From positions 6,510,001 to 6,574,000 of the forward strand of contig CATNEN010000029.1 of NCBI GenBank assembly GCA_950097015.1: 64,000 nt of DNA, read 5' to 3'. The translations under genes were made by a program, and so were the position numbers. The notes beneath the pieces were generated by a model. The model was not told the origin of the DNA. It saw only the letters and a list, made by a program, of their open reading frames with translations, and ran no database searches. The DNA comes from Macrostomum hystrix (Eukaryota > Animalia > Platyhelminthes). Positions 1 to 64,000 of the stretch are shown here, in pieces (position 1 is the first letter of the stretch; the number at the start of each line of letters is the position of its first letter).

Positions 1-114
1 ACGACAGCTAAAGAGAACAAAGAAAGGCCTATAAATTCACGCCCCGTTTTTCCATTACCTATTATTGCTAATACGATCGAAATGGGATTCTGTGCAAATG
101 TGGCTACCTAACAG

Positions 115-189
115 CTTGCTGCCTTGCTGAAGAATCGGAGAAGGGCCAAGACGGGCACGGTGTCGTGCGAAGAGGAAATGGCTGATTAG
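115..189 (+). CDS. Probable terminal coding exon of a gene entering from the left (LAALLKNRRRAKTGTVSCEEEMAD*)
   Basis: Acceptor-like ctaacAG at 113-114, then 24 open codons ending in TAG at 187-189. No family recognised. Confidence 0.35.
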   Translation, partial: LAALLKNRRRAKTGTVSCEEEMAD

Positions 190-457
190 AGGGCCTTGAC
201 GACATGCGCTCCAACTGCCTCGGTCTCTAATTACGGGCGTATACGCAATGGGAGAGATGGGGGATGTGTTAGTAGAAAAATAGATTGATCGCGCGCGCTA
301 AAGATGCACAAAGGGATTTTAGATGCAATGTGGGGTGGATTACCTGCGCTTATTAAATTGCAACCATACTTTATTAGGGGCTTTAAGGTGCAAGCAGATG
401 GCTGTGCCTTCAACACATTTGGGGTTATTATATTAATTTGTAAAAAAATTCTGAATT

Positions 458-712
458 GTGGGAATGTAACGTTGGGAAATGTGACCTTAGGAAATGTGTC
501 CTTGGGAAATGTGACCTTGGGAAATGTGACCTTGGGAAATGTGTCCTTGGGAAATGTGACCTTGGGAAATGTGACCTTGGGAAATGTGACCTTGGGAAAT
601 GTGACCTTGGGAAATGTGACCTTGGGAAATGTGACCTTGGGAAATGTGACCTTGGGAAATGTGACCTTGGGAAATGTGACCTTTGGAAATGTGACCTTGG
701 GAATTGTTACTC
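458..712. repeat. 15-bp minisatellite (GGGAAATGTGACCTT)n, about 17 copies
   Basis: Direct reading. It explains the periodic GNVTL / KCDLG ORFs. Confidence 0.97.
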
Positions 713-1453
713 TGTAGGAATTTAGCTCATTGCTAGGAGCTATTTTAGCAATCTTATGCGCATCTGTATTAATATCTAGCCGACATTATCACTGCTTCAA
801 CTGGCTACACCAATCGCTTTGTCATAGTCCCAGTGGACAAGTATTTTTGTCCAATTACAATCTGTAGCTTAATTAATACCTGCGTTCATGCAGAAGTGAT
901 AATTTCGTATTTGCAGTTCAGGAGGAAAACATAATTTAGTAATTATACTCGTGTGCATGCCGTGTTTTCACACAGCTTAGACTTCTTTTTTATTATTTTT
1001 TTAATTTGTTTGCTAAAACTCTTAGTCTGTTTCATCTAACTTGGTCCAAACAGCAACATCATTATTTCTAATGCTCAGATGTCTTTGCTTACCTGCGTGG
1101 TACAGGGCCTCGAGGCATTTGCAACGGCATTAATTCTGCATCAAAGGAGCTCGGTCTAATCAGAAAAAATAATGAGTCTGTAAAGTCTTTATCACTAGTC
1201 TTTATCACTAAGCTTCTGCGCGCTGTGGCATCTTATCCTCAGACAATTCAACTGCAGCTAGGCATGTGGTCAAAGGCAGCTTTGGATAATGTGTTGTGCG
1301 CTGTCTTTGCAGAGGTACTTCATTATTTATTCATTAACGCCTCCCACCAGAAACTAGAAAGCAGCTGTCAATCATCTGTTTGATCGATTAAAGATAAGCT
1401 CTGTATTTCATATGAATCAAATTTAATAGGAGTTGCAGCTTCGATTTAACAGC

Positions 1454-1454
<1 letters not shown>

Positions 1455-1502
<48 letters not shown>

Positions 1503-1505
1503 GAT
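1455..1505. repeat. (TGAT)n microsatellite
   Basis: Direct reading. Confidence 0.95.
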
Positions 1506-1641
1506 TAGCTGGACTAACTGAAGGTGGGTGTGGCGTCCCCCCAGTCCATGGACGCATTGGCTGCGGCTGTGCTGTCGGCTGCACATCTGACGCGACTGGG
1601 GCAGGTGTAATCAATTATTATTATTATTATTATTATTATTA
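1506..1641 (+). mobile_element. 5'-truncated copy of the CORE-type SINE with an internal deletion and an (ATT)n tail
   Basis: gaaggtgggtgtggcgtccccccagtcc...gctgcggctgtgctgtcggctgcacat...ggggcaggtgtaatcaattattatt matches the 3' half of the 8056-8370 copy. Confidence 0.88.
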
Positions 1642-1811
1642 TTGGTTGATATTCAATGCTACTTTACATCAAATTCGAGCATATTGACGAAGGTCCATAA
1701 AGCTGACTTGATCATAACAATACATATGCATAAATATTCTTGCGATGGTATTTTCACCTGGAATACCAGGTGTGTCTTCTGGATTTTGCACTTAACGCTT
1801 GTCAGGAATTG

Positions 1812-2120
1812 GATAGACTAAAGATAGACACCTTGCCTAGCTGGGTCATAGATTTACAGCCGATATGCATGGCACAGCCGCAGCTATTGTGTAGCTCATC
1901 TCAAGGCTGCGTACAGCTGTTCAGTCCATGGACTGGGGGGACGCCACACCGACCCTGATCAATAACCCTAGTTAATGCTGGTATCCATTGAACAGATGGC
2001 TGAACTGAAACGATGCAGAGTTAATTGATCTGCTCAAGGACACAAATTGTTCCAGTGGAGTTGGGAATCGAAGCCTCGACCTTCAAGTCGGGAGTCCGAC
2101 GCTCTAACCACTTAAAGCCC
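1812..2120 (-). mobile_element. tRNA-derived CORE-type SINE, near full length, (TATC)-like tail
   Basis: Reverse complement reads agtggttagagcgtcggactcccgacttgaaggtcgaggcttcgattcccaactccactgg, then a CORE-like block and the same 3' body as 8056-8370. Confidence 0.85.
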
Positions 2121-3196
2121 TTTAGAATATTTCGGTAGTAAAACAAAAAAAATTACAATACACAGATATCACTTTTTTGCATCGCTATTAATCGAACTAA
2201 GTCAAAGCAAAAGTGCTGCATTGTGAAAAAGCAAAAATGACAAAAAATCCCAATTTTTCGGCATCTCTTGATCCATTGCAATGCATGCGTAGAGTGAGGC
2301 TTTCTATTTTGCTGTAGTCACTTTATGCGGACACTTTGGGAGAGCTTTGTCAAGAGAACACATGGATAGAAAAGATTCGCCGATTCTGAAAGCAATTTCG
2401 GAGATTGGAGCGCACACGCACGCGCGCGCGCCTTCTTGCTAGCTCCGCAGTAGCTGCTTTAGCAATCATGCTGCCAAGCTCTTCGATCCCTTCGTTATAG
2501 ACGTCCCCAGTGGGTTAGTCGATTTTAATTGCTTTTCCTATCTCACATAGCTCTAGGCAAGATATCATGCCAGTTGCATAGTTTAACGCGTCAGCACTAT
2601 AGTATTTAGTCACTGATCATCAGCTGGAAGCTGACGCCTGTGTCTTTGTTCCGAATACAGAAACGATGACATGAGTTGGAGGCTGTCAGGATCATATACG
2701 AGTGTGCCTATTGAGATCCTGTGAAGAGAGATTCTAGAGAAAGTGATTTATAAATGTCAATATAACTAGAATTGTGACTTATTTTGAGTGTTTATGTTGT
2801 CAACTGGAATAAAAAATACTTAAGTGCATACTCGTAGTATCTCATACATTATGTATGTCAACATATAATATTTTTATAGCTTGCAATTTAAATATACAGC
2901 CTGGACCAAAGAGGTTTCGGCAAAAATCCATTGTATTTTTTGTGTCGCACCAATGTTTTCATTGTGAGTGTCTAATCTTAAACCTCATACGTATATTGTG
3001 TTTTTGCGATGCAATACGACACCGCTATGATTATAATTGTCGAGGCAATCAAAGCAGCGGAAGTAATTAAAACCATGCACATGCTTATAAAACGAGACTA
3101 ACGAGAAGATCAGATCCTAAAAATTCAAATCATATTTCGGGTTGATTTTTATATTTCACTTTTTATCAACCGGATAACGCGGCAGGGTCGAATCTT

Positions 3197-6100
3197 ATGT
3201 TACTTAACAAGATCACCAAAACAAGTATGCTATAAAAAATAGTAATGTTTCTATTTTTAATCTGTGATTTAAAACATACCAAAACGCAGGATAAGGCTAA
3301 TTGTTACAAGTGCATGCGCTTCACAGATAAAAGCGCATATATGTTAAAGTTGATAGAGATGCTATAGAGATAATGTTAGACATGATACAGAAATCTAGCA
3401 GAATACAATCAGACATAGGAGTATCGACTCAAGAGCTTCGTGGGCTGTACGGTATGGGGCTGGCGGCTAAGAAACCGACCAACTAGCCGGCTCTATAAGC
3501 AGTGACAGATGATCTGTCTGCACTGGATCTGTATATTGGATCACAGATGACAGTGATCCTACTATACTTTTGCACGTTGGAAACGCTTAAATAATGGGAG
3601 TACAAGTGACATATATCGTTGCGTTAATGCATTATTAGTGCGACAATGAATTTGTTCAATATCTATATCCCGTTGCCGTTACAAAGACAAGAAACAATAT
3701 AGTTTTTCGCAACGACTTGCTTGATGAGCAATTTAGACGTTTCTTTTGGCACTCAATTAAAAGCAAAACATTTTCAAACAACAATAGAAAATAATTGAAA
3801 AACTTAATATATGAATATTATTTTTTATTTATCAAAAAAAACTTTAAAACAAAAACTTGTTATAACGCTATAAGTTTTAAACTGCATTTTTCTTGCACTG
3901 TTTACGCTTTGCCGTCTTTCTGTGTAAACGAAGTAACTCATTTATTTTAGTGTCATTTAAGTTATAGAATTATATCAAGGGTTGCATTAAAATACTCCAT
4001 AAGTATGGGTGCAACGGTTGGGTACGATCTAACGTAGTCATTTATCTAAATGTATCTGAATTTCCTTTTTAATTTTACTCGTAGCAGCCAGCTAGATCCT
4101 CAACTTCTGAACTTTATTTTGTTGTGCAATAAGTTATGCATGTGCGGTGCATGCTTCTTATACAGAAAGTGTCAATCTTCGTCAGGTATTATGACAGTGA
4201 GGATAGTTTAAATGGATGTTTCAAGAAACATGCAGCGAAGGACGAATCGTGAGTTATATGCATTTAGCTTGCCTGTTTATTAAGTACAATATTGCAGCTA
4301 TTAGCATTGTACAGCAAAAGTTTTTCCAACTATTTCCTATTTTCTGAACTGCATTGTAGCTCAGGCAAAGCCAGTAAAGGACTAAAGAAGCTTATATACC
4401 TACTAGCTAGTTTACTAATGGATAAGTCATGAAGCTAGGATATTTTTGCATAACTGCCATGTAACAGCATTTCATTTAATTTTTTAACTCAGATTTGATT
4501 TGGTCTGAATTTGATCCAACTAATCATGTCACATTATCTGTCTTTGGCCAAAACAGTAATGACAGTCATTCTAGTTAGTTATTGAACTTCAAACATTCAC
4601 AATAGATAATAGTAAGTTATGTAGAACAGAATGGCACTGAACACATTAGTGAAGTACAGCCACCACCACCACCGCCACTCTTCAAGATGACTCTAGAACA
4701 GAGCATTTGTGTGCTACTCATGTTCCAAAATTTGCATTTTGCTATGCATGGTCCAATTCAAAATCTGTGGTTCTGGCCATAGACAGATGACATGGCATGA
4801 CTATTTTGATCAAATTCTGACTATCACTATGTGATGTGATTCAAACTTTAAGATTATTATGTGAAACAGACTAGAATTTTGCCACATATATAACAAATAT
4901 ATCAGGGTAATTTAAAATAGTAAGAACTAAAAATAGGACTACAATGTCAGGTGACACTACTCCCTGTTGAATTTTATGATGTGCTAGGAAAAAGGCATAT
5001 GAATGTCTTGTGACACGCATCCTAGACACTTACAACATGTCATCTTACAACTTTGTCATCGACATCCACTTGGAAGGTAGGATACTTTGTCATTTAGCCA
5101 ATTGGCATGCTTTAAAGTTTGGTCAGTTCGTCCTCTACTAATAACAAGCAATCAAGTTTGTCATCAATAAAGTGAGGGCGGGTGGTGGGGCAGAGGTGTT
5201 AACACACTTCACACTCTAAATTGTCAAAAAGAGGTGTCAAAACTGATTTCATTATAAGAGTTGAAAAATAGGTGCCAACACAATGTGAGGAGGGGTGGTT
5301 CTGTTCTAACTTTGAAAACTTGTTTTATAGATAACAAACTGTCCACAAGTCTAAGTCTAAGTCTAAGTCTAAGTGTCTAAGTGTCTTTGTCATCTACCCT
5401 CTGAGATATTGGACAGATCATCATATGCTGACAAAGTTGTAAGATGACGATGACAAAGTGTCCAAGTACCTGTGGCACAGTTTTCTACAAATATGCCAAT
5501 AGTATTAATAAAGAAAATACAATTAAAGCTTAAGTTGGTATAAAATTAATTTTTTACTCAAATTTCTGTCACATCAGTACCATTTTCATGGATAAATGCT
5601 GACCATATACACAAAATACCAAATCAGATCAATGGTATTTGAATTTCAATATAAGTTTATAGCAATGTTTTAGCTTGTTTTGTAATATTATTATTAGCTA
5701 TGATTTTTTAAGTGGACACACAAAAAACTTTAAGATATTAAACTGTTAGATAAGTAAAGTTGCAAAATCTGTTTATAGTTGTTCATTCTTGCCATTGCTT
5801 GTTCACATATAGTTGCCAAGCATTTTTGGTGCTTAAAAATGTTTTCTATACCAAGCTCGGTCTTGCTTTTTACTAATGTAATTTGGTTCCTAGGTTGACC
5901 AAGGCTTTAGCATCTGAAACACAATTAGGCCTATGTTACAAATATGGAAGAAAATAAAAAGTTTTAACTTTCTGGCTAAGTTTCTTATTTCCTTAATATT
6001 TTAAAGTTTAAATGCATTGCTTGACTACATCAAAATAGCTTTGTTTTGAGTTTTGTTTTTTTCTTTACTTACACAGGCACTTGTTTTATTTGATGCCATA

Positions 6101-9100
6101 CAATGTATATTTGTTTTGCATTTATCAACTTGCAAGTGTAATATACTGCTTTCTTAGTAAGCTAAATTAAAATTTCAGCCAAATTTATTTTCCTCTATTC
6201 ATATAATTTTAGTGTAACAATACACATTTTAATTCAAGTTATTTTACAATTCTACACTGAGTATTTGTTCTTTTTTTAATGGGGCTTACATAATTGCTCT
6301 TTTGGAAAGTGCAAAATATTTACTTCTTCTGAAACAAAAATTACTGGATAATTTTTTCCCTAATCGCATGTGTTGCATTTTTCTGAAAGTATTCCAACCT
6401 GGCAATTTAAATATAGGATTTTAGCTATACTTTTATTGAGTCAATGCAGTCAATCACATGTTGATATAGACCAGGGACTAGTAAATTCTTGACTAAAATT
6501 TCTAACTCTAAATTATAGAAATAATTTTTGTATTACAATACCCATAGACTGTAATATGATTGCAATTTAAAAAATGTACTAATTTTAAGTTGCTTTTTAG
6601 TTACCTACACATGCATTATGCCCACCATAGTTCTGTTTATTGCAATAACTGCAATATTTATGGCTTTGCTGCCATCATTAATATGTGCACTTTCTTTAAC
6701 CCTACCCTATGCTATAAAATAAATAGTAAAATATTTTTGCTGTTTTTGTTTCTTTAAAAATAATTGTAAATATAAAATATTGATTTCATTTATCTTAACT
6801 ATTTTTATGTTGAGTCTAATGACTTGGTGACTATAGATAAAATAATAATAGATATATGCCATGTTTCTAAAACTTTGTTGGCAATTTTGTTTTATACATG
6901 GCTTTAATTTTAAATATTCTTTTAATAAACACAATTCCTTTTTATCAGGTCATTACCTGATTTCTTTTATGCTATTATGATAGTTGTATATTCCATTATA
7001 ATTTGCTGTCTATCTAAACACTATATAATCATATATTCATTAGTTGTCAAGTATGAAAAATGTAAAATATCAACTTAGCCTGCATTGTTAATTTTTTAAA
7101 GAACACCAACTGTAAATAATTTGTATAATTTCAGAATCTACTTTATTAGTATTTTAGTCTTTGTGAGCTTATGTACAAGTACTTCTATTATATCACAAAT
7201 TTTAGGTAGAAGAGCCGATTTCGCATCAGCTGGAATTTCTCCTGAAGATGGTAAAGGCCAATGTTTGATTATTATCATTATTATTTTTCTTATTCTCTAA
7301 AATTTTAAAGCATTATATAAGTAACTGAATTCCCACAGAGCCGGCCGAGTTGCTGCGCAAGATCAGCGAAACATTTCTCAGTCGCAGCTCGGAGCCCTCT
7401 CAAATTCTGCGCAAAGTACACGTGTGCAACGCCCTAGTCCGCATGACTAAGCGAATTAAAGCCAATCTTGTATCTGACGATTTGTTTTGCAGGTGAGAAT
7501 AGCTATTTAAATGGTTTGTTGTTATTGTTAAGACAATACATTCGCTTTGAGAGTTACAACTTAACTAAATGAATAAAATATTTCAGTCTAATCCCAGCAT
7601 TCTTTCAAGACTGTCGCGAGGTACGCGCCGCCGCTCTGCGTTGCGTTAGAAAATTTCTTACAGACAGAGCTGCCACTGACAGCTTTTATAAATTCAATTT
7701 CGATCTATGCGTTGCCAAGTAAGCGATTTTTTATTTACTTAAACATTTTTATCAGTAGGACATTGTACACAGTTTGCATATAAATGCTGATTGGCTCAAC
7801 CAACAGGTGCCTAGATCTAGGCTGCCTAGACGAAGAGGCCAGCCTGGCGCCATTGTTTCAAAGCGAGCGCTTTCAGGCTGTGAAACTCATCCGACAATTA
7901 ACCAGAGTCAGTGGCAGTCAGATACCGGCTAGCCTGGTTCAGCCTCTGCTAGCTATCTGTCGCTATACGGACCGAGAGGATCGACGAGACCAGCTCATGA
8001 AGGTTGGTCCTGCTTATTAAATGCTCAGTTAGAAAAATGCCTCGAGTATTCATCAGAGGTTGTAGCCCAGTGGTTAGGGCGTCGGACTCACGACTTAAAG
8101 GTCGGGGGTTCGATTCCCGACTCCACTGGAAAAATTTGCGTCCTTTAGCAAGACACTTAACTCTGCATTGCTTCAGTTCACCCAGCTGTTAAATGGGTAC
8201 CAGCATCAGCTGGGATAATTGAAGGTGGGTGTGGCGTCCCCCCAGTCCGTGGACTGAACAGCTGTACGCAGCCTTCAGATGCGCCGCGCATTAGCTGCGG
8301 CTGTGCTGTCGGCTGCACATTTGACCCAATTGGGGCAGGTGTAATCAATTATTATTATTATTATTATTCATTCTAAAGACTTGAGGCTATAAAAAGTACA
8401 CTGCTGAATGTAGCATTGTCAAAACAGGAATTATTTTATAAATAATGCATTCATTGTAATGATATAAGTTCAGTCTGTTTGCGATGCTTAAACTCGCCGC
8501 AAAGTTAATTCTATGACCTTAGTATCGACTACTATTAGTAGCATGCGTAGTTAGACGTAGCCTTTCTATTTTCCCTAAGAGCTATGCATGTAGATCTTTC
8601 TACTAAGTAATTTAACAGTAGAAAAACCACTGGGATATTTCAAATACCCACATACCGCAAAACATAGGCATAGGCATCGTCGAGATATTCAACAATTCTC
8701 GACGTGGTGTCTTCGGAATCAAAAACTACAGATATAGGCATAATTTTTCTGCTCACAAAATATCATTAAGTAACAACGTCGCCATCATTGTTAACTAATT
8801 TAGATTAGTTTAATTGTTTTTTTACCCAAATGGATTCGCCATAGTGGTTCATACAGAGCAATGTTAGTTGTCCTTTGTCACCAGGGTGTCCGACAAGAAT
8901 CGCTGAATGTCTCGACGATACTGACTTTGCTTTACTCAGCTTTGAAAGTTAAGTCGTTCGTTTTGGGAGCTATCGTAGAGTATGCAGTGGGTATTGGAAA
9001 TAGCCCGGTGGTCTTTCCCCAGAGGTAAAAATAGCTCGGTCTTTCTACTGTTAACGCATCGATTTGTCTAAATATCACATGAGTCACATAAACAATGAAT

Positions 9101-12100
9101 TACTTAATTAAATCCTAGGCTTCCCTATACCTGCTGGCCGAACTGGGCGCTCTAAATCCATCCCAACTGGCCGGTAGTGGAGCACTTAAAACGGTTCTGC
9201 AGGCAGTTCTGGACACTAGCCTGCCGCCCAGGTGCACAGAGGCATTAGTTGGCGTCCTGGCGCATCTATTAAATAAGCCGGATACTCGGCGCTACCTGAG
9301 GCCGCTGCCCGAATCGCTGCACTGTCTGCTCAGTCCGTTAACTAATCCTACCAGCTGCCGTTCTGGTGACGGACGCCAAGCCGTTCTCTGCCTATTCCGC
9401 ACGTGGCCCGGCCTCCTATCACTGTCGCCGCGTAGCCTAGTAGGCATGCTATTTGTCAATAGCGAAGAGGCTCGCTCTGCGCTTGTTGATTTCTTTTTCG
9501 ACCTGTTCCTTGTGCCTAAGCCGCCATCTGGCGTAACGGAATTTAGCGAAGCCATCAGGTAAATAAATAATACTTGTTTGTTTGAGAATGACTGCTCTCT
9601 GAGACCGGCCTCTGATAGTTTTTTTAGAAAGTGGTTTGGAATTTATAATTCTTGCTAAAGCATTCTAACAGAAACTCTTGACTTCTGTACCAATAATCAA
9701 ACCAAAAATTGTTTCGCAGGTGTCTGTATCCGTCCGACGAATCCTGGGATCTGACTGAAGGCTTCGTATCATCTGAAGGCTGCGATCTATTAGAATATAG
9801 ATGTCCAACTAGGCTAAACCTACTCGAGAATCACCTGGCCTTTCTGCTGCACCTGTTTGTACAGTGCGGCCTAGCGCATGGTCTATCCAGCTTACTGGCT
9901 GACAAAGCCTCCGATCAGCTGGGCATTCGATGCGCCTTGTTGCTAGGCGAGCTGACGCATCGCAGTCGACTCCTGCCCGCCGCCCTGCGCTCTATCGGCT
10001 CCGCTCTCAGCGCCCCGGCTCTGTTGCGAAATCAGCGCGCCCTGCACTGGCTGGCTGCGGTGCAGCGGGCTAGAGAGAAGCCGCCACCGCCTAGGAATGT
10101 ACTATTGGCGGCGCTAGTTGCTCAGGTGCGATCTTTGATGATATGATTGAATGGGGATGAGGGATGGGAAAATCCCCCCACTGACCTTTTTTTTGCTGAA
10201 AAGCAAGCACACGAAACCTAAGAACATAGGCCAACATTTTGTTGCGTTTCTTCTGAAACAATAATCAAGTCACCAGCTCTTCAGACCGTCGAGATATTCA
10301 ATGGTTCTGGCCGAAGTTCAGATTTTTCCCATAAGCGCTAGTGTATTTCATATAAACCCCTATACATGAATTGGTACTGCGCCTCAGTGCGGCCTTGCCA
10401 GGCCTTCAGAATTTATCAGCATGTCACACGAATGTGCCTGCATCATCTCCGTCTTCGGTGGTCGCCTACCTTTATCTAGACGGACTGCTGGACCTTCAAG
10501 GGCTACAACAGGTGGAACTAGGCAACTATGGACACCCTGACGCGAATTTCTCCAATTTCACTGATCAAGCCTAAATATTAGGCGCAGCTCAACCACAGGA
10601 CACCCTCGCCTAGTCTGTGACCAATTAGTCACTACCCAACGCTGTTAGAATTCGGGACGGGGTAAATTTTCAGGGGGTATAAAAGCGGTCGGCAAAATGG
10701 TTTGGTAGTCCTACTTTTAAAGCGGCGTTATGGAGTCGTTTCAACGGCTTTTCTAACGACAAAAAAGTTATTTACTTTTAAGCGCTTTTATCACACTGAC
10801 TAAAGAGTAACCTTTACCTCGTTTCATTTATTATGTTTTTTTACAATACTCCTAAATACACTACCCACCTTATCTCAATTAGCCCAAGCCGGTCAATGCC
10901 TTCGCTACGCCGGCTGCAGCCTCCGCGGCCGCCTCAGCTTCGGCCTGCGCATCGCTGGCCGCCTGTCCAGACGACCCGGACGACTGGGCCTGGCCTGAGA
11001 TGCTTGGTCTAGTACGCTGCTGTCTACAAACTGATGCGCCTACCGATTACGGATCCTCTGTGTCACTGTCAGCATCAGGCGCCGCCTCATTGACCGCCTC
11101 GGCTGATTGGCTGGCCGCTGCGCGTCGCCTGTGCGCTTTCTACAGCCCGCCGTCCAGCTTAGCAGACAGCTCGCCTACCAAACCAGTTGCCTTTCTGACA
11201 ATGCCATTGAATTGGCACCACGCTGCTGATGCCTACCTCACCGGTGTGGAGCTCATGCAACTGCTAGCTAGACTGCCAGACTCCAGCGAGCTGCACAAAT
11301 GCCTCATCAGTCTAATTAGTGACCTGTCCGCCCACGTGCGCAACCGACTAATGCATTCGCCTAGCCTCCTCATTAGCACCTGCGCCAGGTACGCGCCTGG
11401 ATTCTTAGGCGCCCTCACTGCGTCCGAGCGCGGTGAAGAAGCGCTTGAGGCTTGCAACGCTAAGCAGCTGCTGTTAGAGCTCGTTTCAGATCAGGCGCAC
11501 ACGTACTTTCCCAAGCTGGTGAGATTTGCCAATACAACTCTTACTTGTGCACTATTGACTGCTGAAATAGGTTTAACAGAGTATGCGGTCTCAAAGTCTT
11601 ATTGTTATAAAATTAAATTCATATTGTACCTAACATTAATATGGCCCTTAGCTCGATTCTGCGGCAAAGCCAAATTATTATTTCGTAGGCTCTTGTTGTG
11701 TTGCTTACGCCCATGAGGGCAAACCTAAACATTAAAAGCACAGTGAGAGTGTACACTGCCTGACAGTGTGTGCATGTGTGCTCAGGAGTCAGCTAAACTG
11801 GTTAGAACTGCCTCTCACTAGCTGCTTCAAACTGTTTTTAACTGAAATGCGCTAGTACTCAGCCCTCCTGAGAACATTAATAATTATTATCATTACCGAA
11901 TTTGCCTTGCAGGTATTGGCCACCGTAGACTATACTAGAAGCGGCGGGTTTGGCCGTCTGCTACTTGCCAAAGCTTTGAGCTCCGGCGATGAAGAATGCA
12001 GACTCTACGCAACTCGCCTAATGACTGTGCTGCTGCGAGCCGATATGCCATTCTTTGCCAACTGGGGCATTGAACTGCTAGTCAAACAGCTCTATGATAC

Positions 12101-14629
12101 TGACTCTGCGGTGCGCAAGGCCGCAGTAGCCGTACTAGAAGAGGCCTGCGAACTCGAAGTCAACAAAAACATTCTAGTGCGCCTCCGACCAGCGGCACTG
12201 CACCTGGGTGATCAAGGCGCCATGCTAATTGCCAAGCTGTGCGGCTTTAGCCTAGGATTTCGAGTACTGCAAGAATCTAATTGGTTTCAGCAGCACTTCG
12301 ATTTGTGGTGCTCTCGTCTATGCAATGCCTATCCGCTTCAGGTTGAGCACATGCTCACGGAGGCTCTCACTGGCTATGATCTACCGCCGCCTGGTCAGGA
12401 TTTTGTGCGCGCCTCTTCTAGACCAAAATCTGCGCCAAGGTATGCAGCTGTTCTACACATAAAATACTGCCAGTTTTCTCTATCCCATACATATGGGATA
12501 TTTGTCTAATGGGATTATTATGCGATACTTACAGGCGCATTCTGCTACCGACGCACCTGTTCAGTCAGCTGGCCCTGCACAAAGAGGGCTTCGATTTTCT
12601 TCGCGGCCAAGCCTGCGTTCGTCAGGCTGTTGATCTAGTCTATCAGCTGTTAGAGCCTGGCCAGCGACTAGAAACAGAAGCAGAAATTGTGGCCGCCAAA
12701 GCAGCCGTCTGGTCTCTGGGTCACATTGGCAGCACAGCCTGGGGCCTTCCGCTGATAGAGCAAGACCAAGTTGCTCCAGCTCTGGCTATGCTAGCTGAGC
12801 GATGCCCTGTGCTGTCTGTGCGCGGCGCCTGCTTTTGGGCCCTCTGTTTGGTGGCGGCCACTGAGCGTGGCTGCGCCCTCCTAGCCGAATTAGGATGGGA
12901 GGCCCTGCGCAGCAACCGTAGCCAGCTCTATCCTGTGGTGCTATCCCGGCCGGATCATTTGGCACTGTTGAACCCGTCTTGGGCACAGTCAGCGCCTCTC
13001 AATGGCACAGAGTCTGGCACTGGTGATAGTTGGCGCCTATCGCAGGACTCCATCATCATGGGCAATGGAAGTCGGACTAGTTCAGTTGGCAATGCTGAGA
13101 ATAATTTAGTGAGTCGCGAGCTTCTAGACCAACTCTAATTTTATCTTTACTTTAGTGAGTAAAGATTCTTAAAGATCAAATATTTTTATAAACACCCCAA
13201 ACTGACAGGGCCGGCCCCATTCTCTATCGGCAGCGTCCTGCGGTGGGCATCATCGCTGGCACGTGTCGTCTGTTGGTCATCATCAGCAGCAGCAGCAGCA
13301 GAATCTTGATCAAACTCAGGGAGGAACGCCATCGCGTAAAGCTCGCAGCGCAAGCGCCAGTGAATGCGATCACGCATCCGGTTCGTCGGTTCACACCGTT
13401 TTGCTGGCTAGCGACCATCCGGCTGATGCTAATACTTTCAATTCTGGAGCCGCTGCTGCTGCTGCTGCCGCTGCAGCGGCCACTGTTGCAGCTGGAGCAT
13501 CTGCACAACAGCCGTTTCAGCTGCCCAGCTCTGTGTCTACCTGGACAGGCGGCACGGCTAGAGCTCTCCTGTTGCAGCAGCAACGAGCCGCTCTGGGCAT
13601 TGTCGCGGGCTCGCCTTCAATGAGCGCTCTAGACGGAACTGGCGCTTCAGCCGGCTCCACTCTGTCTCTGCCGGGTGGCCTTCACCACTGCGGCTCTGGT
13701 CACCAGTCCGCCGCTGCTTTAACTAAGCGATGCGGTGCTACTGCTGGAGTTTTGTACCAATGTTTGGCCCTGCCTATCGATCCGAATCGCGTCACCCTCT
13801 GCTCCTGCTGCTGCGACAACGAATTGCCTAATTCTAATGCCGGCGTATCCGCCGCAACCGACTTGGCCGGCGGCTCCGGCGATGCTGGCGTGTCGGCGTC
13901 AGCAAATTCTATCGGCACCAGCGGCTACGCCAGTCGGTCCGATTCTAAGCCGCAGCTCAGCGACTCCTACGGCCTAAATGGGCGCAGCGCGGCGTACAGC
14001 GATGGTGGCGGCGGCGGCTCCGGCTTGGATCTGCACACCGACGAATCCTGCATCGCTTGCAGCCTCTTGGCTCACCGTGGTCTACCAACACCGCCAACGC
14101 CTTCAATAAGCGTTACGTCGGCTTCATTGTCGGACGAAGCTTCCATCGCTCGGGTGCGCCGAGAAATAGTGCAGCTAGTCGGCCAGCTCGCCTGTCATGT
14201 CAACCAGTCGCGAAACGAGGCCGCCCTAATTCAGTTAAAGGCTCGACGACCGGTCGCTTTTAGCCAAGATTTGTGTCTTTATTCCGAGGTGGCTCTAGCC
14301 CTCGCAAGGCATCCTTATTCGCGTAGGTCGCGCGCCTTCGTTCAAGATCTATTCGCTGACGCTTCCTTTGACATCGTGAGTTAAATGATTGTTGTGATGG
14401 GGTGTTCAGTATAATATTCATTAATCTTTTGATTATCCCACTCTTTTTGCGTCACTCCCAATGACTTTGGTCTCTATTAGCCCAAACTTAATTACGTCGG
14501 CTCTAAATAACCCTGCAACCTTCATTACTGACCAGCCCTTCATAGCGTTTTTGTTATAAATCAATCCATCCAGCATTTTCACTCAATACTTATTTTTCGT
14601 TGCAGTTGTACTCAATTCAAACGCCTTAG
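3197..14629 (+). CDS. RICTOR: Rapamycin-insensitive companion of TOR (mTORC2 scaffold), multi-exon
   Basis: Exons joined by hand with GT-AG sites and consistent phases: 3197-3224 (tentative first exon), 7206-7250, 7339-7492, 7587-7718, 7807-8002, 9119-9558, 9720-10125, 10883-11518, 11913-12439, 12535-13108, 13209-14375, 14606-14629. Rictor motifs: EVRAAALR, SWDLTEGFVSSEG, CRLYATRLMTVLLRADMPFFANWGIELLVKQL, KAAVWSLGHIGSTAWG, LSVRGACFWAL, the zinc site HTDESCIAC, and DLCLYSEV. Confidence 0.93.
8056..8370 (+). mobile_element. Full-length tRNA-derived CORE-type SINE in a Rictor intron
   Basis: A box TAGCCCAGTGG (8063-8073) and B box GGTTCGATTCC (8107-8117). CORE-like cctttagcaagacacttaactctgcattgcttcagttcacccagctgttaaatggg resembles the MIR core ccttgggcaagtcacttaacctctctgtgcctcagtttcctcatctgtaaaatggg. 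(ATT)n tail. Candidate TSD TATTCAT at 8047-8053 and 8365-8371. Confidence 0.9.
8616..9050. mobile_element. Non-autonomous DNA transposon (MITE) with TIRs CAGTAGAAA.../...TTTCTACTG flanked by TTAA
   Basis: TTAA at 8612-8615 and 9051-9054. Subterminal inverted repeat ccactgggatatttcaaatacccac / gtgggtattggaaatagcccggtgg. No coding capacity. The TSD could also be read as TA. Confidence 0.85.
10185..10600. mobile_element. Partial copy of a second inverted-repeat (MITE/foldback-like) family in a Rictor intron
   Basis: Collinear similarity to 25190-25690, e.g. tcttctgaaacaa.aatcaagtc.ccag, gaccgtcgagatattcaa, ccttgccaggccttca.aatttatcag, actatggacaccctga. Confidence 0.75.
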
Positions 14630-15834
14630 TGAATTTAATTCTTTCTGCTAGACATCGGACTACCAGCGGTGATTACCAGCAGTAGCGTGTGCGGCAACAT
14701 CATGTTAGATTGTGCTGTTTCCTTATATCTTTCAAAACTTATGTCAGATGTTTTTGGTCTTTGATTTGTTAGTTTTTTGTATTCTTACCTGTTGTAATTA
14801 ACAACGTTTTTGTATCTTTGGGACTCAATTTAGATTTTTTACTGCGAACCTTTCTAGACTTGCTGAGTGCAAACCATCTGTGGCTTTCAAAACCAAAAGA
14901 AGCAGACCATATTTCTTTCTCATTGTTGTTGAATAATTCTTACCATGTCCAGTTTTTATTAGATTTCAAACACTAAAAAGTATTGTGAATAAAAACAATA
15001 GAGATATGAAGCATAATCACTTTTCTTTATGAGAAATATTTGTCTGTGTAGTTGATAGTATTTTTATGAGAATTTCTTTCTTTCTTACAGTTTTGGTCAT
15101 AAATAGGAAATTAAAAAATTATAATGTACATGCCGATGACTCACTATTTTGAGTTTAATTAAAATTTCCCTGTTAGTAAACACTGTTTGTTTCCTTACTG
15201 TTTATTACAATAATTAAAGCACATTGATTTCATCTACCTGTGATACGAATTAACATTTTGCTAAAATGTAGACATTGTCATTTTACTTGTTTTCATGAAT
15301 TTAGATCAACTGTATATCCAGTTTGCTATCTGATAAAAATAGTCATTATTGCTGTAATTTGGCCTTCTATTACTCATCAATATGCGCGCACCCTGTCAAC
15401 GTGTGTGTAGCTAGCTGAGTCTGTTTTAGTTTTTTAACGAACTAAAGGCTGCTTTAATTATATCGCTCTCGATTTGAGTACAAGCGCGACTTCTAAAAAT
15501 AGCAGACGTATGCTCATTCTAGGTCAGATTGCGGACAAATACTAAAATCCATATTGTTTTTCTTTTTCAAGATTCAATTAGTTGAATATATATTTGTTTA
15601 TATAAACATTTGTGTTTTCTTATTTTACTGCCGTTTCACTTTGCTGCTTTGTTTGTTATTTATTTCTTCTAGATCAATAATAGGCAGTTAGAACAGACAA
15701 AGACACAAACTTAGATCTACAGTCTGAGATTCGAGCTTAGGATCACTTGGTCAGGATTCCGAAACTTAGATGGAACCTTCCTCGTGGGTACTATGGATAG
15801 ATAATGATACCTAGCCCAGGTATCACCTAGCCCA

Positions 15835-16070
15835 GTATTATTATCTATTATCTATCTATCCATTACTGCCAGTGGCTGCGTACAGTCCATGGACTGGGAT
15901 AGAGACCGCTACTCTGAACTAGTTGATGCTGGTACCCATTTCACAGCTAAGTAGACTTAAGGACTGGGAACTTGAGGGTCTTTTTAAACGACCCTTAGTC
16001 TCCATTAGGCTGAGAAACGAACTCCCAACCTCCCGGCAGAAGTCCAAAGCTACTAGGCACTAACACCTAA
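15835..16070 (-). mobile_element. Degenerate CORE-type SINE immediately upstream of RPL11, antisense
   Basis: Reverse complement contains a decayed tRNA head (ggttgggagttcgtttctc), gctgtgaaatgggtaccagcatcaacta, the cagtccatggactg palindrome and a (GATA)n tail. Confidence 0.7.
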
Positions 16071-16089
16071 ACAATTTCAGCGAAGCAAA

Positions 16090-16635
16090 ATGAGCGCAGA
16101 GAAAGGCAAAACTGAGAAGGCCAGCACCAATGTGATGCGAGACATTCGCATCGCAAAGCTGTGCTTGAACATCTGCGTTGGCGAGAGCGGTGATCGTCTG
16201 ACTCGCGCCGCCAAGGTGCTGGAACAGCTAACTAGCCAGAGCCCAGTTTACAGCAAGGCCAGACTCACCGTGCGCTCCTTCGCCATCAGGCGCAACGAGC
16301 GCATCGCAGTGCACTGCACAGTCCGCGGCGACAAGGCCAAGGACATCTTGGAAAGAGGCCTGAAGGTCAAGGAATACGAGCTGCCCCGCTCGTGCTTCGC
16401 CGACAATGGAAACTTCGGCTTCGGTTTGAACGAGCACATCGACTTGGGAATCAAGTACGACCCCAGCATCGGCATCTACGGCATGGATTTCTATGTTGTA
16501 CTGCAGCGCACCGGCAACCGAGTCCAGTACAGGCGCCGCAAGCAGAACCGCGCAGGCCCGAAGCAGAACATCTCGCGGGAGGAGGCCATCAAGTGGTTCC
16601 AGACCACCTACGATGGAGTTATTATGAACCGCTAG
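16090..16635 (+). CDS. RPL11: 60S ribosomal protein L11 (uL5), intronless CDS, divergent
   Basis: [34 protein letters not shown] and [23 protein letters not shown] are uL5 signature motifs. 181 aa, full length. Confidence 0.98.
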
Positions 16636-17253
16636 AGCAATTAATGCACTGGAACGATAACTCTTTAAAAAAGAACCGTCTTGCTGATTGCTGGCTCTGA
16701 GTAGCTGATTGCTAGTACAAGTTGTTGGTGATAAATTCGTTTTTTGGCCGACTGCTTTCCTGGAAATTGCCTTTTCGGCGCTTGGCTGTTGTCTTTCTTC
16801 TTTTATTGGCTTTCAATTAGGCCAAAAATATTTTTGTAGATAAGCTATCAAAGCAAGTAATAATTTGTTTAAAAGAGTACTTGATAAAGAAAGGCTGTGG
16901 GCACTGGCACATTAATTGGTGAAAGTGGACCCGCAGCAAGCGGGGTGGTAATTATGCCTAATCCGCTGACTCCTGAGCATACACTCACACAAGTGTGTAA
17001 CATCTGCCCTGACTTTTTATAAGCAGTTACGTACTACTCAAGCCCCCATGCCTTCGTTTAAATAAATTAAATGTGGCCTCGCTGCAGATTCAAGCTTAGA
17101 GACACTAACCTGCCACCCGCGCCTCCAATTTATTAAATAACTATAAAGTTCAGTAGGATAAGTAAAATATTGCACACAATCCAAAATGAAAAAGTATTTC
17201 TTATTTTACATTTTCACACGTTTATTCTAGCACCGCCGCACAAACTGACGACA

Positions 17254-19757
17254 ATGTCTCAGCACGCGTTGCCTGTACTATTCGTTAATCTTGGCGGCGA
17301 GATGCTTTACATTCTGGATCAACGCCTTCACGCCCAGAAGATAGACAATGAGAAGGCGCGCAAAGTGCTGCACGACATTGTTGGCACAATGTTCAATCGG
17401 CGCTTCATGGAGGAATTGTTCCGGCCGCAGGAGCTCTTCACTCGCAATAGTCTGCGCGTACTGTTCGACCGGCTGGCGCACGCCTCCATTATGCGCCTGA
17501 ATGCGGCCAGTATGGATAAGCTCTACGACCTCATGACTATGGCTGTGAAATTCCAGGTCTACATGACTGAGCGGCCGCGGGACCTGCTGATGGTGTGTCT
17601 GAATCACCTGGACTGGGTGAGCAAACAGCTACAGGGCGAGGATAGTCCGGCTAAGCAGGCTCTGGTTGGCACCTACAAGCTGCTGGCTGCATTGGACAAG
17701 GAGTTGAACCACGGCGATTGGCAGACCTTGCGGCACTGTTTAATGAACTTCTTTCAGGTATGTGTTATGTAGGACCTATATTATCATACTTTCCAAGAAT
17801 CAGCTCGTCTCGTGATTCCGGAAATCAACTCCGCTCCCCTCTTTTTTACTATTAGACCCACTCTCCCCAATTCTTTAATTAGGCTCCCTCAAATGTCAAA
17901 GAATCAGTCCGATTCCTCCCGTTTCTAGAAATCAACTCAATGCTATCTATTTCTAAGAAATAACTTAATCCCAGTCAGTTTATGCAGTTGCTTAATATTT
18001 AGCATTTCTAAGAATCAGCTCTATCCTAGCCATTTCTTAGAATCAGCTCTACCCTAGTCATTTCTTAGAATCAGCTGTGTCAGTTATTTCTAAGAAGTAA
18101 CCGAATCGCATCCATTTCTAAGAACCAACTGAATCCAACCTATTCTATTTCTAAGAATCAACTCAATTAGCTATTTAAAAAATAACTTAATCACAGCAAT
18201 TTCTAAGAATCAGCTCTATTCCAACCATTTCTAAGAATTACCTTGATCCTACCCATTTCACAAAATCAACTCAATCATAGCCATTTCTTAGAATGAGCTC
18301 TATCCTAGCCATTTCTTAGAATTAACCTTATCCCAGCCATTTCTAAAATCAAATAAAAACCCCTTTTATCCCCCTTTTTTTAGAATCTAAGCAAGTGCTC
18401 ACCAAAAAGCCTATATTAGATTGAATTTGAAGCTGCCTAACCATTGTGTTTTAATTATTTCGCAATCATTTCATAATCATTTCGCAACTTTACCCGCTGC
18501 TGGCAGGACACGCACACACGAGTGTCCATCTTCCTTAAAGAGGGCACCCAGGACAACTCGGGCCGGTTTCGCCTACCATTTGGCGGCCCGTTGCCAGCCG
18601 GCTTTGCTCAATTGGGCAGCCTGCAGCTGTACACTAGCCGTGGCAAGGCCCTGCAGCCAGCCAGCTTCCCGGCCAAACAGTTCAACGGACAGAGTCGCGA
18701 AGGCTCCGTAGAAGTGCGCGGCGATCGCGTCACTAATCTGGGCTGCAATATGTACGCTGGTGGCCAAGTGGAAACATCCGCGCCTCAGTTGGCCGCCGGC
18801 AGTGCCGCTGATTCGCGCCCACCTCAGAAGCAGCGCAAAGGCGCCCCAGCCCCGCAGCTAGTTGCTGCGCCTTCGGATCTGGACAGCTATCAGGTACGAG
18901 ACTGTACTAAGCCGCTGGCAATGATAATAATAGGTGCAGGTGCACTCTCACTGTACACCAGAGGTTGGCCATAAATAGTGTGTTCTCCCCACGGCTGCAC
19001 CCCAAATTAATTATGGCCTCATCTGATTCTAGAGTCTGATGCGACAGTTCAGATAGCTAATTTACTAGGTATGCCAAAAGCATAGATTTAGACAGCCCAA
19101 TTTTAAATCAGCCGATAGACTTTGAAACCAGTCTCAGGTCTGTAGCTTATGGGACAAAGATTCTTTTGCCGTGGTTGCAAAAATATTCGCGGCAGATAAA
19201 AAGCTTACTTGTCCTCGCGTCATTGCGCTTTGCTATCAAACAAATGGGCAAATGGAGTCAACATGTCGCTGCACAATTTTCCTAAGAGTGACTCTACTGC
19301 CCGACAGATTCTCAAGAAAGACGAATGTGATAAGTGGCTTGTCCAGGAAATGTGAGATCTATGGTCGAAACCTGCCGCATTTTAGGCGGATCCCAACGCG
19401 GCCGCGCAGTTGGACCTCCTGGCACAGCTGATCGGGTCCGGGCAGCGCCGCTCCGGCTCATCCGGTTTCCGTCTGAACCTGTTCCGCAACGATGCCGAAG
19501 AGGAGGAGGCCGAATCAACCGCCGCAGCCAGGGCCGGGCCAGCCGCTGTTGGCGATCATCGAGTTGTTAATTTTGATGCCAGAGGCGCCGGCAAAGGCGG
19601 TCGCGAGCGACTTAGTCACGTGATGCGCGACTTGCGCATGGACGACGAGGAAGAAGATAACGATGACGGGCCTAACGGAAGCGACAGGCGGCGTGCGGGA
19701 CGCGGAGGTGGCGGTCAGCGCAATCTGCTCGACTTAATGGACGAGCAAAATGATTGA
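17254..19757 (+). CDS. OSCP1: Organic solute carrier partner 1 (OSCP1/NOR1), three coding exons
   Basis: Exons 17254-17757, 18507-18893 and 19386-19757, all phase 0. LPVLFVNLGGEMLYILDQRL, RLAHASIMRLNAASMDKLYDLMTMA and RVSIFLK..Q..SGRF match OSCP1. Confidence 0.95.
17900..18350. repeat. Degenerate roughly 30-bp tandem repeat (core ccatttctaagaatcagctc) in OSCP1 intron 1
   Basis: About 12 recurrences of atttct(a/t)agaa(t/c)ca. Confidence 0.8.
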
Positions 19758-20895
19758 AATTATCAGCACTGTGACGTGTTACTTCCGGGGTTAATTCCGC
19801 CTAGTAACAGATGCAAGAATCGGCGCTGTGCCTTCGCGCGGTTAGATGCGGACCTGTTTGTCTGGTCTCTTTTTAGCTTTTATTCATTCACTTTTTGTGT
19901 TGTTGTGTTTTCAGATTTAAGTAGAGATTAATCTCATTTTAAGTTGCTTTCCGTTATCTTGTTAATCAGCTTCTTTCAGCTTATCGCCAGCTTCAAGCTA
20001 ACGGTACAATAGATACTATAGTTTGATTTCACTGATTTACACAATTCTGCTTTCCTGGGTATAAATTGCGCCAATAAGTGCACTTTTTTTATCATTTTGT
20101 GAACTCTTAATTATCTAGGTTTAGCTATATTATATAGAGTTTGTTTTTGTACAGGATAATTATAGTGATCATGGTTCATAAAATTAGCTTTAATTTTCTA
20201 TTCCTATGTTCTTCGTTCTGTAGATTAGGTTTCGCTAGAAAATGATTGCACTTTTATTAAAAGCTATTGTTGAATTATTTGCTTTTATAGTAATCTTAGT
20301 TATATTTCTACCTAGTGAAAAAATTTCAAGCATGGTATAAAATATATTAAAAGCTCTATTCTGTAGCTTTCGATATACCCGAAAATATTGAATTTTGTCA
20401 CTTCTATTGGTGCACTACTTCTAGTAGTCCTTAATAGTAAGTTGCTATTGATAATTCAAATTGGCAGTTAAAAATCAAATAGGCGTTTTTGCTGTGACTG
20501 CGCGGGAATGCCTCATTCTTTTGCTCTTTGTTGTGTCCGTCCCTTTGGCTACAAGGCTTTGTTGCATATTTTTTATACTTACTTTCTAAGCACTTGCTTT
20601 GTTTACATTTTTAAGAGGCTGTGATTGCTGTTTTGTTTTGAAATTAATTTGCTTGGATGCTTTTTATCTCTTTTTTACGTATACGTGCAGTGGTTTGTTC
20701 CCTTTAATTTCAATCCAAACTAATTTGGTTAGCACTGATTTCGAGAAAGACAGACACACACGTTCACTTTTCACCGTTTTTTATTTACTCGTATAACCAT
20801 TTAATAAATACACGCGTAGATGTTGTTTTATATGAGCCTTTTTCAATTGTAGTCTCGTTGTTTAAACTTCATTCATTTCGATTCCCTGGAGTGGA

Positions 20896-20962
20896 GTGGA
20901 GTCAGGAATCGAACCCCCGACCTTTAAGTCGTAAGTCCGACGCTCTAACCACAAGCCACTTC
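20896..20962 (-). mobile_element. Isolated tRNA-like SINE head upstream of UBE2C
   Basis: Reverse complement gtggcttgtggttagagcgtcggacttacgacttaaaggtcgggggttcgattcctgactccac is almost identical to the 8056 head. The anticodon stem does not pair and the CORE body is absent. Confidence 0.85.
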
Positions 20963-21048
20963 CATCTCCCATTCCAGTTCATCGCCAACTTCCATTTCTC
21001 TCTATCTGCGTGTCGAAAGAGCAGACAGTCGACAGAGCTAAGCAACCA

Positions 21049-21525
21049 ATGGCAGCTGGTTCTGCAGACACACTTAGTCGCCGACTGCAGAAGGAGCTCA
21101 TGGAGGTCATGACTGCAGGCGAGAAGGGCCTCTCCGCATTCCCGGAGGGCGAGAACCTCACCCGCTGGACCGCCACCCTGGAGGGTCCGGACGGCACACC
21201 GTACGAAGGCGACGTGTACAAACTGTCCCTGGAGTTCCCGCCCGATTATCCCTACAAGAGTCCATTGGTCCGCTTCACTACCCCCTGCTTTCATCCCAAT
21301 GTCGACCAGTACGGCAACATCTGTCTGGACATACTCAAGGAGAACTGGAGCGCTCTGTACACGGTGCGCACCATCCTGCTGTCGCTGAGGTCTCTGCTCA
21401 ACGAGCCCAACAATGACAGTCCGCTCAACACTCAGGCGGCCAGTCTGTGGTGCAATCCGGTCAAGTTTGCAGAGAAGAAGCGCGCCTTCCAGGAGCAGCA
21501 ACGCAGCGCTTCAACTAAAACCTGA
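21049..21525 (+). CDS. UBE2C: Ubiquitin-conjugating enzyme E2 C (UbcH10/Vihar type), intronless CDS
   Basis: RRLQKELM, SAFPEGENL..W.ATLEGPDGTPYEG, YPYKSP.VRF.TPCFHPNVDQYGNICLDILKENWSALY.VRTILLSL.SLL.EPNNDSPLN.QAA.LW. The likely ATG is 21049; the track starts at an upstream GTG. Confidence 0.93.
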   Translation: MAAGSADTLSRRLQKELMEVMTAGEKGLSAFPEGENLTRWTATLEGPDGTPYEGDVYKLSLEFPPDYPYKSPLVRFTTPCFHPNVDQYGNICLDILKENWSALYTVRTILLSLRSLLNEPNNDSPLNTQAASLWCNPVKFAEKKRAFQEQQRSASTKT

Positions 21526-21870
21526 TCAACCGCCGCTTCCTGGTTGGTGATTAGAACTTTGCGCTACGTTTGTGTACGGGACTTTGTATTTATAGAAAAT
21601 CATTGTAATATTGTACAATTGTTTTACTCATTCTTTTCATTTGTTTTAATTTGTGCGGAATTTTTAATGCAGGTATTTTTTGCTTTTTGCATGCACTAGA
21701 CAAGCCTAATATTGTCTCCCAAGCCGATTCCCAGCATCCAAGTCTCATGGCAACCGCATGTGTTTACATTGGATACAAGCTGCGTGGCGGCGCCCCGTCT
21801 TGTACATGTCATGACAGCATATATGTTTCTCCGTACGTTCGGATAGCATAGCAACATAAATTACTCAGTT

Positions 21871-21962
21871 TGTGTGCTTGCATAGCAACAAGGATCGTTC
21901 AGTAAGTGTGCTTGCATAGCAACAAGGATCGTTCAGTAAGTGTGCTTGCATAGCAACAAGGA
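21871..21962. repeat. 34-bp tandem repeat, about 2.7 copies
   Basis: gtgtgcttgcatagcaacaaggatcgttcagtaa repeated. Confidence 0.9.
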
Positions 21963-23638
21963 GTTTTGCTTCCTCTGGATTGATTAAAGCAATTGTTTTC
22001 TTCAATAGACTACTTAAGTAGTCAGGTTTTTTACTTTAGAGAAAAACTCCAGTGAAGTCTGAAAGCAACTCATAAATAACTATCATCAGTGTCAAAACAA
22101 CTCAACACAATGCGATCCTAATGTGCTGAAATCAAAATTTCCTCATCCGCTCTCTCCGATGTACTAAACTTGCTGCTTCCGGCCCACTGACGCGTGTTGA
22201 ACTTAACTGCCTTCTTTCCGTTTCTTATATCGTCCTCCAACTCCATCCAGCTAACGGTATTGCTTCTTATTCTTTTTTCTATCTCTGTATGATGCCCAGC
22301 TTGTTTAATTTGTTTTAAATTTACTCGTTTAATGATCTTTCTGCCCACAGTCAAAATTTACCTGCTTGTCAGCTAATTTAACCGTAGAGACACGCGTGAA
22401 AGTAGCCGTAGGTTTGATCTGTGTATTTTTATTCTGTATTAAAATAACTATTTAGAATCGGATGGTTTTTTACATTGAAGTGTAATTTTACACCTCCAGT
22501 AATGAGTCTTGTTTATTCACCTGGCAGAATCTGCCTACCAACTTTGCCTACTCAAATCTTTCATCAAAAATCCGTCGCGAGCACTGTTGGCACTCAGTCC
22601 CAAATACCATTCTTTTCTTAGCAAGGAAATCTTCGCTTTTTCTTGCAGTTTACAGTCTCTGTTGATTTATCTAGTAGTCAAACGATGCTTCTTTAGTTGC
22701 TTTCTGCTCATGTTTGTGTTGAATTTTTTAATTTTACACTCGCGCTTATATTCGTCAGCCTGATGTTGTGGTCTCCATATTCGTTGAAATAAGATCTAAA
22801 AATTGCACTAATTTGTGGTGAGCTCATGCTTAGTAGCTCGCTTATTTACTTTTTTAATAATTTTTATACGTACTTGTATTAGCTTTGGGCCTTTGAAACT
22901 TTTTGTTTATACCAATATAAAATATTTAACAATATTGCTCTTTTGTTGCAAATAGAGTGTAGTCTAGCCCCGCCTTTTGTTTTATTATCTGCGAAAATAA
23001 TTGTCGTCTTAATTATCATCTAGGTATATTTTCTGACCTTGCCAACAGCGCAGCCATATGCTTGGAGGTATCCCATATTAAGCTGCGGCAAGCAAGCAGG
23101 CTCCTATTTTATCAGCTTTACAAAGTTCGACTAGGCACTAGTCTAAGGTAACGTATTTTCTAATAATATGCATGTCTCGCCTGTAATTAAATTGCTTTTG
23201 TCCGACCTTTGTGAATATTTCTTCTTTCGACAAAAACTACGATTCCCTCTCATGTACGGATAACTATGCAGGTTGCTACATAAGTAAATAATGAATTTTT
23301 CGAAACATGTAAATCTGAAAATCTGCTATGCTCGTTGATTTTTCTATCTAATTACTTTTTTATAGCTCTGTTTGTATACATTATTCTATCTTTCTCTTTC
23401 ATTTTCCCAATTACATTGTAACTAAATTAATTTATCTGGTCAAATATTCAGTTGTCTCTTTTTCGTTGAAATCTTCGTAATTTCTGCACCCACTCGCAAG
23501 TACATCACATTTACACAATAATTTTATTAACTGACGCTAAAATTGGTGTCTTGGTCTCTTTCTTTTTTACCTGCTAGTTTTGCGTTTTAGTTATTTGTCT
23601 AGGCTACTATTTTAGGGTTCACGTGAATCACATAGAAT

Positions 23639-24028
23639 CAGTGGCGCAACCAGGTTTTGCCTTAGGGGGCGGTCTTTGCGTACATTGCCCCGCGGGTCGA
23701 AGGGGGGGGCGCCAGGTGGAGCGCGCTCTGTTTCGCGGTTTTCGCCCACCAATCCTGGGCCTATTTCAAGGGCCGGTAGGGTAGGGCCCAGACGATTTAA
23801 AAGGTTTAAAAAATCCGAACGCAAGCACGATTATAATGAAAGCTTGAAAATTAATATATCACCAATGGTCTTGGACTTGGTCTTTGGTCTATGTACGTTG
23901 GACTTGGGGGACAGGGAATGAGATAAGGTAATAAATTAAGAAGCGTCTTGGCTTGCCCTTTGCGTACATTGCCCGCGGGCCGAAGGGGGGTGGCCGCCAC
24001 CCCGCCCCACCCCTTGGTTGCGCCACTG
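23639..24028. mobile_element. Non-autonomous hAT-type MITE, 390 bp
   Basis: 13-bp TIR CAGTGGCGCAACC / GGTTGCGCCACTG. Perfect 8-bp TSD CATAGAAT at 23631-23638 and 24029-24036. Internal direct repeat ctttgcgtacattgccc(c)gcggg.cgaagggggg. Confidence 0.92.
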
Positions 24029-24036
24029 CATAGAAT

Positions 24037-24405
24037 CACAAAACATCGCATCGTTGAGATATTCAACTAATCTAGTCAGGGTGTTTAGTGGCGAACCACC
24101 AATTATATGCGTGATTTTTCAGCTCACATGTGACCACATTTTAATTATTTCACTATTGAACCAATATGGATTCGCCATAAAGGTTTTATACTGTGTAATG
24201 TTAGTTGTCCTTGTCACCAGGGTCTTCGAACAAGAATCGCTGAATATCTCGACGATGCTGACGTCCGATGGCTTTGAAAGTTAGTTTATCGTGAAAGACA
24301 GAAAAATCGGTCATTTGCTTTTGGAGCTATCGTAAAGTAGGCAGTGGGTATTTGAAATACTTCCGTGATCTTTCCCCAGGGGAAAAATAGGGTGGTTTTC
24401 TACTG
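24037..24405. mobile_element. Second, left-truncated copy of the TTAA/CAGTAGAAA MITE, interrupted by the hAT MITE
   Basis: Collinear with about 8665-9050 (gagatattcaac, atggattcgccata, ttagttgtcc, caagaatcgctgaat.tctcgacgat, gcagtgggtatt.gaaata). Right TIR ttttctactg ends at 24405. Confidence 0.82.
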
Positions 24406-24511
24406 TTAGGGCTTCTAGCATTCTGCACTCTGAAATCCAACCGTATCTCAATGTCGCCATCCGAAATTCAATCGAATACCGCAGCTCGTCGCCAGCTCAA
24501 TTAAACAAAAA

Positions 24512-24955
24512 ATGGTGAGCAAAATTATGAAGCCGGGGCGCGTCGTGGTGGTCCTGTCTGGCCGCTACGCCGGCCGGAAGGCATTTATTGTGAGAAATTA
24601 CGAGAAGTCGGGCTCAGAGGACGGCGGCAGCGGAAAGTCCGGCAGCGACAAGCGCAACTATTCCCACTCGCTGGTCGTTGGCGTCGATCGCTACCCGCGC
24701 ACCATCACCAAAAGCATGGGCAAGAAGCGGGCCCTTAAGAAGACCAAGCTAAAGCCATTTATCAAAATCATGAACCACAATCATGTCCTGCCTACCCGCT
24801 ACGTTGTCGATGTGACCTTCGACAGCAAAGTCGTCAATAAGGAGGCATTCAAGGATGCCGCCGCCAAGCGCAAGGCCATGGCCATGGTCAAGGGCCTGGA
24901 AGAGAAGTACAAGGCGGGCCGCAACAAGTGGTTCTTCACTAAGCTGCGCTTCTAA
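24512..24955 (+). CDS. RPL27: 60S ribosomal protein L27 (eL27), intronless CDS with a Gly/Ser-rich insertion
   Basis: MKPGRVVVVLSGRYAGRKA, YSH.LV.GVDRYPR, MGKK, NHVLPTRY and GRNKWFFTKLRF are eL27 signatures. Confidence 0.97.
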   Translation: MVSKIMKPGRVVVVLSGRYAGRKAFIVRNYEKSGSEDGGSGKSGSDKRNYSHSLVVGVDRYPRTITKSMGKKRALKKTKLKPFIKIMNHNHVLPTRYVVDVTFDSKVVNKEAFKDAAAKRKAMAMVKGLEEKYKAGRNKWFFTKLRF

Positions 24956-25189
24956 AGCTAAAATGCAGCTTTGATGCGTTATTTGACTGACTAACATCTC
25001 GGGCAGAGTGTGAAGTGGAGAATTAAACATATGTTCAGACATTAAGATTGGCTGGCCGGCTCGACTGGATTGAAAATCGCTGCCGCTAATCACGGCTGTC
25101 TTTCACTGCCTTCAATAACTTTTTTCGGACCTCGCTGTTTTACAATCGGACTACTAAGCCAATTTTGCCGACCGATCTTATATGCTATT

Positions 25190-25690
25190 GTTTCTGCTGC
25201 ACCCGAAGGCATCTTCTGAAACAAGAATCAAGTCGCCAGCCCCTTAGACCGTCGAGATATTCAACAGTTCTCGCCGAATGGCTGGTTTTTCCCATAGGAA
25301 GAGAGACGAGTACTTTTATTACACCCTATACACGAATTTGCACTGCGCCTTCAGTGCAGCCTTGCCAGGCCTTCAAAATTTATCAGTACGTCATCCGAGT
25401 GTGCCTGCATCGTCTCCGACTTCAATAGCTCCTGCTATAGAGCTTCAGAAAGTGGCACCAGCCGACTATGGACACCCTGATGCAAATTTCTCCCATTTCG
25501 CTGCTCAAGCCTCGGTATTGGTGTACACTCAATCAACTACTACTTGTTGAAGGTCCAGCAGGTCTGAAGGCCTGGCGACTTGATTCTTGTTTCATAAGAT
25601 GCGCAACGAAAATTGGCCCGTGTTCTTGAGTTTCGTGTGCTTGTGTTGCTCCGTTCGGGTGCAGCAAAAATATCTGTCAGGGACATTCCC
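25190..25690. mobile_element. Inverted-repeat (MITE/foldback-like) element, same family as 10185-10600
   Basis: tgctgcacccgaa...tcttctgaaacaagaatcaagtcgccag near the left end is inverted as ctggcgacttgattcttgtttcataaga...ttcgggtgcagca near the right end. Confidence 0.8.
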
Positions 25691-26583
25691 CCCTTGGTAC
25701 CTCCACTGTTAAAAAGAATTCATAAAAATGAAACGAACTGATAGAAGACAACAGTTAACAATGGGATTTCGAATAACAATAACCGATCACTGTAGAGCCA
25801 TCGTTTATTTTAACAGCTATCTATATCTATCCTAATCGAACGAACATTTCCCATGCACTGCCATAAGCAGCATTCGACTATAGATTGTTACGTAATTGAA
25901 ATTAACAAAAATAAAGTGAACAACAAAGCATTAGGAACAGTTCACATTTCAGTAGAGTGCTGCTAAATGTGACAAAATCTTCTTGAGTAGAGGAAGCTAT
26001 TTGAAATTAAGCGTCAAATGTGCATAGATCTGCTGGGGAAAATGCGAATGACTTCTAATTTATGTGATGGAGATTGCAAACAAATTTAATGACTGATAAT
26101 TATACAATTTAATGCAGGAAAGTTATTCACTCAGGCATGGCGGATTGTCAAAAGTTTAAAATAGTCAATCCTGTTGTTAATCTAGCTGAATCTTACTTTC
26201 AGCCCTTCAGCAAGATTTTTTATTCCTATGTGGCCAGAAGCAGTTGGCTGGGAGGTCTCCGCCTACAGCCATGCAGACGCTATGGTTTATTAGACTTGTC
26301 TGAAATACGAATTTTCGGTATACTAAGGAGTAAAATAATGAATCAAATTTCTATATGACCATGAGTGTACAAAACAAAATTTAAGTTAACAATAGAGGCT
26401 CGTTAAAGAAGCCTGCTGAAAGTCTCCCATTAACTTGCGGCTGACGTCATAAAAGAATCATTTAAATATACTTCCATTTTCAACTTGTTTAAGTTTTGCG
26501 TCCTTTTTAAGTAGTCCTTCGTCCGAACCTTATGCCTTGAACCTGCTTGTAATATACTACCTGAGAAAATACCGTGCGGTGAC

Positions 26584-29500
26584 TTACGAAGACTCGCGCC
26601 CGTCTGATCTGGTCAGGCTGATCAACAGCCGCCGCCTTTCCGGTGTCAGCTGCTCCTGGCTCGGAAACGTTCCAACGTCCGACCAAATAGCGCCGCCGTC
26701 GTCGGGGCCGTTCTCGTCAGCCGAGCTGCTGCGTGGCTGCGGCTGCTGCTGCAAAAGCCTCGATCCAGACTCCAGTCGGGCTGCCAGTGGGCTGGAAGCA
26801 TTGGCAGCGGCGGCGATTGCGCCTCGCATGCCGTCCAACTCGCTGCTGCTGTGCGCGCAGTGGAGCGTCGGACGAGTGCGCGCCGCCGGCTCGGAGAGCC
26901 ACCGCTCTGGCTGCGGCGGCTGCTTTGGCGTCGCAGCTGCTGTAGAAGCCGCCGAGTCAAACGAGTGGTGACTGCAGCGTGGACAGGCAGATGCCAAGGT
27001 GGCAGCTGCAGTCGCCTGAGGTTGGTGCTGCTGCTGCAGCAGTTGCAGCTGGTGCACCAGCGCGTCACGGGCTCTCCGGATCCGCTCCAGCCAGTCCTCG
27101 CACTGGCGCTGGTCCTGTGTGGCCAGACACAGCAGGCTGTCGATGCTGCCAAAGTCCGACAGGATGGCAGTTACGAACGAGCCTGTTTTGGGACATTGTT
27201 TGATTTGGCGATTACTGCTGCTGACTGTTTGACATGTCTCTATTTTTATGTTTGTCAGGAATGACACTCACAGCTTCCGTCGCTGAGCCGGTGAGTCACC
27301 AGCTTATCCAGACGAATCGGCTGATCTCAACGGGCGCAGGCTCTGCCGCTTGGAGCCACGGGCTAGCAGCAGCAGGTCCGTGAACAGCAGACACTTGGCA
27401 TCGGTCCACTGTCATGGGAGGGGAAGAGTTAATGGAGTTGGAGGGACTGAATGAATAAGCAAAGACTGCAGTCTTAGTACGCCAGTACAGTTAGCTAATA
27501 GTTTAAAAGCCCCAATTACTTTTCCGCGTTCATCTTTTAGTCGAAGGTCGCCTTCAAAGATCTTCCGCCTCTGCTGGCCATTGTGCTGCATCGGTCGCAG
27601 AAGATTGAGCCGGTAGCGCTCCATTAGGCTGGTGCAGTCCTCGCCGAAGGAGTCTATCGGTCTCCTGCAGCTTGGTGTCCTCTTCCAGCTTGTCGGTCAC
27701 GATGCGCACCTCGTCCTCGTCCGTCTTCTTCTGGTAGCGACTGTTCAGCTGGCTGCAAAACTCTGTCACCTGGCGGATCTGCTGGGTTGATGTTGAACAT
27801 GGCTTGAAGCTTTTAACGCTTTTTGCTTTTAACGCTTCTTGAAGCGTTATATTGCCCACTTCTCGCCATCGTATCAGTACAGGTACAATGTTCCGTTCGC
27901 AGAGCTCACCATCACTTCCAATGCCTCCCTGTCTTCTGGCTCCTCCGTGTGCCTGAGTATCTCCTGCAGCAGCAGGCCGTACTTGGTAATGCGCTGGAAC
28001 GGTGTAGTCAGCAGCGACTTTAGCTGCAGATCCACCGAACCGTCACCGGCGTTATAGTTTCTGGTGCTGAACTTCTGCGCCCACTGCAACGAAACCAAAC
28101 TCGATTTAAGTACGAGTAATTTAGGTGTCTTGCAACATATTCCTACGTCGAATACTCGTAATTTGCCTAACTCGCCGTAACTACGAGTGTTCAAACATGT
28201 TTTAAGAAGTCCTGTATTTTTTGAAAGAACTACTGGGAATGTGATTGCCCAATGCATTAGTCCTTTCACAATATAACGAGCATGTGAGCACCGCTGTTTT
28301 GTAGTATTTTAATCAACTGTAAATGCGAATCTTAAAGTTGTCGCCACATCATTTGGTGACAATGGACCGGAAGCCATCGCGAGGCAATTCTGGCCATTAC
28401 GCTGACTCCTGAACACAAACGTGATATTGATTGTACGCAAGCACACACACAGGTGTGTAAATCCGGCCTGAAATTTATTTGTCCAGCAATGTACGCTTTC
28501 ACTGTGCCTTCTGGGTTGACCCCTAAGTTGGACTACAACCTACCCCATGTCTTCTCTCCGTGGCTGCGCTCCAGAGTAATGTGGCCTCACCGTGGATGTC
28601 AATGTAGATTTTTGGTCGAGAGACGGACGTGTTAACTGTCCTTCCACTATGTAAAATGTAAAATTGTGTCGCTCACCTTTACAAAGTCGGTAAATGCGTC
28701 ATTCTTCTCCTGCAGACGCAGGTACTCTTTGCAGTCGCTGATGCTTAGGCAGTAATCCACGGACGGCTGAAAGACCCTGGCGAAGCCTTCAAAGCCGGAG
28801 CGAAAGTGACGCGGCAGCACCGGACAGCCGCGTTGCCGGGCAGTCAGCAGGGCCGGCTTCAGGTGCTGCGACCACAGGGTGAAGTGAGCCTCAAAAACGG
28901 CCGATAGGCAGGGGAACAGGCGCTGGCCGCTGATGTCTGTGAGTAGGCCGGCGCTGGACTGCAGGTGCTGCAGGACATTCATGTACACCTGGGCCGGGTG
29001 GGTTATTATTCAATTTATTTTCTTTTTGAAGCACTATACTACTTTTGAGTAGAGCACAGGACATTTTTCCTGTTTATTCGAAACAGAAGGATGTCGAAAT
29101 AAAACTAAGACGAGCTTACCTCTATAATTGTCTTCAGGTGTCGCAAAATGTTGAGCTCGGTGTGGCACAGTTCCCAGATGGCGGCTTGCTGTTTCACAAT
29201 TTTCCCAGTCGGAGAGCTCTGTGACGGATTTGAGTAACAATTTTTATTGCCATAGAAAAAACTTAACTTTAACTTTCAAATGTTTCAAATTTTACTCCGA
29301 GCAGTTAAAAGTTACATCTCTCAGAAACTTTCGCTGTAATGTGACACTTGTGTGTAACATCTAGTCACGCGACACTTGACGCTTTCCAATGTGTAGCTGT
29401 ACGTACGTACAGCTGTACAGCTGATAGGATGCAGCACTGCAGAAAAAACATGCGGTAATTTTTGTGAACTTCTGAATTTTAAACAGGCCGAAACTTCGAC

Positions 29501-29693
29501 TCACGCCGGTAGGCTGGAGGTCGTTGCTAGCCTGTTGCCAGGCGATCTGCAGGTCGGCGCTGACTGCCTCCAGCTGTGGATTGTCATGCCTTGGCAGGCT
29601 CTGCTCGCACTGACGCAGCTGGTCTGCCAGGCGCTCTCGACTGTCCTGCTGGATTCGTGAAGCGGGATTGTCAGCCGCCCTTGTTATCGCCAT
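26584..29693 (-). CDS. DH-PH Rho guanine nucleotide exchange factor of the PLEKHG5/6/7 type, with two +1 frameshifts (pseudogene or consensus errors)
   Basis: Exons 29693-29505, 29218-29120, 28988-28677, 28083-27910, 27781-27520, 27408-27272 and 27182-26584. DH motifs KQQAAIWELCHTE and LKSLLTTPFQRITKYGLLLQEILRHT; PH motifs IFEGDLRLK, CLLFTDLLLL and CEDWLERI. Exons 27781-27520 and 27408-27272 are each one base too long for their splice phases. Confidence 0.85.
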
Positions 29694-30285
29694 CGTTTTC
29701 AGTTTAAAGTTTCACTTTTCAGAATTGCATTTAGTCTCATCCCAGGCACTTATCAAACAAGGAATCTCAATTTGGAGTGCATTCTGACTAACTCAGAGCA
29801 TGCCAAGGATATAGAAATTGCAAATATCCTATCACATTCATTGGACTGTACAATGCAAAAAGTGCAAAGCTTTGAACGACAGAAGAACTGTTCTAAGAAA
29901 GTGTGTAAGAGCATGCGTAGTACAGTTGGAGGTATTTGCACAATAGCATAATGCAATTTAATTTGATTAATCGGAGAAAAATATCAATATGGCATACTGA
30001 TCTGCAGAGTGGAGATGAGGTTTGGAGCGAAAGTCCAATAGAGTAGATGAGCACAATATTTATGCTAATTAGTTATTATGTTCTCGCAGTTCCATTATAC
30101 CAGACCCGTTGAGCTGTCAGTTGGAAATGAGGACTTATCAATGAAGCTCGTCTTAACTGCTCCGACTGCGAATCTTCGCAGATCTAATATGGCCGAGAAA
30201 CTGCAGAACCAATGCATGCCAGTTTGCAGTCAGCTGATGTTCTTTTTGGAAATTAGTGTTAAAGCAAATTCACTCGATTATCAGA

Positions 30286-31452
30286 TGCAGTAGACAGCTG
30301 ACACACTTAGTATTCAGGTGGAGTAGACAGCTGACACACTCAATATTCACAAGGAGTAGACAGCTGACACACTCAATATTCAGATGGAGAAGACAGCTGA
30401 CACACTCAATATTCAGATGGAGAAGACAGCTGACACACTCAATATTCACAAGGAGTAGACAGCTGACACACTCAGTATTCACATGGAGTAGACAGCTGAC
30501 ACACTCAATATTCACAAGGAGTAGACAGCTGACACACTCAATATTCACATGGAGTAGACAGCTGACACACTCAATGTTCACAAGGAGTAGACAGCTGACA
30601 CACTCAATATTCACATGGAGTAGACAGCTGACACACTCAATGTTCACAAGGAGTAGACAGCTGACACACTCAATGTTCACAAGGAGTAGACAGCTGACAC
30701 ACTCAATATTCACATGGAGTAGACAGCTGACACACTCAATGTTCACAAGGAGTAGACAGCTGACACACTCAATATTCACAAGGAGTAGACAGCTGACACA
30801 CTCAATATTCACATGGAGTAGACAGCTGACACACTCAATGTTCACAAGGAGTAGACAGCTGACACACTCAATATTCACAAGGAGTAGACAGCTGACACAC
30901 TCAATATTCACATGGAGTAGACAGCTGACACACTCAATGTTCACAAGGAGTAGACAGCTGACACACTCAATGTTCACAAGGAGTAGACAGCTGACACACT
31001 CAATATTCATATGGAGTAGACAGCTGACACACTCAATATTCAGATGGAGTAGACAGCTGACACACTCAATATTCAGATGGAGTAGACAGCTGACACACTC
31101 AATATTCACAAGGAGTAGACAGCTGACACACTCAATATTCATATGGAGTTGACAGCTGACACACTCAATATTCACATGGAGTAGACAGCTGACACACTCA
31201 ATATTCACAAGGAGTAGACAGCTGACACACTCAGTATTCACATGGAGTAGACAGCTGACACACTCAATATTCACAAGGAGTAGACAGCTGACACACTCAA
31301 TATTCATATGGAGTTGACAGCTGACACACTCAGTATTCACAAGGAGTAGACAGCTGACACACTCAATATTCACAAGGAGTAGACAGCTGACACACTCAGT
31401 ATTCACATGGAGTAGACAGCTGACACACTCAATATTCACAAGGAGTAGACAG
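30286..31452. repeat. 36-bp minisatellite (GTAGACAGCTGACACACTCAATATTCACAAGGA.. family), about 32 copies
   Basis: Head-to-tail units with point variants and no spacers. Confidence 0.97.
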
Positions 31453-31768
31453 ATAAGATATTATCAATAATCATATAAAGAAGAGGTAGAAGAGAAAAAG
31501 TAGTACGAATTTCGTTTCAATAGTGAAAGTAAATAGACTTAAATTGAAGATTTTCTGGTGCGATAGACAATAGACAAAATAAGGCGGACAACAGTTCAGT
31601 AGAAAATAACTAAATAAGTAAATAAAAGTAGGCTGGATTTAAATTTAATAGCTGAGTTAGTAAAAAAGTTTAATAAATAGCAATTTATGATGTGCACAGG
31701 ATAGTCAGGGTACTCAGGTTCTTGTTGAGTCTAACTAGGGCACTCAATATGGCTCTGTAACTATTGGT

Positions 31769-32160
31769 TTATAAGCAAACCTCTGAGCAATCGCTGTCCC
31801 TGGCTCCCGGGAACAGCATGGTGAATGAGTTTCGGCGCGGCTTGGCAGCCGATGGCGGCTTCAAACCGGACGAGGACGCCATTTTCTGGTGGCTACCAGC
31901 ACCGATGGTGATTACCTGGTTTGAGTTTGTTAGTCGAATTGGTTTTAAATCTTTTGAATGTATTTCTAATAGATCTTCGAACTCCTGTGCACAGTCGATT
32001 TTGTCTTTAGATATGACAGTTTTTATTAGCTGAAATCTGATGACTGAAGTGATAAAAACATGCAATATGAAAGCAAATGTGAATTTTTAAGGTCTCACCC
32101 CAGCTGAAAGGCGCTTCTCGGTGCGTCGATCTCGGCCCTTCAGTCGGTCGGCATCTCTGT
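31769..32160 (-). CDS. Two candidate coding exons of an unknown protein (..RDADRLKGRDRRTEKRLSAG / LIKTVISKDKIDCAQEFEDLLEIH..CL*)
   Basis: GT-AG boundaries joining in phase 0 and a GC-rich open frame. No family recognised. Confidence 0.35.
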
Positions 32161-34574
32161 CTGCATTGTGGTGTATCGGGGCGGTACGGGTTTCATATTA
32201 AAGAATCTTTATAGGATGCAGCTTCAGTTAAATTATTACTTACAGGTATGGGAAATTGAGGGAATAACATGCAAACCTAGGGGATAAAACTTTTACAGAT
32301 CGCATTTAAACTGGGTGACTAAAATTCGAGACGATCCGGCGCCACCAAAGGGGGTTGAAATTGCTAGTCTAATATACTAAAATAAACTGATTAGTCATAG
32401 TGTATTTCGTCGAAAGTTTTTGTGGACTCAAAAATACTCAGATTAGGTGAAGTGCTAGGTGGAGGTCATCCAGTCATCTGCTTGGTATTTTTTGGCCACT
32501 TAGACATCAGCACCATGAGTCTTGAGCAGTAGATCCGTGATCACGCAATCCAAATGGAGTAGAAACCCCTGGATGCTTAGATTGTGTTTTGCATTTTGTA
32601 GAAGAAAGGTGGAGAGCGGCCCCGGTGCCAAGATTCTGATGCGCAGCTTCAGCTCTCCTCGTCTCCAATTTCCCGCCCATTCCGGCTAAAATCTGTCAAT
32701 CGCCTCTCACCTTTATTTAAACGTTGCGGGTTCACCTGGGGTCAGGGTTTGTTTACTGCAGCTAGATTTCCATGACTTGCAGGTCTGTTGCAATTCAGTG
32801 AAAGAGTGCTCGTATATTCTTCACTCCAGTTATTTTGTGCGAAGGGTCAATGGGTCTCAGGTATTCATTTTTTTATTTTCTAATGAATTGAGCAACAGTG
32901 GAGGAGTGATTAGAAACGGACCTGAGCTGATTGAGCATTCTTCAGCCCGAATCAGTGTTCTTGCCGCTAAATAATGAGTGCGGACTTCAAGTCGAAGAAC
33001 TTGGGGAGTTAAGCGACTGCCCCATGTACGATTTATATTGGCTCTTGAATTATTAAGATCCTGAGAATCCATCGACTGTTTATTTCCTTACCTGAAAACT
33101 ATCAAGTGGGAATGGCCCTATAATATTGCCGTGCAGTGAGCTCCCTCAGCCGTGCCAGGGGCTTCCGCACTGTCTGCCAAGCTATAATCGACTCGCCGAC
33201 GCTCACCACGGCGAGTTGCACTCAAATAGCTGTTTCCGCCTGCTGCTCAGGCCCTTTTAATTTATTCAGTTGAGCTTATCCGAGTGTTAGCTTGAGTTTC
33301 GTTCTCAAGAATCTTAGCTTGAGTTTGTCTCGTAGGCTTTAATTCGTCTTGATCCATGGAGTTAAGAACTTTGTATGGTAAATTGTACCTTTAACAATAT
33401 TGGTTGAGCGTGGTATACAATAGTTGAGAGTGACAGATATTATTTGAGAGTGACAGATACTATTTAAGAGTGACAGATAATTTGACGGACACCGATTATT
33501 TGTGAGTGACAGATTCCATGATAGAAGTAAATTTATTTGCTATGATCTACAGCGCGAGCCGCAACAGTCATTCCACTAGGGAGTGGATGGTCGCTATTAC
33601 CCGACACCAGGTTGACATCCAGTGGACGATTGAAGAACTGCTGTGCAAAGATCTCGGCCACATTCATAGGCACTCCGCTGCCGCCGCCGCCGAGGCTATC
33701 GCCAGCGCCGCTGCTTCCAGGTTGGCAGTCGGTTCCTGTTGGCTTGCTTGAATGCATCCTCAATTCTCTGTTTACCTGCTGTCCTTGGCGCTCACAGATT
33801 CTGAATATTCGCCAGTTTTCTAAACCTCCCCCGCGCTTCAACAGCCTCCGCTCCTCACCCTACCGGTCTCGACCAATCGCCAGCAGTTCTCTCATTCCCA
33901 TCTCCATCACAGCCACCCACTCGGTTCCTTCTGAGAGGAAGATTCATCTAATTTGCCTGCATTTTCTCTCTGGTCTTTGAGTCCGGTTGAGTTCGCGCAT
34001 GCAGCTGTTATTGCACCGTTACTTCCAGTTAATCCTAATTTTCTTTCGCACTCAGATTGCATGTTAATTCTAATAGATTCTTTTGCTACTGATTGCTGAA
34101 ATTCAATCTACTACTTGCAGTGTTCTTCCTCTGAAGATTGAAAAAAATTGTCTCGCTTTCTCTGTGATATTTCAGCGCGCGGGCGTGTTTTTGCATTTGC
34201 CTTAGAATTTAGAGAAAAGTACTTCCTTTTGACAGTTTTTGCGTCACAATACGATGCTGCCTCATCTATAGAGCTGCATTTTTGCGTTACAAATTAGGAA
34301 AAATTGTTTTTTTCATTTTTCCATGCTGCTACGATATCTGATTCAGGCCGCAATGCAGGCGAGTTGTTGCTTTTACCAGATTGTAGCTGTTCCATCTAAT
34401 AAACCCGTTTTCTATTGTTGCCACATGTGCGCGGGGTTTTCAATTGGCCTTTTGTGCGCACCTGGATTTCAAGACTAGCTAGAGCTCTTCATAATATTAC
34501 TCCATTTCTAAACTGTACGAGTTACTACAGTACTTTCCATGCGCGGCATAGGCGTCTGACGTCTCATGTCTCAC

Positions 34575-35925
34575 AGATTGCTTAGCTGCTCAACTATCTA
34601 CCCCACAGGCTGCTCAACTATCTACCCCACAGGCTGCTCAACTATCTACCCTACAGGCTGCTCAACTATCTACCCCACAGGGTGCTCAACTATCTACCCC
34701 ACAGGGTGCTCAACTATCTACCCCACAGGGTGTTCAACTATCTACCCCACAGGCTGCTCAACTATCTACCCCACAGGCTGCTCAACTATCTACCCCACAG
34801 GCTGCTCAACTATCTACCCCACAGGCTGCTCAACTATCTACCCCACAGGCTGCTCAACTATCTACCCCACAGGGTGCTCAACATCTACCCCACAGGGTGC
34901 TCAACTATCTACCCCACAGGGTGCTCAACTATCTACCCCACATGGTGCTCAACATCTACCCCACAGGGTGCTTAACTATCTACCCCACAGGCTGCTCAAC
35001 TATCTACCCCACAGGCTGCTCAACTATCTACCCCACAGGCTGCTCAACTATCTACCCCACAGGCTGCTCAACTATCTACCCCACAGGCTGCTCAACTATC
35101 TACCCCACAGGGTGCTCAACATCTACCCCACAGGGTGCTCAACTATCTACCCCACAGGGTGCTCAACTATCTACCCCACATGGTGCTCAACATCTACCCC
35201 ACAGGGTGCTTAACTATCTACCCCACAGGCTGCTCAACTATCTACCCCACAGGCTGCTCAACTATCTACCCCACAGGCTGCTCAACTATCTACCCCACAG
35301 GCTGCTCAACATCTACCCCACAGGGTGCTCAACTATCTACCCCACAGGGTGCTCAACTATCTACCGCACATGGTGCTCAACATCTACCCCACAGGGTGCT
35401 TAACTATCTACCCCACAGGCTGCTCAACTATCTACCCCACAGGCTGCTCAACTATCTACCCCACAGGCTGCTCAACTATCTACCCCACAGGCTGCTCAAC
35501 TATCTACCCCACAGGCTGCTCAACTATCTACCCCACAGGGTGCTCAACATCTACCCCACAGGGTGCTCAACTATCTACCCCACAGGGTGCTCAACTATCT
35601 ACCCCACATGGTGCTCAACATCTACCCCACAGGGTGCTTAACTATCTACCCCACAGGCTGCTCAACTATCTACCCCACAGGCTGCTCAACTATCTACCCC
35701 ACAGGCTGCTCAACTATCTACCCCACAGGCTGCTCAACTATCTACCCCACAGGCTGCTCAACTATCTACCCCACAGGCTGCTTAACTATCTACCCCACAG
35801 GCTGCTCAACTATCTACCCCACAGGCTGCTTAACTATCTACCCCGCAGGGTGCTCAACTATCTACCCCACAGGCTGCTCAACTATCTACCCCACAGGGTG
35901 CTCAACTATGTACCACACAGGCTGC
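34575..35925. repeat. 24-bp minisatellite (CTCAACTATCTACCCCACAGGCTG)n with 22-bp variants and higher-order blocks
   Basis: Direct reading. Identical ORF starts 238 bp apart (34897/35135 and 35325/35563). Confidence 0.97.
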
Positions 35926-37480
35926 TTATCCGTCTACTCACGCAGCGGCTCCCCGCAGGCTGTCGGCCTGACCACGAAGAAGCTGCAGGCGCGATCCTCC
36001 TCAATCACGGCCTGTGCCAGCCGGTAGTAGCCGCTGCCAGAACTGCTCGCGCTAGCCGAAGCCGCGTAGCTGCGAAAGTCGGGCAGACTTGGCCGGCGCT
36101 TCACTGACGAGTTCATTCTCTGTTCTCACTCAAGCCAGTCTATAGCATTCTCAATTATTAAATTATAAATCTGTTCTTTTTCACCTTGAGGTTTCTCATT
36201 GGCCTCGTCTAGGCCAGAGTCCGCTTTGGTCTATTTAGAGAAACAATTCTGTAGCTCATAATATTACACAGAACTCTTATTTGAAATTAGAAAGCATTAG
36301 CCGGACCGTATGGGGGTGGGTGGGGTTGGCTCACTCAGGTCAGGCCGAGTAGCAGCTCCATTTTATTTCTAATATTGAGCCTTGCTCAGAACTGCCTCCA
36401 ATCTTTCCTGAGTTGGCATCTTGTAATTAATTGTGAGCAGGGGCTAAAAACACTGACTCCACTAGCGGCAGAACTTATTTTCTCTCTATCGTGTCCCTTA
36501 TATAGTGTACTCTATTGAGTTCTAATTCTCGAATGCACAAGAAACTGCGACTAGACTGAGAATTTCAGCTTCTACTGGAGCAAGAGAAAGAACAATGTGC
36601 CACATTATATTCTGTGCTTTTCGCTGCTTACTACCGAAAAAAATAATTCTAATTTAATAGCGAATTGATCAAGGGCAGAGTGAATGGCGGATTGATATTG
36701 TGAGTCGGCGTGAATCTCTGAGACTTCTCTGCCGCAGAAAACTTTCTACTTTCCCTCCCTCCTCCTCACTTGCTTGGAAGAGAATTTCGGCGTCGAGGAA
36801 TAATGAGGCGGAGGAAGAGGGAGCCTGGCGCACCTGGGACTCTGAAGTGGGAAGTGGGAGAATTGATTGGGAAGCGCGACTTGATCGATTGCTCACGGTT
36901 GAGTGTGCTGCACAGCGCAGGGGGAGAAGCGGTTCCCTCTTTAGCAAATTTCTTTCCCCCAATGAACAAAAACCCAGGGGTGCTGGCGTGAGCAATGGGG
37001 ATCGAAGCGGCCCGTGAGCAAATCGAATTCTTATCCCCAATCTTTGCTCCCTGGCCCTCACAGGCCCTCCAAACCCGAGGACCAAAATTTAGGGATTTAT
37101 TTTCATGAAAAATTAATGCGCTAAAATAATCCTAAATGTACTAGGTGCAAGTCTGTTCGCCTCAGACAAAGAAATTGTCCGAGGTGTGAAGAATCCATGA
37201 CTGCCTGGCCTCACAAACTCGCGGCAGTATATTTCATTAGAAAACTCAACATTTTTTACATTCTACTCACTGAATCCGTAACTACCTACTGGTTTCAGTC
37301 AGGCAGAAAGTAGTATAAAAAGGTAATTACCAGAAATTATATTTTTACTTTTTGTGTCTATCCAATTTTTTTGTACTTTTCGCACAATGACCCTGTCGAA
37401 ATTTTTTATCAATTGCCCTAGATAATTTACTAGATAATGTTCTGATAATTCAGTAATAAAAATTATCAGGAATTCTGTGA

Positions 37481-37885
37481 ATTAGGAATTCAGTGAATCA
37501 GGAAATCAGTGAATCGAGAATTCAGTGAATCAGGAAATCAGTGAATCAGGAATTCAGTGAATCAGGAATTCAGTGAATCAGGAATTCAGTGAATCAGGAA
37601 TTCATTGAATCAGGAATTCAGTGAATCAGGAAATTTGTGAATCAGGAATTCAGTGAATCAGGAATTCAGTGAATCAGGAATTCAGTGAATCAGGAATTCA
37701 GTGAATCAGGAATTCGGTGAATCAGGAATTCAGTGAATCAGGAATTCAGTGAATCAGGAATTCAGTGAATCAGGAATTCAGTGAATCAGGAATTCAGTGA
37801 ATCAGGAATTCAGTGAATCAGGAATTCAGTGAATCAGGAATTCAGTGAATCAGGAATTCGGTGAATCAGGAAATCAGTGAACAGA
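37481..37885. repeat. 16-bp minisatellite (CAGTGAATCAGGAATT)n
   Basis: Direct reading, about 25 copies. Confidence 0.97.
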
Positions 37886-38714
37886 AATTCAGTAAAACGT
37901 TAATTTAGGGATTCCTGAACTCAGTGAGTTGGGAATTTGACTGGGGCAAATCGTGTTACTTTTTATCGTTAAAGTGCAGTGAGAAAGAAAGACATTGTCA
38001 TTTGAATTTGCCAATTCTCGAAAGCTGTCATTTATGGCATTCTCTAAATGAAAGCACCTCATAAGCGCAAATGGCTAAAACAAGTACTCAAACCTACTGA
38101 ACAGGGACAGGACTGTGACACAAAAAAAACTGACAGGCCAATAATATACGGAGTGAGAGTGTCTGGCCGAACTGGGGAGATCAGAGATCTGGACACTGGA
38201 TGGGATCAGGCCGTTGGGGTTGGGGTTGGGATCAGGCCGATGAGGCTATACGGATCAGCGCGCATTAATCTGATGGAGGAGGCGATCAATCAAGCGGGAA
38301 AACTCGACCGGCCAAGCCCTCCTTGGCAACCATCGAATTGCGTGTCCACCCCACCTAGATTATACTGAGCTGCCTGCGTCTTCTCTCTCTGCGTGTGTGA
38401 GTTTGGTTTTGAGTGTCAGCAGCGAGACATCACAGCGACTGGACAAGAAATACAACTCAATAAAAGAGAGGCGCCACTATCTCGCTAGTGTTAAGTGAAG
38501 TTGGTGGCTTACTTTTTTGAGAAATTCTATAAAGCCGAAAAATTAACGAGTTCTACGAGTACCATGTCAAAGGAAGGATGTCTGTGCGTGTGTATGCACT
38601 TGGACAATAGAATTATTCAGCATCGCAAGGCATTTACGTCCCTCACATTGTGCATAGACTTTACTGACCTTCTCTGTTCCTTGATTCACTTCCAGCATGA
38701 CTTCCAAAAAACTT

Positions 38715-39645
38715 TCTCTACATCTCCCACTCTCACTACACTTCTATCCCTCCAACTAGCCTCCTCTCCCACTCTTACTACCCTTCTATCCCTCCAACTA
38801 GCCTCCTCTCCCACTCTAACTACCCTTCTATCCCTCCAACTAGCCTCCTCTCCCACTCTAACTACCCTTCTATCCCTCCAACTAGCCTCCTCTCCCACTC
38901 TTAACTACCCTTCTATCCCTCCAACTAGCCTCCTCTCCCACTCTAACTACCCTTCTATCCCTCCAACTAGCCTCCTCTCCCACTCTAACTACCCTTCTAT
39001 CCCTCCAACTAGCCTCCTCTCCCACTCTAACTACCCTTCTATCCCTCCAACTAGCCTCCTCTCCCACTCTAACTACCCTTCTATCCCTCCAACTAGCCTC
39101 CTCTCCCACTCTAACTACCCTTCTATCCCTCCAACTAGCCTCCCCTCCCACTCTAACTACCCTTCTATCCCTCCAACTAGCCTCCTCTCCCACTCTAACT
39201 ACCCTTCTATCCCTCCAACTAGCCTCCTCTCCCACTCTAACTACCCTTCTATCCCTCCAACTAGCCTCCTCTCTCACTATAACTACCCTTCTATCCCTCC
39301 AACTAGCCTCCTCTCCCACTCTAACTACCCTTCTATCCCTCCAACTAGCCTCCTCTCCCACTCTAACTACCCTTCTATCCCTCCAACTAGCCTCCTCTCC
39401 CACTCTAACTACCCTTCTATCCCTCCAACTAGCCTCCTCTCTCACTCTAACTACCCTTCTATCCCTCCAACTAGCCTCCTCTCCCACTCTAACTACCCTT
39501 CTATCCCTCCAACTAGCCTCCTCTCCCACTCTAACTACCCTTCTATCCCTCCAACTAGCCTCCTCTCCCACTCTAACTACCCTTCTATCCCTCCAACTAG
39601 CCTCCTCTCTCACTCTAACTACCCTTCTATCCCTCCAACTAACCT
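38715..39645. repeat. 42-bp pyrimidine-rich minisatellite (CTCTAACTACCCTTCTATCCCTCCAACTAGCCTCCTCTCCCA)n
   Basis: Direct reading, about 22 copies. Confidence 0.97.
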
Positions 39646-40284
39646 CTCTCTCACTCTCACTACCCCTCTCTCTCCCTATCACTACCTTTCTTTCTTACTC
39701 TCACTGCCCTTCGTTAGCCGCATAAATTTAACAAATAAAAGTATTATCGAATCCTTTAAATATTCTATTTCATGCGGACTTTTTTCTCACTAATAATGCA
39801 AAACAATAAATACCAGTGAAGAAAACGTCCATCAAAGAGTCTTGAAAGAGTGCACTAAAATAGTTGGCATAGCAACTAGACCCCGCAAAAGGTCTTACCT
39901 TAATGTGCTTACAGCTTACTGTAGGCCAACCGAAGTTGCAATTATTGTGACACAGAAAGTGTGAAAGCAGATTTCTCAGACTTCCTGGCAGTTGGGTCAG
40001 AGCAGAGCTGCTCTTTAAGAGGCCCAGCATTTATCCCATCCATACTTCCCACTCTCTTCCTACTCTCATCTCTTCCTGCTGTATTCTCTGGGCAGGTCTC
40101 TGTGTGCACCTTCCCAGTTTGAGAAGAGCCGGTGCATTATTGGTTGCTAGCGGGACTGAACGACCGTCTTCAAGCTTTTTTCTTTTTCCCACGAAGATTT
40201 ATGAAGACTTGAGATTTTTCCTGGGCTGCAGAGATTGCAGAGCTTTAGCTGGCAGATTTCTCAGTGAATACCGTAGAGCTCAAT

Positions 40285-40980
40285 ACTGGTGTGTCACTCT
40301 GGTGATACTGGTGTGTCACTCTGGTGATACTGGTGTGTCACTCTGGTGATACTGGTGTGTCACTCTGGTGATACTGGTGTGTCACTCTGGCGATACTGGT
40401 GTGTCACTCTGGTGATACTAGTGTATCACTCTGGTGATACTGGTGTGTCACTCTGGTGATACTGGTGTGTCACTCTGGTGATACTAGTGTGTCACTCTGG
40501 TGATACTAGTGTGTCACTCTGGTGATACTGGTGTGTCACTCTGGCGATACTGGTGCGTCACTCTGGTGATACTGGTGCGTCACTCTGGTGATACTGGTGT
40601 GTCACTCTGGTGATACTAGTGTGTCACTCTGGTGATACTGGTGTGTCACTCTGGCGATACTGGTGCGTCACTCTGGTGATACTGGTGTGTCGCTCTGGCG
40701 ATACTGGTGTGTCACTCTGGTGATACTGGTGTGTCACTCTGGCGATACTGGTGTGTCACTCTGGTGATACTGGTGTTTCATCACTGGCGATACTGGTGTG
40801 TCACTCTGGTGATACTAGTGTATCACTCTGGTGATACTAGTGTGTCACTCTGGTGATACTAGTGTATCACTCTGGTGATACTGGTGTGTCACTCTGGTGA
40901 TACTAGTGTGTCACTCTGGTGATACTAGTGTGTCACTCTGGTGATACTAGTGTGTCACTCTGGTGATACTGGTGTGTCAC
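40285..40980. repeat. 22-bp minisatellite (CTGGTGATACTGGTGTGTCACT)n
   Basis: Direct reading, about 31 copies. Confidence 0.97.
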
Positions 40981-41759
40981 CCATTTCAATGTTAGTAGTA
41001 TAGTAAAGTACGCTTCTGCTATATTTTATTATAGTACTTTTTCCTCCACGCGAAGGAGACTGTGAGAGATTGCCTGTCTTTCATAGAACACGCTTAATTT
41101 GGCAATAAACTCGTTAAATAATGTGCCGACCCACTAAGGTACAGTCGCCATGCATACTAGCACTATTGGCCACAATGGACCCGCAGCCACAGGCAAACCG
41201 AAGTGCTAACCTAAGAGTATGACGGGCCTCTCCTCTCATCCTAGTCTCTAGCCTCCTCTGTAAAGCCAGATTTCCAATAATTGAATCTTCGCTGGCCACT
41301 CAACTCGCGCGTTAACAGCCTCACCGCTGCTCACACATCTCAGGCTGAGCTGGGGTCGGCCGGAGGGTAGTTTCAAAGCCAACTTTCAGAGCACTTCCAG
41401 TACCTGCTTCTCTCTCTTTACTGGCTTCAGGCAGTGCGGTCAATTGCATCTTTTGCTAGTATTTTCTGTGGGGGAAAATGAGTAGAGTAAGGCAGGCCCA
41501 GCATGAGAAATTCTTTATTTGCTAAGCTCTCAGATGGGAGCCCGGATAGACCCTAACTGGCTGCTCAGGTAATCGCTCTGCTCAATAGTCAATTCTAAGC
41601 TCGAATTGATTGCCCCCAGAGGCGGAGGAGAGATAAGAAAATATTTTCACCTTTCCTAAGCCAAGCTGTCCAACATCTTGTAGGATTTGCGAGACTATGA
41701 TTAAGGATTTTTTAGCTCTTTTTACTTTATAGAATTTTCAAGCAATATATTCAAACAGA

Positions 41760-42026
41760 GAGAGGGATAGGAAGAAAGTGGAAGGGGGACGAAGAGGGAG
41801 AGAGTTGGGAGAGGGTGAGAGGTAGAGTTGGGAGTGGTTGAGAGTGTGAGAGTGTGAGAGTGTGAGAGGGAGAGAGGGAGAGAGGGAGAGAGTGAGAGGG
41901 AGAGAGGGAGAGAGGGAGAGAATGAGAGGGAGAGAGGGAGAGGGGGAGACAGGGTGAGAGTGAGAGGGAGAGAGGGTGAGAGAGAGAGGGAGAGAGGGAG
42001 AGAGAGAGCGGGAGAGAGGAGAGAGG
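41760..42026. repeat. GA-rich low-complexity tract
   Basis: Direct reading. Confidence 0.9.
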
Positions 42027-42082
42027 ACACTGCCCATTGAATTTCAAAAATCTAATGTTGGAATCGATTCCGATATGTATCG

Positions 42083-42192
42083 AAAAAATTGAAATCAGGA
42101 TTCGAACCAAGGCAACTCCAGACGCGTTTCGCTCTTTTTGGAGCTCATCAGTAGAGTCTAGCCTAGCGCTCTAGCCATTAGGCTATAGGCGC
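42083..42192 (-). ncRNA. Candidate Pol III (type 2 promoter) transcription unit: tRNA-like 5' half, hammerhead ribozyme, B box, T6 terminator
   Basis: Minus strand: GCGCCTA TAGCCTAATGG CTAGAGC G CTAGG CT AGA CTCTA CTGATGA GCTC CAAAAA GAGC GAAAC GC GTC TGGAGTT GCCTT GGTTCGAATCC TGATTTCAA TTTTTT. A box 42185-42175 starts at tRNA position 8, B box 42108-42098, first run of 4 or more T at 42088-42083. Confidence 0.7.
42114..42158 (-). ncRNA. Minimal type I hammerhead ribozyme
   Basis: Complete core CUGAUGA...GAAA...GUC. Stem I ACUCUA/UGGAGU, stem II GCUC/GAGC with loop CAAAAA, stem III AC-GC-GU (palindrome ACGCGU). Predicted cleavage 3' of the C at + coordinate 42121. Confidence 0.9.
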
Positions 42193-42315
42193 TTGTTCAA
42201 ATTCAGCTTTCAATCTCAACATATCGTAATCGATTCGGCAGCGCCCCGCAACTCAATCCATACTCACTCAACTCCGTGGCACTGACTCGGTCGTACGAGA
42301 CGCCGGTGCTGGCCT

Positions 42316-42835
42316 GAGAGAGAGGGAGAGAGGGAGAGAGAGCGGGAGAGAGGAGAGAGGGAGAGAGTGAGAGGGAGAGAGGGAGAGGGAGAGGGGGAGA
42401 GAGGGAGAGAGGGTGAGAGTAAGATGGAGAGAGGGAGAGATGGAGAGAGGGTGAGAGTAAGATGGAGAGAGGGAGAGATGGAGAGAGGGTGAGAGTGAGA
42501 GGGAGAGAGGGAGAGGGAGAGGGGGAGACAGGGAGAGAGGGTGAGAGTAAGATGGAGAGAGGGAGAGATGGAGAGAGGGTGAGAGTGAGAGGGAGAGAGG
42601 AAGAGGGAGAGGGGGAGAGAGGGAGAGAGGGTGAGAGTAAGATGGAGAGAGGGAGAGAGTGTGAGAGAGTGTGAGTGTGAGAGGCAGAGAGACGAAGAGG
42701 GAATGAAAATGAGGTTGAGTGAGTGTGTAGGAGATGCATTGCAAATATATATTAGAAACACAGATAAAAATAAAACTGAGAGAGTAGGGAGAGTAGGGAG
42801 AGTAGGGAGAGTAGGGAGAGTAGGGAGAGTAGGGA
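42316..42835. repeat. GA-rich low-complexity/minisatellite tract ending in (GAGAGTAGG)n
   Basis: Direct reading. Confidence 0.9.
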
Positions 42836-43430
42836 GCCCTTTTTTAGTATTCGTATTTAATGCACAAGTTTAGGGCTGCAATGAAAATTCATTTTCATTT
42901 TTATGGTACATCTGTATCTGGCTCTCTTTCCTCTCAGGGAAACAAGAGTCTGAAATTTTTTAATTGTCTGCCAATCACCTCATGTTAAAATACTTTGATC
43001 GTGCATGTACAACTATGCCCAAAGTGTGTCTGTCCTATCATAGTAGTCTTAAGCCCCTGGGGGCGCTGGTACTCTTGCTTTCCTGATTACGGCACAGTAG
43101 CGAATACTTCTGCGGATCGCCGCACTTGATAAAATTCTACTCACGTTTGTTTCCTCTCTCTGTCAACCCACTAAGAACTTCATCCCTCTCCTGAGCTGCT
43201 AGATTTCTCACTCGAGTTCTTTTTCTAAGAATTTTGAGAAGCCGCAGTTATTCAGTGACAAAGAAACCCCTTTTGGTTCTCAGGCACTTAGAAGTTGTAC
43301 AATTGGTTTAGATATTTTAAGTGCTTCTGTATCTATAAAAGTACTTTGCCTTTTTTACACAAACCCTGCAAGTCGAGATCCTCGATGTACACCTGTTTTG
43401 GATGTTCTTCGTAACTTTACTCGTAGTTGA

Positions 43431-44705
43431 TCCGCAGCCCTCTCACCTGTCTTATCATCGGTCTGCAGCCCCCTCACCTGTCTTATCATCGGTCTGCAGC
43501 CCTCTCACCTGTCTTATCATCGGTCTGCAGCCCTCTCACCTGTCTTATCATCGGTCTGCAGCCCTCTCACCTGTCTTATCATCGGTCTGCAGCCCTCTCA
43601 CCTGTCTTATCATTGGTCTGCAGCCCTCTCACCTGTCTTATCATCGGTCTGCAGCCCTCCCACCTGTCTTATCATCGGTCTGTCACCTTTCTTATCATTG
43701 GTCTGCAGCCCTCTCACCTGTCTTATCATCGGTCTGCAGCCCTTCCACCTGTCTTATCATCGGTCTGTCACCTGTCTTATCATCGGTCTGCAGCCCTCCC
43801 ACCTGTCTTATCATCGCTCTGTCACCTGTCTTATCATCGGTCTGCAGCCCTCCCACCTGTCTTATCATCGGTCTGCAGCCCTCCCACCTGTCTTATCATC
43901 GGTCTGTCACCTGTCTTATCATCGGTCTGCAGCCCTCCCACCTGTCTTATCATCGGTCTGCAGCCCTCTCACCTGTCTTATCATCGGTCTGCAGCCCTCT
44001 CACCTGTCTTATCATCGGTCTGCAGCCCTCTCACCTGTCTTATCATCGGTCTGCAGCCCTCCCACCTGTCTTATCATCGGTCTGTCACCTTTCTTATCAT
44101 TGGTCTGCAGCCCTCTCACCTGTCTTATCATCGGTCTGCAGCCCTTCCACCTGTCTTATCATCGGTCTGTCACCTGTCTTATCATCGGTCTGCAGCCCTC
44201 CCACCTGTCTTATCATCGGTCTGCAGCCCTCCCACCTGTCTTATCATCGGTCTGCAGCCCTCCCACCTGTCTTATCATCGGTCTGTCACCTGTCTTATCA
44301 TCGGTCTGCAGCCCTCCCACCTGTCTTATCATCGGTCTGCAGCCCTCTCACCTGTCTTATCATCGGTCTGCAGCCCTCTCACCTGTCTTATCATCGGTCT
44401 GCAGCCCTCTCACCTGTCTTATCATCGGTCTGCAGCCCTCTCACCTGTCTTATCATCGGTCTGTCACCTGTCTTATCATTGGTCTGCAGCCCTCTCACCT
44501 GTCTTATCATCGGTCTGTCACCTGTCTTATCATTGGTCTGCAGCCCTCTCACCTGTCTTATCATTGGTCTGCAGCCCTCCCACCTGTCTTGTCATCGGTC
44601 TGTCACCTGTCTTACTATCGGTCTGCAGCCCTCTCACCTGTCTTATCATCGGTCTGCAGCCCTTTCACCGGTCTTATCATCGGTCTGCAGCCCTCTCACC
44701 TGTCT
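43431..44705. repeat. 31-bp minisatellite (CACCTGTCTTATCATCGGTCTGCAGCCCTCT)n with 23-bp short variants
   Basis: Direct reading. Confidence 0.97.
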
Positions 44706-44929
44706 ACCCTTCATCCGCAGCATATAATAAAGCAATGAGGGCTCACTTGCGAATGCCATTCTGACTCCAGGAATGCCGACCGCAATTTGATAGTGCAGCC
44801 CCTGCCGATCAGCCTTGGTGTAAAAATATATCGCCGTACGTCCGTTGGGGTTGAAAAAGCTAGCACTAGCTAATTAAATACCAAGATTCAGACCTTATTA
44901 AATTTGAATCGCTGATTTCGATAAGCCAG

Positions 44930-44983
<54 letters not shown>

Positions 44984-46367
44984 GTGGTTCTGCTGATACT
45001 CAATTCGACTAGCCAATCCTGCAAGACTATCGTGTAGCACCTTCAGATGCGGTGAATCTAGTACCAGTTCTTTGATGTCGCCGCCAATCGCGCCTTCAAC
45101 GGAGGCTCCTTTGATGACGTTTCTAGAGTCAGTCTCAGCGGTCCCAATAGCGTTCTGTCCTCTGACGTTGCCGCCTGTCTGACTGTCTGTAGAGATCTAT
45201 TAAACAATATGTTGGAAATAAGGAACAGATCTTTCGCGTCGACTAATAGAAACTCGAAACTGCTCGAAACTCCTCACCGTGCTGTTTCGCGAGTCTCGAA
45301 ATCGACGCCTTCGATCTTCGACTCGACGCTCAGGGCAGAGCTGCGCATCGGACTGGCCGCTTTGCGAAGTGCTGCTGGCGGAGAACAGTGGCCGTTTTAA
45401 TACCGGCTTTTGCCTACTAATAGTAGAATAGGCAGTTAATAGTTTTCAACATTTCTACTTATTCCAGACGTAGAAAATGTAAAATATTTTAAAGTACAAT
45501 TTAACAACGCAGCGCTCACAACCGATCCATCGGCGTAATGACCGCTTCCTCGTCCGCGGAACTCGCGACGTCATCATCTTCAAGCTCCTCGGCCTCCGCT
45601 AGGCGGCTCCAGCTGTAACTCTGCTCGCGGTTCATTGGTGATTCTCTAAGCCGTGTTTCCTTAACTCAAAGACTGGAAAGAGAGTATGTTTAGATGTTCA
45701 ATAAGATGGAGGACGGATAGAGGACGATGGAAGACATTTTCTGTGTCGCTCGGAAGAGATTTTCTGGCTATCTATTTCATGATTTGGCCCAGCAGGGTAA
45801 GCCAGCCGATATGTATTGAAAAAATGACATGTAAGCAGACATGTTCTTTGAAGTCTCAAAGGATTTGCAACCAAAGTAGTCTTAGTAGTGGAGAATTAGA
45901 TAATTGAGTCTATAGAGAGCGAAATGATAATTTTTTTCAAAAGAGAATGAGGCACAAAAGCATAGAGCTTACTTACCTAGCTATTGCTAGCTGCAATGAC
46001 CTGTCTGCTTCTTTCGAGTCTACCAGCTCAGAGGATGTCGGAAGCGGCCGGCAGCCTAATTAAATATGGCATCGAGGCGAGGTTGGTGAGCAGACGGCCA
46101 CCCTGCTAGATGGATGGCCTGACAGAGGCGAGAGAGCAGGAGCGCAGATCCAGCATGTCAGTCGATGGGGCTGATCTGGCTACACAAAAGTCCCAATCCC
46201 AACTGCCTGGCCTAATCCCATTGCGATTTATGACCAGTTTTGGCTAGCCTTTTGCGATTCGCTTTTAGATAAACGATTTATCTTTAATGACACTTGCACT
46301 CGCACTAAAGGAAGAATTCATGCGACCTGCGGATGCTGTGTTTCTAAAAGATTTCACACTCGTATCA

Positions 46368-46885
46368 CCTGTTAGATGAGTGCTACCTGTTAAACAACTG
46401 ATGGGGTCAATGCTACCTGTTAGACAACTGATGGGGTCAATGCTACCTGTTAGACAACTGATGGGGTCAATGCTACCTGTTAGACAACTGATGGGGTCAA
46501 TGCTACCTGTTAGACAACTAATGGGGTCAATGCTACCTGTTTGATGAGTGCTACCTGTTAGACAGCTGATGGAGTCAATGCTACCTGTTAGACAACTGAT
46601 GGGGTCAATGCTACCTGTTAGACAACTGATGGGGTCAATGCTACCTGTTAGACAACTGATGGGGTCAATGCTACCTGTTAGACAACTGATGGGGTCAATG
46701 CTACCTGTTAGATGAGTGCTACCTGTTAGACAACTGATGGGGTCAATGCTACCTGTTAGACAACTGATGGGTTCAATGCTACCTGTTAGACAACTGATGG
46801 GTTCAATGCTACCTGTTAGACAACTGATGGGGTCAATGCTCGTTAGACAACTGATGGGGTCAATGCTCGTTAGACAACTGATGGG
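46368..46885. repeat. 30-bp minisatellite (TGCTACCTGTTAGACAACTGATGGGGTCAA)n
   Basis: Direct reading. Confidence 0.96.
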
Positions 46886-47454
46886 GCCATGCTTCCTTTT
46901 AGACACCTGATGTATTGAGTGGTAACCATTACACACATGATTAAATGATAACACCATATTTCTAGCTGTTAAACAAATGAACCCTGAAAAGATTTCAAAC
47001 AAATCTCAACCTTCTAGAAGCAATTCGAGCTTAATCTATCGAGAGTTTTTCATTCCCAATGATAAAATTCTGCAGTAATATTCTTGCGACATGAGTATGA
47101 TATGTTGATCCTCTAACATCGCATATCAGTACAGAACTTTTCATCCAGAAATTTCCAGTATAGCACTGTAATTAGCCTTGATTGCTATCCGATTAATTGA
47201 GGTCCCTGCCCCGCCTTGCCTTGTGCACCCACTGAACTCACGGAGCACTTTGGCGCAACTTAATTGCCACTTGTGCTAGCTGCCTTCAGATTGGCCTGCC
47301 GATGTCCAACGATGCGTGCCTGACCGAATCCGAGATGAAAATAGAAATAGAAAATCTATATTGACTCTTTATCTGGAAGTGGGTCGGAGAGTGGGACAGG
47401 TAGAGGGAAAGACGGGGGAGAGGGAGACACAGGGGAGAGGGAGAGACAGGGGAG

Positions 47455-48196
47455 AGGGAGAGAGCGGAAGAGTAGGGAATGGGAGAGATTTGGAGAGGGA
47501 GAGAGCGGAAGAGTAGGTAATGGGAGAGATTAGGAGAGGGAGAGAGCGGAAGAGTAGGGAATGGGAGAGATTAGGAGAGGGAGAGAGCGGAAGAGTAGGG
47601 AATGGGAGAGATTTGGAGAGGGAGAGAGCGGAAGAGTAGGGAATGGGAGAGATTAGGAGAGGGAGAGAGCGGAAGAGTAGGGAATGGGAGAGATTTGGAG
47701 AGGGAGAGAGCGGAAGAGTAGGTAATGGGAGAGATTAGGAGAGGGAGAGAGCGGAAGAGTAGGTAATGGGAGAGATTAGGAGAGGGAGAGAGCGGAAGAG
47801 TAGGGAATGGTAGAGATTAGGAGAGGGAGAGAGCGGAAGAGTAGGGAATGGGAGAGATTAGGAGAGGGAGAGAGCGGAAGAGTAGGGAATGGTAGAGATT
47901 AGGAGAGGGAGAGAGCGGAAGAGTAGGGAATGGGAGAGATTAGGAGAGGGAGAGAGCGGAAGAGTAGGGAATGGTAGAGATTAGGAGAGGGAGAGAGCGG
48001 AAGAGTAGGGAATGGTAGAGATTAGGAGAGGGAGAGAGCGGAAGAGTAGGGAATGGGAGAGATTAGGAGAGGGAGAGAGCGGAAGAGTAGGGAATGGGAG
48101 AGATTAGGAGAGGGAGAGAGCGGAAGAGTAGGGAATGGGAGAGATTAGGAGAGGGAGAGAGCGGAAGAGTAGGGAATGGGAGAGATTAGGAGAGGG
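47455..48196. repeat. 41-bp purine-rich minisatellite (GAGAGGGAGAGAGCGGAAGAGTAGGGAATGGGAGAGATTAG)n
   Basis: Direct reading, about 18 copies. Confidence 0.96.
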
Positions 48197-50063
48197 GGAT
48201 TGAAGCAGTGTAGGAAATGAATCCAAAAAAATCGTTAGTCAGGGAGAATGAGAAATATGAGAGCGTGGGGAGAAAAAATGAATTGTGAGCTGTTTATGCC
48301 TTTTATAAAGATTCTTCCCGGGCATGGAGAAACGGAGGCTATGAGCAGGAAATCTGGTGACAGATTTGAGTTGTCAGAAGGAGTAAATGTAATTTCAAGT
48401 GACTCGAAAGCCGCTGTACTTTTTCTCTCCCACCCCGTTTTCGAAGTCCCCCCGCGAGCTGCAGGTGAGCTGTGCACAGAGGGTGAGAGGCGTGGCAGAG
48501 GCAGGCAGACACGGTGCGTTGGTTCGTGCGTTCGCGATGGCTTGCAATGCCCCGCTGCCGCTATATACTCACATTTTCACCGCTTGATGACTAGCTTGGC
48601 CGATTGTTATTTTTCACGCTCTTGGTCTTCTCCTAGAGGATATTCTCCAGCGGCTGCTCAATGTCTCTCCAGCCGGACTTTAGAGCTATTTGAGTCCCGG
48701 TGGGGCGGGCTGGTCAAGGTGAGGATTGGCGGAGGGCGGAACTGTCAACCGCCCTTAGTGGCTCCCTTCCGCCCCGCTTATTTTGCCCAGTGATAGGATA
48801 GCAACAGAGGAGGACAGTTAGTGGAATATCTAGCTTCAGGTCTAGCTTGAAATTCTGTGCAAGAAATATAAGGGAAGGGGGGAGTGGGAAATCAAAAGTC
48901 CTTCAGTCTCAGTCAAGCCCTTCTATCTGTTCCAATTTCAATACTTTGCATTCATTTCTTTCTACTTAACTGTCGGGTTGTGCATGTAACTCTCGTTGCC
49001 AGAACTGTACATGTACGTGTGTGTGTGTGTGTGTGTGTTTGTGTGAGTTGCACGGAAGTCTTCTATGCCAAAACCGATGCATATGATTATCATATAGCTC
49101 GTACTATGATAATCAGCAAGCAAAAAACAGACCGCTCATTTGAATAACCTAGTTACCTAATTATATTAGAGTCCTATTATAATTTGACTAAGAAAATTCT
49201 ATACAACACTTAGCACTAGCAAGTTTTCAAGAATAACACTGTTTAAGATTGATTTGCTTTTTTCGCTTTCATGATAAATTTTACATGTAATCTTTTTAAA
49301 ATGCAAGGTAAATTTCTTTTTTTCTATTGACATACCTACATGTTGTCATGGTGTTAAACATGGTGTTGGACTTCATGGTCATAAATTTCACATTGCCGAC
49401 GTAGTTTTCAAGCAAACTTTCTTTTAGTTTCTATTGCTAAGACATAATTTCGTGCCCACAATGTGATTGGCTCTGGGCATTCGGGAGTGAGAAGGCTGAA
49501 ATAATTTCATTCCCCTCTGCCTCGCGCGATTGGGTGTAGACGCGCGACAGGCAATCAGGGAGCTTAGAATGAGATTACTTCTCTAATCAGGGTTAGTGAT
49601 TCGCTGCTCTTTGGTAGGCTGGATGTACTTTTATGCCGGGTGATGATATGTATTTGAAAATTATTTCTGAACTTATCAAATACAAAGGTTTGGAGTCTAA
49701 GAAAATTGCCAAGAAATAATTTAAGACGTCAATAAATTTTATAGACGAGGTCTGCTGGTCACTGGTCACTCCTAAGAGGTGCGCTCAGTGGCGACGCAGC
49801 TGCAGAAGACAGGCAGTTAATCTAATCACTTTGGGAATGTCTATGAGCTCATAGTTTTATTGCGCTGGGTCAGTTTGTTAATACGGAACATATTGAACTG
49901 CTTTGCAAGAGCTACTGGACAGTCAGAGTTTAAATAATTCAACAAATTTGCTGAAATTTTCCATTAACTTGCAGTCGAACTCCGAGGATAATTAGTTTTT
50001 ATCCTATTAAATCCTTCTTCCAAGTACATTTCATACTTCTCTTTCTAAAGCAGAAACTGAGTA

Positions 50064-53000
50064 TCAGCGAAGCACGGAAGAAACAGCAGCAGCAGCAGCA
50101 GCAGTAGCCAGCGCCAAAGATCCCAGAGGAGCAGCGGCTGAAGGCATCGCTGACTTCGGCGCATCCGGGCACAGCCTGGGTCGATTCCAGGAGCTAGGGT
50201 CCAGGCCCTTCTCCAGCACCATCTCGTTCTCGAAAACTTCCGCTTGCATCAGCACCCTACTGGTGTTGGTGGCGTCCCGGCTGATGGTCAAGAAGGACGC
50301 TGGGTTCTGCCAGGCTGCGTGGGGCACCGTAATGGAATCGTCAGTTCGATTCAGCAGGATGCCTGGTACGGCGGACTCAAGCGGCTCGAGCAGGTTCACA
50401 TAGAAGTGGTAGGGCTCAGTTGTTGACCTCAGCGTCACCGGAATCAACTCCAGCTTGGCGATGCCGTACAAGAATGTCATGCTGCCCGCTGTCTGGTTGT
50501 AGGAAACGCTCGCTCTGCCGAAGCCGTAGTTGCCATAGCTTTACAATTTGCAGGTTTGGGTTCGTTAAATAACTAAATTAAAAGATAACAGACTCAATAT
50601 TCTAACTGATAAACAAAGCAAATATAACTGCTCTGCCTCACTACTGCAGAATAACCTCCCTCCTCTTTCCCCCCACCAGCCTCACTCACTCCTCCGCCAA
50701 ATTTACTGCTACGCGAACTTTATTCCTCCGCCAACCTCACTCCTCCGCCAACCTCACTCCTCCGCCAACCTCACTCCTCCGCCAACCTCACTCCTCCGCC
50801 AACCTCACTCCACCGCTTACCTCACTCCTCCACCAACCTCCCTCCTCCGCTTTAAAAAATGTCAGCACTCGCACCTGCCACTGATCAGATCCACCTCAGT
50901 AGCGGTCAGCTTTCTTCGCTGGATTGTCTCAACTGTGGGGTCGTTGGGAATGTTATTTAATAGCTCGCACACGTTCTCCTCAGTCACGAAGGAGTTATTT
51001 CGAAGAAGCAATTCGGCGATGTATCGGTTGATAATGGCTGCGTAGACTCCAGACAGTGGGGCATTGGCAGAAGGGCCCAGTGTCATGTGATTAAAAACGG
51101 CCAGCTTATTGCTGGGAAAAATGTCCAACTCGGAGCGCACACCCAGCAGTGAACCGCCGTGGCTGTAATCCAGATTTCCTGCGGGGTTAAGGAACAGATC
51201 GGTTCAAAAAGCCATTTTAATTGCTTTAATTGCTCCGTCAACCCAACTCCTCCGTCAACCCAACTCCTCCGTCAACTCCACTCCTACGTAAACTCCACTC
51301 CTCCGTCAAATCCACTCATTTGTAAACTCCACGCCTACGTCAACCCTACACCGCCGTCAACCCCAATCCTCCGTCAACCCCACTCCTCCGTCAGCCCCAC
51401 CCCTCCGTCAACCTCACCCCTCCGTCAGCCCCACCCCTCCGTCAACCTCACCCCTTCCGTCAGCCCCACCCCTCCGTCAACCTCACCCCTCCGTCAGCCC
51501 CACTCCTCCGTCAACCCCACTCCTCCGTCAGCCCCACTCCTCCGTCAGCCCCACTCCTCCGTCAGCCCCGCTCCTCCGTCAACCCACTCCTCCGTCAGCC
51601 CCACTCCTCCGTCAGCCCCACTCCTCCGTCAGCCCCACTCATCCGTCAACCCCACTCCTCCGTCAGCCCCACTCCTCCGTCAGCCCCACTCCTCCGTCAG
51701 CCCCACTCCTCCGTCAGCCCCACTCTTCCGTCAACCCCAGTCTCCTTCAACCTCACGTTTCAGTCAACCCCACTCCTTTGCCTGCCAAATTCCTGCTCGG
51801 AAAGAGAGAACACGATGACAGACAGGACTTTTAAGTAGTCTGTGAAGCGTATTAATAAGACAACTCACTCCGATACCAAGTTCTCAGCCAGCCGCGGCTG
51901 TATGATTCAATCTCCCAGTCGGGCAGATCGCTGGCTACACTGCTGTTGTACAGCGCCGGGTTAAATAAGCCATTGAACCCACTTTCGGCAGCTAATCCGT
52001 TCAGCGACCGGAACTGGCCGGGTACTGGCGTATAGGCCGAGTGATTGCCGCTGGCATGCAGCTGCATGTAGCGAATCATGTCCTGCAGCGAGACCAGAAT
52101 ACCCCCGGCTGCCTCCACTATGCGAGTGGCACTGCAGTTTATTGCGGAGCGCTCTCTGAAGTTCTGCTTTTTTAACTGGTAATTCTACTATTAGTAGGCT
52201 ACTTCACATCGGATGGTGGCTGGATGTGGGGTGCTGGATGTGGGATGCTGGATGTGGGGTGCTGGATTTGGTGTGTTGGATGGGGGGTGCTGGATGTGGG
52301 GTGCTGGATGTGGGGTGCTGGATGTGGGGTGCTGGATGTGGGGTGCTGGATGTGGGGTGCTGGATGTGGGGTGCTGGATGTGGGGTGCTGGATGTGGGGT
52401 GCTGGATGTGGGGTGCTGGATGTGGGATGCTGGATGTGGGGTGCTGGGTTTGGTGTGCTGGATGTGGGGTGCTGGATGTGGGGTGCTGGATGTGGGGTGC
52501 TGGATGTGGGGTGCTGGATGTGGGGTGCTGGATGTGGGGTGCTGGATGTGGGGTGCTGGATGTGGGATGCTGGATGTGGTGTGCTGGATGTGGGATGCTG
52601 GATGTGGGGTGCTGGATGTGGGGTGCTGGATGTGGGGTGTGGCGTGTTGGCAGTTAGTGGTTTTTAAACAAAACTGAGTGTTGATCCCGTCGCTCCCAGA
52701 CTCACGTCTCCATCTTGGACATCTCCAGCGGCAGGTTCAGTGGTCGGTGGTGCCTGTTGATGTCAATCCTATCTAGAAGGCCCTTCTGCTTAATCTCCGA
52801 GCTGCCGTGGCTGTCCGTCATGCCCAGCGGCTGCCAGAGGAATTCGCGCATGTACTGCACGAATGTGCGGTTCGTCAGACGCTGGACGGCCACGTCAGCG
52901 ATGGTCCAGACGAGGTTGTTGTAGACGAAGGAGTCTCGAAACGGAGCGGCAGTTTTTAAACGACCGACGTGGCTGTAAAAATGATTGGTTGGTTGGTTGG

Positions 53001-54936
53001 TTGGTTGGTTGGTTGGTTGGTTGGTTGGTTGGCTGGTTGGCTGGTTGGTTGGTTGGTTGGTTGGTTGGTTGGTTGGTTGGTTGGTTGGTTGGTTGGTTGG
53101 TTGGTTGGTTGGTTGGTTGGTTGGTGGGTTGGTTGGTTGGTTCGTTGATTGGTTGGTTGGTTGGTTGGTTGGTTGGTTGGTTGGTTGGTTGGTTGGTTGG
53201 TTGGTTGGTTGGTTGGTTGGTTGGTTGGTTGGTTGGTTGGTTGGTTGGTTGGTTGGTTGGTTGGTTGGTTGGTTGGTTGGTTGGTTGGTTGGTTGGTTGG
53301 TTGGTTGGTTGGTTGGTTGGTTGGTTGGTTGGTTGGTTGGTTGGTTGGTTGGTTGGTTGGTTGGTTGGTTGGTTGGTTGGTTGGTTGGTTGGTTGGTTGG
53401 TTGGTTGGTTGGTTGGTTGGTTGGTTGGTTGGTTGGTTGGTTGGTTGGTTGGTTGGTTGGTTGGTTGGTTGGTTGGTTGGTTGGTTGGTTGGTTGGTTGG
53501 TTGGTTGGTTGGTTGGTTGGTTGGTTGGTTGGTTGGTTGGTTGGTTGGTTGGTTGGTTGGTTGGTTGGTTGGTTGGTTGGTTGGTTGGTTGGTTGGTTGG
53601 TTGGTTGGTTGGTTGGTTGGTTGGTTGGTTGGTTGGTTGGTTGGTTGGTTGGTTGGTTGGTTGGTTGGTTGGTTGGTTGGTTGGTTGGTTGGTTGGTTGG
53701 TTGGTTGGTTGGTTGGTTGGTTGGTTGGTTGGTTGGTTGGTTGGTTGGTTGGTTGGTTGGTTGGTTGGTTGGTTGGTTGGTTGGTTGGTTGGTTGGTTGG
53801 TTGGTTGGTTGGTTGGTTGGTTGGTTGGTTGGTTGGTTGGTTGGTTGGTTGGTTGGTTGGTTGGTTGGTTGGTTGGTTGGTTGGTTGGTTGGTTGGTTGG
53901 TTGGTTGGTTGGTTGGTTGGTTGGTTGGTTGGTTGGTTGGTTGGTTGGTTGGTTGGTTGGTTGGTTGGTTGGTTGGTTGGTTGGTTGGTTGGTTGGTTGG
54001 TTGGTTGGTTGGTTGGTTGGTTGGTTGGTTGGTTGGTTGGTTGGTTGGTTGGTTGGTTGGTTGGTTGGTTGGTTGGTTGGTTGGTTGGTTGGTTGGTTGG
54101 TTGGTTGGTTGGTTGGTTGGTTGGTTGGTTGGTTGGTTGGTTGGTTGGTTGGTTGGTTGGTTGGTTGGTTGGTTGGTTGGTTGCTTACCGAGCGAATTCC
54201 TCCTTGCTCTCCCATTCGTTTAGATACCACATGGCGTCGTGTCTTGACAGTCCAGTGCGGTGGCTCAGCATATCGTCTATGGTAACTAGCTCGGTGAGTC
54301 CATGGTCGATAAACCAGAAGCTTTCATCGCCGATCAGCTTCTTGATTGGAGTGGTGAAGAGGCTGTTTTGGGTTTCAAGAATGAAAGTGGAAATTTTTTA
54401 AGTGCTTCGTTTAAATACTATCAAATTTCGACAAAAATTGAAATGGATATCTAATTCAGCCTGACAAAACCTAATTCCTCCGTCAACCCCACTCCTTCGT
54501 CAACCCCAGTCCTCCGTCAACCTCTTCTGTCAACTGTCAGACAAGAGGCTGTCAAAATTTTTATCAAACATCAATTTGAATTGAATTATGCTTGCCTAAA
54601 GGACTGATTCTTGAGCACCTCTCGCAGGTGCTGCTCAACTCGCACTAGCGCTGTACCGAACATGCCCTTGCTAACCGAAGCCAGATACAGCAGGCGATTG
54701 TCCGCAATGTCCATGATCTGGCCATTCGGCAGCTGCTCCAGCCTGATGCTGTAGACCACCTGGTTGGCGTGGACAACGGCCGCGTGCAGCTGCGGCACAA
54801 ACTGACAGCGCATCGTCCGCTCGAGTACTCGCCGAACTGCGACGGTGTCCAACGGGTAGTAGCTGACTGCGAGAGCGGGCTGCAGGCAGGCTGCCAGCAC
54901 AGCCAGGACTGCCAAGGTTGTCACTAGCGGTTGCAT
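50064..54936 (-). CDS. Secreted, probably GPI-anchored beta-lactamase-related (class C/AmpC-fold) serine hydrolase, about 615 aa, six exons
   Basis: Exons 54936-54596 (GC donor), 54362-54189, 52972-52706, 52155-51869, 51178-50875 and 50538-50064 join in frame (1848 nt). N-terminal signal peptide [23 protein letters not shown]. Motifs SxxK (LASVSK), [13 protein letters not shown], YxN (FVYNNL), PLGM, AAGGI and HGG. Small-residue plus hydrophobic C-terminal tail. Confidence 0.9.
50730..50850. repeat. 17-bp repeat (CTCACTCCTCCGCCAAC)n in hydrolase intron 5
   Basis: Direct reading. Confidence 0.9.
51230..51780. repeat. 17-bp repeat (CCGTCAGCCCCACTCCT)n in hydrolase intron 4
   Basis: Direct reading. 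Confidence 0.93.
52220..52640. repeat. 14-bp repeat (GGATGTGGGGTGCT)n in hydrolase intron 3
   Basis: Direct reading. Confidence 0.96.
52984..54183. repeat. (TTGG)n microsatellite, about 1.2 kb, filling hydrolase intron 2
   Basis: Direct reading. Confidence 0.99.
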
Positions 54937-55484
54937 TGTTCCTAAAAACTGTTGACAGTCAACATTCGGTAGCAATGGGCAGCTTGTTACCTGACAAGAC
55001 AAGCCTACAAGACTTATATAATTTTTGTTTGCAAACTATTTTTATCAAGACGCTCCGAGCCAGCTAAGCAAAATGCTAGTTTAGTTAGATAAGATATCTC
55101 TCCATGGAGACTCAACAGAACTAGTGAGTCACTTGAAGTTCTTCTTAGTTTCCATTTAAATCCCTTTAAATGAATATGAATCAGTGACTTAAAGATATTG
55201 TCTGTCCATTTAATGACATTGCATAAAACAAACACACCTAGGACTTTTAGATTTTAATCATCTGTCATTTACCGATTAGTAATTTAATTAACAAATTATC
55301 TAAAAGTGAATAATTGTGGCGCAATGCTACGAGGCGTTTTACCTAAAATTCGCTTACACTCTACTGTAAGTAGTGCTGGCCGGAATGATTGCTGCGACAT
55401 ATTTATCTAGATTTATCTAGAAAATAAAATATATTGCGCTTGATAAATTCAAGGGCTTCTGTCTGTAGCAACAATGTATAGCAT

Positions 55485-55575
55485 TTATAGCCCATAGTGC
55501 GCATCTATCCGTAGGTCGGGAGTTCGATTCTCAAACTAAAAAATATGTTTTTCCTTGAGCAAGTCTCTTGATTCC
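55485..55575 (+). mobile_element. Highly decayed tRNA-SINE head fragment
   Basis: ggtcgggagttcgattctc (B-box-like) followed by ccttgagcaagtc (start of the CORE block). Confidence 0.45.
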
Positions 55576-56056
55576 TTAAAATTCGAAATTTTAGTGGGTG
55601 TGACGGCCTCTATACAGTCCACGGACCACTAGAAGAAGAAGGACGAGACACTTCGTTTCTTGAAAAAAAGTATTATTAAAGGCTCATTTTTACTGAAAAA
55701 ATGCACTTTGAAGATTGGAACTTTTCACGGTTTTCACATTAAAATGTTGATTACTTTTTATCGGAAGCACACCCAACGTTGTTCATTTGTGCTCGTATCA
55801 CGTATCACGTTCTCGTATCATGAGATAGTAATATTACTATTGACTGGCTATTGTGCTTCTTGTTATTCACGAATGAAGCTTTCTAAATTTCGTTGAAGCA
55901 TCTGGATCTGAATGCTATTTATAACTCTTGTATGGAAGCTCTTGGCTAAATCCCGTTTCTTCCTATGTTCCCCTTTTTGCCCTAGACATTTGGCTTTTAG
56001 TCCAATATTCAAAAGTGCCAGATTCTCAAATTTCAAACCACCAGCGTGAGCTCAAA

Positions 56057-56452
56057 ATGGACATCGGCCCACCGATTCAAGGCTTCAACATCGCGGAATT
56101 TGTCTTCCTTCTGGTGGCTCTATGTTTCTGCTGCTGCTATCTGACTTTGGTGCTACTGCAGAGCTCATTGAACAGTCTGCAGCAGAGCCTCCGGGACTAC
56201 AAGAACTGGAGCGGGCTTAGCTTAGAAGTCACACATCGGGATGGAGTCCTTCGGCTTCCGGGCAGCACAGCGGTCGCTATAATCCAGGCTTTTTCAGATG
56301 AACTCAGACTTGTTCTGAGCTGCAACCATCTGCTACTGGTCTGTTTAGCTGCCTGCCTCCTGACTCTGACTGTGTGGCACCGGATGGCCATCCACAACAC
56401 AGTTCACAACGATGTAATCGACGGAGAGACTGTGGGTCAGGGGGATAATTGA
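56057..56452 (+). CDS. Small hypothetical protein (131 aa) with two hydrophobic, transmembrane-like segments
   Basis: caaaATG context at 56057, GC-richer than its flanks, with hydrophobic stretches FVFLLVALCFCCCYLTLVLL and LLLVCLAACLLTLTVW. No family recognised. Confidence 0.45.
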   Translation: MDIGPPIQGFNIAEFVFLLVALCFCCCYLTLVLLQSSLNSLQQSLRDYKNWSGLSLEVTHRDGVLRLPGSTAVAIIQAFSDELRLVLSCNHLLLVCLAACLLTLTVWHRMAIHNTVHNDVIDGETVGQGDN

Positions 56453-56599
56453 CCTAATTCAGAAGATGCTAGATCGAATGCCTTCAACTCAATATAATTT
56501 GTCGGCCATTTCATTTTGTAAATGAATCGCATTTTTTTTGTTCTCTGTACTAATACTGATTAGCTTCTTTTCGTGACCCTGAAGGAAACAGTGGGAGGG

Positions 56600-59240
56600 C
56601 AATGAAGTAACGGAGGAGGTAAGGCAATGAAGGAAAGGAGGGAAGGCAATGAAGTAACGGAGGAGGGAAGGCAATGAAGGATAGGAGGTAGAGCACTAAA
56701 GGAACGGAGAGGGGGTCACTGAAGGAACGGAGGAGGAGGAAGGGCCCTGAAGGAACGGAGGAGGAAGGGCCCTGAAGGAACCGAGGAGGAAGGGCCCTGA
56801 GGGAACGAAGGTTGAAGGGCACTGAAGGAACGGAGGAGGAAGGGCCCTGAAGGAACGGACGAGGAGGGCACTGAAGGAACGGAGGAGGAAGGCACTGAAG
56901 GAACGGAGAGGGGGTCACTGAAGGAACGGAGGAGGGCACTGAAGGAACGGAGGAGGGCACTGAAGGAACGGAGGAGGGCACTGAAGGAACGGAGGAGGGC
57001 CCTGAGGGAACGGAGGTTGAAGGGCACTGAAGGAACGGAGGAGGAGGGCACTGAAGAAACGGAGGAGGAAGGGCTTTGAAGGAACGGAGGAGGAAGGGCC
57101 CTGAAGGAACGGAGGAGGAGGGCACTGAAGGAACGGAGGAGGAAGGGCCCTGAAGGAACGGAGGAGGAAGGGCACTGAGGGAACGGAGGAGGAGGGCACT
57201 GAAGGAACGGAGAGGGGGTCACTGAAGGAACGGAGGAGGGCACTGAAGGAACGGAGGAGGGCACTGATGGAACGGAGGAGGGAGGGCCCTGAAGGAACGG
57301 AGTAGACGGGACACTGAGGGAACGGAGGAGGGAGGGCACTGAAGGAACAGAGGAGGGAGGGCACTGAAGGAACAGAGGAGGGAGGGCACTGAAGGAACAG
57401 AGGAGGGAGGGCACTGAAGGAACAGAGGAGGGAGGGCACTGAAGGAACAGAGGAGGGAGGGCACTGAAGGAACAGAGGAGGGAGGGCACTGAAGGAACAG
57501 AGGAGGGAGGTCACTGAAGGAACAGAGGAGGGAGGTCACTGAAGGAACAGAGGAGGGAGGTCACTGAAGGAACAGAGGAGGGAGGTCACTGAAGGAACAG
57601 AGGAGGGAGGGCACTGAAGGAACAGAGGAGGGAGGTCACTGAAGGAACAGAGGAGGGAGGGCACTGAAGGAACAGAGGAGGGAGGGCACTGAAGGAACAG
57701 AGGAGGGAGGTCACTGAAGGAACAGAGGAGGGAGGTCACTGAAGGAACAGAGGAGGGAGGTCACTGAAGGAACAGAGGAGGGAGGTCACTGAAGGAACAG
57801 AGGAGGGAGGGCACTGAAGGAACAGAGGAGGGAGGTCACTGAAGGAACAGAGGAGGGAGGGCACTGAAGGAACAGAGGAGGGAGGGCACTGAAGGAACAG
57901 AGGAGGGAGGGCACGGAAGGAACAGAGGAGGAAGGGCCCTGAAGGAACGGACGAGGAGGGCACTGAAGGAACGGAGGAGGAAGGCACTGAAGGAACGGAG
58001 AGGGGGTCACTGAAGGAACGGAGGAGGGCACTGAAGGAACGGAGGAGGGCACTGAAGGAACGGAGGAGGGCACTGAAGGAACGGAGGAGGGCCCTGAGGG
58101 AACGGAGGTTGAAGGGCACTGAAGGAACGGAGGAGGAGGGCACTGAAGAAACGGAGGAGGAAGGGCTTTGAAGGAACGGAGGAGGAAGGGCCCTGAAGGA
58201 ACGGAGGAGGAGGGCACTGAAGGAACGGAGGAGGAAGGGCCCTGAAGGAACGGAGGAGGAAGGGCACTGAGGGAACGGAGGAGGGCACTGAAGGAACGGA
58301 GAGGGGGTCACTGAAGGAACGGAGGAGGGCACTGAAGGAACGGAGGAGGGCACTGAAGGAACGGAGGAGGGAGGGCCCTGAAGGAACGGAGTAGACGGGA
58401 CACTGAGGGAACGGAGGAGGGAGGGCACTGAAGGAACAGAGGAGGGAGGGCACTGAAGGAACAGAGGAGGGAGGGCACTGAAGGAACAGAGGAGGAGGGC
58501 ACTGAAGGAACGGAGGAGGAAGGGCCCTGAAGGAACGGAGGAGGAAGGGCACTGAGGGAACGGAGGAGGAGGGCACTGAAGGAACGGAGAGGGGGTCACT
58601 GAAGGAACGGAGGAGGGCACTGAAGGAACGGAGGAGGGCACTGAAGGAACGGAGGAGGGAGGGCCCTGAAGGAACGGAGTAGACGGGACACTGAGGGAAC
58701 GGAGGAGGGAGGGCACTGAAGGAACAGAGGAGGGAGGGCACTGAAGGAACAGAGGAGGGAGGGCACTGAAGGAACAGAGGAGGGAGGGCACTGAAGGAAC
58801 AGAGGAGGGAGGGCACTGAAGGAACAGAGGAGGGAGGGCACTGAAGGAACAGAGGAGGTAGGGCACTGAAGGAACAGAGGAGGGAGGGCACTGAAGGAAC
58901 AGAGGAGGGAGGGCACTGAAGGAACAGAGGAGGGAGGTCACTGAAGGAACAGAGGAGGGAGGTCACTGAAGGAACAGAGGAGGGAGGTCACTGAAGGAAC
59001 AGAGGAGGGAGGTCACTGAAGGAACAGAGGAGGGAGGGCACTGAAGGAACAGAGGAGGGAGGGCACTGAAGGAACAGAGGAGGGAGGTCACTGAAGGAAC
59101 AGAGGAGGGAGGGCACTGAAGGAACAGAGGAGGGAGGGCACTGAAGGAACAGAGGAGGGAGGGCACTGAAGGAACAGAGGAGGGAGGGCACTGAAGGAAC
59201 AGAGGAGGGAGGGCACGGAAGGAACAGAGGAGGGAGGGCA
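56600..59240. repeat. Compound 22-25-bp purine-rich minisatellite (GGGCACTGAAGGAAC(A/G)GAGGAGGGA family) with duplicated higher-order blocks
   Basis: Direct reading. A rare variant, gagtagacgggacactgaggg, recurs at about 57300, 58390 and 58680. Confidence 0.97.
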
Positions 59241-59789
59241 CTAAATGAACGTTAGAGGGAGAGCACAGAAGTAGCTGAGGGTTGTTACGAGTAAATGGCT
59301 TTTAGAAAAGTAAAAAGCTTTCGTTTTCTTTTCAGTCGTGGGTCGTAGATATTTGTTATAAAGAATGGTGCACGCTTGTGAGTGATAACAGATACACACA
59401 GGCACACATGCACAAGGAACTGGGAAACTGCCAAATCATTTCTGAGGTAAAAAAATTTCCAGCCCTATAGTAAATACGAGCAGGTACAGCTTGATTACGC
59501 AATAATTTTCCTCATGTTGCTTCCCAGCCTTTTGTGGGATCTGGGCTATTGCGCAATCACTGCATACCGCAGTATCTCTGCCCCTTTTCTTGTGATCTGT
59601 TTTCAAATTAAAAAAGCAACACAGTTATGCCACAGATCAAGCTGTGAGGCCTGGAAGCCTTCATTTGCTACCTTGACTATATTCAAATCTGATTTGCATA
59701 TTCTGTAGCGCTCCGGCGAGTTGAAATTTTAGCCTCTTTTCTAGGAAGCAAAGCGGTGCTGATCTTAAGATTCAAACAGAGTGAGAATG

Positions 59790-61960
59790 TGTGAGACAGT
59801 GATAGAGTGAGACAGAGTGAGAGAGTGAGAGTGAGAGAGTGAGAGTGAGAGAGCGAGAGTGAGAGAGCGAGAGAGCGAGAGTGAGAAAGTGAGAGTGAGA
59901 AAATGAGAGTGAGAGACTGAGAGTGAGAGATTGAGAGTGAGAAAATGAGAGTGAGAGAGTGAGAGTGAGAGAGTGAGAGTGAGAAAATGAGAGTGAGAAA
60001 ATGAGAGTGAGAGAGTGAGAGTGAGAAAATGAGAGTGATAGAGCGAGAGTGAGAAAGTGAGATTGAGAAAATGAGAGTGAGAGAGTGAGAGTGAGAGAGT
60101 GAGAGTGAGAGAGCGAGAGTGAGAAAGTGAGAGTGAGAAAATGAGAGTGAGAGAGTGAGAGTGAGAGAGTGAGAGTGAGAAAATGAGAGTGATAGAGCGA
60201 GAGTGAGAGAGTGAGAGTGAGAGAGCGAGAGTGAGAAAGTGAGAGTGAGAAAATGAGAGTGAGAGAGTGAGAGTGAGAGAGTGAAGTGAGAGAGCGAGAG
60301 TGAGAGAGTGAGAGTGAGAGAGTGAGAGTGAGAGAGCGAGAGTGAGAGAGCGAGAGTGAGAAAGTGAGAGTGAGAAAATGAGAGTGAGAGAGGGAGAGTG
60401 AGAGAGTGAGAGTGAGAGAGTGAGAATGAGAGAGCGAGAGTGAGTGAGACAGAGTGAGTGAGACAGAGTGAGAGAGCGAGAGTGAGAAAGTGAGAGTGAG
60501 AGAGCGAGAGTGAGAAAGTGAGAGTGAGAAAATGAGAGTGAGAGAGTGAGAGTGAGAGAGTGAGAGTGAGAAAATGAGAGTGATAGAGCGAGAGTGAGAG
60601 AGTGAGAGTGAGAGAGCGAGAGTGAGAAAGTGAGAGTGAGAAAATGAGAGTGAGAGAGTGAGAGTGAGAAAGTGAGAGTGAGAAAATGAGAGTGAGAGAG
60701 TGAGAGTGAGAGAGTGAGAGTGAGAGAGCGAGAGTGAGAAAGTGAGAGTGAGAAAATGAGAGTGAGAGACTGAGAGTGAGAGAGTGAGAGTGAGAGAGTG
60801 AGAGTGAGAGACTGAGAGTGAGAGAGTGAGAGTGAGAGACTGAGAGTGAGAGATTGAGAGTGAGAAAATGAGAGTGAGAGAGTGAGAGTGAGAGAGTGAG
60901 AGTGAGAGAGCGAGAGTGAGAAAGTGAGAGTGAGAAAATGAGAGTGAGAAAATGAGAGTGAGAGAGTGAGAGTGAGAGAGTGAGAGTGAGAGAGCGAGAG
61001 TGAGAAAGTGAGAGTGAGAAAATGAGAGTGAGAAAGTGAGAGTGAGAGAGTGAGAGTGAGAGAGCGAGAGTGAGAGAGTGAGAGTGAGAGAGTGAGAGTG
61101 AGAGAGCGAGAGTGAGTGAGACAGAGTGAGTGAGACAGAGTGAGAGAGCGAGAGTGAGAAAGTGAGAGTGAGAGAGCGAGAGTGAGAAAGTGAGAGTGAG
61201 AGGGTGAGAGTGAGAGAGTGAGAGTGAGAAAATGAGAGTGATAGAGCGAGAGTGAGAAAGTGAGAGTGAGAAAATGAGAGTGAGAGACTGAGAGTGAGAG
61301 AGTGAGAGTGAGAGAGTGAGAGTGAGAGACTGAGAGTGAGAGAGTGAGAGTGAGAGACTGAGAGTGAGAGATTGAGAGTGAGAAAATGAGAGTGAGAGAG
61401 TGAGAGTGAGAGAGTGAGAGTGAGAGAGCGAGAGTGAGAAAGTGAGAGTGAGAAAATGAGAGTGAGAAAATGAGAGTGAGAGAGTGAGAGTGAGAGAGTG
61501 AGAGTGAGAGAGCGAGAGTGAGAAAGTGAGAGTGAGAAAATGAGAGTGAGAAAATGAGAGTGAGAGAGTGAGAGTGAGAGAGCGAGAGTGAGAAAGTGAG
61601 AGTGAGAGAGCGAGAGTGAGAAAGTGAGAGTGAGAGGGTGAGAGTGAGAGAGTGAGAGTGAGAAAATGAGAGTGATAGAGCGAGAGTGAGAAAGTGAGAG
61701 TGAGAAAATGAGAGTGAGAGAGTGAGAGTGAGAGAGTGAGAGTGAGAGAGCGAGAGTGAGTGAGTGAGAGTGAGAGAGTGAGAGTGAGAAAATGAGAGTG
61801 AGAGAGTGAGAGTGAGAGAGCGAGAGTGAGAAAGTGAGAGTGAGAAAATGAGAGTGAGAGAGTGAGAGTGAGAGAGTGACAGTGAGAGAGCGAGATTGAG
61901 AAAGTGAGAGTGAGAGAGTGAGAGTGAGAGAGCGAGAGTGAGTGAGACAGAGTGAGAGAG
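59790..61960. repeat. (GAGAGT/GAGAAAAT) compound GA-rich satellite
   Basis: Direct reading. Confidence 0.97.
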
Positions 61961-62644
61961 TGGGAGGAGTAAGAGAATAAGGACAGTTAGAGTGCGTGAA
62001 TGAATTAGGACGTGTGACAGCGAGAAAGAGAAAGACTGAGAGAATGTGATTAGAAAAAATGAAGAAAATAGCTCGTATGTTGTACCATGATGATGTATCC
62101 TTATTTTATTATCTTAGCAAGCACAATGTTATTTGGCTTTGAAACTCACCTTTCAAATGGATTTGCTATTTAAACTAGCATTTTTTGAAAACCATCATTT
62201 TACATGCTTTTACACTCGATTCTTCTTAAGTACTAAGTTGACTTAAAATTAGCGGATCAAAGATTAGCAAAGAAAATTGACCCATTAATAATGATTGCTT
62301 GTCAATAGAATTAATGAAATTCAATATAGAATTTTTTAATAAAGCGACTATACTTTAGTGGACAGGTGAAAATATGCTACTCAAATCTTGTCAAGTGGCT
62401 GGTGTTGTTGTCAAGGCTTCCTTAAGTCTGCCTTCCCTATCCTTCTGTATATTATTAGCACAGAATGTGCGAAAAGGGAATTAATATCCATCTCTGAGGG
62501 GCTTTAATCCGAACTTAATGAGAAAAGGTTGTCCACCTATATGCTCCATTACATAGCGACGATATATCAAAATGTTTTCTAGGCAATTGAAAATGAAATC
62601 AAAGATTGTGTCATTTACAGTAACACTTTACTTGCTAGATTGCG

Positions 62645-62995
62645 AATGGCGAATTTGAGAATGGCGCATTTGAGAATGGCGCATCTGAGAATGGCGCATT
62701 TGAGAATGGCGCATTTGAGAATGGCGCATCTGAGAATGGCGCATCTGAGAATGGCGCATTTGAGAATGGCGCATTTGAGAATGACGCATCTGAGAATGGC
62801 GCATCTGAGAATGGCGCATCTGAGAATGGCGCATCTGAGAATGGCGCATCTGAGAATGGCGCATCTGAGAATGGCGCATTTGAGAATGACGCATCTGAGA
62901 ATGGCGCATCTGAGAATGGCGCATCTGAGAATGGCGCATCTGAGAATGGCGCATCTGAGAATGGCGCATTTGAGAATGGCGCATTTGAGAATGGC
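62645..62995. repeat. 15-bp minisatellite (GAGAATGGCGCATCT)n
   Basis: Direct reading. It explains the CAILR / MRHSQ ORFs. Confidence 0.97.
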
Positions 62996-63699
62996 GCTTT
63001 GCAATTGATATTCTGAGAGTGAATTTTTTGCTAGTTCTTCAATGATCTGAAGGTTTTTCTCTGAGACAAGTCGGGAGAGACAAAATTGAATCAAAGCCCT
63101 TATAACTCAATCAGATTTATAAAGCCTATCTATACGGAAATCCAGCATTACAAATCAATCAGTCTAGAGTGTGGCTTCATTTGCTAATAAGGCGGCACAA
63201 TCTCGTTAATTAGCTTCAGGTGATTTAATTGGATTATTTGTTCTATCTTGCGTGTTTTATCTGATGCCCTGAACACTGATTTATTTCTGTCTAATTGAAG
63301 CAAACATCCTGGCTACGATTTTTCCTCCTGGGGGATAAGTGAGGAATTCAACTGAAGAAGTGGCCATAGACAGTTGACATTCACACCTTGTTCGGCGTGT
63401 AAAATAAAACAGAAGTGTGAAATTCAAAGCACTGACACCTGCTTGATGAGCGCAATGACTGCTCGTAGCGATTTAGTTTAGTTCCACAAGTTGTCAAAAT
63501 TGCCATCTTGCTTTTGTCACCCGCTTAACTGACACCCCTTTGAAATTGACCGTTTGATGCTTCGGTAGTGAATCAGGAAATTTAGAGTGTCAAGACGATA
63601 ACGGAGTTTTATAGGAGGTTATGGAAAGTAGAACAAGAGATAGATAGAAAATCGATAGACAAATATAAAAAAACTGATGAGAGAGAAGAAGGGAAAAGG

Positions 63700-64000
63700 A
63701 GACAGTGAGAAGGAGAGGATGAGGTGAGGGTGAGAAGAGAATGAGAAGGAGAGAATGAGGTGAGGGTGAGAAGAGAATGAGAAGGAGAGGATGATGTGAG
63801 GGTGAGAAGAGAATGAGAAGGAGAGGATGAGGTGAGGGTGAGAAGAGAATGAGAAGGAGAGGATAAGGTGAGGGTGAGAAGAGAATGAGAAGGAGAGGAT
63901 GAAAAGGAGAGAATAAGAAGGAGAGGATGAGAAGGAGAGGGTGAGAAGGAGAGGGTGAGAAGGAGAGGGTGAGAAGGAGAGGGTGAGAAGGAGAGAATAA
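63700..64000. repeat. GA-rich tandem repeat running off the window edge
   Basis: Direct reading. Confidence 0.9.

Follow-up and report, generated by a model that had tools for sequence, protein, structure and literature searches.

On the minus strand of the 64-kb window, by which we mean the whole stretch of DNA analysed, a hammerhead ribozyme lies between the internal A and B boxes of a tRNA-like RNA polymerase III (Pol III) promoter, and this cassette occupies the middle of a longer repeat unit. The element is one copy of a high-copy family, whose ends and copy number we inferred from contig depth. We consider the locus best explained as a solitary copy of an abundant, young, non-autonomous retroelement that carries a hammerhead, and we give a probability of roughly 0.72 to the full reading, in which the RNA of the element would be made from outside the boxes, copied by target-primed reverse transcription and cut as a dimer. 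The general kind is already known from Sm-alpha, from retrozymes and from the hammerhead elements associated with Penelope.

Read 5' to 3' on the minus strand (42192-42083), the cassette consists of a first G (42192), a perfect A box (TAGCCTAATGG, 42185-42175) beginning at tRNA position 8, the hammerhead, a perfect B box (GGTTCGAATCC, 42108-42098) overlapping the outer part of ribozyme helix I by 2 nt, and a run of six T residues (T6, 42088-42083), a potential Pol III terminator. The gap between the boxes is 66 nt, a spacing that intron-containing or long-arm tRNA genes tolerate, and T6 starts 10 nt past the B box without any T4 in between. The arrangement is that of a type 2 Pol III gene: A and B boxes in order on one strand, at a workable spacing, followed by oligo-T. 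The first-pass annotation had described a hammerhead between the A and B boxes and then an oligo-T, and the sequence together with an Rfam match (below) confirms this layout; the other features it listed, a G at 42192, an A box from tRNA position 8 and a T6 without earlier T4, are all present. The A-box consensus alone is found at chance level in the window (three occurrences versus 2.07 expected). The exact B box sequence occurs a single time in the 64 kb, and the hammerhead pattern (CTGATGAG..CGAAAC) once, with 0.02 occurrences expected. Unlike the A-box consensus by itself, the full set of motifs in this order on a single strand greatly exceeds what chance would give, and we rejected a chance co-occurrence.

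The cassette does not encode a tRNA. ARAGORN called none at this place, with or without introns, and a local scan with the Rfam tRNA model gave no match even at E 10; a cloverleaf with closing acceptor and T stems, as expected of a tRNA gene, is not formed. Given the lack of both an ARAGORN call and an Rfam tRNA match, we rejected a functional tRNA as well as an intron-containing one, in agreement with the original observation that the acceptor and T stems stay open and that the tRNA would not be functional. When ARAGORN was run with relaxed thresholds and on 352 versions from which the ribozyme had been deleted, it made spurious calls on the rod (see below) only, which are uninformative about the ancestral tRNA. 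A scan for bacterial promoters and terminators found nothing, bacterial models being irrelevant here. Elsewhere in the window we observed two copies of another tRNA-derived, SINE-like head, at 8060-8125 on the plus strand and 20962-20895 on the minus strand, with an A box (TAGCCCAGTGG in the first copy) and the B box GGTTCGATTCC. They are near-identical over about 60 nt, their tails diverge, and ARAGORN called neither of them as a tRNA.

The ribozyme (42166-42107, minus strand) was assigned to the type I hammerheads by an Rfam match, a pattern search and a fold calculation. All the core elements of this type (clan CL00010) are present, namely CUGAUGA (42151-42145), GAAA and GUC. Helix II is formed by GCUC/GAGC (4 bp) with the loop CAAAAA (42144-42131), downstream of which comes GAAAC-GC-GUC, and the predicted cut site is after C42121, i.e., between 42121 and 42120. 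Helix I has two parts, an inner ACUCUA/UGGAGU (6 bp) and an outer CUAGG/CUUGG (5 bp), with the internal loop CUAG/UGC. A two-part helix I, whose internal loop contacts loop 2, is the layout of the HH9 and Schistosoma ribozymes. At gathering thresholds, an Rfam scan of the whole window found nothing; a separate local scan below these thresholds matched Hammerhead_HH9 (RF02275) at 42169-42098, covering the full model with 40.1 bits (E 5.9e-9). The score remains below the gathering value of 52 because helix III is deleted. Like HH9, a hammerhead found in amniote introns, our ribozyme has a two-part helix I with an internal loop, and it matches the HH9 consensus letter for letter in the core and in helix II (CUGAUGAGCUCCAAAAAGAGCGAAAC). 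In HH9, however, helix III is closed, with 3 bp and a loop of 5 nt; our sequence lacks these five loop positions, which form the sole gap of the alignment. The context differs too, being a conserved intron for HH9 and a repeat in our case.

Helix III is minimal in this ribozyme, with an A-U and a C-G pair around GC (2 bp with a 2-nt loop), and the stretch ACGCGU is a palindrome. According to the energy model it cannot close as a hairpin in a monomer, and a helix of 6 bp is available only between two copies. The monomeric hammerhead fold without helix III is predicted at -11.1 kcal/mol and a competing non-catalytic fold at -17 kcal/mol per monomer, whereas the domain-swapped double hammerhead made by two copies is predicted at -30.3 kcal/mol, versus 2 x -11.1 for monomeric hammerhead folds. 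Most type I hammerheads of animals have a helix III of 1-2 bp with a palindromic loop of 2-4 nt, and act as dimers (PMC4209133, Cervera and de la Pena 2014). On the basis of the folding calculations, the present hammerhead is predicted to belong to this dimer type with a palindromic helix III. Since helix III is not closable in the monomer, efficient self-cutting of a lone transcript of about 110 nt is not expected. The sizes first proposed for the products of such cutting are arithmetically right: 72 nt (42192-42121) for the 5' piece and about 36-38 nt for the 3' piece.

It was also proposed initially that the cassette is a self-contained gene of about 105-110 nt. We found no support for this; the cassette is located in the middle of a repeat unit made of a 288-nt core plus a CT block, and inside an 18-nt inverted repeat that opens a rod. 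The core (42314-42027, minus strand) is not microsatellite and is predicted to be highly self-paired as RNA. Upstream of it lies a CT-rich block of about 46 nt (42360-42315), a near copy of the block of about 50 nt that lies downstream (42026-41977) and that may have been duplicated as a target or may form the tail of the unit. The same distinctive block, a variant with CCCGC, is thus found on both sides of the core, 336 bp apart, and the element as a whole sits within several hundred bp of CT microsatellite. The locus comprises about 1.14 units and is solitary: there is no tandem core, the 64-kb window contains a single hammerhead, and only the CT block is repeated. The two blocks could have arisen by a long target duplication or as a partial tandem, or could be the tail of the unit.

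The cassette is flanked by the arms of the inverted repeat (left, 42236-42219; right, 42078-42061, both on the minus strand), which are 18 nt long, 94% complementary and have 140 nt between them. In the predicted RNA fold, pairing of the arms extends inward as an imperfect rod of about 45 bp, 42236-42193 against 42108-42061, G-U pairs included. A hairpin domain at the 5' end of the element RNA (42305-42239) is predicted in both the minimum free energy and the centroid structures. In the predicted full-length fold, the B box pairs with 42204-42195 and T6 also pairs upstream of 42192; the A box is predicted to contribute one side of a local hairpin, UAGCC-UAAU-GGCUA, to which GCGC/GCGC pairing is added. 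Folding of the 278 nt between the microsatellites (42313-42036) gave -98.4 kcal/mol, with a z of -5.1 and none of 200 shuffles as good, so that at 288-336 nt the unit has both the size (170-400 nt) and the self-pairing of a retrozyme. The A box is reached 130 nt into the core, whose 3' end is preceded by T6, at a distance of 55 nt, and by a subsequent T5. Consequently, these boxes cannot make the RNA by which the element propagates: a Pol III transcript starting from them would lose about 120 nt at the 5' end and 55 nt at the 3' end, and could not reproduce the element.

The surroundings contain several long uninterrupted open reading frames on the plus strand, corresponding to RICTOR domains (11907-13138), RPL11 (16090-16635, 181 aa), OSCP1 (17170-17772) and RPL27 (24512-24955, 147 aa); the RPL11 and RPL27 genes look complete and intron-less, and a look-up of the exact RPL11 protein returned no record. 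The region 34000-64000 is occupied by long, strand-skewed, low-complexity tracts and CT/AG microsatellites, with a GC skew per 2 kb of up to +0.9 and down to -0.48. These tracts yield many spurious long open reading frames with Pfam matches of the Cornifin/PMG type. A 9-nt tandem repeat (GAGAGTAGG, six copies) is found at 42771-42842.

Evidence that the unit is repeated comes from sequencing runs, represented by assembled contigs, whose ends are not the ends of molecules. Runs from five coded organisms, as well as two environmental metagenomes, contain words of the 278-nt core. Two runs of organism A, each of about 45 million letters, were the most useful here, one guessed to be DNA (X2) and the other of unknown kind (X3). 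Overlapping contigs of X2 span the core and its junctions with the CT blocks at depths of 20-68, and break at variant positions; at the downstream junction their depth is 19-39. In X3, one 332-nt contig at depth 10 runs over 42009-42311 and has 2 differences. The upstream junction is spanned by multi-copy contigs of both runs. As multiple copies also exist of the junctions with the CT block, this block is either a part of the unit, as a CT-rich tail giving a period of about 336 bp, or a very specific target. One contig of X2 matches 42067-42185 and departs at 42185 into CT-rich sequence, and thus corresponds to a 5'-truncated copy adjoining microsatellite of a similar type. Among the contigs we saw no circular joint and no tandem copies.

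Our copy differs from the contigs at two positions. At 42137, in loop 2 of the ribozyme, three letters were read on the minus strand: A in this copy, U in X3 and in an RNA-labelled run (X12), and C in X2. At 42203 this copy has A on the minus strand, and X2, X3 and X12 all have G. Since all three runs at 42203, and X3 with X12 at 42137, share a letter that this copy lacks, the contigs represent the family majority and not this locus. The private letters at 42137 and 42203 could serve to mark the locus in read mapping. The contigs from several organisms are 95-99% identical to this copy, from which we conclude that the family is recent. The suggestion made at the outset of a retrozyme- or SINE-like family, akin in kind to Sm-alpha, is supported by multi-copy contigs, a hammerhead and Pol III boxes.

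Searches for more distant relatives gave little. A scan of metagenomes for the pattern A box - hammerhead - B box had no matches, and the pattern hammerhead - B box had two, both unrelated. One (L001) was rejected as a chance match in GC-rich coding DNA, and the other (L002) as a different hammerhead-like motif. The latter lies at 3842-3927 on the minus strand of an AT-rich metagenome contig (Ga0265297_10015416) and matches Rfam Hammerhead_3 below gathering (27.8 bits, E 7.6e-4); a hairpin resembling a T arm (AAGGTTCGAATCCTT) appears to lie within its helix III, and it is unrelated to the family with the 288-nt core. The exact hammerhead word had no match in collections of viral and prokaryote genomes.

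Parts of the element also occur in two runs from related organisms that were guessed to be RNA, a kind of library in which DNA can occur. In X12, a contig of 157 nt covers 42239-42083 with 3 differences, at depth 11. At the 3' side it stops exactly with the last T of T6, and at the 5' side it reaches 47 nt beyond the start proposed at 42192. The second run has a contig of 111 nt matching 42096-41996. The end of the X12 contig at T6 is ambiguous: it fits Pol III termination, and variation in the length of the T run among copies would match it equally well, the ends of contigs in such runs being found at variant positions.

Comparison with known systems places the element among several of them. 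Sm-alpha and Sj-alpha are SINE-like elements of schistosomes. Our element is like them in having a flatworm host, a high copy number, a unit of about 330 bp, Pol III A and B boxes and a type I hammerhead, whose helix II loop is CAAAAA/CAAUAA here versus CAAAUA in Sm-alpha and Sj-alpha. In Schistosoma mansoni, copies of Sm-alpha are called tRNA-Gln-TTG genes or pseudogenes by tRNAscan-SE (PMC2770079). Being callable as tRNA, these copies presumably have a contiguous tRNA-like head, with the ribozyme outside the head. In our element, in apparent contrast, the ribozyme splits the boxes, no tRNA can be called, the boxes are in mid-element and T6 follows, although the order in Sm-alpha is judged indirectly from the tRNAscan calls. 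Non-LTR retrozymes of animals measure 170-400 nt, form RNAs with extensive self-pairing and are joined by the ligase RtcB (Cervera and de la Pena 2020, PMC7229834). The present element resembles them in its type I hammerhead, in a size that falls in the same range, in its self-paired RNA and in predicted cut ends of the RtcB type. It departs from them in that retrozymes are defined by tandem copies giving unit-length circles, whereas we see one ribozyme, no tandem core and no circular joint, and in that retrozymes are not described with the tRNA-type boxes that this element has.

Penelope-like elements show 5' truncation, partial tandems, tails of 30-40 bp, a bias for microsatellite targets and hammerheads, and their telomere-attaching relatives have tails complementary to the repeat beside a hammerhead (PMC8557442); such traits extend to non-autonomous derivatives (bioRxiv 10.64898/2026.07.22.740005). 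Our element resembles them in several respects: its hammerhead is of the dimer type, with helix III reduced to a minimum, it is inserted in a microsatellite, one copy is truncated on the 5' side, and a short block recurs at both ends. The combination expected of a non-autonomous Penelope derivative, i.e., a microsatellite target, 5' truncation and a tail or partial tandem, is thus found in this family. The duplicated block is 46-50 nt long here and not 30-40 nt as reported, and no gene for a reverse transcriptase or a GIY-YIG nuclease is found near the element. Because microsatellite targeting, 5' truncation, the block at both ends and the hammerhead are all Penelope-like traits, we propose that the element is copied in a Penelope-like manner.

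We suggest the following history and mode of propagation. The middle of the core is a remodelled tRNA-derived module in which the A and B boxes are still perfect. The hammerhead occupies the region of this module from the anticodon loop to the variable arm, and outer helix I is built from the former 5' strands of the anticodon stem and the T stem. The propagating RNA would be full-length and made from outside the boxes, by read-through or by Pol II. This RNA would be copied into CT-rich DNA by target-primed reverse transcription, with an enzyme that an autonomous and most probably Penelope-like element provides in trans. Copying could be primed by annealing of a CT-rich 3' tail to the AG-rich strand of the nicked target, much as the telomere-attaching relatives of Penelope employ tails complementary to the repeat. 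Cutting by the hammerhead would take place only when two copies pair through ACGCGU as a double hammerhead. The boxes and T6 would give rise at most to a subgenomic RNA of about 110 nt, and would not act as the promoter for propagation.

Three other readings of the locus deserve consideration. A MITE-like DNA transposon of about 176 bp, ending in the 18-bp inverted repeats, is suggested by the 94% complementary arms that flank the cassette. Multi-copy contigs run unbroken past both arms, however, from 42009 to 42311, no direct repeat adjoins the arms, and the complementarity continues inward as a rod of about 45 bp with G-U pairs, which is of the RNA type. We rejected this reading, for which the chances are minimal, because contigs extend beyond the inverted repeats, which are thus not terminal. 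In a second reading, which is possible but rather doubtful, an extinct element has left the boxes and the ribozyme behind as debris, and this copy is inert. The copy is solitary and located in a gene-poor, microsatellite-rich region, and at 42137 (loop 2) and 42203 it has letters of its own in place of those of the family majority. Nonetheless, it retains an intact rod and ribozyme core as well as two intact boxes, and contigs with 95-99% identity in several organisms speak for a recent family rather than an extinct one.

The remaining reading takes the boxes at face value. TFIIIC would bind them, transcription would start near 42192 and stop in T6, and a hairpin-plus-hammerhead RNA of about 110 nt would be cleaved, alone or paired, into 72 nt ending in a 2',3'-cyclic phosphate and about 36 nt beginning with a 5'-OH. 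Such an active mini-gene nested in the unit is consistent with two perfect boxes 66 nt apart, intact although the cloverleaf is gone, with T6 only 10 nt past the B box and no earlier T4, and with the 157-nt contig of X12 that ends at the last T of T6. That same contig begins at 42239, which is 47 nt too far upstream, and its ends may equally be branch points of the assembly. In a young family, moreover, intact boxes need no selection, and conservation extends over a unit far longer than the cassette, with a rod that requires sequence upstream of 42192. We consider this reading unlikely on balance. The layout is also that of engineered tRNA-embedded ribozymes, in which a hammerhead is reportedly placed in the anticodon region and expressed by Pol III; these likewise have the hammerhead between the A and B boxes, but the constructs keep an otherwise intact tRNA, whereas here the tRNA body is decayed and the carrier is a natural multi-copy repeat. 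Less probable still, and in our view a long shot, is an extension in which the mini-gene works within a longer retroelement present in thousands of copies: the RNA of about 110 nt, with its half-competent hammerhead, would pair via ACGCGU with a second copy or with full-length transcripts, and would control in trans the cutting of the element and its ligation and circularisation by RtcB, releasing tRNA-half-like 72-nt fragments with a cyclic phosphate. Some points do count against the reading that we prefer, the non-autonomous retroelement transcribed from outside the boxes. The contigs showed neither a tandem copy nor a circular joint. The perfect boxes in a decayed tRNA module hint at retention for a reason, which is left unexplained if they are a fossil promoter.

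Since 1998, blood flukes have been known to contain repeats that carry a ribozyme together with boxes for Pol III. Animal retrozymes have been known since 2020 (PMC7229834). A literature search that covered few of the subscription journals turned up no account of a hammerhead placed between an A box and a B box. As a single copy, the finding is modest by itself. Still, the locus is a natural counterpart of the layout that engineers use for ribozymes expressed by Pol III, and provides a concrete, testable case. The element bears on how such RNAs are transcribed and on how dimer-type hammerheads are switched on in copies that are dispersed and not in tandem. The question that it raises is whether the boxes drive a short ribozyme RNA that acts in trans on the longer transcripts of the family, or are fossils.

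Follow-up and report, generated by a model that had tools for sequence, protein, structure and literature searches.

Does the hammerhead motif encoded on the minus strand of this locus of Macrostomum hystrix belong to a gene of its own or to a mobile repeat, and would it be able to cleave by itself or only together with a second hammerhead? We addressed these questions computationally, starting from the window (by which we mean the whole stretch of 64,000 nt that was analyzed) and extending the searches to the 220-Mb genome.

Identification of the hammerhead

Re-reading of the minus strand confirmed, as far as sequence can do so, that the locus encodes an intact type I hammerhead ribozyme of the "extended" animal kind, the parts of which are listed in Table 1. 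The type I core set (Rfam clan CL00010: C3 U4 G5 A6 N7 G8 A9, G12 A13 A14, the A15.1-U16.1 pair, and H17) is complete between 42151 and 42121, and the 59-nt motif comprises distal stem I, a UA bulge, proximal stem I, the core, helix II with loop II, helix III, and the cleavage site. In the 5' strand of stem I the UA bulge is followed by the distal helix, whose two strands pair with a single U-U mismatch, and helix III, as read from the sequence, consists of the A15.1-U16.1 and C15.2-G16.2 pairs enclosing a GC dinucleotide. The parts that would be needed for a loop-loop contact are all in place as well, namely a proximal stem I of 6-7 bp, U1.7 at the internal loop, and an A-rich hexaloop with a terminal A. 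The minimum-energy fold contains stem I (7 + 5 bp) and stem II (4 bp); helix III amounts to 1 bp when folded as a hairpin, where it is destabilizing, and reaches 6 bp in a dimer only. The structural details given in the original prediction (core bases, loop II CAAAAA, U1.7, UA bulge, distal helix, and the ACGCGU palindrome) all proved correct. The span that it assigned to the motif, 42114-42158, does cover the proximal hammerhead, but the full motif runs from 42166 to 42108.

Rfam model HH9 (RF02275) matches positions 42169-42098 with 40.1 bits, corresponding to E values of 1.1e-8 locally and 7.9e-7 over the 220-Mb genome, and on these values the hammerhead match is better than chance. When the whole window was scanned against Rfam at gathering thresholds no match was returned, and the hammerhead surfaces at E-value thresholds only; its score is in fact below the HH9 gathering value of 52 because its helix III is 5 nt shorter than that of the model. 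No second hammerhead is present in the 64 kb, and the window copy thus has no tandem partner.

Table 1. Features of the hammerhead and of the repeat unit in the window (all on the minus strand; positions are those of the window)
Feature	Position	Strand	Basis
Complete type I hammerhead, 59 nt	42108..42166	-	sequence reading, Rfam HH9, stems I and II in minimum-energy fold
Distal stem I, 5' strand CUAGGC	42161..42166	-	
UA bulge in stem I 5' strand	42159..42160	-	
Core strand C3 U4 G5 A6 U7 G8 A9 (CUGAUGA)	42145..42151	-	sequence reading, Rfam
Helix II GCUC/GAGC with loop II CAAAAA (loop 42140-42135)	42131..42144	-	sequence reading
G12 A13 A14, then palindrome ACGCGU (A15.1 to U16.1), helix III; GAAA (G12 to A15.1) at 42130-42127, ACGCGU at 42127-42122, U16.1 at 42122	42122..42130	-	sequence reading, folding energies
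Predicted cleavage site, C17 (42121) / U1.1 (42120)	42120..42121	-	motif geometry
Stem I 3' strand UGGAGUU; U1.7 is base 42114	42114..42120	-	sequence reading
Distal stem I, 3' strand GCCUUG	42108..42113	-	
RNA polymerase III A-box consensus match TAGCCTAATGG	42175..42185	-	sequence reading
RNA polymerase III B-box consensus match GGTTCGAATCC; its first G doubles as the final base of distal stem I	42098..42108	-	sequence reading
Run of six T, possible polymerase III terminator within the repeat unit	42083..42088	-	sequence reading
292-nt non-repetitive core of the repeat unit	42026..42317	-	homology to >60 loci
CT-rich linker, then CT-rich mini/microsatellite, 5' of the element (plus strand GA-rich)	42318..42702	-	
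CT-rich linker/tail, then microsatellite, 3' of the element	41793..42025	-	

The stretch of genome in which the motif lies is gene-dense and intron-poor. Open reading frames of the window include a long open exon of RICTOR (11907-13138, plus strand), RPL11 (16090-16635, plus strand), and a long open exon of Oscp1 (17170-17772, plus strand); RPL11 is intronless, and its product is 94% identical to a Macrostomum lignano protein. Regular long minisatellites surround the element, at 38723-39669, 40283-40980, 43434-44705, and 46367-46912, with periods of 42, 22, 31, and 30 nt, and some of them produce long spurious open reading frames, such as the one at 43402-44727.

A young repeat family

The genome searches indicate that the window hammerhead is a solitary copy of a young mobile repeat of ~336 nt, and not a stand-alone gene. 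The 151 nt around the hammerhead recur on many contigs at 97-100% identity, 87 sites in the genome fall within two mismatches of the 31-mer hammerhead pattern (against none in a reversed control), and the family as a whole numbers about 100-130 copies. A loose core pattern returned 179 genomic matches, compared to 57 in its control, and these mostly belong to the same family, which was also the only one retrieved when the genome was searched with the HH9 model; a metagenome scan for the 31-mer gave 0 matches. Because the genome searches yield no diverged relatives, no helix of the hammerhead is backed by covariation. Among the copies, position 4 of loop II is the sole hammerhead position with common alternative bases: pattern searching identified CAAUAA as the majority loop of the family, CAAAAA, the loop of the window copy, as a minority, and CAACAA as a further variant, and this search ruled out the schistosome loop CAAAUA as that of the family. 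This polymorphism suggests that the position is neutral. At element position 114, which is window base 42204, the window copy has an A in place of G, a substitution private to it.

The repeat unit, with a GC content of 49%, consists of the 292-nt core and of a CT-rich linker of ~44 nt, and the resulting length of ~336 nt agrees with the tandem spacing of 336 nt. Same-strand hammerhead pairs are exactly 336 nt apart at three loci, and 300, 323, 486, and 503 nt apart at others; only about eight loci, however, have two hammerheads, and long arrays are absent. Many solitary copies open with a truncated preceding unit, of which a 3' piece is left; this is followed by the linker and then by a full core, for an overall length of 1.05-1.6 units. 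While the 5' ends of the copies are scattered round the whole unit, the 3' end always lies within the CT-rich tract, and a first look turned up 127-131 candidates when based on the hammerhead or 3' parts, and only 59 when based on the 5' part, an imbalance that indicates 5' truncation, the signature of retrocopies. At many loci, both flanks carry one and the same locus-specific CT-rich satellite, with common strings of 17-33 nt, which argues that copies land in CT/GA-rich satellites. A 12-nt target duplication, TCCCTCTTCGTC, was considered for the window copy (42702-42691 and 41799-41788) and was rejected, as low-complexity flanks share 13-nt strings by chance. As an RNA, the 336-nt unit is predicted to fold on itself as an extended rod, with most of its bases paired (-120.3 kcal/mol; z -4.36; none of 100 shuffles as good), in which the 3' part would pair with the 5' part and the CT linker with a GA-rich stretch, and in which stem I would close the rod across the cut site.

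Two further loci of the family were noted. The first (L037; G000:C38:21523827-21528405) holds five identical 5'-truncated copies, covering element positions 116-292, spaced 1589 and about 685 nt apart in alternation, and here the element is caught up in a higher-order tandem duplication. In the second (L031; G000:C33:43200-43566), both tandem hammerheads have C15.2 replaced by U, and the resulting AUGCGU is still able to self-pair via G-U; loop II differs between the two, being CAAUAA in one and CAAAAA in the other, a pattern suggestive of a mixed template or of an exchange between the units.

A base other than C precedes U1.1 in only three copies genome-wide, one of which is a C17G mutant, while the other two begin exactly at U1.1. 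The chance of two ends falling at one named position is about 0.02, given roughly 70 truncated copies over about 336 positions, and such copies are suggestive, although not proof, of cleavage in vivo. At one locus (L011) that has the predicted cut site as its 5' end, element positions 198-292 are followed by the linker, a full core, and a CT tail. On both sides, this insertion is bordered by unique DNA in the form of a 97-bp direct repeat (L011:1158-1254 and L011:1714-1810; G000:C38, near 31509126), 92.8% identical and with a short CT tract at its start, which in our reading is an unusually long target-site duplication. The whole locus looks like the complete cDNA of an RNA that was cut at the upstream hammerhead and left uncut at the downstream one, and that was then inserted with this long target duplication. 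When 30 loci were screened for long unique target duplications, L011 alone was positive. We also looked for a Penelope-type partner by means of the GIY-YIG domain, and found four matches in the genome, two of which were examined and had no adjacent reverse transcriptase domain. The GIY-YIG matches lie in frames of 270-310 aa, and the two examined are L078:1099-2022 and L079:979-1806, both on the plus strand.

It had been proposed that the motif is recent or under selection. The former holds, as the copies are 96-100% identical; selection on individual copies, however, could not be seen, the hammerhead having 0.0215 differences per site, compared to 0.009-0.030 in other segments, in an alignment of 29 copies collected with a seed outside the hammerhead. 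Conservation is thus no higher in the hammerhead than in the remainder of the repeat, and the motif owes its intactness to the youth of the family. A core mutation is carried by about one copy in ten, and the same core change, G8A (CTGATAAGC), is common to three dispersed copies (G000:C2:4129081, C2:4280020, and C5:511329), so that either a ribozyme-dead source was still able to spread or the same change arose three times. Taken together with the lack of any conservation excess, this shared mutation means that ribozyme activity is not demonstrably needed for the spread of the family.

These data also bear on the possibility that the window copy is an inert relic, dead on arrival and never transcribed, whose hammerhead owes its perfect state to nothing but the recent date of the insertion, and we consider the odds of this to be about even. 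The copy is solitary and embedded in satellites, its hammerhead shares in the lack of conservation excess, and the fraction of copies whose core is already mutated (about 10%) is as it would be under neutral decay. The whole unit is nevertheless intact in the window copy, including the A- and B-box matches discussed below, so that transcription is conceivable. Being a relic would concern this locus rather than the family, and such an explanation is compatible with the one that we favor (see below).

Helix III and the double hammerhead

The original prediction held that the hammerhead was built to work as a dimer because of its short, palindromic helix III. The palindrome alone is weak evidence in this respect, because a palindrome results whenever a 2-bp stem encloses a self-complementary dinucleotide, and the chance of such a dinucleotide is 1 in 4. 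A 2-bp helix III is impossible as a hairpin because the loop that it encloses would be only 2 nt long, and a 1-bp helix III with a CGCG loop is predicted to bring the hammerhead fold from -14.3 to -8.6 kcal/mol, a cost of +5.7 kcal/mol. For a domain-swapped double hammerhead, on the other hand, in which the two ACGCGU segments would form a 6-bp helix III, the predicted energy is -36.7 kcal/mol, versus -28.6 kcal/mol (2 x -14.3) for two monomers devoid of helix III. A "kissing" dimer, in which each hammerhead would keep its own stem I, was also considered and is excluded by topology; the correct double hammerhead needs swapped stem I strands, because the strand 16.1-17-1.1 has to close the junction of the partner core.

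In the transcript of a natural tandem locus (L038), the double hammerhead is predicted at -141.4 kcal/mol, i.e., within 0.5 kcal/mol of the unconstrained optimum (-141.9 kcal/mol), while two separate hammerheads are predicted at -135.8 kcal/mol with helix III open and at -124.4 kcal/mol with a 1-bp helix III, all of these being nearest-neighbour energies, which leave out the tertiary contacts that in newt permit monomeric cleavage (PMC6155905). In this transcript the swap comes at no cost, since the rod is closed by the inner of the two swapped stem I helices. Precedent points in the same direction: in amphibian retrozymes, where helix III is a single pair capped by a palindromic tetraloop, the hammerheads need to be dimers for efficient cleavage (PMC7229834), the dimer-dependent class also counts the ASBVd hammerhead among its members, and newt, axolotl, and Penelope hammerheads with a like helix III cleave as dimers as well (PMC7229834, PMC6765202, PMC6155905). 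On the strength of these models and analogies, we are inclined to think that the hammerhead would depend on a dimer in cis, that is, on two tandem copies on one transcript. The proposal of a dimer hence finds support in silico, from the instability of helix III as a hairpin and from the energies of the tandem transcript, and from known systems; the dimer that fits, however, is a cis tandem, the window copy has no partner with which to form one, and newt hammerheads with intact loops can cleave as monomers too (PMC6155905), so that dependence on a dimer is less than certain.

It could in fact be argued that every copy, including the solitary ones, cleaves alone as a monomeric "extended" hammerhead, with the contact between U1.7 and the last A of loop II holding the core together in spite of a 1-bp helix III. 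The stem I internal loop, U1.7, and the A-rich hexaloop are all there, the consensus of Rfam HH9 has an identical helix II and an identical loop II, and newt satellite 2 hammerheads can cleave singly, given a looped helix I extension and a compatible loop II (PMC6155905). We consider this rather unlikely, because axolotl monomeric repeats with a like helix III cleave weakly, and dimeric constructs much better (PMC7229834), and because such a mode would have to bear the 5.7 kcal/mol penalty of the 1-bp helix III. In the tandem transcript, the double form is predicted to be 5.6-17 kcal/mol better than two separate hammerheads.

A different form of dimerization was also envisaged at the outset, in which separate transcripts would pair through ACGCGU and cleavage would be turned on only when the RNA is concentrated, so as to act as an abundance switch. 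The palindrome does permit intermolecular pairing, a cofolded dimer is predicted to be more stable than two monomers (ddG of -5.8 kcal/mol at minimum energy and -4.8 kcal/mol for the ensemble), and Penelope hammerheads cleave in vitro as intermolecular dimers (PMC6765202). To obtain the correct dimer, however, both stem I helices would have to open and swap partners, a cost that tandem loci avoid by providing the partner in cis, and the predicted Kd between separate molecules, which ranges from about 2 uM (relative to stems I and II only) to about 0.4 mM (ensemble), is far above usual cellular RNA levels. Pairing between separate molecules would thus be weak, and such a switch appears highly unlikely.

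Proposed mechanism

The reading that we favor, with a probability of about 0.6, is that the hammerhead is the ribozyme of a young, non-autonomous retroelement of ~336 nt, that its helix III is too short to fold alone, and that it would cut as a double hammerhead in cis. From the motif, the family and its youth, the tandem and truncated anatomy of the copies, and the energetics described above, we infer a possible course of transcription, cleavage, circularization, and copying. Loci with two units would transcribe both hammerheads into one RNA, in which stem I would form between units, its 3' strand coming from the first and its 5' strand from the second, and would at the same time close the rod formed by the unit in between, and the two ACGCGU segments would pair to give one 6-bp helix III. 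The double hammerhead would then cut both sites and release a 336-nt RNA with 5'-OH and cyclic-phosphate ends, which could become a circle by ligation or serve as a template as it is. A reverse transcriptase acting in trans would start on the CT-rich tract at GA/CT-rich satellites, and reverse transcription would yield 5'-truncated copies that are longer than one unit. The window copy would be one solitary product of such a process, and its single hammerhead should cleave poorly, or else only as a monomer and more slowly.

The putative polymerase III promoter

Two segments of the unit match the A- and B-box consensus of RNA polymerase III (Table 1), and we take them to be a putative promoter. 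The hammerhead and its cut site sit between the two matches, and cleavage would therefore split the promoter. ARAGORN found no tRNA here, and the acceptor and T stems do not pair, which suggests that the tRNA-like frame has decayed. A run of five T (42050-42046) lies within the retrotransposed unit in addition to the run of six T, and the two together would halt polymerase III before the end of a full unit, so that the element is a poor fit to a simple polymerase III template. A stand-alone small RNA gene, in which polymerase III would make a tRNA-like RNA of ~115 nt from the A and B boxes to the run of six T and the hammerhead would split it into two functional small RNAs, is the least probable of the explanations that we weighed, for although both boxes and the terminator do occur in the correct order and spacing, the unit reaches 125 nt upstream and about 100 nt downstream of this cassette in every copy, no cloverleaf can be folded, and the putative cassette shows no extra conservation over the rest of the unit.

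The position of the boxes invites two speculations. A linear, unit-length cDNA would have box B at its 5' side and box A at its 3' side, and only a circle, or more than one round of copying, would rebuild a cassette that can be transcribed, in the order of A box, hammerhead, and B box. It is conceivable, though in our view quite unlikely, that the element is an obligately circle- or tandem-dependent SINE, in which ribozyme, need for a dimer, and promoter act as one interlocked check that only copies longer than one unit would pass. The hammerhead would furthermore leave tRNA-ligase-type ends at the very place of the intron in a tRNA anticodon loop, and the tRNA-like frame might recruit tRNA ligase for circularization.

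Significance and comparison with known systems

For the window locus itself the result is a modest one, namely one solitary copy. The family, however, shows that the "amphibian-type" hammerhead, whose helix III is weak, has an example among flatworms too. In the main survey, invertebrate retrozyme hammerheads have a longer helix III and cleave well as monomers (PMC7229834), and the distribution of dimer-type hammerheads among animals may therefore be wider than has been described. The family is also small, young, and cleanly resolved, to the point that tandem sources, solitary products, truncation points, a cut-site copy, and the 97-bp duplication can be read directly. Macrostomum species are, moreover, laboratory animals, and all this makes the family a tractable system to learn how ribozyme-bearing repeats are cut, circularized, and copied.

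Judged by analogy, the flatworm repeat resembles retrozymes and Sm-alpha-like elements as an element, and its hammerhead would work like the double hammerhead of newt and axolotl. Animal non-LTR retrozymes are small and highly self-paired, carry a type I hammerhead, and give rise to partial tandems when their circular or multimeric RNA is copied (PMC7229834). Sm-alpha and Sj-alpha are tRNA-derived, of the polymerase III type, with a unit of ~335 nt and a need for tandem copies to release units (PMC6765202, PMC2770079), and in the layout of Sm-alpha the promoter comes first and the hammerhead follows (PMC6765202).

Among the systems to which the repeat can be likened, Rfam HH9 (amniote intronic, RF02275) is the best Rfam match, with an identical core, helix II (GCUC/GAGC), and loop II (CAAAAA), and with a U at 1.7. 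In HH9, however, helix III has 3 bp and a loop of 5 nt, and the element is intronic, conserved, and present as a single copy, while the window motif is a repeat. The minimal hammerheads of Penelope-like elements share with ours a very short palindromic helix III, the dimers thought to be needed, and the partial-tandem architecture. They differ in being devoid of loop-loop contact elements and in belonging to coding elements, in whose terminal repeats they are located, whereas the flatworm repeat has a full "extended" hammerhead in a non-coding unit, and the GIY-YIG search brought out no Penelope-type enzyme adjoining it or as its partner.

Sm-alpha and Sj-alpha of Schistosoma, likened here by description and not by sequence homology, resemble the repeat in their flatworm host, in a unit of ~335 nt, in putative polymerase III boxes, and in a type I hammerhead with an A-rich hexaloop. 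Unlike in Sm-alpha, the hammerhead and its cut site lie in our repeat between the match to the A box (42185-42175) and that to the B box (42108-42098), and not after the promoter, and the copies are about 100, compared to >10,000 for Sm-alpha. Helix III of Sm-alpha is also longer than that of the flatworm repeat.

With the metazoan non-LTR retrozymes (Cervera and de la Pena 2020), the repeat has in common that it is short and non-coding and carries a type I hammerhead, that its 336 nt fall within the range of 170-400 nt, that its unit is predicted to be self-paired, that long target duplications occur, and that its partial tandems are consistent with cDNA made from circular or multimeric RNA. 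It stands apart from them in a GC content at the upper edge of their range, in the absence of long arrays, and in insertions that are consistently in CT/GA-rich satellites.

Finally, the newt satellite 2 and axolotl HHR_Amex1 hammerheads, compared here by description, differ from that of the window repeat in their genomic setting, since ours belongs to a flatworm, has ~100 copies that are at most 1.6-mers as opposed to huge arrays, and lies between tRNA-type promoter boxes. As ribozymes, however, they are alike: both are canonical type I hammerheads with loop-loop contact elements in a unit of about 330 nt, both have one stable helix III pair with a palindromic tetraloop, and for both, efficient cleavage as a double hammerhead is to be expected in tandem transcripts (PMC7229834, PMC6155905).
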